In this document: positions 1 to 64,000 of the stretch, piece after piece | How positions within the stretch are numbered: the first letter of the stretch is position 1 | How the letters are laid out: each line of letters opens with the position of its first letter | NCBI GenBank assembly: GCA_016840085.1 | Contig: JAEOTA010000006.1 | Span: 1-64,000, forward strand | Origin: Promethearchaeota archaeon | Lineage (GTDB): Archaea; Asgardarchaeota; Lokiarchaeia; Sigyniarchaeales; SOKP01 | Direction of reading: 5' to 3' | DNA: 64,000 bases | The notes under the pieces: model-generated | Seen by the model: only the letters and a program-made list of their open reading frames with translations | Told to the model about the DNA's origin: nothing | Databases searched by the model: none | Program-made: the position numbers and the translations under genes

Positions 1-192
1 AATTTCGGAAGGTTTTGCGGGCATTAAATAAAATAAGGATTTCACAAAGATAAATCTTTCTGTTGCTCTTGAATCGTCTAATCAATTTTGTCGGGTGAGT
101 ATGGATTAACATTTAAGAAAAAAAAGAAAAATAAAATTATAGATATTACTTCTATCATACCAGTTTTGTTTCCACAATACGTTCTTCTTCTT

Positions 193-1026
193 TTACGGAA
201 TCTCAACACCTGGAACCTCTACTTTTAAAAACTCAATTCTTCCACTTGATTTCTTACCATAGAAGAATTGATTGGTGCAAATAAAAAGAGTTCTTCCATC
301 ATCTCCTCCCAAACTGCACGCGTAAGCATTTGTTTTTTTTACTTTAATGATAGAAGTGATTTCACCCCCTTCTAAAACACGTAAGACTTCTGCTTTTGAT
401 GGATTTGCTACCCATATAGCACCTTCTTCATCAAGGCATATGCCATCTGGTGAAAAACCTTCAATTTCCGCCCAAATTCTTCGATTTGTTAGATCTCCTG
501 AAGGTTCAATATCAAAAGCAGTGAGGCGCCCCCCATGGGTTTCTGCAACAATAAAAGTCTTGCAATCGGGAGTCACAATACATCCGTTGGGAAAATGAAG
601 ATTTTCCGCAACTACTCTTGCTTTCCCATCTTGGGTGACCATAATGATGCATGTGGAATCAGAAGGGGGTTCGGGGGATTTAGAACCCCAATTTCCTATG
701 TAAGTTCGTCCATAGGCATCAGTTACACAGTCATTGCAGTTAAATTCTGTAAATTTGCTTAAGTCCGCGTGAATTTTCAATCCTTCTGGATCTAAACACA
801 TTAGACAGCGATTTTGCATTGAAACTATAAGCATCCTACCATCATTTAAAAAACCCAATCCCGACGTAAAATCGTCCATTTCTACAATAATTTCTGATTT
901 ACCTTTTTCATCAACGGCAATTACTTTTCCTGCAACAGCATCTGAAAAGTACAACCTTCCGTTTCGCCACCTAGGTCCCTCAGGAAACCCAAGACCCGAT
1001 AATAAAACTTTAGTCTCCATTTTCAT
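193..1026 (-). CDS. SMP-30/gluconolactonase/LRE family protein
   Basis: FPEGPRW, CND, FPNG and PDGICLD motifs of the six-bladed propeller lactonases; ATG at 1026 preferred to upstream TTG at 1035. Confidence 0.9.
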   Translation of the reverse strand: MKMETKVLLSGLGFPEGPRWRNGRLYFSDAVAGKVIAVDEKGKSEIIVEMDDFTSGLGFLNDGRMLIVSMQNRCLMCLDPEGLKIHADLSKFTEFNCNDCVTDAYGRTYIGNWGSKSPEPPSDSTCIIMVTQDGKARVVAENLHFPNGCIVTPDCKTFIVAETHGGRLTAFDIEPSGDLTNRRIWAEIEGFSPDGICLDEEGAIWVANPSKAEVLRVLEGGEITSIIKVKKTNAYACSLGGDDGRTLFICTNQFFYGKKSSGRIEFLKVEVPGVEIP

Positions 1027-1077
1027 ATCTATCAATTTGATTCTATTTTTAATAAAATTACTTTTTTTATATTATTT

Positions 1078-1206
1078 TTAATTCCTCATAACACTTTTAA
1101 GCATAATATGTAAATCTCTGTATTCTTCAATATCCTCGAAAAGATCAACAGGTATGTGAAATAAACGGGTCACCCTCTTTTTAGCAAATTTATAGGGTTT
1201 CCCCAT
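1078..1206 (-). CDS. small hypothetical protein or gene remnant (42 aa, MGKPYKFAKKRVTRLFHIPVDLFEDIEEYRDLHIMLKSVMRN)
   Basis: Read by hand, below the ORF-track cutoff; GGAGG 4 nt upstream of ATG; frame open to another ATG at 1245. Confidence 0.35.
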   Translation of the reverse strand: MGKPYKFAKKRVTRLFHIPVDLFEDIEEYRDLHIMLKSVMRN

Positions 1207-1283
1207 AAACCCTCCATAATCCAAATTCTGTTTAATCAACAGCATTATAAATTATGAAAAAATAATGATCATTAATTACAAAA

Positions 1284-3437
1284 ATGAATATGCATAATAA
1301 TAAAAAATTGCTCTCGCCAGAGAGAGATTGGTCTCATTTGTGGCGTATTCCTAGACTTATTGTGTATATTTTTGGTATTATTACACTCTTCTGGTATTTT
1401 TGGTGTGTAATTGGCTTAGTTATTGGAATTCTTTATTTTATCTTCCTAAAAGATAACGCATGGAAACGAAATGGAATTATATTGGCTAGTGCTATCGGTT
1501 TTATTACATTTTTTGTTCATTTTTATAAAGGTCTTGCCCCTCTTACTACGGTAATTTATTTTAGTGTAAGTTTTATTATTTCATATTCTGTCTTATTACT
1601 TACTTTAGAGATTTTAAAAAGGAAAAAAATAACTATTAAAAAAATTGCTCAATGGTATCAAAATTATCAGAAATTGTCAAATAAAAAGCATAAAGCAATA
1701 GAACTAATAATAGCCATTATACCTATTACTTTTTGGACATCTGTTAGTATTGATTTAGGAGTAATGTTTGATAATAATCCTAAACTCTTATGGGTGAATA
1801 CTCCTACTATGGTTAAAATTGATGAGTCTTTTGAAATTACTGTTGAAGTATGGGATCCATTTGAACGTTTAAGTGCGGTTTATAATGGAAAAGTGGAATT
1901 CTCTATAAAGTCATATAATCTTACTAGTTATAATCAGATTTTAAATCCGGAGGTAGATTTACCTGAGCCATATACTTTTAAAGGACAATTATTAGGATCT
2001 GATCTTGCTTATGAAATTAGAGATGGTAAAGATAACGGAATACATGTTTTTAAGGCATCCATCACGACTCCTGGTATCCATTATATCTTAGTAAATGATA
2101 GTAAAACTGAAAATACGTATTATAGTAATCCAATCATAGTCAAAAATTTCACATTATCAGATTCATCTATAGTCTGGGGAGATATACATACTCATTCTCA
2201 ACTCTCTGATGGTACGGGTACCCCAGAAAAATCTTTCTATTTTGCAAGACATATTGCTTGCCTTGATTTTTATGCGCTTACAGATCATGCCGAAATTATG
2301 ATGTTTTCTCCATGGTCACTTGATTATCTTGAATCTTCTACAGATGATGCTTATAAACCAGATGAATTTGTGACATTTCACGGAATTGAATGGACCTGCG
2401 TTCGAACAGGTCATTATGTTTGTATTTTTAGTGGAAATAAATTATTGAAGTCCCCTATACTTGATTCATACTTCACTGTGAGGTCTCCTAAAGCACTATG
2501 GAAAGCTCTTGATGATTTCACAACAAAATATGGAGTCCGGGCTCTTGCACTTCCACATCATACAACAAAAAAATCATATATGCAAGATTGGACGTATACT
2601 AATCCAAAATATGTTAAGATCGTAGAAGTATCTTCTGTGCATGGAGAAAGCTTGTTTGAGCCACGCCATCCACTAAGCTATGTAGGAGCTATTGATGTTC
2701 CTCCAAAGTACACTAATGGCTCTTCTGTAGTTGACGCTTTTACTATGGGGTACAGAATGACCATGTATGTATCCAGTGATGAACATGATGGTCATCCTGG
2801 TCATAGTTTGAGTCACACTAGAGCATATATTGGACATCAACGGCCTTTTAGCTTATGGCATACGCGAAATGAACATCCTTATCCTGGAGGTTTAACTGCC
2901 GCTTATGTAAACAACTTAACAAGAGAAGGCGTTTTCACTGGATTAGAAAATCAAAGAATCTATGCTAATTCAGATCATGGTCGTCCAATTCTTATATTCC
3001 AAATAAATGGTACATGTGTTGGTGATGGATCAACATTCATAGCTAATAATCAAACTGGTCACAGAGAAATTAATGTCTTTCTAGCTCAAGATGGAGCTCC
3101 AGTTGCGCTAAAATCCAAAGCGGCGTCAGTAACTCCCAATTGGGTTCCGAATTGGAATGCAAATATCGAGATTATTAAAAATGGAAAATTATGGCAAACT
3201 CTAGAAATAATTACTCCTATTATCAATATCTCTGTAATCGATACCGAACCTATAACTGGAACTTCTTATGAAAATAGTTGTATCAAAAAAGGAGGAAAAT
3301 ATTATATAAATCAATATAGTGATAATCCCATTACTCCAAGTGATTTAAATACAAAAGGTTATGATTATTATTTAATTCGTATTGTGGGTGAAAACGGAAG
3401 GATGTCTTATGCAGGCCCCATATGGGTCGAATATTAA
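1284..3437 (+). CDS. membrane-anchored PHP-type metallohydrolase (DUF3604/CehA-McbA-like)
   Basis: N-terminal TM helices; GDIHTHS..SDG, TDH, GIEWT, GH and SSDEH metal-binding motifs. Confidence 0.8.
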   Translation: MNMHNNKKLLSPERDWSHLWRIPRLIVYIFGIITLFWYFWCVIGLVIGILYFIFLKDNAWKRNGIILASAIGFITFFVHFYKGLAPLTTVIYFSVSFIISYSVLLLTLEILKRKKITIKKIAQWYQNYQKLSNKKHKAIELIIAIIPITFWTSVSIDLGVMFDNNPKLLWVNTPTMVKIDESFEITVEVWDPFERLSAVYNGKVEFSIKSYNLTSYNQILNPEVDLPEPYTFKGQLLGSDLAYEIRDGKDNGIHVFKASITTPGIHYILVNDSKTENTYYSNPIIVKNFTLSDSSIVWGDIHTHSQLSDGTGTPEKSFYFARHIACLDFYALTDHAEIMMFSPWSLDYLESSTDDAYKPDEFVTFHGIEWTCVRTGHYVCIFSGNKLLKSPILDSYFTVRSPKALWKALDDFTTKYGVRALALPHHTTKKSYMQDWTYTNPKYVKIVEVSSVHGESLFEPRHPLSYVGAIDVPPKYTNGSSVVDAFTMGYRMTMYVSSDEHDGHPGHSLSHTRAYIGHQRPFSLWHTRNEHPYPGGLTAAYVNNLTREGVFTGLENQRIYANSDHGRPILIFQINGTCVGDGSTFIANNQTGHREINVFLAQDGAPVALKSKAASVTPNWVPNWNANIEIIKNGKLWQTLEIITPIINISVIDTEPITGTSYENSCIKKGGKYYINQYSDNPITPSDLNTKGYDYYLIRIVGENGRMSYAGPIWVEY

Positions 3438-3441
3438 ATCT

Positions 3442-4110
3442 TTACTCAATTTCTAGATCCAATAATTTCTTAATATCACTTATAGTTACAAAAGATAAAT
3501 CTTGCACTATTAGATTAGCAGCAAGAAGCTCTTTTTTATCATGTGTAGTCGTTAGAGCAATGGATTTCATTCCGGCATTATTTGCAGCTTGAATACCTAC
3601 AGGAGCATCTTCAATTACTACACAATTTTTTGGGTTAATATCTAAAAAATTAGCAGCAACTAAAAAAACGTCGGGTTCAGGCTTTCCTTTTTTAACTTCT
3701 GCTGCAGTGATAATAACATCAAAAAGATCTTTTATTTTTAAAGTTGTTAATAATAATTCAACATTTTCAGAAGGACCACTTGAACCTATAGCCAATTTAA
3801 ACCCTTTTGATTTTAGATCCTTTATAATATTTATTACTCCAGGTAAAGGCTCTAATTTATCTTTAACCATTTCTCGATAATAGGATTCCTTAAGATTAGA
3901 CCATTGCAATATAAGAGTCTCGTCTATTGCTGAACCAACTAACTTTCTAGTGATAGTAGGTGACTGTTGACCAAAGGTTTGCTCAAAAAGATCTCTTGTA
4001 AATTTTACTCCTATTTCTTTTGCCATTTTTACCCAGCTCTCAAAATGAATAGGACCAGTATCAGCAAGGACTCCGTCCATATCAAAGATAACACAATAAT
4101 TATTGAACAT
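3442..4110 (-). CDS. HAD family phosphatase (beta-phosphoglucomutase-like)
   Basis: FDMDGVL, GKPEPD and VIEDA..G motifs. Confidence 0.9.
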   Translation of the reverse strand: MFNNYCVIFDMDGVLADTGPIHFESWVKMAKEIGVKFTRDLFEQTFGQQSPTITRKLVGSAIDETLILQWSNLKESYYREMVKDKLEPLPGVINIIKDLKSKGFKLAIGSSGPSENVELLLTTLKIKDLFDVIITAAEVKKGKPEPDVFLVAANFLDINPKNCVVIEDAPVGIQAANNAGMKSIALTTTHDKKELLAANLIVQDLSFVTISDIKKLLDLEIE

Positions 4111-4160
4111 AATTTTAACTATAAAGGACGAATAGATAATTATTATAGAGAATTATTAAT

Positions 4161-4168
4161 TTTTAAGA
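4161..4168 (+). promoter_or_regulatory. probable TATA box of the tRNA gene
   Basis: TTTTAAGA starting 30 nt upstream of tRNA position 1; AT-rich context lowers specificity. Confidence 0.4.
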
Positions 4169-4190
4169 ATTATATACGTATAAGTTATAA

Positions 4191-4325
4191 GGCCCGGTAG
4201 TCTAGTAAATTTAAAGAATATATCTTTTAATTTAGAGTGGATAGGGCGCTGGCTTGCGGAGCCAGATATCGAGGGTTCAAGCCTTTTAGCATTTAGTAAA
4301 GAGGGAATACATCCCCCCCGGGCCA
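4191..4325 (+). tRNA. tRNA-Arg(GCG) with two non-canonical introns (4207-4238 in D-loop; 4281-4310 in T-loop); CCA not encoded
   Basis: Acceptor GGCCCGG/CCGGGCC, anticodon arm CTGGC-TTGCGGA-GCCAG, T arm GAGGG-TTCAA|AT-CCCCC; removing both hairpin inserts gives a 73-nt cloverleaf. Confidence 0.93.
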
Positions 4326-4362
4326 CTTTATTATTTCTTTCAGGATTTTGAATGGATGAAAT

Positions 4363-5133
4363 TTAGCTAATATAAGCTAATATTTCTGAAATATCTGCGA
4401 TTTTTTTTAATTCTGGTACATTTATTTCCTTTTCAAAAGGAAATTTATATTTTCTTTCAAATAAAACCGTTTGTAAATTAGCTCTTTGAGCACCAATAAT
4501 ATCAGCATACTCATCTCCACACATAATAACTGAATTTGCGTAATTTTTCAATCCAATTTTATCGAGAGTGTATAGAAATATGTTAGGATCTGGTTTTCTT
4601 TTCCCAAATTTCGCAGATGTTAATACAAAATTAAAAAATTTGAATAAATCATGCCTTTTTAACATATTCTCTATAGTTTTATGATTTGGATGATTGGAGA
4701 TTAAAGCTATTTTTAAATTCCTTTCTACTAAATTTTCTAATGTTTCTCTAGTATTTTCAAAAGGTACCCATTCTTCCTCTTCACAAGAATGATATTTTTC
4801 TGCTAATTCTTTAAATATTTTCTCTTTTAGATGTTCTATGTTATTGATAACATTCTCTTCTTTAAGTAACTCTAGAACATTTTGGAACACTAAAGATGTC
4901 GGAAATTCTGTTTTAGTTTTAATACTTTTCCTAAAAAAATGTTCTCTTTTTTTAGCAAATTTCTTAATAAAGGATTCGTTTGATAATTTTTCATTCCAAA
5001 CTTGCTGTTCTTTTAATATGTCAATTGATTTTAATAATCCTTTTTTAAAACATTCATAATATCTCTCTACAGAAGGATTATCAAAGTAGAACAATGTAAA
5101 GCCAAAATCAAAAATAATTCCTTTAATCATCAT
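4363..5133 (-). CDS. HAD family hydrolase
   Basis: IIFDFGFTL, LISN, RKPDP and GD...DI.GA motifs. Confidence 0.88.
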   Translation of the reverse strand: MMIKGIIFDFGFTLFYFDNPSVERYYECFKKGLLKSIDILKEQQVWNEKLSNESFIKKFAKKREHFFRKSIKTKTEFPTSLVFQNVLELLKEENVINNIEHLKEKIFKELAEKYHSCEEEEWVPFENTRETLENLVERNLKIALISNHPNHKTIENMLKRHDLFKFFNFVLTSAKFGKRKPDPNIFLYTLDKIGLKNYANSVIMCGDEYADIIGAQRANLQTVLFERKYKFPFEKEINVPELKKIADISEILAYIS

Positions 5134-5271
5134 TGTGTTAATAATTATAAAAATTGATTCTCAATTTTAATTTATCTAAATTAAAATGTAAGTACGATAC
5201 TTTCGTTTCTGTTAAATACTTAATAAAAAAGAAATTATTAGCATAGAAATTTAATATTAGTAAGAACTAGT

Positions 5272-5802
5272 ATGTCGATCGATAAATGGCTTAATGAAGA
5301 AGGATCGAAAGAGGAAAAAATTAAAAGAGAGAAAGCATTTAAGCGTCTCTCTGGGGATAAGGTTAAAGAATTAAAGAAAAAGAAAATTAGAAATATGGTT
5401 CAAAAAGAAAGCCAAAAATCAAGCGATAAGCCAGAAAATAGTGAGCTTCTAAATCAAGTAATTGAATTTAAAAACTGGTTAAATCAAAGAACATATTTAA
5501 AAGGGGATTTAGATAGGATTGTGACATGGATAAGCAATTTATACTCAAGAATAAAATATGATGTTGATCAAGAAAGTAAATCTATTAGTAAAGATGAAAA
5601 GAAAAGATTAATAGAAAATTACAAAAAAATTTCTCCAAAATTTTTAGATGAAAAAACAAGAATTGCGATAAACAAGAAGATTTATGGCACAAAACGAACC
5701 AATTCAGATAATTACTATTTACGAAAATTACGAAATACAATACAAGAGAAATTACAAGAAGCAAAATACTATGAGATTTTAGATAAGTTATTAAATTTAT
5801 AA
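5272..5802 (+). CDS. hypothetical protein (charged, helical)
   Basis: 176-aa ORF, no recognisable motif. Confidence 0.7.
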   Translation: MSIDKWLNEEGSKEEKIKREKAFKRLSGDKVKELKKKKIRNMVQKESQKSSDKPENSELLNQVIEFKNWLNQRTYLKGDLDRIVTWISNLYSRIKYDVDQESKSISKDEKKRLIENYKKISPKFLDEKTRIAINKKIYGTKRTNSDNYYLRKLRNTIQEKLQEAKYYEILDKLLNL

Positions 5803-5916
5803 ATTTAAATAAGAAAAATCTTAGATTCTCAAGAAAAAATCAATATATTTTTTATTTTATCCATTTTTATATTTTTTAATATTAAAAATTAAACAAATTC
5901 TTAAAGAGTTTCATAA

Positions 5917-7005
5917 ATGTGGCTTATTTGCCCAATCGCCGGAATAGGCAGACGTCTTCAGCCTTTCACATATTCTAAGCCCAAGGCGTTTCTTAAGATT
6001 GCAGGAAAACGATTGATAGATCATATCTTACTAAAATTAAAAAGTACATTTCCTAAAGACACAAATATTTGCTTTATTGTTGGATATAAAAAAAGACAGA
6101 TAACTGAATATCTAACAAAAAATTATTCTGATTATTTTAATATAGAGTTTTTAGTACAAAAACCGATGGGTTATAGTGCTGAAACGCCATATTTTTCAGG
6201 GTTAGGCGATGCGATTTTGTTAGCAAGAAAATTTGCCGAAAACGATGATTGCTTCATATTTTTAAGTGATAGACTCCCGATGGAAGATTATTCACAGATT
6301 TTATTAAATTTCCATCAAGACATATGTGATGGAGTCATAAATGTCAAGCAAGTTGACAACCCTAAGTTTTATGGTGTTATTGAGCTAAATAACGATGGTA
6401 TCGTTAAAACTATCGTTGAAAAGCCAACAAGCCCAAAATCTAATTATGCTGTATCTGGGGCATATTTATTAGGTATGAGTATAACTTCGCGTTTATTTGA
6501 ATTATTAGAAGAACAGAGTAAAATTCCTTTAGAAAACGGTCAAGAACATCACTTAACACCAGTTATACAACAACTTATCGAAGAAGGATTTAAGCTCAAA
6601 ATCAATGAAATGAGTAGAGAAATACTAGATTTTGGTAGGCCAGAAAGTTTAATTGAAGGAAATCGCTTATTATTAACTGAAACAAAAATTCAAGACCCTA
6701 CTTATGAAAAACTATTCCAATCAGGAACAATAACAGATTCAAAAATTATCCCTCCAGTAATTATTGGTCATAGCACGAAAATTTCAGATTCTGTTATTGG
6801 TCCAAACGTTTCTATTGGAGATAATGCTGTTTTGGAAAAATGTATTTTATCTGATTCTGTTATTGGTGACGGTGCTCATTTGACAAAAATCATATCTTCT
6901 GAGAGTATTATTGGAGATTATTCTGTATTAGAAGACCTGATTAAAAAAAGTATAACAATTGGAGATTCTTCTTATATTACTACTTCTAATATGAAATCTA
7001 TTTGA
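5917..7005 (+). CDS. sugar-phosphate nucleotidyltransferase (glucose-1-phosphate thymidylyltransferase long form) with C-terminal left-handed beta-helix
   Basis: AGIGRRLQPFT..KPK, GLGDA, IVEKP, DFG; hexapeptide repeats at the C-terminus. Confidence 0.88.
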   Translation: MWLICPIAGIGRRLQPFTYSKPKAFLKIAGKRLIDHILLKLKSTFPKDTNICFIVGYKKRQITEYLTKNYSDYFNIEFLVQKPMGYSAETPYFSGLGDAILLARKFAENDDCFIFLSDRLPMEDYSQILLNFHQDICDGVINVKQVDNPKFYGVIELNNDGIVKTIVEKPTSPKSNYAVSGAYLLGMSITSRLFELLEEQSKIPLENGQEHHLTPVIQQLIEEGFKLKINEMSREILDFGRPESLIEGNRLLLTETKIQDPTYEKLFQSGTITDSKIIPPVIIGHSTKISDSVIGPNVSIGDNAVLEKCILSDSVIGDGAHLTKIISSESIIGDYSVLEDLIKKSITIGDSSYITTSNMKSI

Positions 7006-7042
7006 TTAATAAAAAAGGATAGAAATTTAGAAAAATTAAAAT

Positions 7043-8482
7043 TTAGTTAAATTTTGGTCTTTTACCTTGCCAAGGAGCTATTTCTTCAAAAGCATTCGAA
7101 GCCTGGAGAACTGTTTTTTCGTCATAACGCTTACCAACAATCTGCATTCCAATTGGTAATCCAGATTTAGTCCAACCTGATGGGATTGAAGCAGCAGGTA
7201 GTCCGGTCATGTTAAATGGGTATGTAAATGTCATCCAAGTCATAATACTCAAAGATTTTTTACCAATTGTTGGAAAAGTTGTCCCTGTATCTAACCATCC
7301 GGGCTTAAAAGCCGGACATGGAATAGTCGGAGTAATCAGAATATCATATTCCATAAAAAATCGTGAAAGAATTTCATACAGTTGTTTTCTTTTTTCTCTT
7401 GCTTTTCCAAAATTCATAGCGCTATTATCTAACCCTAATTTTATTGTAGCAATTAAATCTGGGCTAAGATCTTCAAGTCTATTCTTAAAATCTTTTTGAA
7501 AATCGTAGGCATAACCTATGCTAACTTGGGTTTTAAATGCTGATTCAGGATTTCTTATTTTAATGTTCGCTTCTTCTACATCCCATTCAAATTGCTCAAA
7601 GATATGAACTCGATCAAGAATATTATTTTTGATTTCTTCATCTAATATTTTCCCGAATCCTAAAGTGGTTGAATAACCTATTTTCAATTTTTTAGGTTTT
7701 TCATTTAGGATTTCTAAATAATCGATATCATCATCTGGGAATGAATTATTATCGGCCGGATGATGTCCCTTCATGATATTCAACATTAGAGCTGCATCTT
7801 TCACATATCGAACAATGGGCCCATAATGATCCATTGTTATAAAATTTATGCCAATCCGGGGATAACTTGGAATGCGACCATAGGTCGGTTTTAATCCATA
7901 GACACCACAACAGCTGGAAGGAACTCTTATTGACCCCCCACCATCAGAACCTAAAGCTAAAGGACCTAAACCACTGGCAACAGATGAAGCAGCACCTCCA
8001 CTAGAACCTCCAGAGTTCATCTCAATATTCCAGGGATTTATTGTTTCTCCAAAGACTTTGTTGTTAGTAAGTGCGATATGACCAAATTCAGGTGTATTTG
8101 TTTTACCAAGTAAAACACAACCAGAATCTATCAACCTTTGGACTGCAATATCATTTTGTTCAGGGATAAAATTTTCATATAATTTCGATCCATATGTTGT
8201 TAAAACACCCTTTGTCTGCATTAAGTCTTTAATTGAAGTGGGGATTCCATTAAGTAATCCTAACTTCTCACCTTTTTTTGCTAATTCATCAGCTTTTTTA
8301 GCCATATCTCTCGCCAAGTCAAACGTAGTAGTACAATAAGCGTTGATAATTGGATTAATCCTTTCAATTCTTTCGATTATCATTTCAGTAATTTCGAGGG
8401 AAGATAACTCTTGTGTTTTGATTTTTTCTCCCATTTCCCAAGCTGCCATAAAGCAAATATCTTCTTTATTCATTCTTACCAT
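7043..8482 (-). CDS. amidase signature family protein
   Basis: IKD, GKTNTPEF, GGSSGG, GSDGGGSIRVP (Ser-cisSer-Lys triad). Confidence 0.93.
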   Translation of the reverse strand: MVRMNKEDICFMAAWEMGEKIKTQELSSLEITEMIIERIERINPIINAYCTTTFDLARDMAKKADELAKKGEKLGLLNGIPTSIKDLMQTKGVLTTYGSKLYENFIPEQNDIAVQRLIDSGCVLLGKTNTPEFGHIALTNNKVFGETINPWNIEMNSGGSSGGAASSVASGLGPLALGSDGGGSIRVPSSCCGVYGLKPTYGRIPSYPRIGINFITMDHYGPIVRYVKDAALMLNIMKGHHPADNNSFPDDDIDYLEILNEKPKKLKIGYSTTLGFGKILDEEIKNNILDRVHIFEQFEWDVEEANIKIRNPESAFKTQVSIGYAYDFQKDFKNRLEDLSPDLIATIKLGLDNSAMNFGKAREKRKQLYEILSRFFMEYDILITPTIPCPAFKPGWLDTGTTFPTIGKKSLSIMTWMTFTYPFNMTGLPAASIPSGWTKSGLPIGMQIVGKRYDEKTVLQASNAFEEIAPWQGKRPKFN

Positions 8483-8625
8483 TTCTATTTTTCTTGTGTT
8501 AATATAATAAAATTTGATAAGATCTTATATAAATGATAATGATTATCTCTTCCAACAAATATTTAATCAAGATAAGAATATTATATCATATTTGGTAAAA
8601 GAATAATAAATAAGAGCAAAATAAA

Positions 8626-10272
8626 ATGCAAGATATTAACCTTAAAAAATTAAAACATTTCTCTGGAAGAGAAGGTCCTCTTGTTTTAATAATAATGGAT
8701 GGAATTGGTCTTGGAAGGCGAGATGAAAGCAATGCTTTCTATTTGGCAGATACTCCATTCTTAGATAACTTACAAAAGGAATACCCTAAATTAAATTTAT
8801 ATACCGAGTTAAAAGCTCACGGAACTTCTGTTGGCTTACCTTCGAACGAAGAAATGGGAAATAGTGAAGTAGGACACAATGCTATAGGGGCAGGCAATAT
8901 AGTTAAACAAAGGGCTTTATTAGCTAAAGAGGCAATTCAATCTAAAGAAATATTTAGTACACAAAAATGGCAAAATCTAGCAAGCAGAATCAATAATAAC
9001 GAAAGCACTCTCCACTTTATAGGTTTATTGTCAGATGGTTATGTACATAGCCATATTTCTCATCTAATTGGTTTAATTAGGGGTGCCAAAGATTCAAATG
9101 TTAAAAAGGTAAGAATTCACACATTATTCGATGGTCGAGACGTTCCTCCTCAATCAGCTTTGGTATATATTGAAAAATTAGAAAAAGAATTAAATAATAT
9201 AAAAGCAGATGGACAACATGATTATAGAATCGCCTCAGGTGGAGGAAGAATGCGTGTTACTATGGATAGGTACAATTCTGATTGGGATGTTGTAAAAAGA
9301 GGTTGGGATGCTCATGTCGCGGGAATTCCCGAAAAATTTCCATCATATAAAGGATACTTTTCTTCTGCCCTAGATGCTGTAAACCAAGCAAGAAGTCTAG
9401 AACCAGAGATTATAGATCAATACCTTCCTTCTTTTGTTGTTGTGGACGAGAAAAAAACTCCAATTGGTAAAATGGATGATGGTGATGGCGTTATTTATTT
9501 TAATTTTCGAGGAGATCGTGCAATTCAAATTTCAAGAGCGTTTGAAGATGATAATTTTAATGAATTTAAACGAGAGTTCTATCCTCATGTCCAATATTAT
9601 GGTCTATTACAATATGATGATAACTTAAATATTCCTAATAATTATTTTATCGATCCTCCAAGAATTGATAATACCATGTCTGATTATTTATCCGCCGAAG
9701 GAGTAAATCAGTTTGCAATTGCTGAAACTCATAAATATGGGCATGTGACTTACTTTTGGCGAGGGAATAGAGATCTTAAAATAAAAGGGGAAGATTGTGT
9801 AGAAATTAAATCAGATCCCTCTGAAACAATTAAAAATCATCCTAGGATGAAAGCATATGAAGTCAGAGACGAATTAATCAAAGCGATTATTTCTGATAAA
9901 TATAAATTTTTGAGGGTTAATTTTGCAAATGGTGATATGGTGGGACATACGGGTGTTAAAAGTGCTGCAATGATCGCTGCTGAAATCATTGATGAGTGTG
10001 TAAAAGAAATCGTTGATACGGTTACATCCCTTAATGGTATTACAATAGTTACAGCTGATCACGGAAACCTAGATGAGATGGTAAAATTTAAGACAGCCCA
10101 TACGTTAAATCCTGTAATGTTCGCAATTATTGATTCTGGGTATAACAATGAGTATATAATCAGTGATGAGATTAAAGATCCTGCTTTAGGGAACATTGCT
10201 GCCACAATATTAAATTTATTAGGATATGAGAAACCAGAAGACTATCTAGATTCTCTTATTAAGTTTTTTTAA
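8626..10272 (+). CDS. gpmI: 2,3-bisphosphoglycerate-independent phosphoglycerate mutase
   Basis: MDG.G, MGNSEVGH, DGRD, MDR, FNFRGDR, NGDMVGHTG, TADHGN. Confidence 0.95.
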   Translation: MQDINLKKLKHFSGREGPLVLIIMDGIGLGRRDESNAFYLADTPFLDNLQKEYPKLNLYTELKAHGTSVGLPSNEEMGNSEVGHNAIGAGNIVKQRALLAKEAIQSKEIFSTQKWQNLASRINNNESTLHFIGLLSDGYVHSHISHLIGLIRGAKDSNVKKVRIHTLFDGRDVPPQSALVYIEKLEKELNNIKADGQHDYRIASGGGRMRVTMDRYNSDWDVVKRGWDAHVAGIPEKFPSYKGYFSSALDAVNQARSLEPEIIDQYLPSFVVVDEKKTPIGKMDDGDGVIYFNFRGDRAIQISRAFEDDNFNEFKREFYPHVQYYGLLQYDDNLNIPNNYFIDPPRIDNTMSDYLSAEGVNQFAIAETHKYGHVTYFWRGNRDLKIKGEDCVEIKSDPSETIKNHPRMKAYEVRDELIKAIISDKYKFLRVNFANGDMVGHTGVKSAAMIAAEIIDECVKEIVDTVTSLNGITIVTADHGNLDEMVKFKTAHTLNPVMFAIIDSGYNNEYIISDEIKDPALGNIAATILNLLGYEKPEDYLDSLIKFF

Positions 10273-10290
10273 AAAATAAAACCATTTATT

Positions 10291-10698
10291 TTAAAATTTA
10301 AAATCAGATTGCCACTTTTTATAACCCATTTGCCAAAGTTTCAATCGAGGTTTATTCACTTTATTATCTACTTCAATCCCAGGTTTAGGATTATTCATTA
10401 CTTCACGGTAGCGAGAATAGTATTCATCTGCGCTCGGATTCCCTTTAATTAAATCTAAAATTGCTTTTTCCGTGAAATATAAAATCAAATCTGGTTTAAT
10501 ATCCGGGCTATTTTTCGTCATAACTAAGTTATTCTCTTTTTTTTTATACAAAAAGTAATGCAGCTTGAAATCTTTTTCATTAGTAGAGTTTTCCGTAATA
10601 TAATATTCCCAAAATGCGTTTATCTTAAGATGTCTCATTAAATCATAATTAAAACAAAAATAGGTTTTTAATATCTTATATAATTCTTCCGTATCCAT
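10291..10698 (-). CDS. SCP2-like lipid-binding domain protein (paralog of 12267-12746)
   Basis: PDLILYFTEKAILDLIKG resembles the SCP2 beta-strand/helix motif; shares a C-terminal MGY motif with the paralog. Confidence 0.5.
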   Translation of the reverse strand: MDTEELYKILKTYFCFNYDLMRHLKINAFWEYYITENSTNEKDFKLHYFLYKKKENNLVMTKNSPDIKPDLILYFTEKAILDLIKGNPSADEYYSRYREVMNNPKPGIEVDNKVNKPRLKLWQMGYKKWQSDFKF

Positions 10699-10710
10699 CG
10701 CATGTTAGGT

Positions 10711-12204
10711 TTATTTTATTTTTTCTAAATTCAATGGCGTACCATCATAAATATATTTCCCGTAAACCAATTCCTGAGGGTAATATTTACACCCAGCGGG
10801 ATACGCAGAGTCTTTAATTCCTCCTAAAGATACAGTAATATCAACGAGCATGGGTCTTGCATTAATGTAAATATTCGCAGCTTCTAATTCGTTCTTAAAA
10901 ATCTCAATATTCTTCAAATTTGATGTGTAAACTACTGCCCTCATACCGTAGTTACTTGCATTTGCTAACCTTATTGCATCTTTCATGTCGTTAGCTTTAG
11001 TAACAGAGCGAACTGGACCGAAAGCTTCTTCTCGCCATAAAAACGGAGCTTTTGAGAGGTCTTCGCACAATTCAGGCTTGATTTCCACCAAAGTTGGCTT
11101 GTAAAATAATCCATAATCCTCACCAGTATCGATTTTTTCGGCGCCTGTATAGATTTTAACACCGTATTTCTTAGCATCTTCCACCATTACATCCATCATC
11201 ATCAGGATTCTCCTGCTTCCTAAAGGACCAATATCTACATCCGGATCTGTAGGATCTCCATATTTTAACTTTTCAATTTCTTTTATTAGGCATTCTATAT
11301 ATTCGTCGTATATATCTCGGTGGACTATAATTCGCTTCATGGAAAAACATTGCTGCCCTGAATTAGTATAACTAGCCATTGCATTCCATTGAGCGACTTG
11401 CTCTAAATTTACATCATCCATTACTATTCCAGCGTCGTTTCCAGCACATTCGAAAAAGAAATTTTTAAATGGTTGAGTATACATAGCAACTCCCATGGAT
11501 CTATCAACAGTTTTTTTCAAGAATTTACCATAACGCACTAAGATATCCTTTGCCGTGTGAGACGATGTAATCGTCATCAAAGTTTTTACTAGGGGAGATT
11601 GGAGAAATACATCCACCGCCCATTCTCCAGGAGCTATAACCAAATCTAAGGCTTCAAGAGCTGGTAAGTTCATTTCTTCCATTATAGAAAACGCTTCCAA
11701 CATAGTTAATGGACAAGCCGTAGAAGGTTTCACTACAGCTGGATTTCCAACTAAATAGTTAGCACCCAGTTGATAAAGAGGGAGGCTTATAGGTGTATTT
11801 CTAGGAGAAAGACATGCTGCCAACCCGTGTGGAATATATCTTATTTTGACGAGTTGCTCCCCTTCTATACTTGTTAATGGTTTTTCTTCTAAGAATTGAT
11901 AATACCAATCGCAAAAACGAAATCCGGTTAACACAATACCCAATTCCCATTCAGAATATTTGATTGGGAGCCCTCCTTCCGCTACGACTAACTCTTTTAA
12001 TTTATTTTTTTTAAAACGCATTTTTCCTGAATATTTAGATAGAATTTGGGCTCGTTCAAAAAAATCCATTTTTTTTAATAGGTGTTGATGTTTATGGACT
12101 TTCTTTATTTTTTCTCGAATTGTTGCGGGTGTATCGGCAGGTATGGTGTCTATAACCTCACCAGTGTATTTATTTTTAATCTGTAATTCTTTAACTTTTG
12201 ACAT
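10711..12204 (-). CDS. aldehyde dehydrogenase family protein (divergent cofactor-binding motifs)
   Basis: P.N.P, VKPS, E.AGND, GQ.C (catalytic Cys), EEAFGPV. Confidence 0.9.
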   Translation of the reverse strand: MSKVKELQIKNKYTGEVIDTIPADTPATIREKIKKVHKHQHLLKKMDFFERAQILSKYSGKMRFKKNKLKELVVAEGGLPIKYSEWELGIVLTGFRFCDWYYQFLEEKPLTSIEGEQLVKIRYIPHGLAACLSPRNTPISLPLYQLGANYLVGNPAVVKPSTACPLTMLEAFSIMEEMNLPALEALDLVIAPGEWAVDVFLQSPLVKTLMTITSSHTAKDILVRYGKFLKKTVDRSMGVAMYTQPFKNFFFECAGNDAGIVMDDVNLEQVAQWNAMASYTNSGQQCFSMKRIIVHRDIYDEYIECLIKEIEKLKYGDPTDPDVDIGPLGSRRILMMMDVMVEDAKKYGVKIYTGAEKIDTGEDYGLFYKPTLVEIKPELCEDLSKAPFLWREEAFGPVRSVTKANDMKDAIRLANASNYGMRAVVYTSNLKNIEIFKNELEAANIYINARPMLVDITVSLGGIKDSAYPAGCKYYPQELVYGKYIYDGTPLNLEKIK

Positions 12205-12266
12205 TTTTCCTACTTACCTTTATACGTTAATATCATATTAAAACAAAAAATCTCAAAAAAATAAGC

Positions 12267-12746
12267 TTAAATCCTATATATATCATCTTCATTGGATAAA
12301 ATTCCCGCCGATCGCGCGAATTTGCCGTAACCCATATTAATTATTGTTTGCGTTCTTCTATGTAGTTCAAAATCAATCCATCCCTTTTTCTCGTCAGGAT
12401 CGTTGTAAAAAAATCCAAGAAGTTCTGCATATTCCTTTTTCGTGTTTGTCTGGATTAATTTTTTAATTGCTTCCGTCGAAAGCGCTAATTCCAAATCAGA
12501 ATCATACGCTTTCCCCGGTTTAATTTCAATTCCTTGTCCATTACGAAATACATTAAAAATGTCTACAGGAGAATGATCATCATAATCTTCAATCGAATCG
12601 TAAATTGCAAAATCAAAGTTTGACCCATATATTAAATCAGAAAAAATCTCAGGATATTTTGATAAAAATTTGGTATATCTCCTTACTATTTCTGTCTTAT
12701 AAGCCTTTACATCCGTAATTTGAGATAATAATTTTTCTTCCACCAT
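12267..12746 (-). CDS. SCP2-like lipid-binding domain protein
   Basis: IEIKPGKAYDSDLELALSTEAIKKL resembles the SCP2 consensus. Confidence 0.5.
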   Translation of the reverse strand: MVEEKLLSQITDVKAYKTEIVRRYTKFLSKYPEIFSDLIYGSNFDFAIYDSIEDYDDHSPVDIFNVFRNGQGIEIKPGKAYDSDLELALSTEAIKKLIQTNTKKEYAELLGFFYNDPDEKKGWIDFELHRRTQTIINMGYGKFARSAGILSNEDDIYRI

Positions 12747-12757
12747 TTTTTAAATAT

Positions 12758-13762
12758 CTAACTCTTATTTTTTTCTTTTTCATGAAAATTTTTATACCAA
12801 TCAATTGTCTTTTTTAATCCCTCTCTTAATGGGGTAATTTTATAACCCAATTTTTCAATGGCTTTTTTTGAAGAATATGCTCTATGATATTTAATTGCTC
12901 TAAGTGTAGGTCGCGTTAAATAAGGCACTTTTTTATTGAAAAAAGCTTTTACTTCCAATAACCATGCATAAACCATTGTAACCCAGAATGGAAGCTTTTT
13001 TGCTTTTTTATCTCTTCCAATTTCGGCGATTAAATCTAGATATTCTCTAAATTTGATGTTTTCTCCGCCAAGAATGAAATGATCTCCAAAAATATCTTCT
13101 CTATTGATTACGCTTACTAATACATCTGTTAAATCATAAACATATGAAAAGCAAGTGATCGATTCTCCCTTTCCAGGACACACACCTAAGGGAAGAATTT
13201 TTCCCCTCATAACATCAAAAAGCATCCTTCCAAATATATTAAAATCTCCTGGACCATATACAACTCCTGGATAAAATATTCCCACTTTTAATCCTTTAGG
13301 TATAAGTTCTTTAACTAATTTTTTTGCTTGAAATTTTGATTTCTCATATTCCATAAAAAAATGTTCATTTTCATGAGTTTCATCAACAGGTTCTGCAGGA
13401 GTAGGGCCTAATGCAGTAAAGGAACTAACATAAAATAATTTTAGATTTTTTTCAAGAGTAATCTTAGCGACATTTTCAGTTCCCTTTACATTAATTTCAT
13501 AATAGATTGATTTCTTTTTTGCCCATATTCCTGTATAAGCTGCAAGATGATAAACAATTTCAACATTTTCTACTGCTTTATATAAACTATCAATATCTTG
13601 AACATCTCCGATGACATATTCAATCTTGTTTAAATTTTGAAAGGGTTGAATATTACTATTTTCTCTTATTAATAACTTTAAGTTATGTCCTAAGCTTTGT
13701 AACTTTTTTACTAAAGGAACTCCTATAAAACCTGTACCACCAGTTATGAATATATTTACCAT
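12758..13762 (-). CDS. extended SDR NAD-dependent epimerase/dehydratase (3-beta-HSD/dihydroflavonol reductase/HpnA-like)
   Basis: TGGTGFIG, HLAA, NVKGT, YVSS, YEKSK, VYGPGD. Confidence 0.9.
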   Translation of the reverse strand: MVNIFITGGTGFIGVPLVKKLQSLGHNLKLLIRENSNIQPFQNLNKIEYVIGDVQDIDSLYKAVENVEIVYHLAAYTGIWAKKKSIYYEINVKGTENVAKITLEKNLKLFYVSSFTALGPTPAEPVDETHENEHFFMEYEKSKFQAKKLVKELIPKGLKVGIFYPGVVYGPGDFNIFGRMLFDVMRGKILPLGVCPGKGESITCFSYVYDLTDVLVSVINREDIFGDHFILGGENIKFREYLDLIAEIGRDKKAKKLPFWVTMVYAWLLEVKAFFNKKVPYLTRPTLRAIKYHRAYSSKKAIEKLGYKITPLREGLKKTIDWYKNFHEKEKNKS

Positions 13763-14027
13763 AGCCAGAATGCCTTAATTCTAAAAACAGAATTTGAAAT
13801 ATTAAAAAGTTACATCATATTAAAGTTAAATCTTGGAGCTACTTAGATTTTACGTCTTTTAATATTAGGAATCTTCGGAATCAACTAGAATTTATGAATC
13901 TTTAGAATTTGTCAAGCTTGTAGAAATTTTACTTTTGTAGTTTAATTGACCGAAAATTCTTAATTCTTTCAATTCCTTTATTTAATTTGAAAGTTTAACA
14001 TTGAAATTATAAAGAGGATAAAGATTT

Positions 14028-15866
14028 TTGAAAAGTCAGAGACTAAAAAGTCAAAGTAGTAGTTTGAAAAGCAACTCAGAATTTCATTTAGAAAAAGATG
14101 ACTTTTTAGAAGCTCGACACAAAGGAGTAAGATCTTGGATTATAAGTCATATGTTTTATAGATCTAATAAATTTCTAATAGTATTATTCTTCACTCTAAT
14201 GATACTATCGTCTTACTTTGGGTCCTTTATTTATGTCATAATCGGAAAAGCGATTGATGTTTTCTCTGCAGGACAATCTAATCAAGTAATTAATTATACA
14301 TTTTTGATATTATTTATTGGATTGGGAAGTCCTATCTCGGGATTATTGGCAAGAACGTTTCGAGAAATTGTTGCTCAGAGAATAGAGAGAGATGTGCGCA
14401 GAGAATTCTATTTAAGTTTGCTAGGTAAAAGTCAATCATTTCATGATAATCAAAGAATAGGAGACATCATGGCTAGGGCAACCAATGACGTAAGATTTTT
14501 GAACTTTTTAATTTCTCCTGCGTTAGCTATGATTTTAGATGCTGGTATAAATCTAATTGTTCCCATTTATTTAATTGGTTCTACTTATCGACTTGAATTA
14601 GTGTTAATTCCAATCATATTTAGTGTCATTTTTATTTTATATCTTCGCAGATTTCTCCGCCTTTTAACCCCTCCGACGGTAAGTAGACGCATTGCTTTCG
14701 GTTATATGAACACTGTTTTAAATGAATCTTTGAGTGGAATTGAAATCGTGAAATCTATGGCTCAGGAAGAACATAGTGTTGAGAGATATAAAGATAGTGC
14801 TATGAGTTATCGAGATGCGGGTATTGAACAAGGTGATATACAGGCAAAATATCTTCCTCTATTACTTCTTTCATTTACAGTTACTTTAGGTTTAACAATC
14901 GCCGTGATTTATAATAGAGCTGGTGTTTTGTCCGTTGGTGATGTACTAGGTTTAATAGGGCTATTATTGCGATTACGATTTCCTGTTAACGCTTCAATAA
15001 GGTCATTTTTAATGGCAAAAGAAGCGATTGTAGGGGGAGATAGGCTTTTAGAAATTATGAATAAGAAATCAGAAATTTACGATGCTGATGATGCTGTATC
15101 TAAAGAAATAGAAGGTAATTTAAAATTTGAGAACGTTAGCTTTTCTTATCCCGGTACCCAAAACAAAGTTCTAAAAAGTATAAATTTTGAGGTATCAGCA
15201 GGACAGACTGTAGCAATAGTAGGAACAACTGGTTCTGGAAAAACAACACTTACAAAATTGATATCACGGTTATATGATGTAAATAACGGTCGAATTTTAA
15301 TTGATGGGATTGACGTCAGAAGTTTTTCTCTACAATCTCTTCGTGACCAAATTGCTTATATTGAACAGGATATTTTTATCTTTTCAGATTCAATTTTGGA
15401 CAATATTTCTTTTGGGCGGGATTCCTCTGAGGAACAAGTAATATCTGTCGCTCAAGAAGCGCAGGCCCATGAATTTATAAAAGATTTGCCAGATCAGTAT
15501 GATACAGAAGTTGGGGAGAGAGGAGTACAATTAAGTGGAGGAGAACGTCAACGAGTTGCAATTGCCCGTGCTTTTCTTACAGATCCAAAAATATTAATCT
15601 TGGATGATTCTAGCTCCTCAATAGATTCAGAAACTGAAGAAAGAATTCAAGAGGGGATTTTTAAGATTTTACGTGGAAGAACTACCTTTATCATAACTCA
15701 TAGGCTTTCTCAGATTAGATGGGCAGATTTAATAATCGTGCTAAACCAAGGTGAGATTGTTAATCAGGGATCCCATGAGTATTTACTAAGAAACTCAAAA
15801 GAATATCAAAAAATCTTTATAAAGCGTTTTGATAAAACTTTAAATGAACTTTTGGGAGGTGAATAA
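14028..15866 (+). CDS. ABC exporter, fused permease/ATPase, heterodimer subunit with degenerate Walker B
   Basis: TM domain, GTTGSGKT, LSGGERQR, LILDD (Asp in place of catalytic Glu). Confidence 0.93.
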   Translation: MKSQRLKSQSSSLKSNSEFHLEKDDFLEARHKGVRSWIISHMFYRSNKFLIVLFFTLMILSSYFGSFIYVIIGKAIDVFSAGQSNQVINYTFLILFIGLGSPISGLLARTFREIVAQRIERDVRREFYLSLLGKSQSFHDNQRIGDIMARATNDVRFLNFLISPALAMILDAGINLIVPIYLIGSTYRLELVLIPIIFSVIFILYLRRFLRLLTPPTVSRRIAFGYMNTVLNESLSGIEIVKSMAQEEHSVERYKDSAMSYRDAGIEQGDIQAKYLPLLLLSFTVTLGLTIAVIYNRAGVLSVGDVLGLIGLLLRLRFPVNASIRSFLMAKEAIVGGDRLLEIMNKKSEIYDADDAVSKEIEGNLKFENVSFSYPGTQNKVLKSINFEVSAGQTVAIVGTTGSGKTTLTKLISRLYDVNNGRILIDGIDVRSFSLQSLRDQIAYIEQDIFIFSDSILDNISFGRDSSEEQVISVAQEAQAHEFIKDLPDQYDTEVGERGVQLSGGERQRVAIARAFLTDPKILILDDSSSSIDSETEERIQEGIFKILRGRTTFIITHRLSQIRWADLIIVLNQGEIVNQGSHEYLLRNSKEYQKIFIKRFDKTLNELLGGE

Positions 15867-15871
15867 TTAGA

Positions 15872-17701
15872 ATGTCTAGAAGAATGGGTTATTTTGGACT
15901 AGATGAAGAAGGTTATGATAGAATTTATTCAGATAGAGAATTATTTACTAGAGTTATAAAATTATTTAAACCGTATAGACGTTCTATGGCAATTGTAATT
16001 ACATTTATTTGTCTTTCATCAGTGACTTACGGATTAACTCCTTATCTAATGAGTTTAATTATTAAACAATTAGAATTGAAATCGGATCCCTTAATTTTAG
16101 TCTTTTTTATTATAAGTACCTTAATCTTGAATTCATTAGGATACATTTTTAACTATGTAAACAGGCGCACAGGGAATCGCATGGTATACAGTGTATGCTA
16201 TAATTTACGTAGACATACTAATTTAAGAGTTCTTGAGCAAGATTTATCTTTCTTCGATAAATATCCAACAGGCAGAATTGTAAGTAGGATCAATTCAGAT
16301 GGACAAAAGTTTGGTGGATCAGTTACCATGTTTACAGAATTAATTTCTTCATTTCTAATGTTAATTATCGTACTTATTCCTATGATCTTTATAAGTCTTT
16401 TGTTAACTGGAGTATTCATGTTAATGGTACCTATTGTATTTGCATTTACACTCTCTTTTCGTAAAGTTGCAAGAAGAAAATCAGTGTATGGTCAACGTTC
16501 CTTAGCACAAGTAAATGCCTTTGTACAGGAATCAATGGCAGGAATTCAAATAATTAAAAGTTTTCGCCAAGAAGAGAGTCAATTTGACAATTTTCAAGCA
16601 ATTAATGACCAATCCTTTCGAGTAAACATGAGTAGAGCTTTATATTTATCCATCCTCTTTCCGAGCTTAGATATTCTCATCGCTGTTCTCTATGCTTTAC
16701 TTATATTTTTTGGAGGTAATTTTATCCTCCAAGGAGTGCTAAGTGGGTCAGATATTTATCTGTTTCTTCAAAGTTCGTTAATTTTGTTCGCACCTTTACT
16801 TCAAATTGCTGGTTTTTGGCCCCAATTTCAAGAAGGGCTATCAGCTGCAGAAAGAATCTTTGCTCTTCAGGACTCTCAATCTTATATTAAGCAAGGAGAT
16901 TATGTTTTAGATTCAATAAAAGGAAAAATAGAATTTGAAAATTTAGGATTTGAATATGTGCCTGAGAAACCTGTTTTCAAGGACTTTAATTTGGAAATCC
17001 AACCAGGAGAAACTGTTGCTATCGTAGGTCACACCGGAGCAGGTAAGTCAAGTTTAACAAAAATTTTACTCCGATTATATGAATTTCAATCAGGGGATGT
17101 GCGAATAGATGGTCATAGTATACGAGATATTTCACTTACAGAATTTAGGAGATCTGTAGGATTTATACCTCAAGTCCCATTCCTCTGGGCAGACACTATC
17201 AAAAACAATATTACTTATGGTTCACCAGATGCAACAAGAGAAGATGTAATTTGGTCTTTAGAACAGTCTGGCGGTATGGAATGGATAAAAAATCTTGATA
17301 ATGGACTAGAAACATACGTTCTAGAAAGAGGAAAAGTATTATCAATGGGACAACGGCAATTAATTGTATTTGCGAGAGTTTTATTACAAAATCCATCCAT
17401 TTTGATATTAGACGAGGCTACAGCTTCAGTGGATCCCTTTACAGAACTTCAGATTCAAGAAGCTATGGAGAAAGTAATGCGAGGAAGGACAACTATTGTC
17501 ATTGCCCATAGGCTCACTACCGTTAGAAACGTTGATCGTATAATTGTACTAGATCATGGAAGGATTGTTGAAGAAGGTAATCATGAGAATTTAATGCAAA
17601 GAAATGGGTATTATGCGAGGTTATATAATACATATTTTAGGCATCAATCGTATGAATTTATAGAAGAAATCAAGTCGAAACAAACGGAAGGAACTTTCTA
17701 A
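15872..17701 (+). CDS. ABC exporter, fused permease/ATPase, second heterodimer subunit
   Basis: GHTGAGKS, degenerate signature LSMGQRQ, LILDEAT; GGAGGTGA SD upstream. Confidence 0.93.
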   Translation: MSRRMGYFGLDEEGYDRIYSDRELFTRVIKLFKPYRRSMAIVITFICLSSVTYGLTPYLMSLIIKQLELKSDPLILVFFIISTLILNSLGYIFNYVNRRTGNRMVYSVCYNLRRHTNLRVLEQDLSFFDKYPTGRIVSRINSDGQKFGGSVTMFTELISSFLMLIIVLIPMIFISLLLTGVFMLMVPIVFAFTLSFRKVARRKSVYGQRSLAQVNAFVQESMAGIQIIKSFRQEESQFDNFQAINDQSFRVNMSRALYLSILFPSLDILIAVLYALLIFFGGNFILQGVLSGSDIYLFLQSSLILFAPLLQIAGFWPQFQEGLSAAERIFALQDSQSYIKQGDYVLDSIKGKIEFENLGFEYVPEKPVFKDFNLEIQPGETVAIVGHTGAGKSSLTKILLRLYEFQSGDVRIDGHSIRDISLTEFRRSVGFIPQVPFLWADTIKNNITYGSPDATREDVIWSLEQSGGMEWIKNLDNGLETYVLERGKVLSMGQRQLIVFARVLLQNPSILILDEATASVDPFTELQIQEAMEKVMRGRTTIVIAHRLTTVRNVDRIIVLDHGRIVEEGNHENLMQRNGYYARLYNTYFRHQSYEFIEEIKSKQTEGTF

Positions 17702-17782
17702 ATTATTCCATAAGATTTAATTATGCTTAAATAATTCATGATTATGAAGAAATTAAAGTTTTAAGATGATTGAAACTTTACA

Positions 17783-18331
17783 ATGCACGAAAAAGAATTT
17801 AACAAAATTTATTCTCAAATAGATTTACCATTTCAAGAAACTAAGCAAGTTTTTCTTAAAATGATATTTAAAACTCTTGAGAGAGAATTTGATCTACAGA
17901 AAAATTCTAAACAAATTTTCATAGATTTAGGTTCTGGAAATGGTCAAGTCATTATTTATTCTGCAATAAACTATGGAATAAGATCAATCGGGATTGAAAT
18001 TGATCCAATCTTAATAAAAGAAGCTAAAATGTCTATAAAATCATTTAAAGATAAAAAGAAAATAAATAAAAAGGCTCTAAGTAAAATAAAAATTATACAT
18101 GGAGATTTTTACAAACATAATTTAAAGTTTTATGATTTTATATATATTTACTCCTTACCTACAATGCAAAAATACCTTAAACATGTGTTTCAGACGGCTA
18201 AAAATGGAGTTATTATTATATCTCATATGTATCCGCTTAAAAATTTTAATAATTACTTAGAAATCAAGTTGATGTTAGAACATAAAAATAAAAATCAAGA
18301 AATTTTTACCTATTTTTATAGAAGAATATAG
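17783..18331 (+). CDS. class I SAM-dependent methyltransferase
   Basis: FIDLGSGNG, GIEID, GDF. Confidence 0.85.
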   Translation: MHEKEFNKIYSQIDLPFQETKQVFLKMIFKTLEREFDLQKNSKQIFIDLGSGNGQVIIYSAINYGIRSIGIEIDPILIKEAKMSIKSFKDKKKINKKALSKIKIIHGDFYKHNLKFYDFIYIYSLPTMQKYLKHVFQTAKNGVIIISHMYPLKNFNNYLEIKLMLEHKNKNQEIFTYFYRRI

Positions 18332-18500
18332 TTCGATATCCTAAAATATTTATTACAATTGAATTAGAGAACTTGCAGCCTACAAACATTAGAATACTTT
18401 ATTATTCCAAAAAATAAAATTATAAATAAAAACAAAATAAATAAATATATAATTTTAAAATTAGAATGACATTTTTATAAAAAATGGTGGAAAATTACAA

Positions 18501-19202
18501 ATGGCGATTGCTTTTAATGGTTGGTTGGATGGATTAACAGCAGCTGGTATCATTTTATCCTCAGCAATTTTTGGATTATTATCTCTCTATAAATCAATAA
18601 AACTAAAGGCTAAACTTCTCTCTATAGCTGGTATCCTTAGTTTTTTCGTTGGTTTCTTATGGCTTGGACCAACTACTGATTTCTTCTTAAAATTACTTAC
18701 AGATAATAATATTGATCCTGTTCAGGTTTATGTAATTCTGAGTTATATGTGGGTTGCGCCGGCACTGATTTTTGCTATGTATCTTGGCGGTGAACTTTTA
18801 GTGCCTAAGTATAAATGGTTGCTTGTAGGAATCTATTTAGCTTTAGGGGTAATTTTTGAAATGTTTCTTTGGTTTAGTCCCAATCAGTCGTTTGATCATA
18901 TTGAAGTATTAGAGGTTGATGGTTTAATTGATGCCAGTTTTAATCGAGGCCATCTAACTTTTATTATGGTTGCAATATTTTTAGTATCCGCTCTAATTGT
19001 TCTTGGGATAGGATTTGCTATAAAAGCAAAACAATCAACTGGTTTATTGAGGAAAAAATTCATATATTTATCGATTGCTAACATCATTTTTGTAGTATGT
19101 GGAGCTTTGGATTCAATACTTACTTTACCTCTGACAATAGGGCTTGTAAGACTCCTGATGATGACTTATGCACTGTGGATGTATTTAGGTCTTAAAACCT
19201 AG
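18501..19202 (+). CDS. hypothetical 7-TM membrane protein
   Basis: About seven hydrophobic segments. Confidence 0.75.
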   Translation: MAIAFNGWLDGLTAAGIILSSAIFGLLSLYKSIKLKAKLLSIAGILSFFVGFLWLGPTTDFFLKLLTDNNIDPVQVYVILSYMWVAPALIFAMYLGGELLVPKYKWLLVGIYLALGVIFEMFLWFSPNQSFDHIEVLEVDGLIDASFNRGHLTFIMVAIFLVSALIVLGIGFAIKAKQSTGLLRKKFIYLSIANIIFVVCGALDSILTLPLTIGLVRLLMMTYALWMYLGLKT

Positions 19203-19280
19203 TTAATAAGAGATTTAATATTCTAAACTATTTCTTTTTTTTTAATTCAGGCTTTTTTCAATTTTTCAAGCTTACCACTA

Positions 19281-19734
19281 TTACTTATTTAGAGCCGTCA
19301 AAACTTCTTTTAAGTATAATTTCATATAAAATCTTTGATTAGTACAGAAATTTAATTTTTGATTATTGTTTAAATCAGGGTAATTAGATAAGATAGAATG
19401 GATATCATTTGAAATAGCAAGATATTCATTTTTTGTCTCGTTAAGACCAGAAATGACAGTATTAAATTCATTAGGAGGAGTTTCTCTTAAATTATCATTA
19501 TTTTTTAAAAAATTATTAACCGGATAATATTTATTATAATCTTGTAGGGAGTTAAGTAACAAGTTAGAGAAATAATCAAATGATTCTCTTGAATTGATTT
19601 GTTTAAATAATTCTGAGATAAGCTCAGAAATACCGGTTTTATTATTTGGAAAGTGAGATTTTTCAAAACTCTGATTTTTGTCTGATAAAATCTCGGAGTA
19701 ATTGTTATTTGTAAGACCTTTCGAAATTATATCT
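19281..19734 (-). pseudogene. probable degraded gene remnant
   Basis: Frame of the 93-aa ORF stays open about 57 codons upstream to a TGA without a canonical start; Asn-rich, no motif. Confidence 0.35.
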
Positions 19735-19982
19735 CATCTCGAAGAAATTTGAGTTTGATAAATATTGCACTGATCTTATATTTAAAAATAGAGCCTCTCC
19801 AAATTTAGTGGAGATTTTAGACATTTTTATGCAAAAATAGAGAGAATTTCAAAAAAAAAGTGAATCTTAGAATTATAATGTTTTGACGAAAATAATTATT
19901 TATTAATAGTGTGAAGAAATTATAATATATCTTTAAGTTCACTTATCTTATAAAAATAAATACAAAATTATGGAGAAATATT

Positions 19983-21383
19983 ATGGCTGAAGAAAGGAAA
20001 AGTTCCGAGTCTGAATACTCTTTAAAGAAGGCAGTATTATACAGTTTTGGTGGTTTTACAGATGTTGTTTTTCTACAATTTTTCACTTTTTTAATATTTA
20101 CATTTTACTATTCTGTAATTCAATTAAATGTTGTCTTAATAACTATTGCTTTTGTAATTTGGTCTATATGGAATGCGATTAATGATCCACTTTTAGGGGC
20201 ACTATCTGATCGAACTAGCACAAAATGGGGTCGTAGAAAACCATTTATTTTTGCCGCTATTTTTCCCCTACTCATTGTTAATGTTTTACTCTGGACTCCC
20301 CCTAGAGGGGATGTAACAGCTACTTTCATCTATTTCTTAGTCATCATTATCCTATGGGAATTATTTTACACAATGTTCTCATTGAACCAAACATCATTAT
20401 TTCCTGAAATGTTTCGAGACTTGGATCAACGAGCAAAAGCAAATACTTCAGTTCAATTCTTTCAAGTTATTTCTCTTTTAGTTGCTTTTATTTTACCGGG
20501 AATATTCATCCCTCAATATAATGATCCACAGTATTTTTCTGAATTCCGTATAGCAGCGATTGTAATTTCAATCATTTGTGGTACTACTGGACTTCTTTTT
20601 ATTAAATTTGGCATAAGAGAAAGAGTGGAATTTTCTAAGGATCCTGAAAGTGCACCCTCGTTCTTAACTGCATTAAAGTATACATTCAGAAATAAATCAT
20701 TCAGGCTGTATATTATTGGAAATTTTGCTCTTTGGTATGCATTTGGCATGTTACCAACTGTATGGCCTCTCTATGGTGATTTTGTGTTGGGTGTCCCCGA
20801 TGCTTTTGTTCAATCATTAATGCTCGGAGGGGCTTTTATTGCTGCTATGATTTTTATGTTCCCATGGCGGATTATAGTTAATAAACTTGGAGCTAAGAGC
20901 GCTTACATTTTAGCATTAATTGTTTTTATCGCAACATTGTCGCCATTTATGTTTATATCTAATTTTCTGGGTGGGTTAATCACGATGATAATTTGGGGCT
21001 TTGGACTGGCTGGTGTACTGTTTGTTAGAGACATTACAATCGCGGCTATAATTGATGAGGATGAATTAAATACTGGAATCCGAAGAGAAGCGGGGTACTA
21101 TGGTATAAATGGGTTTATAATTAAATTAACTAATGTAGTAATTTATATTACAATAGCACTTGTATTTATTGGAGTAGAATGGGCTATCTTTGACCCTACT
21201 ACAATAACTGATGCGAATATTTTTGGTTTACGTAGCTTAATGTTTATTTTTCCTACAATCTTTCTAGTACTTGGAATTATAGCAATGCTATTTTTTCCGA
21301 TCGATAAGGAAAAATATGATAAATTAACAGAGGACGCTAGAAAACTTCATTCAGAAAAAAAAGAAAAGGTTGCTCGTAACTAA
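19983..21383 (+). CDS. MFS transporter, glycoside-pentoside-hexuronide (MelB-like) family
   Basis: WNAINDPLLG.LSDRT.TKWGRRKPF; D.DEL.TG.RRE. Confidence 0.92.
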   Translation: MAEERKSSESEYSLKKAVLYSFGGFTDVVFLQFFTFLIFTFYYSVIQLNVVLITIAFVIWSIWNAINDPLLGALSDRTSTKWGRRKPFIFAAIFPLLIVNVLLWTPPRGDVTATFIYFLVIIILWELFYTMFSLNQTSLFPEMFRDLDQRAKANTSVQFFQVISLLVAFILPGIFIPQYNDPQYFSEFRIAAIVISIICGTTGLLFIKFGIRERVEFSKDPESAPSFLTALKYTFRNKSFRLYIIGNFALWYAFGMLPTVWPLYGDFVLGVPDAFVQSLMLGGAFIAAMIFMFPWRIIVNKLGAKSAYILALIVFIATLSPFMFISNFLGGLITMIIWGFGLAGVLFVRDITIAAIIDEDELNTGIRREAGYYGINGFIIKLTNVVIYITIALVFIGVEWAIFDPTTITDANIFGLRSLMFIFPTIFLVLGIIAMLFFPIDKEKYDKLTEDARKLHSEKKEKVARN

Positions 21384-21452
21384 TACAATGTCTTTTTCAA
21401 GGCATTTAAAATTTGATTTTTTTATTTATATTTTTTTATAAAAAAAGTTAAA

Positions 21453-22961
21453 TCAATTATATCTTCGAAGTTTCAGATAATTTCCATAGCTCCACAAACG
21501 ATAAATGCTTTTAGCTGCTGCTTCAACTGAATTATATACCATTATCCCTTTTTTTATCATTTTAGGACGAAATTCTTGTATGGCTTCTGCTGTTTCCTTT
21601 CGTGGTGCAAATGACATATGTACACTAATTAAGTTTTTTTCTGAGTTTGGTGGTAAAGTATTAGCATAACTATTAACAACTTCATCCATATCTAATCCTT
21701 GTGAAATATACCATTCAGGACTATTAGTAATCATTATTGAAGAAATATGAGGTTCATTATTTAGAACCTTTATAGTTTTAATCATATTTTCATGACCACC
21801 ATGGGCCCCAAATTCTAAAGGGTTTGTTAAATTTGAATTTACTTCAGGAATGAATTCATTTATCATTTTTTGTGCTTTTTCTGTGATTCTTGGAACTTTT
21901 AAGCCATTTAACTCACATTCATCTGTCATCTCAACTGCTGGTCCTCCTCCACCTGTAATGATTGCTGTACCGAGATTGCTAGGAATTTTATATATTAGAC
22001 AGGTTTGGATCATTTCAATTAACTCTTTAAAGTTTCTTACAAGGATTGCACCTGTTTGATGCATCATAGCTCTCCATAATTTAATGTTACCCGCTAAACC
22101 ACCAGTATGACTCATCACTGCGCTATGTCCAGCTTCTAATTTACCACCTTTCCATATTATAACCGGTTTCTCTTTAGTTGTTTTTTTCAATAGTTGAACA
22201 AAATCATTTCCACTTCTCTTTATATTCTCAATATACATAGAAATTACTTTAGTATCTGGATCGGTTCTAAAATAATTCAAGAAATCTACTATATCAAGAT
22301 CTATTTGATTGCCAAGAGAAATTACTTTTGAAAAAAAATAACTATTCAATGGTCCAATATGGGAATGTCTCCCTGCTATTCCCCCCGATTGACTTATAAA
22401 GGTTACTGGACCATCCTTTAATGGAAGGCGATGTGTAAAGCCCAATCGCCCTTTTGGATTATAAATACCCATACAATTAGGACCAAGAATCCGGATGTGA
22501 CTTTTTTTTGCTTTCTCTAAAAGTTGTTTTTCTAGTTTATACCCTTTTTCACCAAGTTCTGAAAATCCACTAGCAAAAATATGAGCAAATAACACACCTT
22601 TTTTTCCTAATTCCTCAACAATTTGAGGTGTGATTTTAGCTGGAACAGCCACTATTCCCAGGTCAATAGGCGGATCATCTGGTAAAGAAGAAATCGAAGC
22701 ACGTACTTTGAATCCCTGAATTTCTTCTCCAGCATACTTTGGATTAACAGGATAAACTGCTCCTGCGTATTCATATTCCTTAAATGTTTCCAAGTAGTGG
22801 GATCCTCCCCAATCTCTATCCTTACTTACCCCAACTACTACCACTGCTCGTGGGTTAAATAATCGATTAAAAGGGATATTTTCTCTTTCAAAGGGGGTAT
22901 TTTTTTCTTTAATTTCTCTTTCCGATATAAAGTCAGGTTTGTGGCTCTCACATTTTGTTAT
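21453..22961 (-). CDS. acyl-CoA synthetase (ADP-forming) alpha subunit / CoA-binding protein; start probably ATA (22961 or 22928)
   Basis: FNPRAVVVVG, YPVNP, GPNCMG, SQSG, SHTG (phospho-His), NPLE; the conserved LFNP motif lies upstream of the first GTG (22844). Confidence 0.88.
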   Translation of the reverse strand: MTKCESHKPDFISEREIKEKNTPFERENIPFNRLFNPRAVVVVGVSKDRDWGGSHYLETFKEYEYAGAVYPVNPKYAGEEIQGFKVRASISSLPDDPPIDLGIVAVPAKITPQIVEELGKKGVLFAHIFASGFSELGEKGYKLEKQLLEKAKKSHIRILGPNCMGIYNPKGRLGFTHRLPLKDGPVTFISQSGGIAGRHSHIGPLNSYFFSKVISLGNQIDLDIVDFLNYFRTDPDTKVISMYIENIKRSGNDFVQLLKKTTKEKPVIIWKGGKLEAGHSAVMSHTGGLAGNIKLWRAMMHQTGAILVRNFKELIEMIQTCLIYKIPSNLGTAIITGGGGPAVEMTDECELNGLKVPRITEKAQKMINEFIPEVNSNLTNPLEFGAHGGHENMIKTIKVLNNEPHISSIMITNSPEWYISQGLDMDEVVNSYANTLPPNSEKNLISVHMSFAPRKETAEAIQEFRPKMIKKGIMVYNSVEAAAKSIYRLWSYGNYLKLRRYN

Positions 22962-23067
22962 ATTAAATCACCAATAATTAAAAACCCTAATTTCTAGATG
23001 ATTAAATTAAGCGTACGTAAAAAATTTTTTTAATTAAAAAAGTAAAAAATAATAAAAAATTATTAAA

Positions 23068-23643
23068 TTAAAGCTTAGATCCACAATTTGGGCAAAAACT
23101 GGCTTTTACTTCTAATTTATGACCACAATAAACGCAAAAATTCTTATCTTCTGTGGGTAATGGAGCATCAAGTTTTTTAGTAGGTGGAACATACTCAGTT
23201 GCGGGTTGATATATTACTCCTTTACCTAATATGATTTGTCCAGTTTCAGAATTAAAACTATATTGTACTATTCCTTTGTTACGCAAATCTACCAATACAC
23301 GTAAAATATCTTTAGGTCTCATACCAATTTCCAAAGCAATATGTTCTAGTTTATGTGTTCCTTCGAAATTTCTTTGAGCTACAGCATTCTTTACAACTTG
23401 TTTGTATTTAATGTTCCTATAAAGTTGTTGAAACCCTCCAATAAAAATGAAAAAAGCTGGAATAAACATCCAGTAGCCCCACGCACTAAGTCCAATAAAA
23501 TCTATGTCAAGTGCTCGTAATACTAAAGATAAAATCGCAACAAAAAGGAACACACATCCACACGCAAAAGTTCCTATAGATGCTTCATAAGATTCTTTAT
23601 AATAATATCTATGCTTATATTTTTCACTACTCAATTTAATCAA
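23068..23643 (-). CDS. membrane protein with PCI-like winged helix and C-terminal zinc ribbon
   Basis: Two TM helices; LEHIALEIG..PKDILRVLVDLRNKG; CVYCG...CPNCG. Confidence 0.75.
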   Translation of the reverse strand: MIKLSSEKYKHRYYYKESYEASIGTFACGCVFLFVAILSLVLRALDIDFIGLSAWGYWMFIPAFFIFIGGFQQLYRNIKYKQVVKNAVAQRNFEGTHKLEHIALEIGMRPKDILRVLVDLRNKGIVQYSFNSETGQIILGKGVIYQPATEYVPPTKKLDAPLPTEDKNFCVYCGHKLEVKASFCPNCGSKL

Positions 23644-23731
23644 TTCCTGTTAAAATTGTAATAAGTTATAGTATACAATTATAATTAAGTGTTTAAATTT
23701 TTTGAATAGACCAATTTTTATTAAAAAGAAA

Positions 23732-25342
23732 TTAGAATATATTAAATGCCTTTCCCATCCAATATACAACAAGATAAGAGGTAGGCACTGCCTGTCTTAA
23801 GCCATTTCCAGTTGGATTACCACCATCACCATAAAATTTGGAATGCTCCCACAGGAAACTATGGACTCCCATTTCTGAGACCGTTAACGGTTTGAGATAT
23901 AAAGAATCTTCAAAATTGATCACATCTCCAATCCAAGAAAATAAACTGCCATAAACGTTATTTTCAAAGAAATTTTTCCATTTTTCTTTATTTGACTCTG
24001 TGTCCATTTTTCTGATTTCTGGATTTAGGCTTGTTGCACGCGTGGAATTCGGTCTTACCGTTAAATTGTAATCTCTAATCCCATTGTCCCATCCTGAGGT
24101 ATTAAAGCGCCAAAGTTGGTCAAGAACATCCCATCTTATCATTTCATCATTATAATTTAGATTTTCAAATTCAGAAGGATTTGTTATTAATGTCATAAAA
24201 ACTAAATGCCCAATATTGAAAAAGGCATTGCGATGATACTTGACATATCTATAAAACTTTTGTTCAAAATTTTCAATATAGTGATATTGCAATTTTAGAT
24301 TGTCTTCAAGCAGAATTAACGCAATTTCTACATCCATTCCAAAGGCAAGTGCATAAGTATCATACGCTGTATTCTGTTTTCCTCCCATAGCCGCTTCATT
24401 CATAGACAACATTTTAGACGCTGCATAATGATATAAAGAATCATACTTTTCAGGTAAAGCTGTAGCTCCTATTCTTAGGAGAGTTAATTGCCATGCACTA
24501 CCTTCAAAGAAAGGATTAAGATCTGAACCAACTGGTTCACCTTCTCCCCCCAAAACAAGCCAGTTAGTCTTTTTAAAGCCCTCAATCATTTGTTCTGTCA
24601 ATAATGTTATTCTATTTACACACCATTTACTATCGTCATTTTCATTAGGATCAATAAATTTTAAGACACATGCAAACCCGAGGAAATATCCTGCAAGTTC
24701 ATCTCTACTTGTATGAAGCCGTACTCGCCATTTTTGATAAGGCCCTGTTCCATTGAAATGTCTTGGATGTTCTTCAAAAATCCAAGGATGATATTTACGA
24801 TTTTCAGGAGCACATACAAATCTTGCTGGCATTCCAGTATATTGAGGACCAATTCCTCCATTAGGTGCGGCTAACATATTGCTAAAAGCACTTACACATT
24901 TTTTGACCATGCGTGTGGCGTTATTCAATTCAAGTATATCCCCACTGTCTAACGCTGCTTTATATCTAAAACATTGAGATGCTAGGGTGTAACCTATTTT
25001 TAAAGCACCGTTATCTGTGCCATGCCATGTTTCAACTTCCAAATAACTACAGTTAGTAAAAGTTATATCAACACTAATATTTGTGGGCATATGAAATCTC
25101 TCCATTTGCAAATCATATGTATGAGCTAATTTATCTAAATAACTTGAATTCCCTAAGATGTCATTTAAGTTATAAAAATATTTTGTGTTTGGAGGATCCA
25201 ATTTTAAAGTAAAAGAAGCAACATTATCTAACACATATAGACAGAGACCTGCATAACTACCAAAACCAATTAATGGGATTAAAAATAGAAATGTAATAGC
25301 AGCATTTTTTTTTTTAAGATTTTTCCTCTTTCTTATCCTCAT
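23732..25342 (-). CDS. membrane-anchored/secreted hypothetical protein (possible alpha/alpha-barrel glycan-active enzyme)
   Basis: Basic N-terminus plus TM helix; TSRDELAGY motif; aromatic-rich helical body. Confidence 0.6.
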   Translation of the reverse strand: MRIRKRKNLKKKNAAITFLFLIPLIGFGSYAGLCLYVLDNVASFTLKLDPPNTKYFYNLNDILGNSSYLDKLAHTYDLQMERFHMPTNISVDITFTNCSYLEVETWHGTDNGALKIGYTLASQCFRYKAALDSGDILELNNATRMVKKCVSAFSNMLAAPNGGIGPQYTGMPARFVCAPENRKYHPWIFEEHPRHFNGTGPYQKWRVRLHTSRDELAGYFLGFACVLKFIDPNENDDSKWCVNRITLLTEQMIEGFKKTNWLVLGGEGEPVGSDLNPFFEGSAWQLTLLRIGATALPEKYDSLYHYAASKMLSMNEAAMGGKQNTAYDTYALAFGMDVEIALILLEDNLKLQYHYIENFEQKFYRYVKYHRNAFFNIGHLVFMTLITNPSEFENLNYNDEMIRWDVLDQLWRFNTSGWDNGIRDYNLTVRPNSTRATSLNPEIRKMDTESNKEKWKNFFENNVYGSLFSWIGDVINFEDSLYLKPLTVSEMGVHSFLWEHSKFYGDGGNPTGNGLRQAVPTSYLVVYWMGKAFNIF

Positions 25343-25350
25343 AATATTAA

Positions 25351-26100
25351 CTATGAGCTGGAACTATTTAATTCTTTTAACCAAGATGAATCTTTTTTTA
25401 ATAGTTTATAAATTTCTATATTACCAAAATCTCCTCTAAATTGATCTTTTTCCATTTTAATTACCCTGACTTTCCAATTTCTCTCTTTAATTCCAATTCT
25501 GATAGCATCTGGTATTTCAATCTCTCCTCTTTTAGAAGGTTTTAAAATTTTTAAAACATTAAAAATTTCTTTAGAAAAAATAAAAATTCCACAATTATTA
25601 TAATTGTATCCTGAGTCTTTGGGAGGTTTTTCTATAATATCTTTACAGTATAAATCATCAGAAATTACAGCAGCTCCCAAATAAGGATCGTAAGAAAAAT
25701 TCACTACCATGACGAAATTTTGGTTCTCATTTAGAAATGTTTTGTAAATATCTTTATACACCTTATAAGGCACTAATACATCTCCCCAAGTTAAAAAGAA
25801 ATGACTTTCATCAATGAATTGTTCACATAATAATAAAGCTCCGCCTGTGCCACTTAATTCTTTTTGTTCGACATACTTTATATTTATTCCCCATTTCTTA
25901 CCATCTCGAAAATAAGCTAAAATTTGTTCTTTTTGATATCCTACTACTAATATTAATTCTTTGAAGCCACTAGAAATTAACCCATTTACAATATATTCTA
26001 ATAAAGGTTTTCCATGGATAGGAAGCATCGTTTTTTGGTAAACATCAGTATAAGGTTTCAATCGTTTACCATATCCTGCACACAAAATTATAGCCTTCAA
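25351..26100 (-). CDS. sugar-phosphate nucleotidyltransferase
   Basis: AIILCAGYGKRL.PYT, GTGGA, GD, IIEKP, S.RGEIEIPD; TTG start overlaps upstream TGA. Confidence 0.9.
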   Translation of the reverse strand: MKAIILCAGYGKRLKPYTDVYQKTMLPIHGKPLLEYIVNGLISSGFKELILVVGYQKEQILAYFRDGKKWGINIKYVEQKELSGTGGALLLCEQFIDESHFFLTWGDVLVPYKVYKDIYKTFLNENQNFVMVVNFSYDPYLGAAVISDDLYCKDIIEKPPKDSGYNYNNCGIFIFSKEIFNVLKILKPSKRGEIEIPDAIRIGIKERNWKVRVIKMEKDQFRGDFGNIEIYKLLKKDSSWLKELNSSSS

Positions 26101-27200
26101 TAATATTCAGCTCCATTACTAGTTTTTAGTATAAATGCCTTACCACCAGCATCTTCAATAGCATTTTTAATTTTTTCTTCCCCTCCAGGTGATAAAGCAA
26201 ATATGGTCCCACCAAATCCAGATCCATTTATTTTTCCACCTAAAGCACCAGATCTTTTGCATTTAAGCAACATATCATCAATTTTTCGAGTAGAAACTTG
26301 AATATTTTCTTTTAACTGTTTTTGATGCAAATCTAATAAATTACCTAGTGATTCATAGAATTTTAGAGTTTTTTTAGAATATTCTTCTTTTAAGAATATA
26401 TATCTATTTTGTTCAATTAATTTTTTAGCTTTAATTGTATAATTTCGATTATGAATATTTCCTAAAATTTTCTTTTGATATTCTTTTTTTAGATTAGGTA
26501 AAAAAGGTTCTATTTCTTCTAAATTTGTTGTATATTGATTAAAATTTGGCATTATTTTTTTTATTTCTTTAAATGCGTTAAGAGTCACATTTTTAACCCT
26601 AATTAAATCATCAACTGTTTTTTTCTTTTCCATGGAATTTCCCAAAACAAAACCGTTAAGTTTGACTTTATAATGGATTAAATTTGGTTTAGGTAATTTA
26701 GGTTCAAGGTAGATTAAATTACCAAAAGTAGAAGCGAAATGATCCATCATCCCGCCACCCTCTTTAAACTCTTTAACTTCTGTATTATATCCATCGAGTG
26801 CTAATTGAAATGATTTTACTTTTTTATTACTGATAATATTTAAAAAAAATAACCATACCATAACTAAAGCTGAAGAGCTAGCAACTCCCGCGTTAATGGG
26901 TATATCTCCAGTTATATTAATCTTATAACCTTTATCAAACCGTACACCTTTTCTTAAAAATTGATTATAACCACTTCTGAGATAATCTCTTTTCGATTCA
27001 TATTCTAATTTTTTCTTATTTAATTTAATTTCTGATTGTTGGCTAATATCTGACATATTGATTAGGAATTTAGATTCCAATATTCGTTCTGCTTCTAAAT
27101 ATATGTATTTTGAAATAGCCATTGCAATAACAGGAAAATTTAAATAATCCTGATGTTCTCCAAATAAGCAAATCCTGCCAGGAGCTCTTAACCGAATCAT
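26097..27200 (-). CDS. GHMP kinase (galactokinase-like)
   Basis: APGRICLFGEHQDY, IPINAGVASSSA, GMMD, GSGFGG. Confidence 0.88.
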   Translation of the reverse strand: MIRLRAPGRICLFGEHQDYLNFPVIAMAISKYIYLEAERILESKFLINMSDISQQSEIKLNKKKLEYESKRDYLRSGYNQFLRKGVRFDKGYKINITGDIPINAGVASSSALVMVWLFFLNIISNKKVKSFQLALDGYNTEVKEFKEGGGMMDHFASTFGNLIYLEPKLPKPNLIHYKVKLNGFVLGNSMEKKKTVDDLIRVKNVTLNAFKEIKKIMPNFNQYTTNLEEIEPFLPNLKKEYQKKILGNIHNRNYTIKAKKLIEQNRYIFLKEEYSKKTLKFYESLGNLLDLHQKQLKENIQVSTRKIDDMLLKCKRSGALGGKINGSGFGGTIFALSPGGEEKIKNAIEDAGGKAFILKTSNGAEYY

Positions 27201-27328
27201 ATTATTGTGATTATTAATATTATTAGCGTATTACAGATGTATTATAATCACTTGTGTATTATAATTATTGATTTTGTGAATACAACTACAAGATTTTTAA
27301 CAATATTTGACAGTTACTCCTGAGCTTA

Positions 27329-28078
27329 ATGATTTGCGACGTTGTCATTATTAAAGATGGATTACCATTACTATCTAAGAATATCTCCAATTCATTTAAT
27401 ACAAAAAATTTGTTTTCTGAGGTAGATAACCTTATAATGGTAAGTGGGTTCTTTTCAGCCCTGAATTCATTTTCAGATTCATTTGAGGATTTAGGAACCA
27501 TTAGCGAATTGAAGCTTTCAAATAATAATCTTAAATTATCGTTTTTAAAAGATTCAAATATACCAGATTTAATTTATCTTGCGACCTATGATAAGAATTC
27601 TGAACTTGCAAATGTACAAAGATTTTTAAAAAAACTAGCTAACAATTTTTTAAAAGAATTTAGTATTAATCAAATTTCAAATTGGAACGGCAGATTAGAT
27701 AGTTTTAAATCATTTGAAAATGTAATTAAGCATTATATTGAAGTAGAAGACAGTAAAAAGAAAGCTCAATTCAAAAATCAGGTATATGATTGGATTAAAG
27801 GTTTCGAAAATCCAATTGATCAAATTGAAACACCTAAAACAGAATCAGAAATAGTAGATTCTGTTCCAGACTTTTATATTTATATTCCAACTATTATGAC
27901 CTCTGAAAAAGTAAATTCTAAATATTATTTAACAGGAGATACATCGTGTAAAGTGTATGAATTTATTGATGGAAAGAAAAACATTAACCAAATCGCGGAA
28001 GAATTAAATTTAAGTCAAAAAAAAGTTTATAATCTATGTAAAAGCCTATGTAAAATACAACTTATTTCATTCAAATAA
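27329..28078 (+). CDS. Asgard longin-like domain protein with C-terminal winged helix
   Basis: VIIKDGLPL, SGFFSALNSF, FLKKL...F...WNG...F pattern; IDGKKNINQIAEEL HTH. Confidence 0.7.
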   Translation: MICDVVIIKDGLPLLSKNISNSFNTKNLFSEVDNLIMVSGFFSALNSFSDSFEDLGTISELKLSNNNLKLSFLKDSNIPDLIYLATYDKNSELANVQRFLKKLANNFLKEFSINQISNWNGRLDSFKSFENVIKHYIEVEDSKKKAQFKNQVYDWIKGFENPIDQIETPKTESEIVDSVPDFYIYIPTIMTSEKVNSKYYLTGDTSCKVYEFIDGKKNINQIAEELNLSQKKVYNLCKSLCKIQLISFK

Positions 28079-28137
28079 AAATTTAATACACAAATTTTTT
28101 ACCGCAAAATTTGGCTCCGTTAGTTTGTTGCATTAGC

Positions 28138-28854
28138 AAGAACAAGTTTTACTTACAAAAAATTTAAAATCTAATGGTGATGAGATAGAGATTTCATTTT
28201 TAAAAAAACATGAAAAACTTTTAAATCAAAGAGAAAAACAGTTAAGGCAAAAAGAAATAATGTTGGAGCAACGAGAAGAAGATCAAGTAATTATTCACTC
28301 ATATGAAAATAAAAGATTTGATCGCATTTTAAATTCCAATAATGATAATGAATTAGTCATTCCTATGGTATATTACGCGTTAATTAATTCATTTGATAAT
28401 AATATTAAAGCAACTACATTTTCTATTCAAGGATTAGGTTCGGGTAGAGGTTTGATTCTTAAGGATCCTGTAAATAATATTTTCGCAATGTCGTATATTT
28501 AATTACCAAATTCCTCTGCTGCTAAGCAAGGTTATCATTTGCTTTTTCCTCATACTTTTATAGATACATATACAAGATTTATATAATAACTTATTATACC
28601 CTGGAGCAAAAGAAGCAAACATTAGAGTAAGTATTGTCAGTGGAGCTAAACTATTTTTAGATTATGACCAGACATATCAAGAAAACATAGAAAATATTAA
28701 AAAAGGATTAAGTTCAATGCATATAAAAATAGATTCAGAAGATATTGGAGGTTTAAGTGAAAGATCAGTAATTTACGACTCCATAAATGATGCGCTTTAT
28801 GTTAAAAAAACATGGGAATTCCAATATCGACAAATAACACAATTGAACTTATAA
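28138..28854 (+). pseudogene. CheD-like (chemoreceptor glutamine deamidase fold) pseudogene
   Basis: GLGSGRGLILKDP..MSYI*LP...FIDT, then +1 frame GAKEANIRVSIVSGAKLF..N..EDIGGLSERSVIYD; in-frame TAA at 28500 and a frameshift near 28575. Confidence 0.75.
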
Positions 28855-28883
28855 TATCTTTGCTCTACTTAATTTAGAATTAA

Positions 28884-29831
28884 TTAATATCGATATATAT
28901 CAAATATCCAAGCTCTTCCTCCTGTTTCGGTTATTGCTTCGGCGACTTCTTTTTGTTTACTAGGTGCTATCGCAACCATACATCCTCCACCACCAGCCCC
29001 CATTTGTTTTGCACCTAAAGCACCAGCATCTTTTGCTGCTTTACATAAATTTACGATTTTTGGGGTATCTGCTTTCAAAACTGCTTCTTGTGCTTGTTGT
29101 TTATTCATTAATTCCCCTAATTTATTAAAGTCTTTCTTCAATAACGCGTCCCTTGCTTGATAAACACAGTTTTCTATTACTCGAAAAGCTTCTAATATAG
29201 CAGGATCATTTTCTTTTATCTGTTTTTTTACTCTATTTAATACAAAAGATGCTTTTCTTTCTTCTAATGAATCTCCAACAACAATCGGCATTTTTTCAAT
29301 GCCTAAGTGCTCTACCCCAGGATTTTCATAACTTGTATTTATAAACACAATTCCACCATGAGCGATTGTATATTGATCTAACCTACCACACATTATTCCC
29401 AGATCATGGTTCTCACCTAAATAAGCAAGCTCTGCAATTTCATCTAATGCGAGATTCAAATTATATGCTTGATTTATAGCTTTAATAAAACCTATTGATA
29501 CAGCAGCAGAAGTTGATAATCCTGCTCCAATTGGAATGTCAGAATCTACTTCCATAAAAAATCCTTTTTTAATATGCTTCTTAAGTCTTTCATATAAAAC
29601 ACTCCAATAAGCTAAATCAATGTCACGAGGTGGAGACTCATTTAAATTGAATGATATCCTTTCTTTAGTATTATGGCTATAGAATTCAACGATATTATCA
29701 GTCTTTTCTTTATAAGTGATTGTCATCATCAAATTTATTGCCATACCGATAACAGGTTTTCCTAAAAGGTCTACTTTATCCCCCATCAAACAAATTCGAC
29801 CCGGTATTTTTAGAGAGATTTCTTTTTCCAT
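28884..29831 (-). CDS. GHMP kinase (galactokinase/mevalonate kinase-like)
   Basis: PGRICLMGD, IPIGAGLSTSAA, CGRLDQY, GAGGGG. Confidence 0.88.
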   Translation of the reverse strand: MEKEISLKIPGRICLMGDKVDLLGKPVIGMAINLMMTITYKEKTDNIVEFYSHNTKERISFNLNESPPRDIDLAYWSVLYERLKKHIKKGFFMEVDSDIPIGAGLSTSAAVSIGFIKAINQAYNLNLALDEIAELAYLGENHDLGIMCGRLDQYTIAHGGIVFINTSYENPGVEHLGIEKMPIVVGDSLEERKASFVLNRVKKQIKENDPAILEAFRVIENCVYQARDALLKKDFNKLGELMNKQQAQEAVLKADTPKIVNLCKAAKDAGALGAKQMGAGGGGCMVAIAPSKQKEVAEAITETGGRAWIFDIYRY

Positions 29832-29903
29832 AATAATTAAACTTGAACTATAGTTTTAATGTCGAATTAATTAATTCAAAATTAGGGTGTGAAAAATAAT
29901 ATT

Positions 29904-30209
29904 TTACAGTTGCTTTCTTTTTTGCTGGAGTTTCTTCTTCTTACGATCTGCCTCTTGAATTTCCTCTTGTAACTCATACATCTGTGAATCAACTCTACCT
30001 TGTAGTTTAAATTGCCCAAAAATTTTACTTTCTTCACGCTCACCAGATTTTGAAATTTTTTCAAAAGATAATTCTATTGGTAAATCTTGATTTAAAGCTA
30101 AATTTATAAAGTTTATGAATCCAATGTGTTTACTCGGCGCAATATTAAATTTTATAATTAAATCTTTATTTTTTTTGGTTTTTGTTTTTAAAATTAAACG
30201 TAATTTCAA
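29904..30209 (-). CDS. hypothetical protein
   Basis: 101-aa basic ORF, TTG start, C-terminal coiled coil. Confidence 0.65.
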   Translation of the reverse strand: MKLRLILKTKTKKNKDLIIKFNIAPSKHIGFINFINLALNQDLPIELSFEKISKSGEREESKIFGQFKLQGRVDSQMYELQEEIQEADRKKKKLQQKRKQL

Positions 30210-30334
30210 GAGTTTTCAATCTCGTTGTTGTGTTACTGAATTAATTATATATTTAAAATAAATAAAATAAAAAAACTATGTTATTTTATAATGAGAAATA
30301 TATTTTAATTTAACCCATAAAACATTATGTAAAA

Positions 30335-30964
30335 ATGCCTTCGAGATTTCGCTTAAGATATATCTTTAGACCATTAATAAAACTGATAGCAAAAGGTTTA
30401 ATCCGAATTGGAGTTACACCAAACATAGCCACTATTATTATGCTTGGTTTTTCAATCTTAAGTTTTGCGTCTTTATTGATTTTTCGAAATCTTTTATTCT
30501 TCTCTATTTTTGTGTTTATTACAGGAATTATGGATGGTTGTGATGGAGCGATTGCTCGATTAACTAACAAGTCAACAAAATTTGGTGGGTTTTTTGATTC
30601 TTTTATGGATAGAATATCTGAATTTATTATTTTCTTTGGTCTATTTATTTTTAACTTTAATGAATTTCTATGGGATTTTATTGATATGAATTTGGTTATA
30701 TTCATATCTTTTTTGATTTCAATTATGATCAGCTATAGTAGAGCAAGAGCAGAAGTATTTTTCAAAGGAGATTTTGATGTAGGACTAATGGCTAGATCTG
30801 AAAGATTATTTTACATATTTATTACAATGATTTTAGCATTTTTTTATGGATTCATGAATGAATTTTTATTTATTTATATGTGGCTTGTTATCGGGACTTT
30901 TATTTTTAGAACGATAAAAATATATTACAAAATAAAACAGACAGAACAGCAAATAAATGAGTAA
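30335..30964 (+). CDS. CDP-alcohol phosphatidyltransferase (archaetidylinositol phosphate synthase-like)
   Basis: TPN, DGCDGAIAR...GGFFDSFMDR signature, SYSRARAE, RSER. Confidence 0.92.
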   Translation: MPSRFRLRYIFRPLIKLIAKGLIRIGVTPNIATIIMLGFSILSFASLLIFRNLLFFSIFVFITGIMDGCDGAIARLTNKSTKFGGFFDSFMDRISEFIIFFGLFIFNFNEFLWDFIDMNLVIFISFLISIMISYSRARAEVFFKGDFDVGLMARSERLFYIFITMILAFFYGFMNEFLFIYMWLVIGTFIFRTIKIYYKIKQTEQQINE

Positions 30965-30968
30965 AATC

Positions 30969-31673
30969 TTATCTTAATTCTATTCTTAGTCTATCCCCAT
31001 CTCTTAATTTTAATACTTCTCTTAAGTAAGGTTCTGCTAAAATTTCAACAATATTTTTTTTATGATGAGTTCTTTTAATTCTTAAAATAGCAGCGTTTAT
31101 TTTATTTTCTTGATTATCTAAACGAGACACATTGCATTCAAAACAATCTACTGAACCATATGTACGACCTAATTTTTTATCTTCAAATCCATCAATTCTA
31201 ACAGGAATTCGAGTTTTTAAATTCTCTTCTAATAATTCTTTATTAAGATCACTAAATTGTAGATTTAACGTTCCAAAATAAGGAATATATCCAAGCTTTT
31301 TCTGAAATTGTTCTAAATAACCAAGTATTCTAACATAATAACCTCCTTCACCCATTCCCTCAGTAACTTCACCAACTATTAAAATCTCTTCAAGTATTTG
31401 TTTTAAATTCTTATACATAACAAGCATACTATCAGCTCCCTTCTTTGTTATTCTTATTATTTGCTCTTTTCCTTCAACTTTTCTTTGAATCCAGCCAAGT
31501 TCTTCTAGGTTATTTATTCTTCTGGATGCGGTTTGTTGCGATAAATTTAATACTTTACCAAATTCAACACTACTGATATGAATTGCCTTCTGACTACCAA
31601 TATTTAAGCAAAGATGATAAAGTGCAAACCAATTAGCATAGTTTTCTGGAGATATATTTTCTTTATAGTCCAT
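30969..31673 (-). CDS. ribK: CTP-dependent riboflavin kinase with N-terminal HTH
   Basis: SQQTASR HTH, G.V..GMGEG.YY, PY.GTLN, RTHH, EILAEPYLR; ATG at 31673 directly follows the ribL stop. Confidence 0.93.
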   Translation of the reverse strand: MDYKENISPENYANWFALYHLCLNIGSQKAIHISSVEFGKVLNLSQQTASRRINNLEELGWIQRKVEGKEQIIRITKKGADSMLVMYKNLKQILEEILIVGEVTEGMGEGGYYVRILGYLEQFQKKLGYIPYFGTLNLQFSDLNKELLEENLKTRIPVRIDGFEDKKLGRTYGSVDCFECNVSRLDNQENKINAAILRIKRTHHKKNIVEILAEPYLREVLKLRDGDRLRIELR

Positions 31674-31674
31674 T

Positions 31675-32139
31675 TTAGCAACTTTTCGATTTATTTTCTT
31701 TATATTTTTCAATAATTTTCTGTTTTATTAAACTTGAGCTATTTAATTCATATTTATCATAATAAGTTTCGAGTCTTCTTACTTCTATATGATTAAGCCC
31801 TTTTTCTTTAAGCCCTTTTTTTAATATATTTATACTATATTTTTGATCTGGTCCTAATAATATAATATCCGGATTTATTTCTTCTACAGTTGTGAGAGTA
31901 TCATTGTCACTCCTTCCTAGTCTTGCTTCTTTTACGTGTTTAATATTCTTAACGACTTCCAGTCGTTGGTCTTGAGGAATAATTGGAGATATACCTGAAT
32001 ATAATTTCCTATTTTTATCAGTAGCTATAATTACATAAACATCTCCTAATTTTGCAGCTTCATTGATTAGGTAGATATGCCCTGGGTGCACCAAATCGAA
32101 GGTTCCTGCAATTAATACCTTTTTCGCTATTTTATTCAA
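31675..32139 (-). CDS. ribL: FAD synthase (cytidylyltransferase family)
   Basis: GTFDLVHPGH, PDIILLGPDQ, SSS.IK; adjacent to ribK. Confidence 0.88.
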   Translation of the reverse strand: MNKIAKKVLIAGTFDLVHPGHIYLINEAAKLGDVYVIIATDKNRKLYSGISPIIPQDQRLEVVKNIKHVKEARLGRSDNDTLTTVEEINPDIILLGPDQKYSINILKKGLKEKGLNHIEVRRLETYYDKYELNSSSLIKQKIIEKYKENKSKSC

Positions 32140-32211
32140 CCCATTTCATATTGAAGTTATTTTATACTTATCAAAAGTTCAAAGATTTAACAAAAATACA
32201 TTAATTGAACA

Positions 32212-32823
32212 TTATCTTTCATTTTCAAAACATTGCTTTAAATCGTTCATTTGAATAGCAAGTGATATATCTCCCCTTGTTTTTTCAATGATATTTCTTG
32301 CTACGTCAACCTTACGTCTTAGATCTTGAGTAATTCCACTAGGATAATCGATAGAAAATAAATATGTATAAATTTCGTCCATACTTTCTAAAATATAATT
32401 TAAATCTTGAGTTTGAGAATTTCTGATATTATCTAACGCGTATCTTCTTAATTCTCCTATGACATCTGCTAATCCTAATGCAAAATTAATAGGATTAACT
32501 TTTATCTCTGAAGGGGGTGGAATTTCTTTTTTACTAATAATTGAATGAAAAACAATTAATTCTGTAAACTCTTGTTCAGGAGTTTTTAAATATTTGGAAA
32601 ATATATCAGGATTCTTGTTAACTAATTTGACTAAATTTTGAAGATTAGTTTTAATAGTATTATTTTTATCTTGAAGCATTCTAAATTCTTTTCTATGAAT
32701 ATGTTTAATACTTATACTACAATCTCGAATAATATTTCGGGATAATTGTAAAATTTTTTCTCGATCATTATATAAAATGTCAAATAAATTAGATATTTCT
32801 GAAAAAGCTTTTTTAAGATTCAT
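32212..32823 (-). CDS. translin family protein
   Basis: REKILQLSR, QEFTE, LGLADVIGELRR, LRRKVDVAR..IEKT. Confidence 0.88.
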   Translation of the reverse strand: MNLKKAFSEISNLFDILYNDREKILQLSRNIIRDCSISIKHIHRKEFRMLQDKNNTIKTNLQNLVKLVNKNPDIFSKYLKTPEQEFTELIVFHSIISKKEIPPPSEIKVNPINFALGLADVIGELRRYALDNIRNSQTQDLNYILESMDEIYTYLFSIDYPSGITQDLRRKVDVARNIIEKTRGDISLAIQMNDLKQCFENER

Positions 32824-32956
32824 TATTATTCAGATAAATATTGGTAAAAATTAATTTGAATTCAGTATATCAATATATAATTATATATCAAAAGTAAGAA
32901 AAATATTTAGAATTTATTATAAGGAATTAATAAATAAATAAATACTAAGATCTGAT

Positions 32957-35017
32957 ATGAAAATCTTATTAATCCACTCACAGAATGTAGAAGTAATTAA
33001 AAATAAAGAAGCAACCAGCAATCCTCAAGAGTTTGCAGAAGATTTTATTAAGATGGAAGGTCTTATTTTGGTGTGTTATATATCTGTTGAAGATCAAGAT
33101 ACATACGATATTAATTTGATTGCAAAACAGGGTGCTGAAGAAATTGAAGCAGCAATATTACAAATTACTGGTTTTCCTGAGCAATTAAGACAAAAAAATG
33201 AAGAGATAAGAAAATTTAATAAAAAAGTTGAAAAAGGAGAAATTAAAGGAAAAACTAGAAAATTATTAGAACTAATTATGGATAGAGACATGTATCGTGT
33301 GGATAAAGTTTTAGTTTATCCATGGGCACATCTAAGTAAATTTCTTAGTAAAGAGGCAAATGCTATGGAAGTTTGCCCAAAAATTGCTGAGAATTTAAGG
33401 GAGAAAGGCATAGAAGCAAAATTTTCTCCTTTTGGATGGTATAAATCGTTTAAAATTAATTGTTTAGGTCATGAATTAGCTGAGATGTATAGAGATGTTA
33501 AACTAGCAATTAAACCTGAGGAGCAGGTTAAAAATTCCGCATTTAAAGTAATTACAACCTCGGGAAAAGAAATTGATTTAAATTTTGATGAAGATCAAAA
33601 TATAGTCCCCCCCAAGGAGATTAAAGACGAAGATTTTCATTTATTCCTAAATTCTGAATTAGGTTCAAGATTAATAAATAAAGCAATGGAACCAGCTCAT
33701 ATAAAAGTGATGAAGGAGTTTGAATTAGTGGATTTTGATCCTAATACCGATGCAGGGAATTTTAGGTGGTATACAAAAGGAATCATTATGAAAAATCTAA
33801 TAAAGAATTTTATAGAAGATAGATTAATAGATTATGGGGCGATTCTTCTTGATACACCTGTTATGTATACCGTAAAAAATAAGAAATTGACAGCTCAAAC
33901 TGCTCGGTTTCCAGCAAGGAGCTATTGGGTTGAATCTGGTAGAGATAGATATCTCTTGAGATATGCTTGTGATTTTCTTCTATTCGATTTATTTTCCCAA
34001 ATGAATTTAAAACCACAATATCTTCCTTTAAGAGCATATGAATATGAACAATACGCATTTAGACGTGAGTTAGAAGGTGAATTAAGCGGTTTAAGAAGAT
34101 TAAGAGCGTTTATAATGCCAGATATGCATACGATGTGTAAAAATTTAGAATCTTCCATTGATGAGTTTAAAAAGCAATATGAATTAATTAAAAGTCTGGA
34201 AAAAGATTTAGGGATAAAAACTTATGTTATATTTAGAGTTACACAGGATTTTTATAAGGAAAATAAGGAGTGGATCGTTGATTTAATCAAGTCAGAAAAA
34301 CATCCTGCATTAGTAGAATTATGGGAAGATAGATATTATTATTATATATTAAAACTTGAAAGAAATGTGCTTTCTGCTCAAAACCGAAGTGCGACTTTAG
34401 CTACTAATCAGATAGATGTAGAGAGTTCCTTAGAATATATGGTTGATAATGATGGTGTAAGAAGGCAGAAATATAATATTTCTTTCATAGACACCGATGG
34501 CAAGTTGAAACATCCAATAATTCTTCATAACTCTCCAACTGGTGCTATAGAAAGAGTTTTATGGGGTTTAATTGAATCGGCTATTCGAAATAAGGAAAAA
34601 ATAGTACCTGGATTTAAAACGTGGTTATCCCCTATACAAGTCCGAATAATAACCGTGGGTGACGAGCAGAACGATTACGCTGAAAAATTGCTTAATATCA
34701 TCAATGGAGAGGATTTTAGAGCGGATTTTGATGATCGAGAAGAAACGGTTGGAAAAAAAATAAGACAAGCAGAAATTGAATGGATTCCATATGTAATTAT
34801 TCTTGGTAAAAAAGAACAAGAGAATCAAACAATTTCTATAAGAAAGAGATTGATAGGTAAACCTTTTGGTCCAAAAAAACAGACTTCTAAACAAGTTAAT
34901 GATGTGAAATTAGATACATTATTTGAAATGCTTGAAGAAGATACAGGAAACTTCCCAAAATATAAATTGCCAATACCATTTAGAAGGTTCTCAATGAGAA
35001 TATATTTTAGAAAGTAG
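32957..35017 (+). CDS. thrS: threonyl-tRNA synthetase (archaeal type)
   Basis: MKILLIH, YPWAHLS, PFGWYK editing domain; FRRE..GEL.GL.RLRAF.MPDMH; GAIER; anticodon-binding domain. Confidence 0.96.
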   Translation: MKILLIHSQNVEVIKNKEATSNPQEFAEDFIKMEGLILVCYISVEDQDTYDINLIAKQGAEEIEAAILQITGFPEQLRQKNEEIRKFNKKVEKGEIKGKTRKLLELIMDRDMYRVDKVLVYPWAHLSKFLSKEANAMEVCPKIAENLREKGIEAKFSPFGWYKSFKINCLGHELAEMYRDVKLAIKPEEQVKNSAFKVITTSGKEIDLNFDEDQNIVPPKEIKDEDFHLFLNSELGSRLINKAMEPAHIKVMKEFELVDFDPNTDAGNFRWYTKGIIMKNLIKNFIEDRLIDYGAILLDTPVMYTVKNKKLTAQTARFPARSYWVESGRDRYLLRYACDFLLFDLFSQMNLKPQYLPLRAYEYEQYAFRRELEGELSGLRRLRAFIMPDMHTMCKNLESSIDEFKKQYELIKSLEKDLGIKTYVIFRVTQDFYKENKEWIVDLIKSEKHPALVELWEDRYYYYILKLERNVLSAQNRSATLATNQIDVESSLEYMVDNDGVRRQKYNISFIDTDGKLKHPIILHNSPTGAIERVLWGLIESAIRNKEKIVPGFKTWLSPIQVRIITVGDEQNDYAEKLLNIINGEDFRADFDDREETVGKKIRQAEIEWIPYVIILGKKEQENQTISIRKRLIGKPFGPKKQTSKQVNDVKLDTLFEMLEEDTGNFPKYKLPIPFRRFSMRIYFRK

Positions 35018-35032
35018 TTTTTTTTAAAACTT

Positions 35033-35656
35033 ATGACAATAAAAGCATTAATGTTTGATTTAGGTGGAGTCATTGTAGATTTAGATTTTTCAAATTTTTA
35101 TAATAGAATAATAACTCAATCTCCCTTGAACAAACCTCAAACACCAATTATTCTGGAATTTTTCCGTCAATCAGACATCTATCATCAGGGATTAATGCGT
35201 GATGAGGAATTCTACCAATTGGCGTGCGATTTACTGCAAGTATGTGAATTAGCTCAAAATGATTTTTTTGACGCATTTAATAGTATTATTTCAGGAATTA
35301 ATCATAAAAGTATTGAATTGGTAAAAAAATTGAAAAATGCAAACCAATATAAGCTTATTGCCTTATCAAACGTAAATTCGAGCCATTGGGAATATCTTTT
35401 AAGTAAGAAGTGGGATTTTCTGGAATGTTTTGATGAGATAATTTTATCCCATGAGGTTCATATGACTAAACCTGATGAAGAGATATTTCAATATGCTATA
35501 CAAAAAGCTGGTTGTAAGCCAGAAGAAATTGTTTTTATCGATGATGGGTTAAATAATATCCGATCTGCTCGAGAATTAGGAATTTTAGGTATTAAATTTA
35601 CAAATAATGAAGAATTAATTAATGAGCTCAAAAAACTGAGCGTCGAGATAAAATAA
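35033..35656 (+). CDS. HAD family phosphatase (YihX-like)
   Basis: FDLGGVI, LSN, KPD, FIDD. Confidence 0.9.
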   Translation: MTIKALMFDLGGVIVDLDFSNFYNRIITQSPLNKPQTPIILEFFRQSDIYHQGLMRDEEFYQLACDLLQVCELAQNDFFDAFNSIISGINHKSIELVKKLKNANQYKLIALSNVNSSHWEYLLSKKWDFLECFDEIILSHEVHMTKPDEEIFQYAIQKAGCKPEEIVFIDDGLNNIRSARELGILGIKFTNNEELINELKKLSVEIK

Positions 35657-35673
35657 GATAAAACTAACGGAAT

Positions 35674-36198
35674 TTATAATTCTCCTACTTCTTCAAGGCA
35701 AGCTTTAGCGATTAATTCAAAAACACCTTCCACATTTTCTCCTGTTTTTGCTGATGTTTCCATATATTCACAATTTAATCGTTTAGCTAAATCTTCTGCC
35801 TCTTCTCTATCAATATCTCTCTCTAAATCGGCTTTATTTCCAATTAATATCATTGGAATGGTTCTTTTTACCGATTTTTTGATAGAACTAATCCATCCAG
35901 GAATCTTTAAAAGAGTTTGATTAGATGATAAATCAAAAACACCAAGAGCACCATTACTGCCTTTAAAATAAATAGTTCTAAGTTTGTGGAATTGGGGCTG
36001 TCCTCCAATATCCCAAAGGAGGAGACGAACACCTTTTCCACCTATTTCTACATCTTTAATTAAAAAATTACTCCCTATAGTCTTCTTTAAATCATCACTA
36101 AAATAATCTTTAATATAACGCAATAAAAGGCTTGTTTTGCCTACGCCTCCGGGTCCAAAAAGCGTTATCTTAAATTTAAATTCTCCTTGTCCGGACAT
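35674..36198 (-). CDS. Rab-like small GTPase (Ras superfamily)
   Basis: G1 GPGGVGKT, G2 TIG, G3 WDIGGQ, G4 NKAD, G5 ETSAK. Confidence 0.93.
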   Translation of the reverse strand: MSGQGEFKFKITLFGPGGVGKTSLLLRYIKDYFSDDLKKTIGSNFLIKDVEIGGKGVRLLLWDIGGQPQFHKLRTIYFKGSNGALGVFDLSSNQTLLKIPGWISSIKKSVKRTIPMILIGNKADLERDIDREEAEDLAKRLNCEYMETSAKTGENVEGVFELIAKACLEEVGEL

Positions 36199-36429
36199 AT
36201 TCAAACTCCTTATATTAAATTAATATTAGTTATATTATATTATATTTTTTATCTAATTTATGAAGCATTATTTAATATAATCTTAAGGGATTTAGTAATA
36301 ATAAATTCACAAGTTAATATTTCTTATTATTCTTTAAAGATATTTATATATTTACAATTAGATAAGTATTTCTAAATTGTTTAATATAAAATTGGGAATT
36401 TATTAATAATCTTCAAAAAGAAGTTTGTT

Positions 36430-37707
36430 TCAAGATTTTTTCTTCTTTTTCCCAGCACTTCCCAGTTTGCCCATAATCCATTCAGGTGTTCCAACACCAT
36501 TAAAATACTCTGTCCAAATATACATAAGTAACCCTAAAAATCCACAATAACCAGCAAAAACGATTGGCAAAAAGATAATAGAAAACTGACTTCCATATAG
36601 TGGAAGGAATAAATATTGAATTAAGAAAAGAGAGAGACTTGTTTTTCCATAAAAATTAACCATTTTAATGACATCATTAGATTTTTTTTTAATATCAATA
36701 AAGTAAAAGCATACTGCGATAAGTAAGAATCCAACTCCGAGATTATAGAACATGTTTTGGGCGGTACATCTTATCATATACACTGGCATTCCTGGAAAAT
36801 AGGAATAATCTTGTTGATTAGCTATTCGCAATAAATCAATATGCAAATATTCTGATTCTACAATAAATCCAGGTGCTGAGTGATATGGAGGAGGAGCAGG
36901 ATTTAAGAATGCCCATCCAGGTTCCCAAATATCAAAAGCTACGCCCCTCGGAACAATAATAAATAAACCAATTAATACTAATGCAATTCCATAATAAGTA
37001 AAGATTCGAAATAACCTATAATAAGCCTCTTTCGTCCCTTTTATCATTGCCTCGTAAATATATTCACCAAATATTGTAGATATAAAACATACTGATAGGT
37101 ATGGTAAAATTGGTACTTGAGGGAGAGGAGATGTTATAATGAAATGTAAGATTAGAACAACTACATTAGCATCCTTAAATTCATAGAGGATTTCTCGAAT
37201 CCAAGGAGAAAAGTAAATAATAATCGCGCCAATCACTGCGCGTGATAACTTACTAAATTTTAGTACATAGTATGAGAAAATCTGAGAGAATCCAATAAAC
37301 ATTAGGATGTTCCAACCCCATAAATTAGCAGGGAAAGGAACAGCTACGCCTGATGAGTACAACGACATTGGATTGAAAAGCACACCTATAACTATGATCA
37401 CTACTCCTCTTATTAAGATCCCATTGCGAATTACTTTTTCAGGTAATACTCCCTTTTTTCTTTTAACACTGAAAATTACACTAAGAGCCGAAAGAAACAC
37501 AAATAGCGAAGGACCGAGAACGTCCAAAAATGCAAAAACAAGTCCATATATATACCTCCAATCTTTATCAAGCCAGCTGAGAGCAGAATGAGCTAAGATT
37601 ATAAAGACCATAGCAAGCCCTTTTACAAAATCTATTGAAGCAATTCGCTTCGATGCTAAATTATTATTGAATTCGGCAGTTGATACTTCTTCAGTAGATA
37701 TCGACAT
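36430..37707 (-). CDS. HGSNAT/DUF1624-like membrane acyltransferase
   Basis: RIASIDFVKGLAMVFIILAH, F.FLS, multi-TM, G.PEW tail. Confidence 0.82.
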   Translation of the reverse strand: MSISTEEVSTAEFNNNLASKRIASIDFVKGLAMVFIILAHSALSWLDKDWRYIYGLVFAFLDVLGPSLFVFLSALSVIFSVKRKKGVLPEKVIRNGILIRGVVIIVIGVLFNPMSLYSSGVAVPFPANLWGWNILMFIGFSQIFSYYVLKFSKLSRAVIGAIIIYFSPWIREILYEFKDANVVVLILHFIITSPLPQVPILPYLSVCFISTIFGEYIYEAMIKGTKEAYYRLFRIFTYYGIALVLIGLFIIVPRGVAFDIWEPGWAFLNPAPPPYHSAPGFIVESEYLHIDLLRIANQQDYSYFPGMPVYMIRCTAQNMFYNLGVGFLLIAVCFYFIDIKKKSNDVIKMVNFYGKTSLSLFLIQYLFLPLYGSQFSIIFLPIVFAGYCGFLGLLMYIWTEYFNGVGTPEWIMGKLGSAGKKKKKS

Positions 37708-37891
37708 TCTTGATAATACACCAATTAATTATAGAATAAGGAAAAATCGACTTTCCTAAATAAAATTTTTTTTATATTTTAATTAAATTTAAACTAAAAA
37801 AACCTTTTTGTTATGAGTATTGATATTTAATCTCTGAGAAACTTTTAGTGCGAGTTCTTTTAAAAATAGGATAATAATCCCTATCTAAATT

Positions 37892-39178
37892 TTATTTTAC
37901 ATGATTTATGTTATAAATAAGTAAAGAATAGTATAATAAAATCAATAATATTAATCCTCCTATATTAAAAGGAAAAATTTCATATGTTAGATAAAAGATA
38001 ATCCAAAATATTAATATTAAAAAAGAAATGAGATAGTAAATATATTTAAAAAAAATATAGAGTTCAAAATCTTTTTCTAATAGTATAAAAAGGACTAAAA
38101 AAGGAGCCAATACAACTATATGATGAGGCCATGAGTCAAAATATACAAGGAGCATGATAGTAATACCAGCAAAGTACCCATGAATCAACTTATTTTGCTG
38201 AGCTCTAGAAAATAAAAATAATAAATACAAAGGAAGTAAAAAAAGTAAGGTTATTATAATAAAAACTAAGAAATAATTGATATCCAATTCGAGCACTTGA
38301 AAAAGAATAAGAATAATTCTCGTAAGGCTAAAAGAAGGATTGATCTCCAAGCCTCCTCCAATATTATATGTATATTCTCCTGTGAGATTAACTTCAATGA
38401 AATCTCCTATCATTTTAGGATGAAATATAAAAAATAATCCTGATAAAATAATTAGGAAAATAGACCCAAACAGTCTTAAAATCGTTCTTTTAAATTGAAA
38501 TACCATTTTTTTAACTTTTACATCGTAATTTAAGAATATTATAAAAGGTAAAAGAAGTGCTAAAGATGGTTTGAATAAAATTCCTAAACCAAGTGAGATT
38601 CCTCCAAGAAAGTCAAATTTAACACTATCTTTCAAGAAGAAAAAAAGCGAAGTAAGAATAAAAAAAGACACTAAAACATTGATTTGACCTAAAAAATAGT
38701 TCATAAATTGAGGAAGCATTATTAAAAAAATACCAAGGTGATGAAGTATAGATTCATTATCTGGATCATAGAATATGTCTTTTAAGTTATTCACTTTATA
38801 ACTAATATTCAACTTCCTGTTCGTATTCATATGAATTTGAATAATTTTATAAATCAAATAGATAGTAATGAGATTTAACGCAAAATTAAATATTTGAAAT
38901 ACAAAAAAACCTAATTTTAATCCTAATAACGAAAAAGGAGTAAAAAAGTAGGCAGAAATTGGAAAATATCTAAATGGAAAGAGATAGAGAGATGAATTAT
39001 ATAAATTGGGTAAATCATTAATTATGGTCAAACCTGCATTGTAAAAAGTCAAATAATCAGTATTACTGCTACTCATCAGTGGACTTTTTAAAAAAAAGAA
39101 AAAAATGAAAGTTATTACTAAAAATAAAGCATTTATTACCACAGCAAATAAAAAAAAAATTTGTGTCTTATTCATCAA
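37892..39178 (-). CDS. GT87 (DUF2029) GT-C fold membrane glycosyltransferase
   Basis: DYLTFY.AG, FRYFP, GQIN, KP, NPS, WPHH; multi-TM. Confidence 0.8.
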   Translation of the reverse strand: MMNKTQIFFLFAVVINALFLVITFIFFFFLKSPLMSSSNTDYLTFYNAGLTIINDLPNLYNSSLYLFPFRYFPISAYFFTPFSLLGLKLGFFVFQIFNFALNLITIYLIYKIIQIHMNTNRKLNISYKVNNLKDIFYDPDNESILHHLGIFLIMLPQFMNYFLGQINVLVSFFILTSLFFFLKDSVKFDFLGGISLGLGILFKPSLALLLPFIIFLNYDVKVKKMVFQFKRTILRLFGSIFLIILSGLFFIFHPKMIGDFIEVNLTGEYTYNIGGGLEINPSFSLTRIILILFQVLELDINYFLVFIIITLLFLLPLYLLFLFSRAQQNKLIHGYFAGITIMLLVYFDSWPHHIVVLAPFLVLFILLEKDFELYIFFKYIYYLISFLILIFWIIFYLTYEIFPFNIGGLILLILLYYSLLIYNINHVK

Positions 39179-39293
39179 TTATCTTCAAATCTATTAAATT
39201 ATGAGTGGAAACATCTTCTTTTAATTAGATGTTTAATCATTATTATAAATTAAAAAATGTTAAGAATTTATATTTTTCGTCAATCTCCTTGAT

Positions 39294-40715
39294 TTAATTC
39301 ACATTTTCTTCTTTTCTTGTATCATCTTTCGAGAGTTTTTTCATGAAATCCTCCATCTTCTTTACTTTTTCTCGTTTTTTAATCTTTGCATACACCTTTT
39401 TAGATGTTTTCTTGACAGCTTCACCTGATTTTTGTCCAATTCTTCCTAACTGAACCATTAGCCATTCAGGAGAGCCAACACCCTTAAAATTCTCCATCCA
39501 AACCCACATAAGAATGCCTAGAAAACCAACGTAGCAAAAAACAATAATCAAAAAGAGAGAAACACTGAATTGATCAAAGAAGATTGGAAGAAATAGGAAA
39601 TGAATTAGGAATAAACTAAGGGAAACTTTACCATAATATATCAACATATTCGTGAAATCATTTGAGACATTCTTAATATCTATAAAGTAAAAGAATATTG
39701 AGATAACGAATAATGCAGCACCTTGATTATAAAACATATTAGCACTTGTGCCCCGTATTAAGAAATTAGGCATTCCAGGGATTACAAAAAAATCCTGTTT
39801 ATTTGCGATTTCTAATAAATCTAAATGTGGATATTCAGATAATCCACCTACTACTGATTCAGGTGTTTGTAATGCCCAACCAGGTTGCCATTGTGTAAAA
39901 TTTAGACCGTTAGGGAAAAAGGCAAAAATTCCAACCAATATTAAAACTATTCCCCAAATAAAAAATATACGAAATAAACCCACGTAAGCGTCTTCAGTTC
40001 CTTTATTCATTGCTTCAAAGATGTATTCACCAAATATTGTAGACATGAAGCAAATCGACACCCATGGTAAAAGAGTTAAATGAGGTGTTGGAGATGTTAT
40101 GATGTAGTGGAAAAAAATACATATTAAATTACCAGCATCTTTACCTTCAAAAAGAAAAGCCCTAAGTATTGGAGAAAAAACAATTATTAAAATACCTATT
40201 AAAATACGTCTTGATTTCTTTAACTTTAAAATATAATAAGAAAAAATTTGAGAAAACCCAATGAATGTTATAATATTCCACCCAAAAACAATTACAATGA
40301 TTTTTCCTGTTACTGGATCAATTCCCACTAAATTAGTCATCATTCCTATTATGATCATTACAATTCCTCTTGTGAAAATACGGTTTCTAATAATCTTTTG
40401 AGGTAAAATTCCTTCTTTCCTTTTTATACTAAAGATAACACTTAGAGCTGAAAGAAAAACAAATAATGATGGACCAAGAATATCTAATAGAGCAAATAGA
40501 AGTCCATATAGATATATAGAATCATTGTCAAGCCATGCTTGTGCTGTGTGGGCTAAAATTACAAAGATTATAGCAAAACCTTTTAAAAAATCTATTGATG
40601 ATATGCGTTTAGGAGAGGCATAATCTTTAATATCCTCAAGAGGAATTTCTTGTTTTAGATAATTAAAGAGCGGAGGAGATTCAGTTTCTATTTCTATTTC
40701 AATTTCTGAAGTCAT
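39294..40715 (-). CDS. HGSNAT/DUF1624-like membrane acyltransferase (paralog of 36430-37707)
   Basis: RISSIDFLKGFAIIFVILAH; long near-identical blocks with the paralog (LGPSLFVFLSALSVIFS, STIFGEYI.EAM.KGT). Confidence 0.82.
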   Translation of the reverse strand: MTSEIEIEIETESPPLFNYLKQEIPLEDIKDYASPKRISSIDFLKGFAIIFVILAHTAQAWLDNDSIYLYGLLFALLDILGPSLFVFLSALSVIFSIKRKEGILPQKIIRNRIFTRGIVMIIIGMMTNLVGIDPVTGKIIVIVFGWNIITFIGFSQIFSYYILKLKKSRRILIGILIIVFSPILRAFLFEGKDAGNLICIFFHYIITSPTPHLTLLPWVSICFMSTIFGEYIFEAMNKGTEDAYVGLFRIFFIWGIVLILVGIFAFFPNGLNFTQWQPGWALQTPESVVGGLSEYPHLDLLEIANKQDFFVIPGMPNFLIRGTSANMFYNQGAALFVISIFFYFIDIKNVSNDFTNMLIYYGKVSLSLFLIHFLFLPIFFDQFSVSLFLIIVFCYVGFLGILMWVWMENFKGVGSPEWLMVQLGRIGQKSGEAVKKTSKKVYAKIKKREKVKKMEDFMKKLSKDDTRKEENVN

Positions 40716-40850
40716 TTTATTTTCACTACTCTTTTTAATTGGGAATTCAAGATCGAAGAAAGATTAATATTTTCAAAATTTATTTTAATAATATTCTTTT
40801 TCAATTTTTATAGTTTTTCAATATCATAGAAAAAAATAGATAGATATTCA

Positions 40851-41270
40851 ATGGAATTCAAAAATATTCTTAATAAAAACTTATTTGGGTTAATAGGATC
40901 AATTTTATTAATATTATCTGAATTTTTTCAATGGTTTTCAGAACAAAATCTTATTGAGCTATATATATTAACGACTTCCATTGAGATTGAAAATTCTTTT
41001 TTATTCCTATTTCCATTAATCAGTGGGATTATTTGTTTAGCAGCTAGTATTTTAATTATTTATAAAGTCGAATTCAAGATTAAATCAGTTATATTATCAT
41101 TAGTAGGTTTAGGATTTCTAATAATATTCTTTTTTGATTACTTTATTCAAGAGATACAATATCTCTATAATGCGGGTGCTGGTCTATATATGGGAATATC
41201 AGGATTTCTCTTAATTATAATTAATATAATAAATGTGTTAATTACTATAGATAATCAAGGGGGTACATAG
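40851..41270 (+). CDS. hypothetical 4-TM membrane protein
   Basis: Four hydrophobic segments. Confidence 0.7.
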   Translation: MEFKNILNKNLFGLIGSILLILSEFFQWFSEQNLIELYILTTSIEIENSFLFLFPLISGIICLAASILIIYKVEFKIKSVILSLVGLGFLIIFFFDYFIQEIQYLYNAGAGLYMGISGFLLIIINIINVLITIDNQGGT

Positions 41271-42148
41271 ATATCAGTAATAACAGTAAAAAAGGGGGGA
41301 ATAAAAATCATGATATTGAATCGAGTTTCTATTATGCTTTAGGTCATGAAATTCGCAGAGAAATTTTAAAGATAATAGGAGATAATGAGTTTACTTCATT
41401 TACTAATTTAAAAAAAGAGCTAAATGTTAGCACGGGAACAATTTATCATCATTTAGATACATTATCTGAATTAATTGAACAACGAGAAGATAAAAAATAT
41501 TGTTTAACAGAATTAGGGATTTACGCTTATAATTCTATAAAAGACAATATAGAATCAATTAAAGCGCCAGAGAAGGAATTTAAGTCTCCGATTTTAAGAA
41601 AATTAATGTCAGTAACAACTAAAAGATTCATACAATTTGAAAAGAAAGATAAAATTTTTACGATTTTGATATCAATAGCAATATTAATTCTTGGGACTCT
41701 ACTTTGTTGGCTGAACGGATTTTTCTCATTTTTATTGTTTTATCTAGATGTTGATCAGAGTTCATTTGAATCAATTTATCGGCTTTTGATTAGTTTTAGT
41801 TTTATTGCAAATTTTTTCCTTCTTTTTATTATAATAGAGGGTATTTCAAGAATATTTTATAAAAATAAGGAAAATACAGTTTATTTTTTTCAATCTTTTG
41901 CAATTATTCAATTTCCGATGTTATTTTACCTTATTTCTCACTTAATTTTTAAATTCTCAAATTTATTGGATAATAATATATTTAATTTGATAGATAAAAT
42001 TTTACTGATCATTTTCCAAGTTTGGTCCTTATGGTTATTATCATATAGTTTAAGTGTCAAAAAAGGATTGAAAATCGAAACTAGTTTGATTATATCTCTC
42101 TTACTTCACTATAGTGGTTTCACAATCATCCTATTTATATTGGTTTAA
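41267..42148 (+). CDS. ArsR-like winged-helix regulator fused to a multi-TM domain; probable ATA start
   Basis: Frame of the 41606 ORF is open 113 codons upstream and encodes FYYALGHEIRREIL..SFTNLKKELNVSTGTIYHHLDTL..Y.LTELG. Confidence 0.8.
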   Translation: MDISNNSKKGGNKNHDIESSFYYALGHEIRREILKIIGDNEFTSFTNLKKELNVSTGTIYHHLDTLSELIEQREDKKYCLTELGIYAYNSIKDNIESIKAPEKEFKSPILRKLMSVTTKRFIQFEKKDKIFTILISIAILILGTLLCWLNGFFSFLLFYLDVDQSSFESIYRLLISFSFIANFFLLFIIIEGISRIFYKNKENTVYFFQSFAIIQFPMLFYLISHLIFKFSNLLDNNIFNLIDKILLIIFQVWSLWLLSYSLSVKKGLKIETSLIISLLLHYSGFTIILFILV

Positions 42149-43442
42149 GAATTTTAAAGCCCAATTTTGTTAAGGATTGAGTTATTTCTTTATATCTTTT
42201 CCTAGATGACTCTAAGTCTCTTGTTTTAGTCGCTATAAAGCATGAAAAATGATTTGAATCATTTAATGAAATGGGGGGTGTCACAAATTCGGGGACTTCT
42301 TTAATTAATTTAGATATTAACCCTTCATATAATCCCTTATTAGTTATCAGATCCTTTGAGCTTAATTCAATTCTAGTAAATAATGAAAAATTAAGATATT
42401 TAATCTTTATAGACTCTGTAACATTTAGTTTTGAATTTAGTATCAATTTAACAGGATTTTGATTAATTGTATTTCTTAATCCTATATAAGATGTTGTTAA
42501 TCTTGGATTAATTTCTATAAAATAAAGTTGGAGATCCTCTTTTCTTATTAAATCTATGCCAAAATATCCCGTAAATTTTGAAAACTTAGGAAATTTAATA
42601 GAATTTTTTAAATTTATATATATGTCTTGGGCATCCTTTACGGGAGTATGACCTCCAAAATATTCAGATTCATGGTTTGAATTTTTTAAATTTACAGTTT
42701 GGGAATTAATACTTAGAATTATCGGGGAATCTATTGAAGAATTCATTGAAAATTGAGTTCCAATTAAAGAGACACTTAAATCACAACCCTCAACATATTG
42801 TTGAAGGATATACTTACGTTTACTATCTAACGTATCCTTATATTGCTGAAAATAAGCTCTTATTTGCTCTTTATTTTCAAAATAGTATATTGATTCTGCA
42901 CCTACTCCATCTTCGGGTTTAATTACGATAGGTGTTTTTAATTTGTAAAATTTTTGAATAATAAAGTCAATATCTAAATTATTCTTTTTAAATGGTATTA
43001 TATAAGTTTTAGGAGTAACAATCTTATTAACTTTAAAAAAATCGTAGGTTTTTATCTTTGATGTTCCTAATTTAATTCCTTCTAAATTAGTACTTAAAAG
43101 TATTTTTTCATGATTTATTATGATTTTTGAAAGGTTATAAAGTATGTTTGAAGATTCAGGAGCAATGATAAAAACATATTTGCTATCTTTAACAAGGTTT
43201 TTGAATTTTCGAAGAAAATTCTCTTTACTATCAATTCTTTTAATGATATCTGCTTGTAAATATTTTGATAAGAAGAAAATCCGATAATCTAAAATTGTGC
43301 TTATTTCAAAATCTAACCTTTTAAAATCAGTTATAATAGATTTTAACATCCCAAAACCTTCACAAAAAAGTGAAGTTGGGATATTAATTTGATTAAATCC
43401 TCCCCCAGAAACATATTCAAAAATAAATAATTTATTCTTCAT
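42135..43442 (-). CDS. ATP-grasp ligase, tyramine-glutamate ligase (MfnD)-like
   Basis: IFEYVSGGG, EG.GML, IIAPE, VIKPEDGVG, GYFGID, IEINPRLTTSY. Confidence 0.82.
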   Translation of the reverse strand: MKNKLFIFEYVSGGGFNQINIPTSLFCEGFGMLKSIITDFKRLDFEISTILDYRIFFLSKYLQADIIKRIDSKENFLRKFKNLVKDSKYVFIIAPESSNILYNLSKIIINHEKILLSTNLEGIKLGTSKIKTYDFFKVNKIVTPKTYIIPFKKNNLDIDFIIQKFYKLKTPIVIKPEDGVGAESIYYFENKEQIRAYFQQYKDTLDSKRKYILQQYVEGCDLSVSLIGTQFSMNSSIDSPIILSINSQTVNLKNSNHESEYFGGHTPVKDAQDIYINLKNSIKFPKFSKFTGYFGIDLIRKEDLQLYFIEINPRLTTSYIGLRNTINQNPVKLILNSKLNVTESIKIKYLNFSLFTRIELSSKDLITNKGLYEGLISKLIKEVPEFVTPPISLNDSNHFSCFIATKTRDLESSRKRYKEITQSLTKLGFKILKPI

Positions 43443-43579
43443 TAATTTAGAATTAAAAATTAGTTTTCAGAGTTTTATAGATCACCCCGTCATTAAAATG
43501 TTTTTATAGATTAGTTTTAAAATGATGAAGAAATAATTTTAAATAACGTTAATTTAACAAAAAACTTTAAAATTTGATT

Positions 43580-44815
43580 ATGTCTCCTTTTTATCAAGAA
43601 GAAGTCATGCAACGTATTCGATACTTGCACTTCAATATAAAGAAGTTAGAAGATGCTTTAGAAAAAGAAGATGAACATTTTAGTTTAGATGATCTAAATC
43701 TTATTTTCGAATATACTAAAGTCTTAAATGTAAATTATCAAAATGAAAATCATAGTGCGATTTTGAAAGATTTGGATATTACACCAACTTTTCAAGATCC
43801 GGTGGCTAACAGAGAGATTGAGATTCATGATATAATGTTTGAATGTGCTAGAGTTTTATGGGTTATGGCTAAGGCATATTCACAACTTTCTGAAAAATAT
43901 GAGGAAGAAGAAGAATGGGAAAATGCTATAATTTCTATGACAGAGTGTAGTAAGATCTATAAGACAGCAGCATATTTTAGCGCTGCTGTTGTCCACCAAA
44001 AAGATAAAGGAATTATTCTTGATTCTGAGAATCTTGAGTTAAATTCAGAGGAATCACGAGTTCTTGCTCAAAGTATCGCAGCATTAAAAGAAGAAAATGA
44101 GAATAATATTTACTTTTCATCCAAATTATATGCGGGTCTCAGTTTATTATCAAAAAGACTATTTTATTTAAGAAAGCATGAGGAAAAGAAAAAACAACAG
44201 ATAAGAGCCCAATTTCATTATGATATGGGAAAAGCATGCAATCTTAAAGCTCATGCTTCTTTAGAATCTTCAATAACAAATATAAATAAAGAAAAAGTAA
44301 AAAAATTACAGCAAAAAGCTTTATGGTATTATTTAAAAGCAAAAAACATTTGGGATGATATGGTTGAAAATCTTTCACTCTCTAGTGAAGAAAAGGAAAA
44401 TATAGAGTTAAACTTATCTATAGTGGAAGAAAATCTTAAGGAAAGTGATATAGAACAACTAAATTATGAAGAAATAAAAAAAATTCAAGATCCCGAACCT
44501 ATAATTATTATTCCAGAAAATTTAGCCCCATTTGTGCCAAAAAATATAATTTATTTGACCAAATTTGTGCCAAGAGATGTAAATATCAAAAGATTTAAGA
44601 CATACCAGAAGAAAAAATTAGAAGAAAAAATACCCTATAGTAAAAAAGAAAAATTAATCGATAAAAAAGCGGGAGTTGTAAGAACTATAAATGAATTGAA
44701 AGTTTTAAGGGGAAGTAACGAAATTGATGTCGATAAATTTGCCGAACTTATGGAAAAGTATTCAACTAAACTTAAGATGATTGATTCCGCTATAGAGAAA
44801 TTAGCAAAAAGATAA
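43580..44815 (+). CDS. hypothetical all-helical (TPR-like) protein
   Basis: Long ORF with helical repeats and a charged C-terminus. Confidence 0.7.
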   Translation: MSPFYQEEVMQRIRYLHFNIKKLEDALEKEDEHFSLDDLNLIFEYTKVLNVNYQNENHSAILKDLDITPTFQDPVANREIEIHDIMFECARVLWVMAKAYSQLSEKYEEEEEWENAIISMTECSKIYKTAAYFSAAVVHQKDKGIILDSENLELNSEESRVLAQSIAALKEENENNIYFSSKLYAGLSLLSKRLFYLRKHEEKKKQQIRAQFHYDMGKACNLKAHASLESSITNINKEKVKKLQQKALWYYLKAKNIWDDMVENLSLSSEEKENIELNLSIVEENLKESDIEQLNYEEIKKIQDPEPIIIIPENLAPFVPKNIIYLTKFVPRDVNIKRFKTYQKKKLEEKIPYSKKEKLIDKKAGVVRTINELKVLRGSNEIDVDKFAELMEKYSTKLKMIDSAIEKLAKR

Positions 44816-44839
44816 ATCTTTAAAATAAGTTTATTTTGG

Positions 44840-45271
44840 TTAAAAACGTTCTCCAGGTAAAGGTTTTTTCTCTTTTTCCAGATATTTTTTGCGATTTTCC
44901 TCTAATTCAAAATCTCTTTGAGATTCTTCTTGGAATACAATATCATAAACTTCTTTTATCACAACACAGATTAGTAAAGCTTCCATAAAACTGATTAGAA
45001 CTACCATTAGCAGCTCTAAATTATGCAAATTTTTGAAAAATAGTGTCGTAAACATAAAAAAATGAGGGATATATAAGAGCGTGACTATTCCAATATTTTT
45101 ACCAAATTTAATAATATGTTTATTTTCTAGTTTGAAAATTTTTTCTATTTTTACTACTTGCCATAAATAGTATATACAAAATAAGAGATTTATAGCGCAC
45201 AAGATTATAATAAGATCTCTTTCTGCAGTCTCTAAGGCAATATAAGGTTGCAATAAATAGGATCCTATCAT
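44840..45271 (-). CDS. hypothetical membrane protein (true start probably upstream, non-canonical)
   Basis: Hydrophobic helices; the first TM helix continues in frame upstream of the ATG. Confidence 0.7.
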   Translation of the reverse strand: MIGSYLLQPYIALETAERDLIIILCAINLLFCIYYLWQVVKIEKIFKLENKHIIKFGKNIGIVTLLYIPHFFMFTTLFFKNLHNLELLMVVLISFMEALLICVVIKEVYDIVFQEESQRDFELEENRKKYLEKEKKPLPGERF

Positions 45272-45517
45272 AAAAGTGATTGAGAAAAAAGCTAAAATTA
45301 ATACTAAAGATAATAATCCATCATGGAAATCTTTATAATCTAAAGTATTCTCACCAATATATTTTTTTTTTAATCAGCCTATTCTAAATATAATTTAATT
45401 TTAAATTAATATTTAAAGCAATTTTACAGTATTTATTGAAAAGTAAATTGAAATTTTATTAAAGAAAAAAATTAACAATATATTATCATAATCAAATTAG
45501 AAAAATGATTGTTATTT

Positions 45518-47230
45518 ATGAGTGTTTTAACTGAAGAAGAAATTGAAAAACTGAAAGAAACTCATCCAATCAAACGAATCTTTAGAATTATATTTCTTAT
45601 TATCGGAAGTATTATTATACTTTTAGGGATATTATTGTTTTTATTTCAGTTTGATTTTGGAATAACTATTGATGACATTAATATCTCATTTCTAATTGAT
45701 ATAGCAATTATAGTTTTAGGGATGATTATAGCTTCAAAATTCTTTATTGCTCCATATTACCTTCGTGAAAATTCTTTGACTATAAAGACTATTCATGATT
45801 TAAGGGAGCCAGTTAAGACCTATATTAAATTTTTCTCGCTTAATATTACACGATTTATAGCTGCTTTACTTTTAACTTTTGCAGGAATCATTTCATTAAT
45901 TTTTTTTGGATTAGATATAGGACATGAGGTAAAGTATGGTAGTGCTGTTGTGCTTGGTGGTCCTTCCTGGTTTTATGTAACTGGACTACCTGCATTAGGA
46001 ATTGGTTTTTCTTTATTACTATACTTCTTTTTAAGTCCATTTAAAGGTACTTTTTCGCAATCTGAGAATTTCTTTTTCTTTTATGAAATAAGACCTGGAT
46101 TTTGTTGGTTGACAGATATTCCGAAGAAAGACATTGAAGCTGTAAGATATCAAAACAATCATCTTGGTCCAAAACTAAGCTGGATAATGCTCCTATTGCC
46201 TTTTATTGTAATGCAGCTAATGACTGCTATCCCTCTTTTTTTTGCTGAAAGAGCTGGTCCTGAATATGTTTTATCGTGGATTTTTGTGATAATTACTATT
46301 TTAGAAATCGTGGCTTTAGCATTTCTTGTTTTAATACCCCAAAACTATTTTGAAATTGCAACCAGAACTCATTTATATGAAATGTGGTTTTCTCCGTTCA
46401 AAATAAAAAATCGATCAGAACTGAGAAAAAAAATAAGTAATTTCTTAGGATGTGAAATTGACAGAGATAGAGAAAAGAATTCAAAAAGTGTTATAAGTGA
46501 ATTACAAAAACCATTTTCAGAAGTAAGTGATTCTCATTTTCATTTATTTGATTTAGTTTTTGGGTTTTTTTTAATAACTTTTGCTATTATTATGTTATCT
46601 CAAATGATTCTATTTGGACCATTATTCTGGTGGGTTGCTTTGATGTATGGCTTTATTCTTCTTGTTAAAGCTTTTTGTTATGATTTTAGTCAAGCAGGGG
46701 GAGATATTTTTTCTTATAATAAGGAGAATAAGTTATTTAAGTTTAGAAGGAAATTTAGCTATAAGTTTCATTATGTTTGTGCCAATAATGTAGAATCTAT
46801 AGATGTAAGAAAATGGTTTAGGAAACTCGATTTTTTTGACGTTTTTGGGCTAGGAGGAATGTTAATAATGTTAACTATCCAACAAATAGAAGGATGGGCA
46901 CTTGCAGATACTAATTCTTTGATTAATGATAATATCAATAGTACATTCTTCATGATAATTGTGTTTGTTTTTGCGATTTTGTATGTATGTCTTCCTATTG
47001 ATGTAGTAGAATTTAGAACCCCATCAATAACTTATAGAATTCGCATATCCTTAAAACCAAGATACCAGAATGCATTAAAAAGATATTATGTAAGCTGTAA
47101 AAATTCTATCAGAGAATTATTAAAAGATGATATGAAATGGATTTTTATATTAAGAATTAGTATAATTAGCATGATAATAATTGGCTCAGCATCATATTCG
47201 ATTTATAATATATTATCTTATTTTACTTAA
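45518..47230 (+). CDS. large multi-pass membrane protein
   Basis: Many TM segments alternating with beta-rich soluble segments. Confidence 0.75.
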   Translation: MSVLTEEEIEKLKETHPIKRIFRIIFLIIGSIIILLGILLFLFQFDFGITIDDINISFLIDIAIIVLGMIIASKFFIAPYYLRENSLTIKTIHDLREPVKTYIKFFSLNITRFIAALLLTFAGIISLIFFGLDIGHEVKYGSAVVLGGPSWFYVTGLPALGIGFSLLLYFFLSPFKGTFSQSENFFFFYEIRPGFCWLTDIPKKDIEAVRYQNNHLGPKLSWIMLLLPFIVMQLMTAIPLFFAERAGPEYVLSWIFVIITILEIVALAFLVLIPQNYFEIATRTHLYEMWFSPFKIKNRSELRKKISNFLGCEIDRDREKNSKSVISELQKPFSEVSDSHFHLFDLVFGFFLITFAIIMLSQMILFGPLFWWVALMYGFILLVKAFCYDFSQAGGDIFSYNKENKLFKFRRKFSYKFHYVCANNVESIDVRKWFRKLDFFDVFGLGGMLIMLTIQQIEGWALADTNSLINDNINSTFFMIIVFVFAILYVCLPIDVVEFRTPSITYRIRISLKPRYQNALKRYYVSCKNSIRELLKDDMKWIFILRISIISMIIIGSASYSIYNILSYFT

Positions 47231-47294
47231 TATGTGCTTTTTTTCTATTTAAACTATAGTTGTAATTTTTATTTCAAGGTATCTTTTTAAATTT

Positions 47295-47558
47295 ATGTCT
47301 GAACAAATTTCAATACTATTATACATTAAGAATATGCTGGCAGATTTGATTTATCTCAATGGAATTATTGCTACAGAGTTAATGAAAGTAACAGAAAATA
47401 CCGTCACTATTCGCCGTGGTGAAGAATTTTTAGAGAAAACAAGTTGTCCATCTGAACATCATGAATTAAATCGAAAAATCATTGAAATTGTAAAAAAGTA
47501 TCAAAAAAAGCCAGAAGATGTAGTTGGATTGGAAACCCATGTCTTAAAACATCTATAA
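47295..47558 (+). CDS. hypothetical protein
   Basis: 87-aa ORF in a co-directional gene run. Confidence 0.7.
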   Translation: MSEQISILLYIKNMLADLIYLNGIIATELMKVTENTVTIRRGEEFLEKTSCPSEHHELNRKIIEIVKKYQKKPEDVVGLETHVLKHL

Positions 47559-47580
47559 TGAACAAATTGGTTGCTTTAAT

Positions 47581-48018
47581 ATGGCTGATGAATTTAATGT
47601 CTTTATAGATCGGCTTCAGAAGAAAATTATAAAAGAAGATATTAAGAAGCACAATGAGATAATTGTTAAGTTATTTCACAATCCAAAAAATTGGGGAAAA
47701 CCTTCAAAAGAAGAAATAATTATTTCTGACGAACGAAGAGGAGGACCAAAAGAGTATTTTTTAGGATTTTATTTGAAAATAGAGGAAGATATAATTACTA
47801 AAGCTAATTTTGTAACAGATGGATGTAGTGTAATGATTGCTACTGCAAGTCAAACTACAATTCTAATTGAAGGTAAATCTTTACTGTTTGCTAAAAATCT
47901 GAAGCCCGAGGATATTGACAAAGCGTTAAATGGATTACCAGAAGATGAAAAACATTGTGCTGATTTTGTAATTGAAACTCTAAGAGATATAATTGAAAAA
48001 TATAAACAAAATCAATAA
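47581..48018 (+). CDS. IscU/NifU-like Fe-S scaffold homolog lacking the first Cys
   Basis: F.NPKNWG, F.TDGC....AS, L.GLP..EKHCA. Confidence 0.82.
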   Translation: MADEFNVFIDRLQKKIIKEDIKKHNEIIVKLFHNPKNWGKPSKEEIIISDERRGGPKEYFLGFYLKIEEDIITKANFVTDGCSVMIATASQTTILIEGKSLLFAKNLKPEDIDKALNGLPEDEKHCADFVIETLRDIIEKYKQNQ

Positions 48019-48030
48019 TTTAAATCCATA

Positions 48031-48771
48031 ATGACTGATCTAATAACTGAAAATATTGATATTCCAGTTAAATTTGATAACATTAATCTAAAAAGTTCAA
48101 TTTATTTTACATCAAATACGCCTCCTAAAGCTCCTTTTATTGTTAATTTAGCTGGTTTTATGAATCATAGGGAGAATTATCTCGTTAAATTCTTTTCTGA
48201 GAGATTTGCAAATGCAGGATATTATGTTTTAGCATATGATTATCGTGGCCATGGAGAAACACAAAAACAAACCGGTCCTAGATGGGATCGAATGATAACA
48301 CAAATTTTTTCAGATATTCATATTGTTCTTAAATGGATAGTAGAAAATCAAACAAAGAGGCTTTTAGAAGATAAAATTGCATTGTTTGGAAGGAGTTTAG
48401 GGGGTGCGATTATATTATCTCATGGGTATAGAGATAAAAAAGCAAAAATTTTAATTGCACTGAGTACACGCTATGATTACGAAACAATAAGGGGAAGATA
48501 TAAAGAAGTTGAAGAGGAAGAAGGAGAAGGGATTATCAGTAAAATTAGTCCTAAATATTTCTTAAAAAAGGATCCAATGAATAATCAAAGAATTTTAATT
48601 GCACATTGTAAAGACGATGATCGCGTTCCTTTTGAAAATTTACGTCATATAAAAGAACATCTTGGATTAGATGATGAAAACGTCATTGAGTTTGATACTG
48701 GAGGGCATACATTTTCAGGGCATAGAGAAGACATTTTTAAATACTCTCTTAAATTTTTAAAAAAGTTGTAA
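48031..48771 (+). CDS. alpha/beta hydrolase
   Basis: DYRGHGE, GRSLGG nucleophile elbow, D..VP, GGH. Confidence 0.9.
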   Translation: MTDLITENIDIPVKFDNINLKSSIYFTSNTPPKAPFIVNLAGFMNHRENYLVKFFSERFANAGYYVLAYDYRGHGETQKQTGPRWDRMITQIFSDIHIVLKWIVENQTKRLLEDKIALFGRSLGGAIILSHGYRDKKAKILIALSTRYDYETIRGRYKEVEEEEGEGIISKISPKYFLKKDPMNNQRILIAHCKDDDRVPFENLRHIKEHLGLDDENVIEFDTGGHTFSGHREDIFKYSLKFLKKL

Positions 48772-48824
48772 AGAAGGAAATAAAGAAAAATTAAGATGCA
48801 TTAATAAATATTGGAGGAATCATT

Positions 48825-49727
48825 ATGGAAAAAATTCTTATAGTAGGTCCTGCTTCACAAATTCTAGGGGTTAAAATTGCCCAAGAATTAAGTATTGAAG
48901 CTATAAATACTGAAATCAAAAAATTCCCAGACGGTGAAAATTATTTAAGAATAAATCTTGAAGATGAAACCATAATAGCAGATAAGAAAGTTATAATCAT
49001 ACAATCTACAGGTCCTAGTTCAAGTGGAAATCAAAATAGTCGATTGATGGAACTTTTTATGATAATTGACTCTGTTAAGCGTATGGGAGCTGCTAAGATA
49101 GTTATTGTTGTTCCTTATCTTGCCTATGCACGTCAAGATAAAATTTTCAGACCTGGAGAAAGTCAATTTGCTAATGTGATTTTCCGTATTCTAAATTCAT
49201 TTGGGTTGGATGAATTGTATACAGTAGATATTCATGCTCCTGAAATTATGGATGAATGTGCATGTAAAGCAGTTAACATCGATTCAATGAAGCTTTTAGC
49301 AGATTATATTAAATCTAAAGGAGCGAAAGATATCGTTGTTGTATCTCCCGATAAAGGAGCTACAGACCGTTCAAAAACTTTTGCTAATCATTTTGGAGAA
49401 AATATTCCCATTGAAATTTTTGATAAGGAGAGAGACGTTAAAACAGGTGAAATACAAATGTCTGGAGCTTTGAATTTAAAAGGAAAAGATGTTGTTATTT
49501 CAGATGACATTATTGCCACAGGAGGTACGATGGCTACAGCAATAAAACTAGCGAAAGAGAGTGGAGCTAATAAGATATTTGCCGTCGCAACACATGCATT
49601 ATTATTAGGGCAAGCAAAATTTCGAATTTTAAAAGCAGGGGCTGACGAGATAATAGGAACAGATTCAATTGACAATGAAGTGTGTCAAGTTTCTCTAGCG
49701 AAAATTATCGCAGATTACCTAAAATAA
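48825..49727 (+). CDS. prs: ribose-phosphate pyrophosphokinase
   Basis: FPDGE, PYLAYARQD, VDIH, SPDKGA, DDIIATGGT. Confidence 0.95.
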   Translation: MEKILIVGPASQILGVKIAQELSIEAINTEIKKFPDGENYLRINLEDETIIADKKVIIIQSTGPSSSGNQNSRLMELFMIIDSVKRMGAAKIVIVVPYLAYARQDKIFRPGESQFANVIFRILNSFGLDELYTVDIHAPEIMDECACKAVNIDSMKLLADYIKSKGAKDIVVVSPDKGATDRSKTFANHFGENIPIEIFDKERDVKTGEIQMSGALNLKGKDVVISDDIIATGGTMATAIKLAKESGANKIFAVATHALLLGQAKFRILKAGADEIIGTDSIDNEVCQVSLAKIIADYLK

Positions 49728-49741
49728 GAGCTTTTTAAATA

Positions 49742-50326
49742 TTAATAGTTATTAATGATATCTATGACCACGTCTCTTGTTTTTTTCTTTAAATCCTCAA
49801 TAGTAGTAGTATTATAGATTATATAATCAGCGTTTTCTAAGACTTTATCAAGTCCAAATTCAATTTCTCTTTTATCTCTCTCTTGTAAGTCTTTTATACT
49901 CTTAGGATCATCACCGCGAGTTCTTTCAAAAAGCCGTTTAATTCTTTTTTCCTCATCAACTATAATAGCTATAATTGGAAATTTCCAAAACTTTCTAAAT
50001 ATATTAATTTCAGAAAGAGATCTAACCCCATCAACAAAGATTACTTCTTCTTTTCTATTTTTTATTAAATCTACACATTTTTCAGCAATTATTGCGGAAC
50101 CCCCTTCCTCACGCAATTCTTTAGCAATCTTACCTATGTTATTTCCAGAAGGTTCTAAATTCCTTTTTTTTGCTTCATTTCGAACAACATCACCCATTGT
50201 TACAACAACCCCTAAATCCTCTATAGCCTCTATTGCTGTTGTTTTACCCGAACCCGGAAGTCCACAAATTGACAATACCTTTCGGATTTCCTCACTACGC
50301 TTCAGTTTCCTCCCTTCCCTTTGCAT
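49742..50326 (-). CDS. UPF0200 family P-loop kinase (dephospho-CoA kinase-like)
   Basis: GLPGSGKT, MGDVVR, DGVRS, R.DD, ERD.RE...G. Confidence 0.85.
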   Translation of the reverse strand: MQREGRKLKRSEEIRKVLSICGLPGSGKTTAIEAIEDLGVVVTMGDVVRNEAKKRNLEPSGNNIGKIAKELREEGGSAIIAEKCVDLIKNRKEEVIFVDGVRSLSEINIFRKFWKFPIIAIIVDEEKRIKRLFERTRGDDPKSIKDLQERDKREIEFGLDKVLENADYIIYNTTTIEDLKKKTRDVVIDIINNY

Positions 50327-50473
50327 TTTATTACTTTTATGATTTATTTCTATTACTTTTACTTACAAATTTTACTAATATAATTTAAATATTTAGGATT
50401 TGTTTAAATTGCATATAGAATAAGAAATAAAGTTTTCAAAATATAATATCAAGGAGCATCAAATTCACATAAA

Positions 50474-51601
50474 ATGAGGAAAAGTAAAAGAGTAAGTCCG
50501 TTCAAATCACCAGTTCTACTCACACTAAAAGCTTATAGAAGAATTGTAGGTTATGCTATTAGATATGCTAATAATAATTTAAGTCCCGGTAAATGGCGTG
50601 AAGTATATGGAATTTTAGTTGGTTCAATAGAAAATAATTTAGAAGTAATCGTAAAAGATGCGATTCCTATGGTTGTTGGGGATAGAGCTGGTGTCAAATA
50701 TGAAAATAAACAATATGTGGACATGGCTCAAATTGATGCTTCAGTTTTTGAAAGATCAATTCAGGATAAGAGAAATGATTTTATAATTGGTTGGTGGCAT
50801 ACACATCCCGGATTCGGATTTTTTTATTCACCTATAGATCATTTAACTCATTTAGGTTATCAAATCCCAAATCCTTTTGCAATAGGTTTAATTTTTGATC
50901 ATTGTGAAAAAGGATCTAATGAACATTTTTTAGGAATAGCAGGTTTAAGACTTAAAGACCCCGACTTAGGATTAAGTTCTACTTATAACCTCATAGAAAT
51001 GAAATTTGAATTTGACAAAGAAACAATGGTAAAAAAAGCTGATAATGTTATTAAGAAAGTGAACAAAGATATGGATATAGTATTAAGAGAAATCAAATAT
51101 ATAGATGAAGTACTAAGAAAAAAGGCATTAGCTCAGCTTCAGAGAAATTATGGATTAATTCTTGTTTCAAAAAAAGATATTGTAGTGACTGATAATGAAG
51201 AAGAAGCTGAAGAGGATGAACGTTATTTATATGAGTGGGATCCTGATTTCTATAAAAAAACATTTAGAATTCCTAAATTTAGAGAAAAAATTGAAAAATC
51301 TATATCAACTGCATATGATGAATTAGATAAATTATTTGAAGAGAAAAAAACAGAAGAATATGAGTTAAAGAAACAGAAATTATCAAAGAAATTACAAAAT
51401 TCGTTAAAGAAACCTAATGAATGGTATGATAAGCTTACGGAAGATTTTTCTAAGAGAATAGAAATTATATCTCCTTATTTCAATTATTTAGACACAAATG
51501 AAAGAAAAATAATTGAATATTTTGAACAGAGAAGTTCTGAATATTATAAAATCTTGGATGTTATAAATCAACGAGCTGAATTAAATCTAGAAGATTTTTA
51601 A
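50474..51601 (+). CDS. MPN/JAMM (Mov34) metalloprotease with coiled-coil C-terminus
   Basis: EVYGILVG and GWWHTHPGFGFFYSPID (E..HxHx7Sx2D). Confidence 0.9.
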   Translation: MRKSKRVSPFKSPVLLTLKAYRRIVGYAIRYANNNLSPGKWREVYGILVGSIENNLEVIVKDAIPMVVGDRAGVKYENKQYVDMAQIDASVFERSIQDKRNDFIIGWWHTHPGFGFFYSPIDHLTHLGYQIPNPFAIGLIFDHCEKGSNEHFLGIAGLRLKDPDLGLSSTYNLIEMKFEFDKETMVKKADNVIKKVNKDMDIVLREIKYIDEVLRKKALAQLQRNYGLILVSKKDIVVTDNEEEAEEDERYLYEWDPDFYKKTFRIPKFREKIEKSISTAYDELDKLFEEKKTEEYELKKQKLSKKLQNSLKKPNEWYDKLTEDFSKRIEIISPYFNYLDTNERKIIEYFEQRSSEYYKILDVINQRAELNLEDF

Positions 51602-51758
51602 TGAGATTGTTTTAATTTGCATTTATCAAACTTTAAAAGTATGTAAAAATATTATCAAATTAAGAATTTTGGAAAAATTTAATTAAGATAAGAAATTATT
51701 AAAAAATAAGCTTCTTTTTAATAGATTATATTATTTTTTTTGCGAATGAGGTTCTTTC

Positions 51759-52085
51759 ATGGTTAATGAAACTACAATTATAATAAGAAACCGAAATGAA
51801 AAAGATAAATCAATTAAAGACGCCATATTTGCTTTTTCAGGTGGTAAGAAATCCCTTAAGATAAAGGGTGAAGGTGATGAAATAAGTACTGCTGTGGAAG
51901 TTGCAGAAATTCTAAAAAGTCGTATGTATCCTAGGTTAGAAATTGCAAATGTTTCCTTGGGAAGCCGGCCTTATTTTACAAATAAGCAGCGTGGGCGTAA
52001 TAACCGAAATTTTAGAAATAGCAAAAATAAAATAGATATAGTTTCAAATATAGCAATTACGATCCAAACTAAATCGTATTCTTAA
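51759..52085 (+). CDS. Alba-family protein (divergent)
   Basis: LKIKG.G..ISTAVEVAEILK, V.LGS, VSNI.I.I. Confidence 0.78.
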   Translation: MVNETTIIIRNRNEKDKSIKDAIFAFSGGKKSLKIKGEGDEISTAVEVAEILKSRMYPRLEIANVSLGSRPYFTNKQRGRNNRNFRNSKNKIDIVSNIAITIQTKSYS

Positions 52086-52090
52086 TATTT

Positions 52091-52261
52091 ATGAAATCTA
52101 ATTTTAAAAATCTTGGTCCATTATTAGGTGAGACTCGAACTACAGCGGTTTGTGCAATTTGCAATAATTTCATTTATAAACGTATATATGAAGATGAAAA
52201 TTCTAAAGGAAAAAAAAAAATTGTATTTGTATGTTTGAATTGCTTAAAGAATGAAAAATAG
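52091..52261 (+). CDS. small C4 zinc-finger protein (56 aa)
   Basis: Read by hand: MKSNFKNLGPLLGETRTTAVCAICNNFIYKRIYEDENSKGKKKIVFVCLNCLKNEK; CxxC...CxxC; ATG 5 nt after the Alba stop. Confidence 0.75.
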   Translation: MKSNFKNLGPLLGETRTTAVCAICNNFIYKRIYEDENSKGKKKIVFVCLNCLKNEK

Positions 52262-52284
52262 CTTGTATTAGTAATTATTTTTAC

Positions 52285-53106
52285 TTATTCATCAGATTTC
52301 TCGGTTTTTTTCTGTCTCCTCTTTTCAAGATATTTTTCCCAGTCAAAAGACATAATGAAAAACATCACAGTGATTGTAACTAAAAGCAAGATAGCTTCCG
52401 TTATTATACCTGATTTGCCATTAGGCTCCAAGCCTTGAGCTGTAAATCCAACTGCTACAAAAATTGGCCAGCAACAATAGAATAATGTTGTAAAGTTCTT
52501 TCCGAGCCACCCAGGTATAATACATTTCCAGAAAGGGTATTTAATCATACCTAAAGGAAGGAATAAAATATCATCTGGTAAAGGTGTTAAAGCAAACAGA
52601 AAAATATAGAAAGGTGTACGCTTCTCATTTTCAAGAATCAATTTTCCAAATCCATTAATATTACTCAAAAGATCTAATTGCCTTTCTTCTGCGATCTTTT
52701 TTGTACCATATCCTACCACGTAACCTGTAAGTTCACCTAAAGCACTACCTAAACCTCCTGCTATAGCAAGGCCTAAGATTTCAATCCAGAAAGAGCTTGA
52801 TAAAATTATTTGTCCTAAATTCAACCCAATATTAATATATCTAAGAAAGATTGAATTTGAAAGAGAAAAAAGTACAAAAGGAAATGGAACTGGAAATCCA
52901 ATTGATGCTGAACCTAAAAAACAAATTACGAGAGATATAATTATTGCCCAAAAATAATTTGTACCCTCTGTGATGCGAGTTAAATCTTGTCTCGATTCAA
53001 TTATTGCGAATTGTACATTTGGAACAAAAAGAAATAGTATAAGATATATTATAACAATTAGATAAAAAACGATAAAAACAATAATCAATTTTCTTGAAAC
53101 TGCCAT
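52285..53106 (-). CDS. DedA/VTT (SNARE-associated Golgi protein-like) membrane protein
   Basis: FPVP, G.GSALGE..GY..G, FALTPLPDD, G. Confidence 0.85.
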   Translation of the reverse strand: MAVSRKLIIVFIVFYLIVIIYLILFLFVPNVQFAIIESRQDLTRITEGTNYFWAIIISLVICFLGSASIGFPVPFPFVLFSLSNSIFLRYINIGLNLGQIILSSSFWIEILGLAIAGGLGSALGELTGYVVGYGTKKIAEERQLDLLSNINGFGKLILENEKRTPFYIFLFALTPLPDDILFLPLGMIKYPFWKCIIPGWLGKNFTTLFYCCWPIFVAVGFTAQGLEPNGKSGIITEAILLLVTITVMFFIMSFDWEKYLEKRRQKKTEKSDE

Positions 53107-53110
53107 TTCA

Positions 53111-53500
53111 TTATTGTCTCTTAGTTATTTTTGTATTCAACCCATTCCGTGCTTTTAAGAGTAATTCTAGATTAGAACTAACTTTCCCTATCTTATTCAC
53201 TTTATTCGGCATTTGAAAATTTTCTATTATTATAATAAACTCATCTGTTTTAGGATTATAGACAATATCTCCTTGTTCCACAATTTTTGTGGATTTGGGA
53301 TTAGGCCCTTTATATATCTCTAATCCAGGAAGAGTCCAATATTTTTTTGTCCCGAAACTAAATCGACCTCTCAACACGAATGGCAGTTTATCAATTATCG
53401 CATCAGCGGAAAGAGGAGTAATATATCTGATGATGTGACCCTCTAATGTGCCAATTCCAAATAATTCAATCTTTATTGGTACTAAGCCTGTATCGCTCAT
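53111..53500 (-). CDS. cyclophilin-like fold protein (DUF369/DUF3830-like)
   Basis: P.SADAI...LP, VEQGDIVY.P, VNKIGKV. Confidence 0.72.
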   Translation of the reverse strand: MSDTGLVPIKIELFGIGTLEGHIIRYITPLSADAIIDKLPFVLRGRFSFGTKKYWTLPGLEIYKGPNPKSTKIVEQGDIVYNPKTDEFIIIIENFQMPNKVNKIGKVSSNLELLLKARNGLNTKITKRQ

Positions 53501-53606
53501 TTTAATAAATATAATTCGAGTATTGATCTTTATTTTATCTTTTATTAATTTTCTAATTCATTAAATATTTGTTAAAAAAATCAAAGAATTTATTATTTAT
53601 CTTAAT

Positions 53607-53621
53607 AAGAAGATTTAAATA
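53607..53621 (+). promoter_or_regulatory. BRE/TATA promoter for the candidate ncRNA
   Basis: Purine-rich AAGAAGA then TTTAAATA at -31..-24 relative to G53645. Confidence 0.6.
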
Positions 53622-53644
53622 ATCAAATTATCATATATCTATTT

Positions 53645-54146
53645 GGACAATAGGTAGATATTGCATTGGAATTAGATACATAATTGCGGTTTAAACACCG
53701 ATTCAAATTAATTTGATTCCTTTTTTCCGACAATTTTTTTATTTTTGATTTCAAATCATTTAAAACAATCCTAGATATATATTCAATTTGATTCCCAATG
53801 TTCCTGTAGTGCTCAATATTAAAGCTCAGAAGCTTGAATTTTTACATAACTTCTGTAAAACCAGCAGAAAAATTAGCACTTTGGAGCTAAAATATAAGTT
53901 TATCATCTACGTAACGATTTAATTTATACATTCTTTATAAGAGAGACTAGTTTACATAGATAATTTAAGTTCTGCTGATAATATATTGTTGTTTTATGAT
54001 ACTTGAGACATAAAAACAGCAAGAACATACTTTCTATAAAAAATAGTAAATAGGAGCTTTGATTACTTAATTGTTTCTTAGGATTATGCCTTTCTTAAGT
54101 TCCTTTGAATCAATTTTACTTTGAATAATCGGAGCGCCTATTGTCC
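53645..54146 (+). ncRNA. candidate ~500-nt structured non-coding RNA of unknown class
   Basis: Terminal helix GGACAATAGGT/GCCTATTGTCC; three further helices form a four-way junction; several internal hairpins; G-U pairs work only on +; TATA upstream, T12 downstream; no long ORF. Confidence 0.72.
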
Positions 54147-54997
54147 TTTTTTTTTTTTAGATTTCTCAAATCATCCATAGTATCAATATCATAAAATTCT
54201 TTGTTAGTTCTTAGCCTAAATGCATATATTTTTCTACCATTATCAATCATATAATTAAATGTTTCCCAAATTGTTTTTACTCTGATTGCACCTTTTAGAT
54301 CTAAGATTACTTGGATAAATTTGTAATTGAATATAAAAATGGGAATTATTTGATGAAGGACATCATCAGAAAAAATATCTCTTATTTTTACTTGAGAAAT
54401 CCTTTTTAAAACAGATTCTGAATCGAATTTTTTGACTTCAGCATAAGAAATTAGATTATTTCTTTTATAGATTTGTTCTAATGCCTTTAATTCTATATCT
54501 CTATAAAAAACAAATGGATAATCGTGAATCAATTTGGAATTTTTAGAAATTAAGAGTAAAATTTCTTTTAATATGTCTAAGTCAAAAACAGTATCCCCTG
54601 GAATTAGTATATAGTAATTGTTACTAGTGAAGAAATTTTGGTTCTTTGTAATAGATAAAAAAGAATATAGTGGTCCTAATTTGTACTGATTCTTAGCATC
54701 GATTATTATCAAATTTTTTTGTAAGGAATTATTACTTTTTTTTAATGTTGAAATAAAATCTCGAATGGTATCTCCTAAATACCCTATAACAACTGCTATT
54801 TGCTTTATTTCTAAATCGATTAAATTATTGATGGTATGATTAATAATCGAAATATTATTTAGTTTTTCGATTTTAATTAATGGTTTTGGTAAGGATTTTG
54901 TAATTTCCTTAAGTCTTTTCCCCTCTCCAGCACATAAAATGATAGCATATAATTTTTCTTTAAAATCATTCTTTAGTAATGACAATCCTATTCCCAT
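54116..54997 (-). CDS. nucleotidyltransferase family protein
   Basis: AIILCAGEGKRL....PKPL, GYLG, GD, DIDT..D; exact start uncertain (overlaps map). Confidence 0.82.
   Translation of the reverse strand: MGIGLSLLKNDFKEKLYAIILCAGEGKRLKEITKSLPKPLIKIEKLNNISIINHTINNLIDLEIKQIAVVIGYLGDTIRDFISTLKKSNNSLQKNLIIIDAKNQYKLGPLYSFLSITKNQNFFTSNNYYILIPGDTVFDLDILKEILLLISKNSKLIHDYPFVFYRDIELKALEQIYKRNNLISYAEVKKFDSESVLKRISQVKIRDIFSDDVLHQIIPIFIFNYKFIQVILDLKGAIRVKTIWETFNYMIDNGRKIYAFRLRTNKEFYDIDTMDDLRNLKKKKDNRRSDYSK
54147..54158 (+). terminator. oligo-T archaeal terminator
   Basis: 12 consecutive T immediately after the closing helix of the candidate ncRNA. Confidence 0.65.
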
Positions 54998-55883
54998 CCA
55001 TATCTATTACAATTGTATGTTCTTCTTGAGCTACTGGTTCATTAGATTTTTCTATTAAAATTGGATACTTATCTAATATTTTTTTTCCTATGAAAGATTC
55101 AAGAGTTCTCTGTATTTTATTTTTAGGCATGAGATTATTATTCACTATCCAACGAGGTGAAAATGGAAGATGTCTAAAGTTTTTCTCAATTTTATTCATA
55201 TAATTTAAATGTTCGTAAGGTATATTTTTCTTGGCACGCTTGACAAATCTAAAAATATATGCATGACTCCCATTCTCAACTTTTCCTACACCAGAAGTAG
55301 TAAAAGGTTCACATGCATATGCATCTCCAGGTTTTAAAATTTGATTGTGCATTTTTTCCTTATAATTTGGAATGAAAGGTCCAGCATGTAAATTATATTG
55401 CTTCAACTCATGACCTCCCAAATTTGTTATGGGTCGTAAACCTCGATTTATAATTTTTTGGGCAATGGCTTCACCAAGCTCATATAATTTAGTTCCGGGA
55501 TTAAATAATTGAATTGCTGCTTCAAGAGCTTCTTTTGCTGCCTCAATATAATTTTGAAGTTTTGGATCTTCATCAAGATTAATTGTAAAGGCCGAATCTG
55601 CAATATATCCATTATAATGAGACCCAACATCGACTTTTAATAGTCCTTTTTCCGGTATTAAAGTCTGATCGTCAATTAGAGGACTGTAATGAGCGGCAAC
55701 CTCATTCAGAGACATATTAATAGGGAATGAAAGTTCGCAGTCATTTTTAAGAATTTCAGCTTCACATCTGTTGGCTATTTCTAAAAACGATTCACCTGGT
55801 TTAATGATTCTTTTCGCCAACCTTTTAGCTACAATAACTGCCTTTCCCGCCTTAATATAATCTTGAATATAAGTATTATTCAT
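54966..55883 (-). CDS. map: methionine aminopeptidase type II
   Basis: FP.N.S.N.VAAHY, KVDVG.H..GYIADSA, NL.GH, EPF, Q.EHT. Confidence 0.95.
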   Translation of the reverse strand: MNNTYIQDYIKAGKAVIVAKRLAKRIIKPGESFLEIANRCEAEILKNDCELSFPINMSLNEVAAHYSPLIDDQTLIPEKGLLKVDVGSHYNGYIADSAFTINLDEDPKLQNYIEAAKEALEAAIQLFNPGTKLYELGEAIAQKIINRGLRPITNLGGHELKQYNLHAGPFIPNYKEKMHNQILKPGDAYACEPFTTSGVGKVENGSHAYIFRFVKRAKKNIPYEHLNYMNKIEKNFRHLPFSPRWIVNNNLMPKNKIQRTLESFIGKKILDKYPILIEKSNEPVAQEEHTIVIDMDGNRIVITKE

Positions 55884-55909
55884 TTTTTTATTTTTTCTTA
55901 TTAAATAAA

Positions 55910-57229
55910 TTAGGGAGTTAATCTGTCAGGAGTTCTTGGATACATTACTGCTTCTCTTATATCATCTAACCCGCATATTATAGAAACCCATCTGTCGATT
56001 CCTAATCCTAGTCCAGCATGAGGAGGCATTCCATAATCATAAGCAGTAAGGTGAGATTTGAAAGAAAGTGGGTTTAGTCCTTTTTCTTCAAGTGCCTTCA
56101 TTAATTGTTCTTTATTATGAACTCTGGTTCCACCAGAAGTTAATTCTAGCATGCCTTTTTGTAAGTCGAAAGATTCACTATATTTTGGATTCTTTGAAGC
56201 CATGATGTAAAAGGGTTTAATAGACATTGGCCAATGAGTTATATAATAATATCCAGATAATTCATCTCCTAATCTTCGATAAGCTTCAGTTGGAATATCC
56301 TCGCCAAACTCAAGATTAAACCCATTTTTATTGTTGATTAATTCAATGATTTCTTCATATTTATATCTGGGAAATGAAACTTCTGGTACTACAGTTTTAT
56401 TTTCCATTTCTAAATATTTTAATGCGCCCATTTTATTTTCTCTGATATCTTTAATGGCATTATAGACCAATTCTTCCAATAGTTCAAGTACATCTTTCAT
56501 TGTAACAAATGCCATTTCTACGTCTAAAGTAAATATTTCGCATAAATGTCTTTTAGTGCGACTTTTTTCAGCTCTAAAACAATCACTTATTTCAAAAACC
56601 TTTTCATATACTCCGCTTAATTGTTCTTTGTATAATTGTGCAGATTGAGTAAGAAATGCTTCTTTCTCAAAATATATAATGGGAAATAACTCAGTACCTC
56701 CTTCTGTTGCTGATCCTATAATTTTGGGAGTTGTTATCTCTGTGAAATCTCTCTTGAACAAAAATTTCCTAATAGCTCTAAGTAATTCTCCTCTAATCTC
56801 AACAATAGCTTGATTTTTAAGAGATCTCAGATCTAACGCTCTATGGTTTAACCTTAGATCGAGTTCTGATACTGTCTCTCCTGTCATATCTATAGGAAGT
56901 TTATCAGGTGTTTTATTTAATAATTTTATTTCAGATGGAATAATTTCAATTCCACCTGGTGCCTCGTTGAATGCTTTAACAATTCCTCTTACCATTATGC
57001 AGTATTGATATCCGAATTTGGTATTATCAAACACATCATCAGAAACAACTCCCCTTTTTAAGGTTATTTGACGTTCTCCATATTTATCTTGAAGAGAAAT
57101 GAATTTTAGCCCTCCAAGATTTCTATAATTACGAACCCATCCGCCTAAAATTATTTCACGATCTACTAATTCTGGTGTTATATCTTTAGTATAATGAGTT
57201 TTTCTCCAATCTCCTAATTCATCTAACAT
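55910..57229 (-). CDS. aspS: aspartyl-tRNA synthetase, archaeal, probably non-discriminating (Asp/Asn)
   Basis: GWV...R.LGG OB fold, ATEGG, QS.QLYK, FRAEKS.T.RH..E, GMPPHAG.GLG.DR; Pro in APGG loop typical of non-discriminating AspRS. Confidence 0.95.
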
Positions 57230-57309
57230 AAATCACACGAAATTTCTTACTTAATTAAATTTTAAAAGGAAAAAAAGAATAAAATCTTTTGGTTTCTTAT
57301 CTATTACTT

Positions 57310-58077
57310 ATGGTAAATTTAAACTGGAAAGGAAAGATTGAAAATAAAATAGAATCAAGTGATTCAATTCCTTTCTTTATTAAAGATATTTTTCTATCTA
57401 ATCTAAATAGTCTAGAAACTAGGAATGAATGGTGGAATCTCTTGATATTGGGAGATAATCTTTCAACATTGAATTCACTATTGGATAATTTTGCCGAAAA
57501 GATAACTTTAATTTATAGCGATCCTCCATTTGCAACAGGTGGAGATTATAACTTAAAAATTCTTGTAGGAGAAAATAAAGAAATAATAACTGATTTAGCT
57601 TATGATGATAAATGGAAAGATGGTTTAGATTCATATATAGAATTTATGTATAGCCGTTTAAAATTAATGAAAAAATTGCTATCTCAGAATGGTTCAATCT
57701 ATATTCATTTAGATTGGCATGTTTCTCACTATATTAAAATTATTATGGATGATGTGTTTGGTCCTGAGAACTTTAGAAATGAAATTATATGGGCATATCC
57801 TGCTGCTTCAGCTAGAACTAAAAGATTTTTTATGAGATCTTTTGATGTAATTCTATTTTATACAAAATCTGAAGATTATATTTTCAATGATGATCCTAAT
57901 ATCTATATGGAGTATTCAGACAGGGTAAAAAATGCATTAAAGAAAGATGAAAAGGGCATATTCTATTACAGAGGGGGAAGTCATAATGGAAAAAAATTAT
58001 CAAGAAAAGTTTATGTAACTAAAAAGGGCATTTTTCCTCGTGATGTTTGGAATGATATCAAGAAGATCGAAAATTAA
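57310..58077 (+). pseudogene. amino-DNA methyltransferase (beta class, Mod-like), C-terminally truncated
   Basis: GDNL, IYSDPPF, GSIYIHLDW, F.NEIIW, P.DVW; ends before the TQKP and FxGxG SAM-binding motifs. Confidence 0.82.
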
Positions 58078-58187
58078 ATGAAACGGAGATTGATGTTTCA
58101 CTTTTAGCTCAAGGGCACCGTTTAAAGGATATCAATATGCATGGAATTATATTGAGTAACGAATTCACATTCTATCTAAAATATTAA
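58059..58187 (+). pseudogene. orphan 3' gene fragment fused out of frame to the methyltransferase
   Basis: -1 frame reads QEDRKLNETEIDVSLLAQGHRLKDINMHGIILSNEFTFYLKY*, opens at the junction and stops 1 nt from the convergent LRR gene. Confidence 0.4.
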
Positions 58188-58188
58188 T

Positions 58189-60813
58189 TCAATCAGATGA
58201 ATATCTCGTTATAAATGATTGATTAATTTTATTTAATACTGCCTGAGAGATTGGATTCCCTTCAAGAATTAGATATTTTAAGTTTTTTAATCTAAAAATC
58301 GAGTCTGGAATCTCTTTAATTAAATTCCATGATAAATCTAAAAATTCTAGTGATGTAAGGTTTCCGATGCATTCAGGAATGATTTCAATATCGCAATACG
58401 CTAGAGATAGTTCCTTTAAATATTTTAAAGAACATAAGACATCAGGAAAAACTCCAAAACTCCCTGATTCAAGTGAAATATAAATACTTATAATATGACC
58501 TTTTTTGTTGATCGTGTAAAATGCTCCAAATTCAAAATTATAAGCATTCTCTTCTTTTTCTAGTTTATCAAAGTATATTCCCATTATTTGTAATACTCCT
58601 AAAACACATGCTTCAGAGGGAACCACTCCTTCATGGAAATATTGCATCGAATACCTTTTTTTAGCTATTGAGAATACTTTTTCTGGAATATGAGTTAATC
58701 CTTTACCGTTGATATAAAGATGTCTTAAATGGTGTAAGGAATTTAATGACTTTGGGAATTTATCAATACAAAATCCCTCTATGTATCTTAATTTGGATAA
58801 TAAACCAATAGATTCTGGTATTTCATCAATATCCCAATAATGTAATTTGATCCCTATCACATGCTTATCCTTAGATTTTGCGTATGCGATATGAGATGCG
58901 CCATCATCTCGCTTCAATGCCCATAGTGATCCAGAACACCAATTTCCACTTACCCCAATTTCAATATCTATATCACGATTATAGTAATATGACTTTTCAT
59001 TCTCCATTGATATGGCTTGTAAATCTAAGAAAAATCGAGCTTCATCAATACATATATCATAAAATTTCGCATATCTTTCTAAGATTTGTGTTTTCAATGC
59101 TGTATAGATGTCAGATTCTAACTCATCTAAAATAGTGAATAATGAGATTATAATTGTTGCAGATTTGACATTTTGAATTGTCCACTGTAATATTTCAATA
59201 CTATTTATTGGAAAAAGATTAATTAATGTCTTAACGGCAGCAGATCTTACAAATTTATGTTCCTTTGATAATAATATATTCTTAAGAAAATCAAAATTTC
59301 TCTCATCTTTTAAAGCAACTCTTTCGAGAAATTCAATACATCTTGTCTTAACAAAAATGGAATTACTTGACTTAAATAAAGAAATCAATTGGTTCGAAAC
59401 CTCTTCTTTACTTATCTGATTATCTAAAAACCTCTTGAAAATATTGCTTGGTGTTAAAGGTAGTGTATCAATTATTTTCGGTTTAATTCTTAATGAAATT
59501 TTATCTGATTCTATGTTAAGGGGGTTCCCTGTAACATCTAAAGATGTCGATTTATTCAATCGAATAATTGATGAAGGAACCTCTTTAAAATTACAGTGTT
59601 GAATATCAATTATATTTAAGGAATGCAAATTTTCAAAAGTGTCTGGAAGAGAATCTATTAATTTACATCCGCCTAAAATTATTTTTTGAAGGGTATTTCC
59701 TAACTTTCCAATACTTTTTGGAATGCTTTTTAATGAGATACAACCTCTTAAATTAAGTTCTTTCATAGATTTTAAATCTCCTATACTCTCTGGTAAAGAA
59801 TTAAGGGAATCACAAAAACTAAAATCTAAAACTTCAAGTGAATCCAATTGACTTAAACTCTCTGGTAAGTCTTTTAAATTTTTCCAGAAAGCTAAATTTA
59901 GGTGTCTTAGAGTTTTCAAATTTCCTAAATTTTCTGGTAATGAAAATGCCCTTCTACATAAACTTCTAATTTCACTCCAAGAATTTATTGTATGAGTTCC
60001 CTTAGCCATTGAAATCAAATCTTTATCATATTCTCCTAAATCGAGAGTTTCAAGAGATTGTAAATTCCCTATTTCCTCAGGTATAAATTCTAATGATTTG
60101 CAACCACTCAAGTTCAGAGTTTTTAACGATTTTAATCTCCCTATCGACCATGGTAATTCTTTTATTGGAATATTTCTCAATTCAAGAGAACAATTGGAAT
60201 TTCCAATCAAGTTTAATGCCTCAAGTGATTCAAGATTTCCAATACTCGCAGGCAAAGATTTCAATGAGCTTGTTCCAATAAAATTTAAAACTCTGAGATT
60301 TTTCAAATTTCCTATGGTTTCAGGTAAAGATTTCATATAACCTGTTATTTTTAATTCTTCAAGGGCATTCAATGAACCAATACTATCTGGTAATGAACGT
60401 AAATTAGCGCTATCAATTAAATTAAGGACTTTTAAAGATTTTAAATTACCTAAACTTTCTGGTAATGAATGTAATCTATTGCAATCAACATATAAACTTT
60501 CCAAATGAGTTAAATTTCCAATAGAATCGGGAATGCGCTTCAACTCTTTTAAATTCAATTCCTTTATGTGACCTTCTCGAGCAATAAATCCCATCCGCTT
60601 TTTTTGTACAGATTGATTAAATCTATCTGTAAGAAAGGAGCCAATTGTCTTATGTAAATATTTAGGTAATTCTTTGGGTAAATTGATTTCGGTTGGGGTC
60701 CACTCTTCCCAAAATCCGCTCATATCTTTTATATCAAGGTTAGAGATAGATTTGCCTAAAATAATCTCTAAATCTGAAAGAAACTGTTTCTCTTGTCTAC
60801 ATATCTGATTCAT
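58189..60813 (-). CDS. leucine-rich repeat protein with central HEAT-like segment
   Basis: Many LPESIGNLxxLxxLNL repeats in N- and C-terminal blocks; helical VRSAAVKTL region between them. Confidence 0.92.
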   Translation of the reverse strand: MNQICRQEKQFLSDLEIILGKSISNLDIKDMSGFWEEWTPTEINLPKELPKYLHKTIGSFLTDRFNQSVQKKRMGFIAREGHIKELNLKELKRIPDSIGNLTHLESLYVDCNRLHSLPESLGNLKSLKVLNLIDSANLRSLPDSIGSLNALEELKITGYMKSLPETIGNLKNLRVLNFIGTSSLKSLPASIGNLESLEALNLIGNSNCSLELRNIPIKELPWSIGRLKSLKTLNLSGCKSLEFIPEEIGNLQSLETLDLGEYDKDLISMAKGTHTINSWSEIRSLCRRAFSLPENLGNLKTLRHLNLAFWKNLKDLPESLSQLDSLEVLDFSFCDSLNSLPESIGDLKSMKELNLRGCISLKSIPKSIGKLGNTLQKIILGGCKLIDSLPDTFENLHSLNIIDIQHCNFKEVPSSIIRLNKSTSLDVTGNPLNIESDKISLRIKPKIIDTLPLTPSNIFKRFLDNQISKEEVSNQLISLFKSSNSIFVKTRCIEFLERVALKDERNFDFLKNILLSKEHKFVRSAAVKTLINLFPINSIEILQWTIQNVKSATIIISLFTILDELESDIYTALKTQILERYAKFYDICIDEARFFLDLQAISMENEKSYYYNRDIDIEIGVSGNWCSGSLWALKRDDGASHIAYAKSKDKHVIGIKLHYWDIDEIPESIGLLSKLRYIEGFCIDKFPKSLNSLHHLRHLYINGKGLTHIPEKVFSIAKKRYSMQYFHEGVVPSEACVLGVLQIMGIYFDKLEKEENAYNFEFGAFYTINKKGHIISIYISLESGSFGVFPDVLCSLKYLKELSLAYCDIEIIPECIGNLTSLEFLDLSWNLIKEIPDSIFRLKNLKYLILEGNPISQAVLNKINQSFITRYSSD

Positions 60814-60955
60814 AAATATTACCTAATCTTCTTTTGGATTATCTTTTAGAGGAAATCTTTTTACTATATTTAAAATCCTTGAGTGCTGAATTATTTCGAT
60901 ATTTTGAATATCTGAATACCTTATATTGCTGTATCTTTTTCATTTTTAACAGTTT

Positions 60956-61615
60956 TCAATCTAAGACATCCCCATCTATACTAGACTGAACCTCATCACG
61001 AAGTCTCAAGGCATCTCTAAAATTAGGTCTTAATTCTAATGTCTTATCTACCCATTCATGTGCTTTCAATAAATCACCTTTTTGCCTATATATTTCTGCT
61101 ATTTCAAACCATAGCTCATAATTTCTTTTTGGGAAATCTCTAGAATTTTCACTTACGAGTTTGGTTAAAATGTCAATTACTTTCTCATATTTACCTTGAT
61201 CATTATATACTTTTGAAAGGTTATATAAAGTTACGGGATCATGTGGTCTTAGCTCTAACAATCGATCTAAGGTTTCAATACTTTTTTCATACTCACTGTT
61301 TAAGGAATATACCAAACCTAAGTTTAATAATGCCTTCTTATTCTTTTTTTTTCTTCCAAGTTTGTTAGATAAAAACTCTATAGCTCGGTTATAGTTCCCG
61401 CTTCTAATCAATAGTTCAAGTTGACTACTAGATGCGGGAGCCATCGTCGGGAGATACTTGACTGCAAATGCAATTACTCCTAACATTAGAAATGAGACTA
61501 ACCCGATAACTATCTCATAGGGAAGAATCTCATAAATCCATAAGAAAATTAAACCTGTTGGTACTCCTATACTAGTAAGGATTAAAATTATTATCGAAAA
61601 TCTTCTTGAAACCAT
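60956..61615 (-). CDS. membrane-anchored TPR protein
   Basis: Two N-terminal TM helices; ALLNLGLVY..EYEKSIE..LELRP TPR repeats. Confidence 0.87.
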   Translation of the reverse strand: MVSRRFSIIILILTSIGVPTGLIFLWIYEILPYEIVIGLVSFLMLGVIAFAVKYLPTMAPASSSQLELLIRSGNYNRAIEFLSNKLGRKKKNKKALLNLGLVYSLNSEYEKSIETLDRLLELRPHDPVTLYNLSKVYNDQGKYEKVIDILTKLVSENSRDFPKRNYELWFEIAEIYRQKGDLLKAHEWVDKTLELRPNFRDALRLRDEVQSSIDGDVLD

Positions 61616-61729
61616 TCTTATCCCACTCTAATAAAAGTCTAATTACATATTTAAGTCTATTGACCGAGGCTTACACCTAATTTCTATTAATTAAAAATAA
61701 ATAATAAAAAAACAAAAAAAATAATGTCA

Positions 61730-63160
61730 TTAAGCAGAAATTGGCTTCCCCTTTAATAGTTCAAAGTAGAGACGACTAAGCTGGACAAGCACTGGAATCC
61801 CCACAACAGCAAGAAGTGGAGCAAAGTAGATTAAAGAAGCTAAACCGAGACCACCGATGCCTGGGTTATACCATTCAGCTCGTGCTTCTCCTTCAACGGC
61901 TCTAATCTGCTGCTTAATAGCCTGTATATCTAAAGGGGTATACAATTTAGCACCAAACATACTAGTCTTTTTTTGGGAAATAACATCACGTCCGTTTTGC
62001 CAACGATCCGAAAACGTATCATCAGAAATGTCACTCTGAAGAAGTATCCATAACATAGCACAAGCTGTATACCATACAGCCTTGTTCAACAGATACTTTA
62101 TCCACTCAACCCAATATGTATCAGATGATGTTATTCCAACAGGAGCTGTTGTCGCATCATGAGGTCCACCGAAATCCCGAGCAATCTTAGCCAACTCTGT
62201 AGATGCAATCCAAGGATGTATGGGAATGAGGGATACAGTATATAAAGAAGGGTTGATTCTAGTCCAATCAGGTCCTCCACTTATCTGATCCCAGCCACAT
62301 AATTCATCTGCCACATTATCCCAATGAAAATGATATGATCTTCCTGGAATAACATGAAATGGATGAGCGACATCACCAATTAAATGAGTCATAGCTCCTA
62401 AAGCAAAAGCTCCTGCCTCCCATTTACCTTTAATAGTGATATCTTTTCCCAGATATCTTATAGTCTTCCTATAACTTAAATAATGACGCGCGATATCAGC
62501 TGCCTCCATAGCTAGAAGTGCAGCAGGAGAATTACCTAAATTTATATCACCATTCTCATCAAAATATATATGATGGACATATGAACCAAGCATAAGAAAT
62601 TCAGCTCTAATGGCCGCTGACTCAAATGCAATTACATTTGACCTTATATCATAATGTCCAAGGTTCCAATCAGGGGCACCAGTTCCAAACAAAAAGCGTG
62701 CATATCTTCTATTTCTCATCCAATTCGTATCATCGTTATTTGAACCAAATTTTGTTTGTTCAGCAAACCAACCTCTTTGTATAGGCATATGATTATTAGG
62801 GTAAGTATCAAAATCTTTATAAGGAATTGAATCATCCAGAATCCAATTGGTTAAACGTTTTGGATATAAAGGATCCAATCTTACCATTCTTAAGGCAGAA
62901 TCAGCAATCCAATCATGGACACCATAATGATGAGTACGATAACTGCTCTGACCAGGAACTTTAAAAGCATATTGTGAATCAACAAACACATATTGATGAC
63001 ACCCCCTTTCACGATAAATATGTTTCAATGAATTATTTAACCATGATTGTCCATAATTAGCGTTACAAATTAGAATTAATGGCACTAATAGAAATACTAA
63101 CACAATGGCTAAGATAGAAAAACATTTCTTTCTTCTTCTATTAAGTCTTAATAATTTCAT
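61730..63160 (-). CDS. secreted/membrane-anchored zinc-dependent phospholipase C / S1-P1 nuclease-like protein
   Basis: Signal/TM N-terminus, HDWIAD.A, G..APD, HH, LGAMTHLIGD..HPFH, H..WD; C-terminal TM; GGTGA SD. Confidence 0.72.
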   Translation of the reverse strand: MKLLRLNRRRKKCFSILAIVLVFLLVPLILICNANYGQSWLNNSLKHIYRERGCHQYVFVDSQYAFKVPGQSSYRTHHYGVHDWIADSALRMVRLDPLYPKRLTNWILDDSIPYKDFDTYPNNHMPIQRGWFAEQTKFGSNNDDTNWMRNRRYARFLFGTGAPDWNLGHYDIRSNVIAFESAAIRAEFLMLGSYVHHIYFDENGDINLGNSPAALLAMEAADIARHYLSYRKTIRYLGKDITIKGKWEAGAFALGAMTHLIGDVAHPFHVIPGRSYHFHWDNVADELCGWDQISGGPDWTRINPSLYTVSLIPIHPWIASTELAKIARDFGGPHDATTAPVGITSSDTYWVEWIKYLLNKAVWYTACAMLWILLQSDISDDTFSDRWQNGRDVISQKKTSMFGAKLYTPLDIQAIKQQIRAVEGEARAEWYNPGIGGLGLASLIYFAPLLAVVGIPVLVQLSRLYFELLKGKPISA

Positions 63161-63232
63161 AATTTCACCTTTTTTTTCTGTTTATTTCATATTATATTAT
63201 ACTCCGATTTTACTATTTATTTCCTAAAAAAA

Positions 63233-64000
63233 TTATATTAAATATAAACTATCTTCTATAACAATTTCGTTATCGGAATGAGCTGTATCGAAACGAAGAC
63301 CTAAAATTGAATGAAAAAGCCCTGAAATCGACAAGAACTTCGCAAGGCAAAAAGTCGCCAACATTGTATTAAAAATGCTAAACGTCATAAGTCCTGTAGT
63401 AGCGGGTTCAAATTGGTCAAATATAGCAAATTTGCCTGCCACAGTCGTCAAACCTCCCTTGACTTCACCAACATAACTCAATAGAACACCGATTCCAAGT
63501 GATTCTAAGATTAGTGCTGTAATCTGCCACGGCATACTCGCAAAATGAGCAATTCCATCTAAGAAAGGCTGGATCATATCCCCTGCCCAATTCTCATCAA
63601 AGTCAACACCAGCCAAGTCACCAAAAATGGCTCCAAACGACATCGCAAACGGCAGCAATATTAATATGCTCTTTCCAATCCCAGATAAATCAAAGAGCCC
63701 TCCCATTAACGCAAACATTAATACCATACTCGCACCAAAGAGAGCATCTGGATTATTTATTAAAGCAAAAATATAATTTAATACCGCAACAATCCTAAAT
63801 ACAGCAATGAACTTCGAGAAGATTGCATTTCTCTTAGCATTAAGGAATCCGAAAATACTGCTCATAGAGCCTAATTTCCAGTCTCGGAGCCCCATAAAAG
63901 AGGTGGCAAGCGTAGTCATCAACACAGTTATAAGCAAATTGAGTGATACACCAAAAAGAGCCCCTGAATCTTCTTCTTTAATCATAGAGGCAATCGCAGT
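63233..64000 (-). CDS. hydrophobic multi-TM protein, 5' end probably outside the window
   Basis: Gly/Ala-rich hydrophobic ORF; frame open to the window edge. Confidence 0.65.
   Translation of the reverse strand, partial: TAIASMIKEEDSGALFGVSLNLLITVLMTTLATSFMGLRDWKLGSMSSIFGFLNAKRNAIFSKFIAVFRIVAVLNYIFALINNPDALFGASMVLMFALMGGLFDLSGIGKSILILLPFAMSFGAIFGDLAGVDFDENWAGDMIQPFLDGIAHFASMPWQITALILESLGIGVLLSYVGEVKGGLTTVAGKFAIFDQFEPATTGLMTFSIFNTMLATFCLAKFLSISGLFHSILGLRFDTAHSDNEIVIEDSLYLI

Follow-up and report, generated by a model that had tools for sequence, protein, structure and literature searches.

Archaeal RNase P RNA (RF00373) is a stand-alone, stable RNA of 300–500 nt whose ends pair as a P1 helix, and archaeal SRP (7S) RNA (RF01857) has paired ends, its own promoter and a U tail. 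The RNA gene described here, from a Lokiarchaeia genome, shares these properties with both; besides them and rRNA, no archaeal RNA as large as this one is known to us that occurs throughout a family. The bacterial OLE, GOLLD and ROOL RNAs are, like this one, large, independently transcribed and of unresolved function, but the present RNA is archaeal, chromosomal, family-wide and without a match in Rfam, and it is far less conserved in sequence, with a much more variable interior. tmRNA and the bacterial Y RNAs show the same succession of an acceptor-like terminal helix and a D-loop-like UUGG; unlike them, this RNA lacks a T arm, CCA and a tag ORF, and the base after its P1 is variable. By analogy, not homology, eukaryotic 7SK and telomerase RNA also combine a conserved end-pairing helix, a 3′ hairpin with a U tail, a short conserved motif close to the 5′ end and a fast-evolving interior, and 7SK RNA has alternative folds; in contrast to them, our RNA gives no sequence match and holds no repeat template. 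The likeness to 7SK, telomerase RNA and OLE is one of layout only. OLE is a protein scaffold (PMC9723947).

The window, that is, the whole 64,000-nt stretch of DNA that was analyzed and to which all positions refer, contains a gap of 615 bp between a divergent cyclophilin-like gene (PF18050; 53111–53500, minus strand) and a convergent nucleotidyltransferase gene (PF00483; 54116–54997, minus strand), the last 31 nt of which overlap the 3′ end of the RNA. We have hardly any doubt that this gap holds a genuine gene for a large non-coding RNA, at 53645–54146 on the plus strand (502 nt without the U tail). An archaeal promoter (53604–53621, plus strand) consists of a purine-rich BRE (53604–53613) and the TATA box TTTAAATA (53614–53621), the latter at −31 to −24 relative to the 5′ G at 53645, and a T12 terminator tract (54147–54158, plus strand) directly follows the 3′ strand of P1. 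The BRE is conserved. From one Lokiarchaeia family, 104 full-length homologues of 352–632 nt were extracted; 98 of them have the first T of the TATA box 30–31 nt ahead of the 5′ G, and in 95 a run of seven or more Ts occurs within 22 nt past P1. The promoter elements, 5′ G and T12 tract named in the initial annotation are thus all in place, and they are conserved. A scan for sigma-70 promoters is irrelevant here, the host being archaeal. No conserved ORF was found in the RNA (the longest ATG ORF has a median of 15.5 aa across homologues), and its GC content is 27.7%, compared with 29.5% for the genome. That the RNA is independently transcribed, structured, non-coding and encoded on the plus strand is supported.

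Family-wide, only the promoter, a P1 of 10–12 bp (the length seen in most copies), the CAUUGG motif after P1, a 3′ hairpin stacked on P1 and the U tail are kept. The 5′ strand of P1 (53645–53655, plus strand; core GGACAAUAG) pairs with the 3′ strand at 54136–54146 (plus strand; core CUAUUGUCC), which in the window gives 11 bp, ten Watson–Crick and one G-U. The hairpin, P4 (54056–54135, plus strand), has a base formed by 54056–54064 and 54127–54135, with two conserved U-G pairs, and an upper stem formed by 54071–54083 and 54100–54113; it adjoins P1 in 79 of the 104 minimum free energy (MFE) folds. In the alignment used for testing helices (32 sequences from the three alignable genera), P1 is 96.5%, the P4 base 93% and the P4 upper stem 82% paired, which upholds both helices of the initial annotation. 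RNAalifold, run on the full alignment, retained only P1 and the P4 base. Pair 4 of P1 is C-G in 80 copies, U-G in 14, U-A in 5 and G-C in 2, and pair 10 is U-A in 47, G-C in 37 and A-U in 10; such compensatory and G-U changes link sites that lie 350–630 nt apart. Covariation counts are inflated by the kinship of the genomes, and the covariation therefore rests on few independent events.

The 3′ strand of P1 overlaps the end of the nucleotidyltransferase gene and holds its TAG stop in 51 of 102 homologues, and this stop-codon overlap may account for part of the conservation of that strand. Overlap between the 3′ end of the RNA and the reading frame is found in 85 of 99 homologues, the linkage to the nucleotidyltransferase gene is kept in all genera, and the doubled U tract in the interior has the look of an aCPSF1 terminator (PMC8716108). 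These features would suit regulation in cis: as an antisense or attenuating transcript, the RNA would act on the convergent map/nucleotidyltransferase operon or on the divergent gene, with the internal U tract ending transcription under certain conditions only. We consider this improbable: the overlap mostly amounts to only 6–60 nt, there is no downstream gene on the same strand to attenuate, and the conserved interior helices would be left unexplained. Moreover, the overlap is not tied to one frame, all three being represented, and 14–18 homologues keep P1 without it; since it uses every frame and 18 copies do without it, coding does not explain P1.

On the plus strand, the folding energy of a 511-nt stretch gave z = −3.36 against 100 shuffles, one of which was as good, and on the minus strand z = −3.65; averaged over 25 homologues (12 shuffles each), z was −2.8 on the plus and −2.2 on the minus strand. 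With values so similar on both strands, folding energy supports structure and not strand, and the z-score check put forward in the initial annotation succeeded for the former and failed to separate the latter. The strand is fixed as plus by the conserved U-G pairs in P4 and the U-G intermediates in P1, in line with the earlier argument from G-U pairs. By comparison of the homologous sequences, P1, P4, the gene and its strand are established. Sequence changes that keep pairing by G-U and not by A-C weigh against a DNA-level element (an origin, a partition site or a domesticated inverted-repeat element) whose transcription would be incidental. The stretch is single-copy, AT-rich and syntenic with inverted ends, and CATTGGAA resembles half an ORB, as such an element might; yet it is bounded precisely by the promoter and the terminator, it has no second copy, and we regard the idea as very remote. 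A replication origin in particular was rejected, with the ORB core in 2 of 104 copies and five cdc6 genes on other contigs, although the ORB test is a weak one, ORBs not being recognizable beside the cdc6 genes either.

The base of the 3′ hairpin contains a second copy of AAUAG (54049–54053, plus strand), through which the inner half of P1 can be displaced. The inner part of the P1 3′ strand thus has two competing partners, the 3′ hairpin and the 5′ end, and the junction would be able to slide. Of 66 non-redundant RNAs, 45 have AATAG within their last 140 nt, where approximately 13% would be expected; four or five genera lack the internal copy. In one subgroup, inner pairs of P1 have been abandoned and outer ones added, so that its P1 is shifted outward.

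The interior has no nucleotides that are invariant family-wide, and its length varies almost twofold. All pairings drawn in the initial annotation (P1–P4 and the minor helices) are present in the window and in the predicted MFE fold. Its P2, P3 and P3-domain helices, however, are 55% paired over the 32 homologues and no better than shuffles (84/500 to 376/500), and they do not hold as family structure. As P2 and P3 fail the shuffle controls, the four-way junction that had been built on them is the fold of one sequence, specific to the window, and other helices covary instead. A revised model, composed of P1, a 5′ arm (UUGGAA/UUCCGA), a central arm and P4, is 80% paired and outperforms all of 500 shuffles, both in the number of cells paired and in covariation score, as well as every slid control; the covariation check hence speaks for P1, P4 and the revised helices and against P2 and P3. 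The central arm (53800–53887, plus strand), which closes a variable insert and takes the place of the former P3, is formed by GUUCC/GGAGC (53800–53804/53883–53887) and AGUGCU/AGCACU (53808–53813/53875–53880); it is 76% paired, with double changes in all six pairs of the inner helix. A small, genus-conserved CGGU/ACCG hairpin (53687–53700, plus strand) is 62% paired over the three genera, with double changes in three of its four pairs. The arm at 53970–54010 (plus strand) carries the motif GAUAC-NN-GAGACA (53998–54010) opposite a UCUUGU consensus; its helix is 84% paired in the three genera, without an advantage over shuffles, and the motif is missing from the most distant genera.

GAGACA, together with AUUGUCC, loosely recalls P7 of group I introns. 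This would be a point in favor of a large ribozyme, either one that founds a new class or a paralogue, much derived, of RNase P/MRP RNA or of a group I core. The size, the paired ends, the multi-arm layout and the duplication of RNase P RNA in the same genome would also be in keeping with such a molecule. GAGACA, however, does not covary with the 3′ strand, the RNase P elements CR-I and CR-V are absent, and seven diverse copies have no match in Rfam. Since the interior lacks an invariant core, we hold a ribozyme to be highly doubtful; of the earlier alternative between ribozyme and RNP scaffold, the scaffold is the reading that we favor. A group I intron core as such was rejected, there being no host gene in addition to the missing covariation and the missing Rfam match.

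Within the 5′ half, an internal U tract (53734–53747, plus strand) ends in an Sm-site-like AUUUUUG and resembles an aCPSF1 terminator; archaeal termination is driven by U4 tracts (PMC8716108). Most homologues have a U run at +70 to +105, with flanks that vary, and one genus is without it. Judged by its sequence, the tract might serve as an Sm-type site or might terminate transcription conditionally.

The motif (UG)CAUUGG(A/U)(A/U) at 53661–53671 (plus strand; core 53664–53669) recurs throughout the family, with CATTGG in 97 of 104 RNAs from 11 genera, and is likely to be a recognition element. The linker between P1 and the motif varies from approximately 1 to 10 nt. No single family-wide internal partner was found: near the 3′ end the mean z was −0.06, and in a fixed register beside P1 the motif formed 6.4 pairs versus 5.7 in the background, mostly G-U, with near-perfect pairing in one genus. 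In three genera it can pair with 53725–53733 (82% paired, mostly G-U). Four shortened copies from the host's own genus (L033, L034, L053 and L060; 352–386 nt) are natural deletion variants: CAUUGG and a large part of the 5′ arm are gone from them, and the promoter, P1 and P4 are kept. Since these four copies do without it, the motif is not strictly essential.

Conservation of the CAUUGG sequence without a consistent internal partner would also be expected of a trans-acting guide or chaperone RNA, in which an exposed CAUUGG(U/A) pairs with pre-rRNA, rRNA or tRNA ends in the manner of U3 or snR30. The common variant AUUGGUUU can form 8 bp with 16S rRNA near position 1240, and UGGN is complementary to the NCCA of tRNA. 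The own genus, however, has UUGGAAU although the 16S site is unchanged, so that covariation is lacking. No CCAAUG was found in the 16S or 23S rRNA of the one family member whose 23S was examined, and a CCAAU near the 16S and 23S 5′ ends of one genome, tried as a U3-type target, is not conserved in 23 16S leaders. An 11-mer common to the RNA and the 16S leader was likewise discarded, there being no profile homology with the 5′ ETS. The lack of boxes in the consensus speaks against a C/D, H/ACA or U3-like guide, and snoRNA matches were at chance level (E 2.6 or higher). On balance we think a guide unlikely, though it deserves to be kept in mind. The 16S rRNA leader itself (L271–L297, approximately 230 nt upstream of 16S) is strongly conserved across the family in sequence and hairpins and is a candidate structured 5′ ETS.

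The RNA stretch is single-copy in the 4.68-Mb genome (BLAST and nhmmer). BLAST found the RNA in approximately 30 of 36 genomes of the own genus, and in other genera it was recovered by walking from the flanking gene. A pattern of promoter plus 5′ end matches once in the own genome and in 103 of 134 family genomes, some of them by chance and with variant copies missed; in a search over 400 genomes of the phylum it stays at about background outside the family, including in 265 other Asgard genomes. Scanning all GTDB species with this pattern yielded hardly any records from outside the Promethearchaeota (Lokiarchaeia); accession SOKP01 was among those returned, and we infer that the host family is GTDB family SOKP01. 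Bacterial and viral matches were dismissed as chance, the 3′ end being absent. A model of the 3′ domain gave no match in 11 outside genomes, and the same model misses three genera inside the family. The map/nucleotidyltransferase locus of approximately 15 sister-family genomes holds no such RNA. Outside the family, then, the RNA is not found by these insensitive searches; its detected range is one Lokiarchaeia family, for which the earlier label 'Asgard-specific' was too wide.

The expectation of a syntenic locus was borne out, as 99 of 104 copies have the cyclophilin-like gene on one side and the nucleotidyltransferase or map gene on the other. In one genus the cyclophilin-like neighbor has been replaced, and the RNA stays with its right-hand neighbor only. 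A MITE or IS remnant was rejected on account of the single copy and fixed locus. Three copies are atypical: L212 is approximately 790 nt long, L244 has a gap of approximately 1.4 kb with the 3′ P1 strand not found, and the 3′ end of L124 is degenerate or interrupted. In one sister-family genus (G050 and G054), a tRNA-Arg(CCU) gene stands where the RNA gene would be, on the same strand (L155:4600–4680 and L173:5340–5420). It likewise starts with GGAC, which may reflect an origin at a tRNA site or a coincidence.

The RNA family is apparently undescribed: Rfam at permissive thresholds returned nothing above chance for the window and six diverse homologues, as the initial annotation had anticipated, and a literature search (including few subscription papers) found no description of it. 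The exclusion of RNase P RNA, SRP RNA and tmRNA made in that annotation also stands, the first two being encoded elsewhere in the genome and tRNA/tmRNA features being absent. For RNase P RNA, CR-I (GAGGAAnnUCC) and CR-V (ACAGAA..GCUUA) are missing from the consensus and there is no P4 pseudoknot; in the own genome RF00373 matches only contig C66, with 130 bits. Two RNase P RNA genes stand there in tandem (G000:C66:15325–15981, L001; 130 and 91 bits), of which the upstream copy, approximately 85% identical, has lost the 3′ strand of P4/P1 and looks like a truncated duplicate. SRP RNA was rejected because the helix-8 motif for SRP54 binding is absent, and RF01857 matches contig C88, where the motif is present; the CCUGUAG of our RNA is reminiscent of the Alu UGU turn of SRP RNA.

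A 5S rRNA with insertions failed the tests for loop C (CCGAAC) and the loop E core, and the 5S gene was located on contig C60. This 5S gene is circularly permuted, so that the 3′ half comes first and leads through a UUCG loop, by which helix I is closed, into the 5′ half; the whole lies within an inverted repeat (G000:C60, approximately 52940–53075; L135:1395–1530); L138, L139 and L140 show the same, with a different break point in G006, and 5S genes of sister-family genomes are normal. A tRNA or tmRNA was excluded by an A at position 8, where a tRNA has U, and by the lack of a conserved T loop (UUCRA) and a tag ORF, and ARAGORN, allowing introns up to 3 kb, made no tRNA/tmRNA call at the locus. 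In the 98.8% complete genome as a whole, ARAGORN gave only 7 intron-less tRNAs, or 13 calls when one intron was allowed; most tRNA genes are possibly multi-intron, split or unassembled. Y RNA was rejected because Ro60 (TROVE, PF05731) was not found in this 98.8% complete genome. A telomerase- or retron-type template RNA was set aside, since RVT_1 occurs in only 9 of 46 family genomes (a divergent reverse transcriptase could escape this search) and the linker varies; the own genome encodes a reverse transcriptase at G000:C74:13766–14365 (L299), in a frame of 487 aa.

Three metatranscriptomes contain contigs 96–97% identical to the window within 53685–54081. The contig of one relative ends at 54156, another joins 5′ and 3′ blocks, and contigs from RNA libraries span the internal U tract (53734–53747). 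The contigs are unstranded and shallow and stem from runs chosen with this stretch, and uncovered flanks are no evidence; they give a weak hint that the RNA is expressed in close relatives. As to the plus-strand transcript foreseen in the initial annotation, contigs of relatives do fall inside the RNA, and being unstranded they do not give its strand.

The reading that we favor, tentatively and at somewhat below an even chance, is that the RNA could be a stable protein-binding scaffold with a conserved end module and a sliding P1/P4 junction. It would be a stand-alone gene of housekeeping type, on which, judging from the conserved signals, the polymerase would start at G53645 and stop in the U tract. 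Comparison shows that the ends pair as a 10–12-bp helix of near-fixed sequence with the 3′ hairpin stacked on top. Since the end module and CAUUGG are the sole parts under family-wide selection, they would most likely provide a docking site for a core protein or complex, and the interior arms may serve as a flexible scaffold, by analogy with telomerase RNA or 7SK. The sliding of the P1/P4 junction might be a folding aid, or a two-state switch that binds and releases a partner. Protein partner, switch and cellular role are what we infer; no protein partner was found for the RNA. A bolder proposal, to which we attach a decidedly low probability, is that the RNA might correspond, in Asgard archaea, to scaffold RNAs of eukaryotes such as 7SK or an Sm-ring snRNA. 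It would then belong to a switchable RNP by which a transcription or RNA-processing factor is sequestered or released via the sliding junction and CAUUGG, and homologues in further Asgard lineages would so far have escaped recognition.

Asgard archaea are related to eukaryotes, and one more large stable RNA in them is a pointer to a ribonucleoprotein that has yet to be described. With it, the question whether the Asgard lineage has scaffold RNAs of the eukaryotic style can be put to a concrete test. The minimal module (P1, CAUUGG and the 3′ hairpin) and the natural 350-nt versions make the RNA tractable for probing, pull-down and cryo-EM. At a distance of 1.6 kb from the RNA, a gene for a JAB/MPN-domain protein is followed by an Alba gene (window 50474–52085, plus strand); in eukaryotes, RNase P/MRP RNAs are bound by proteins of the Alba family. 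Inspection of the translation by eye indicates an 874-aa leucine-rich-repeat protein with a HEAT-like middle at 58189–60813 (plus strand), and a DNA methyltransferase-like ORF at 57289–58077 (plus strand), also recognized by eye, has an apparent early stop (262 aa).
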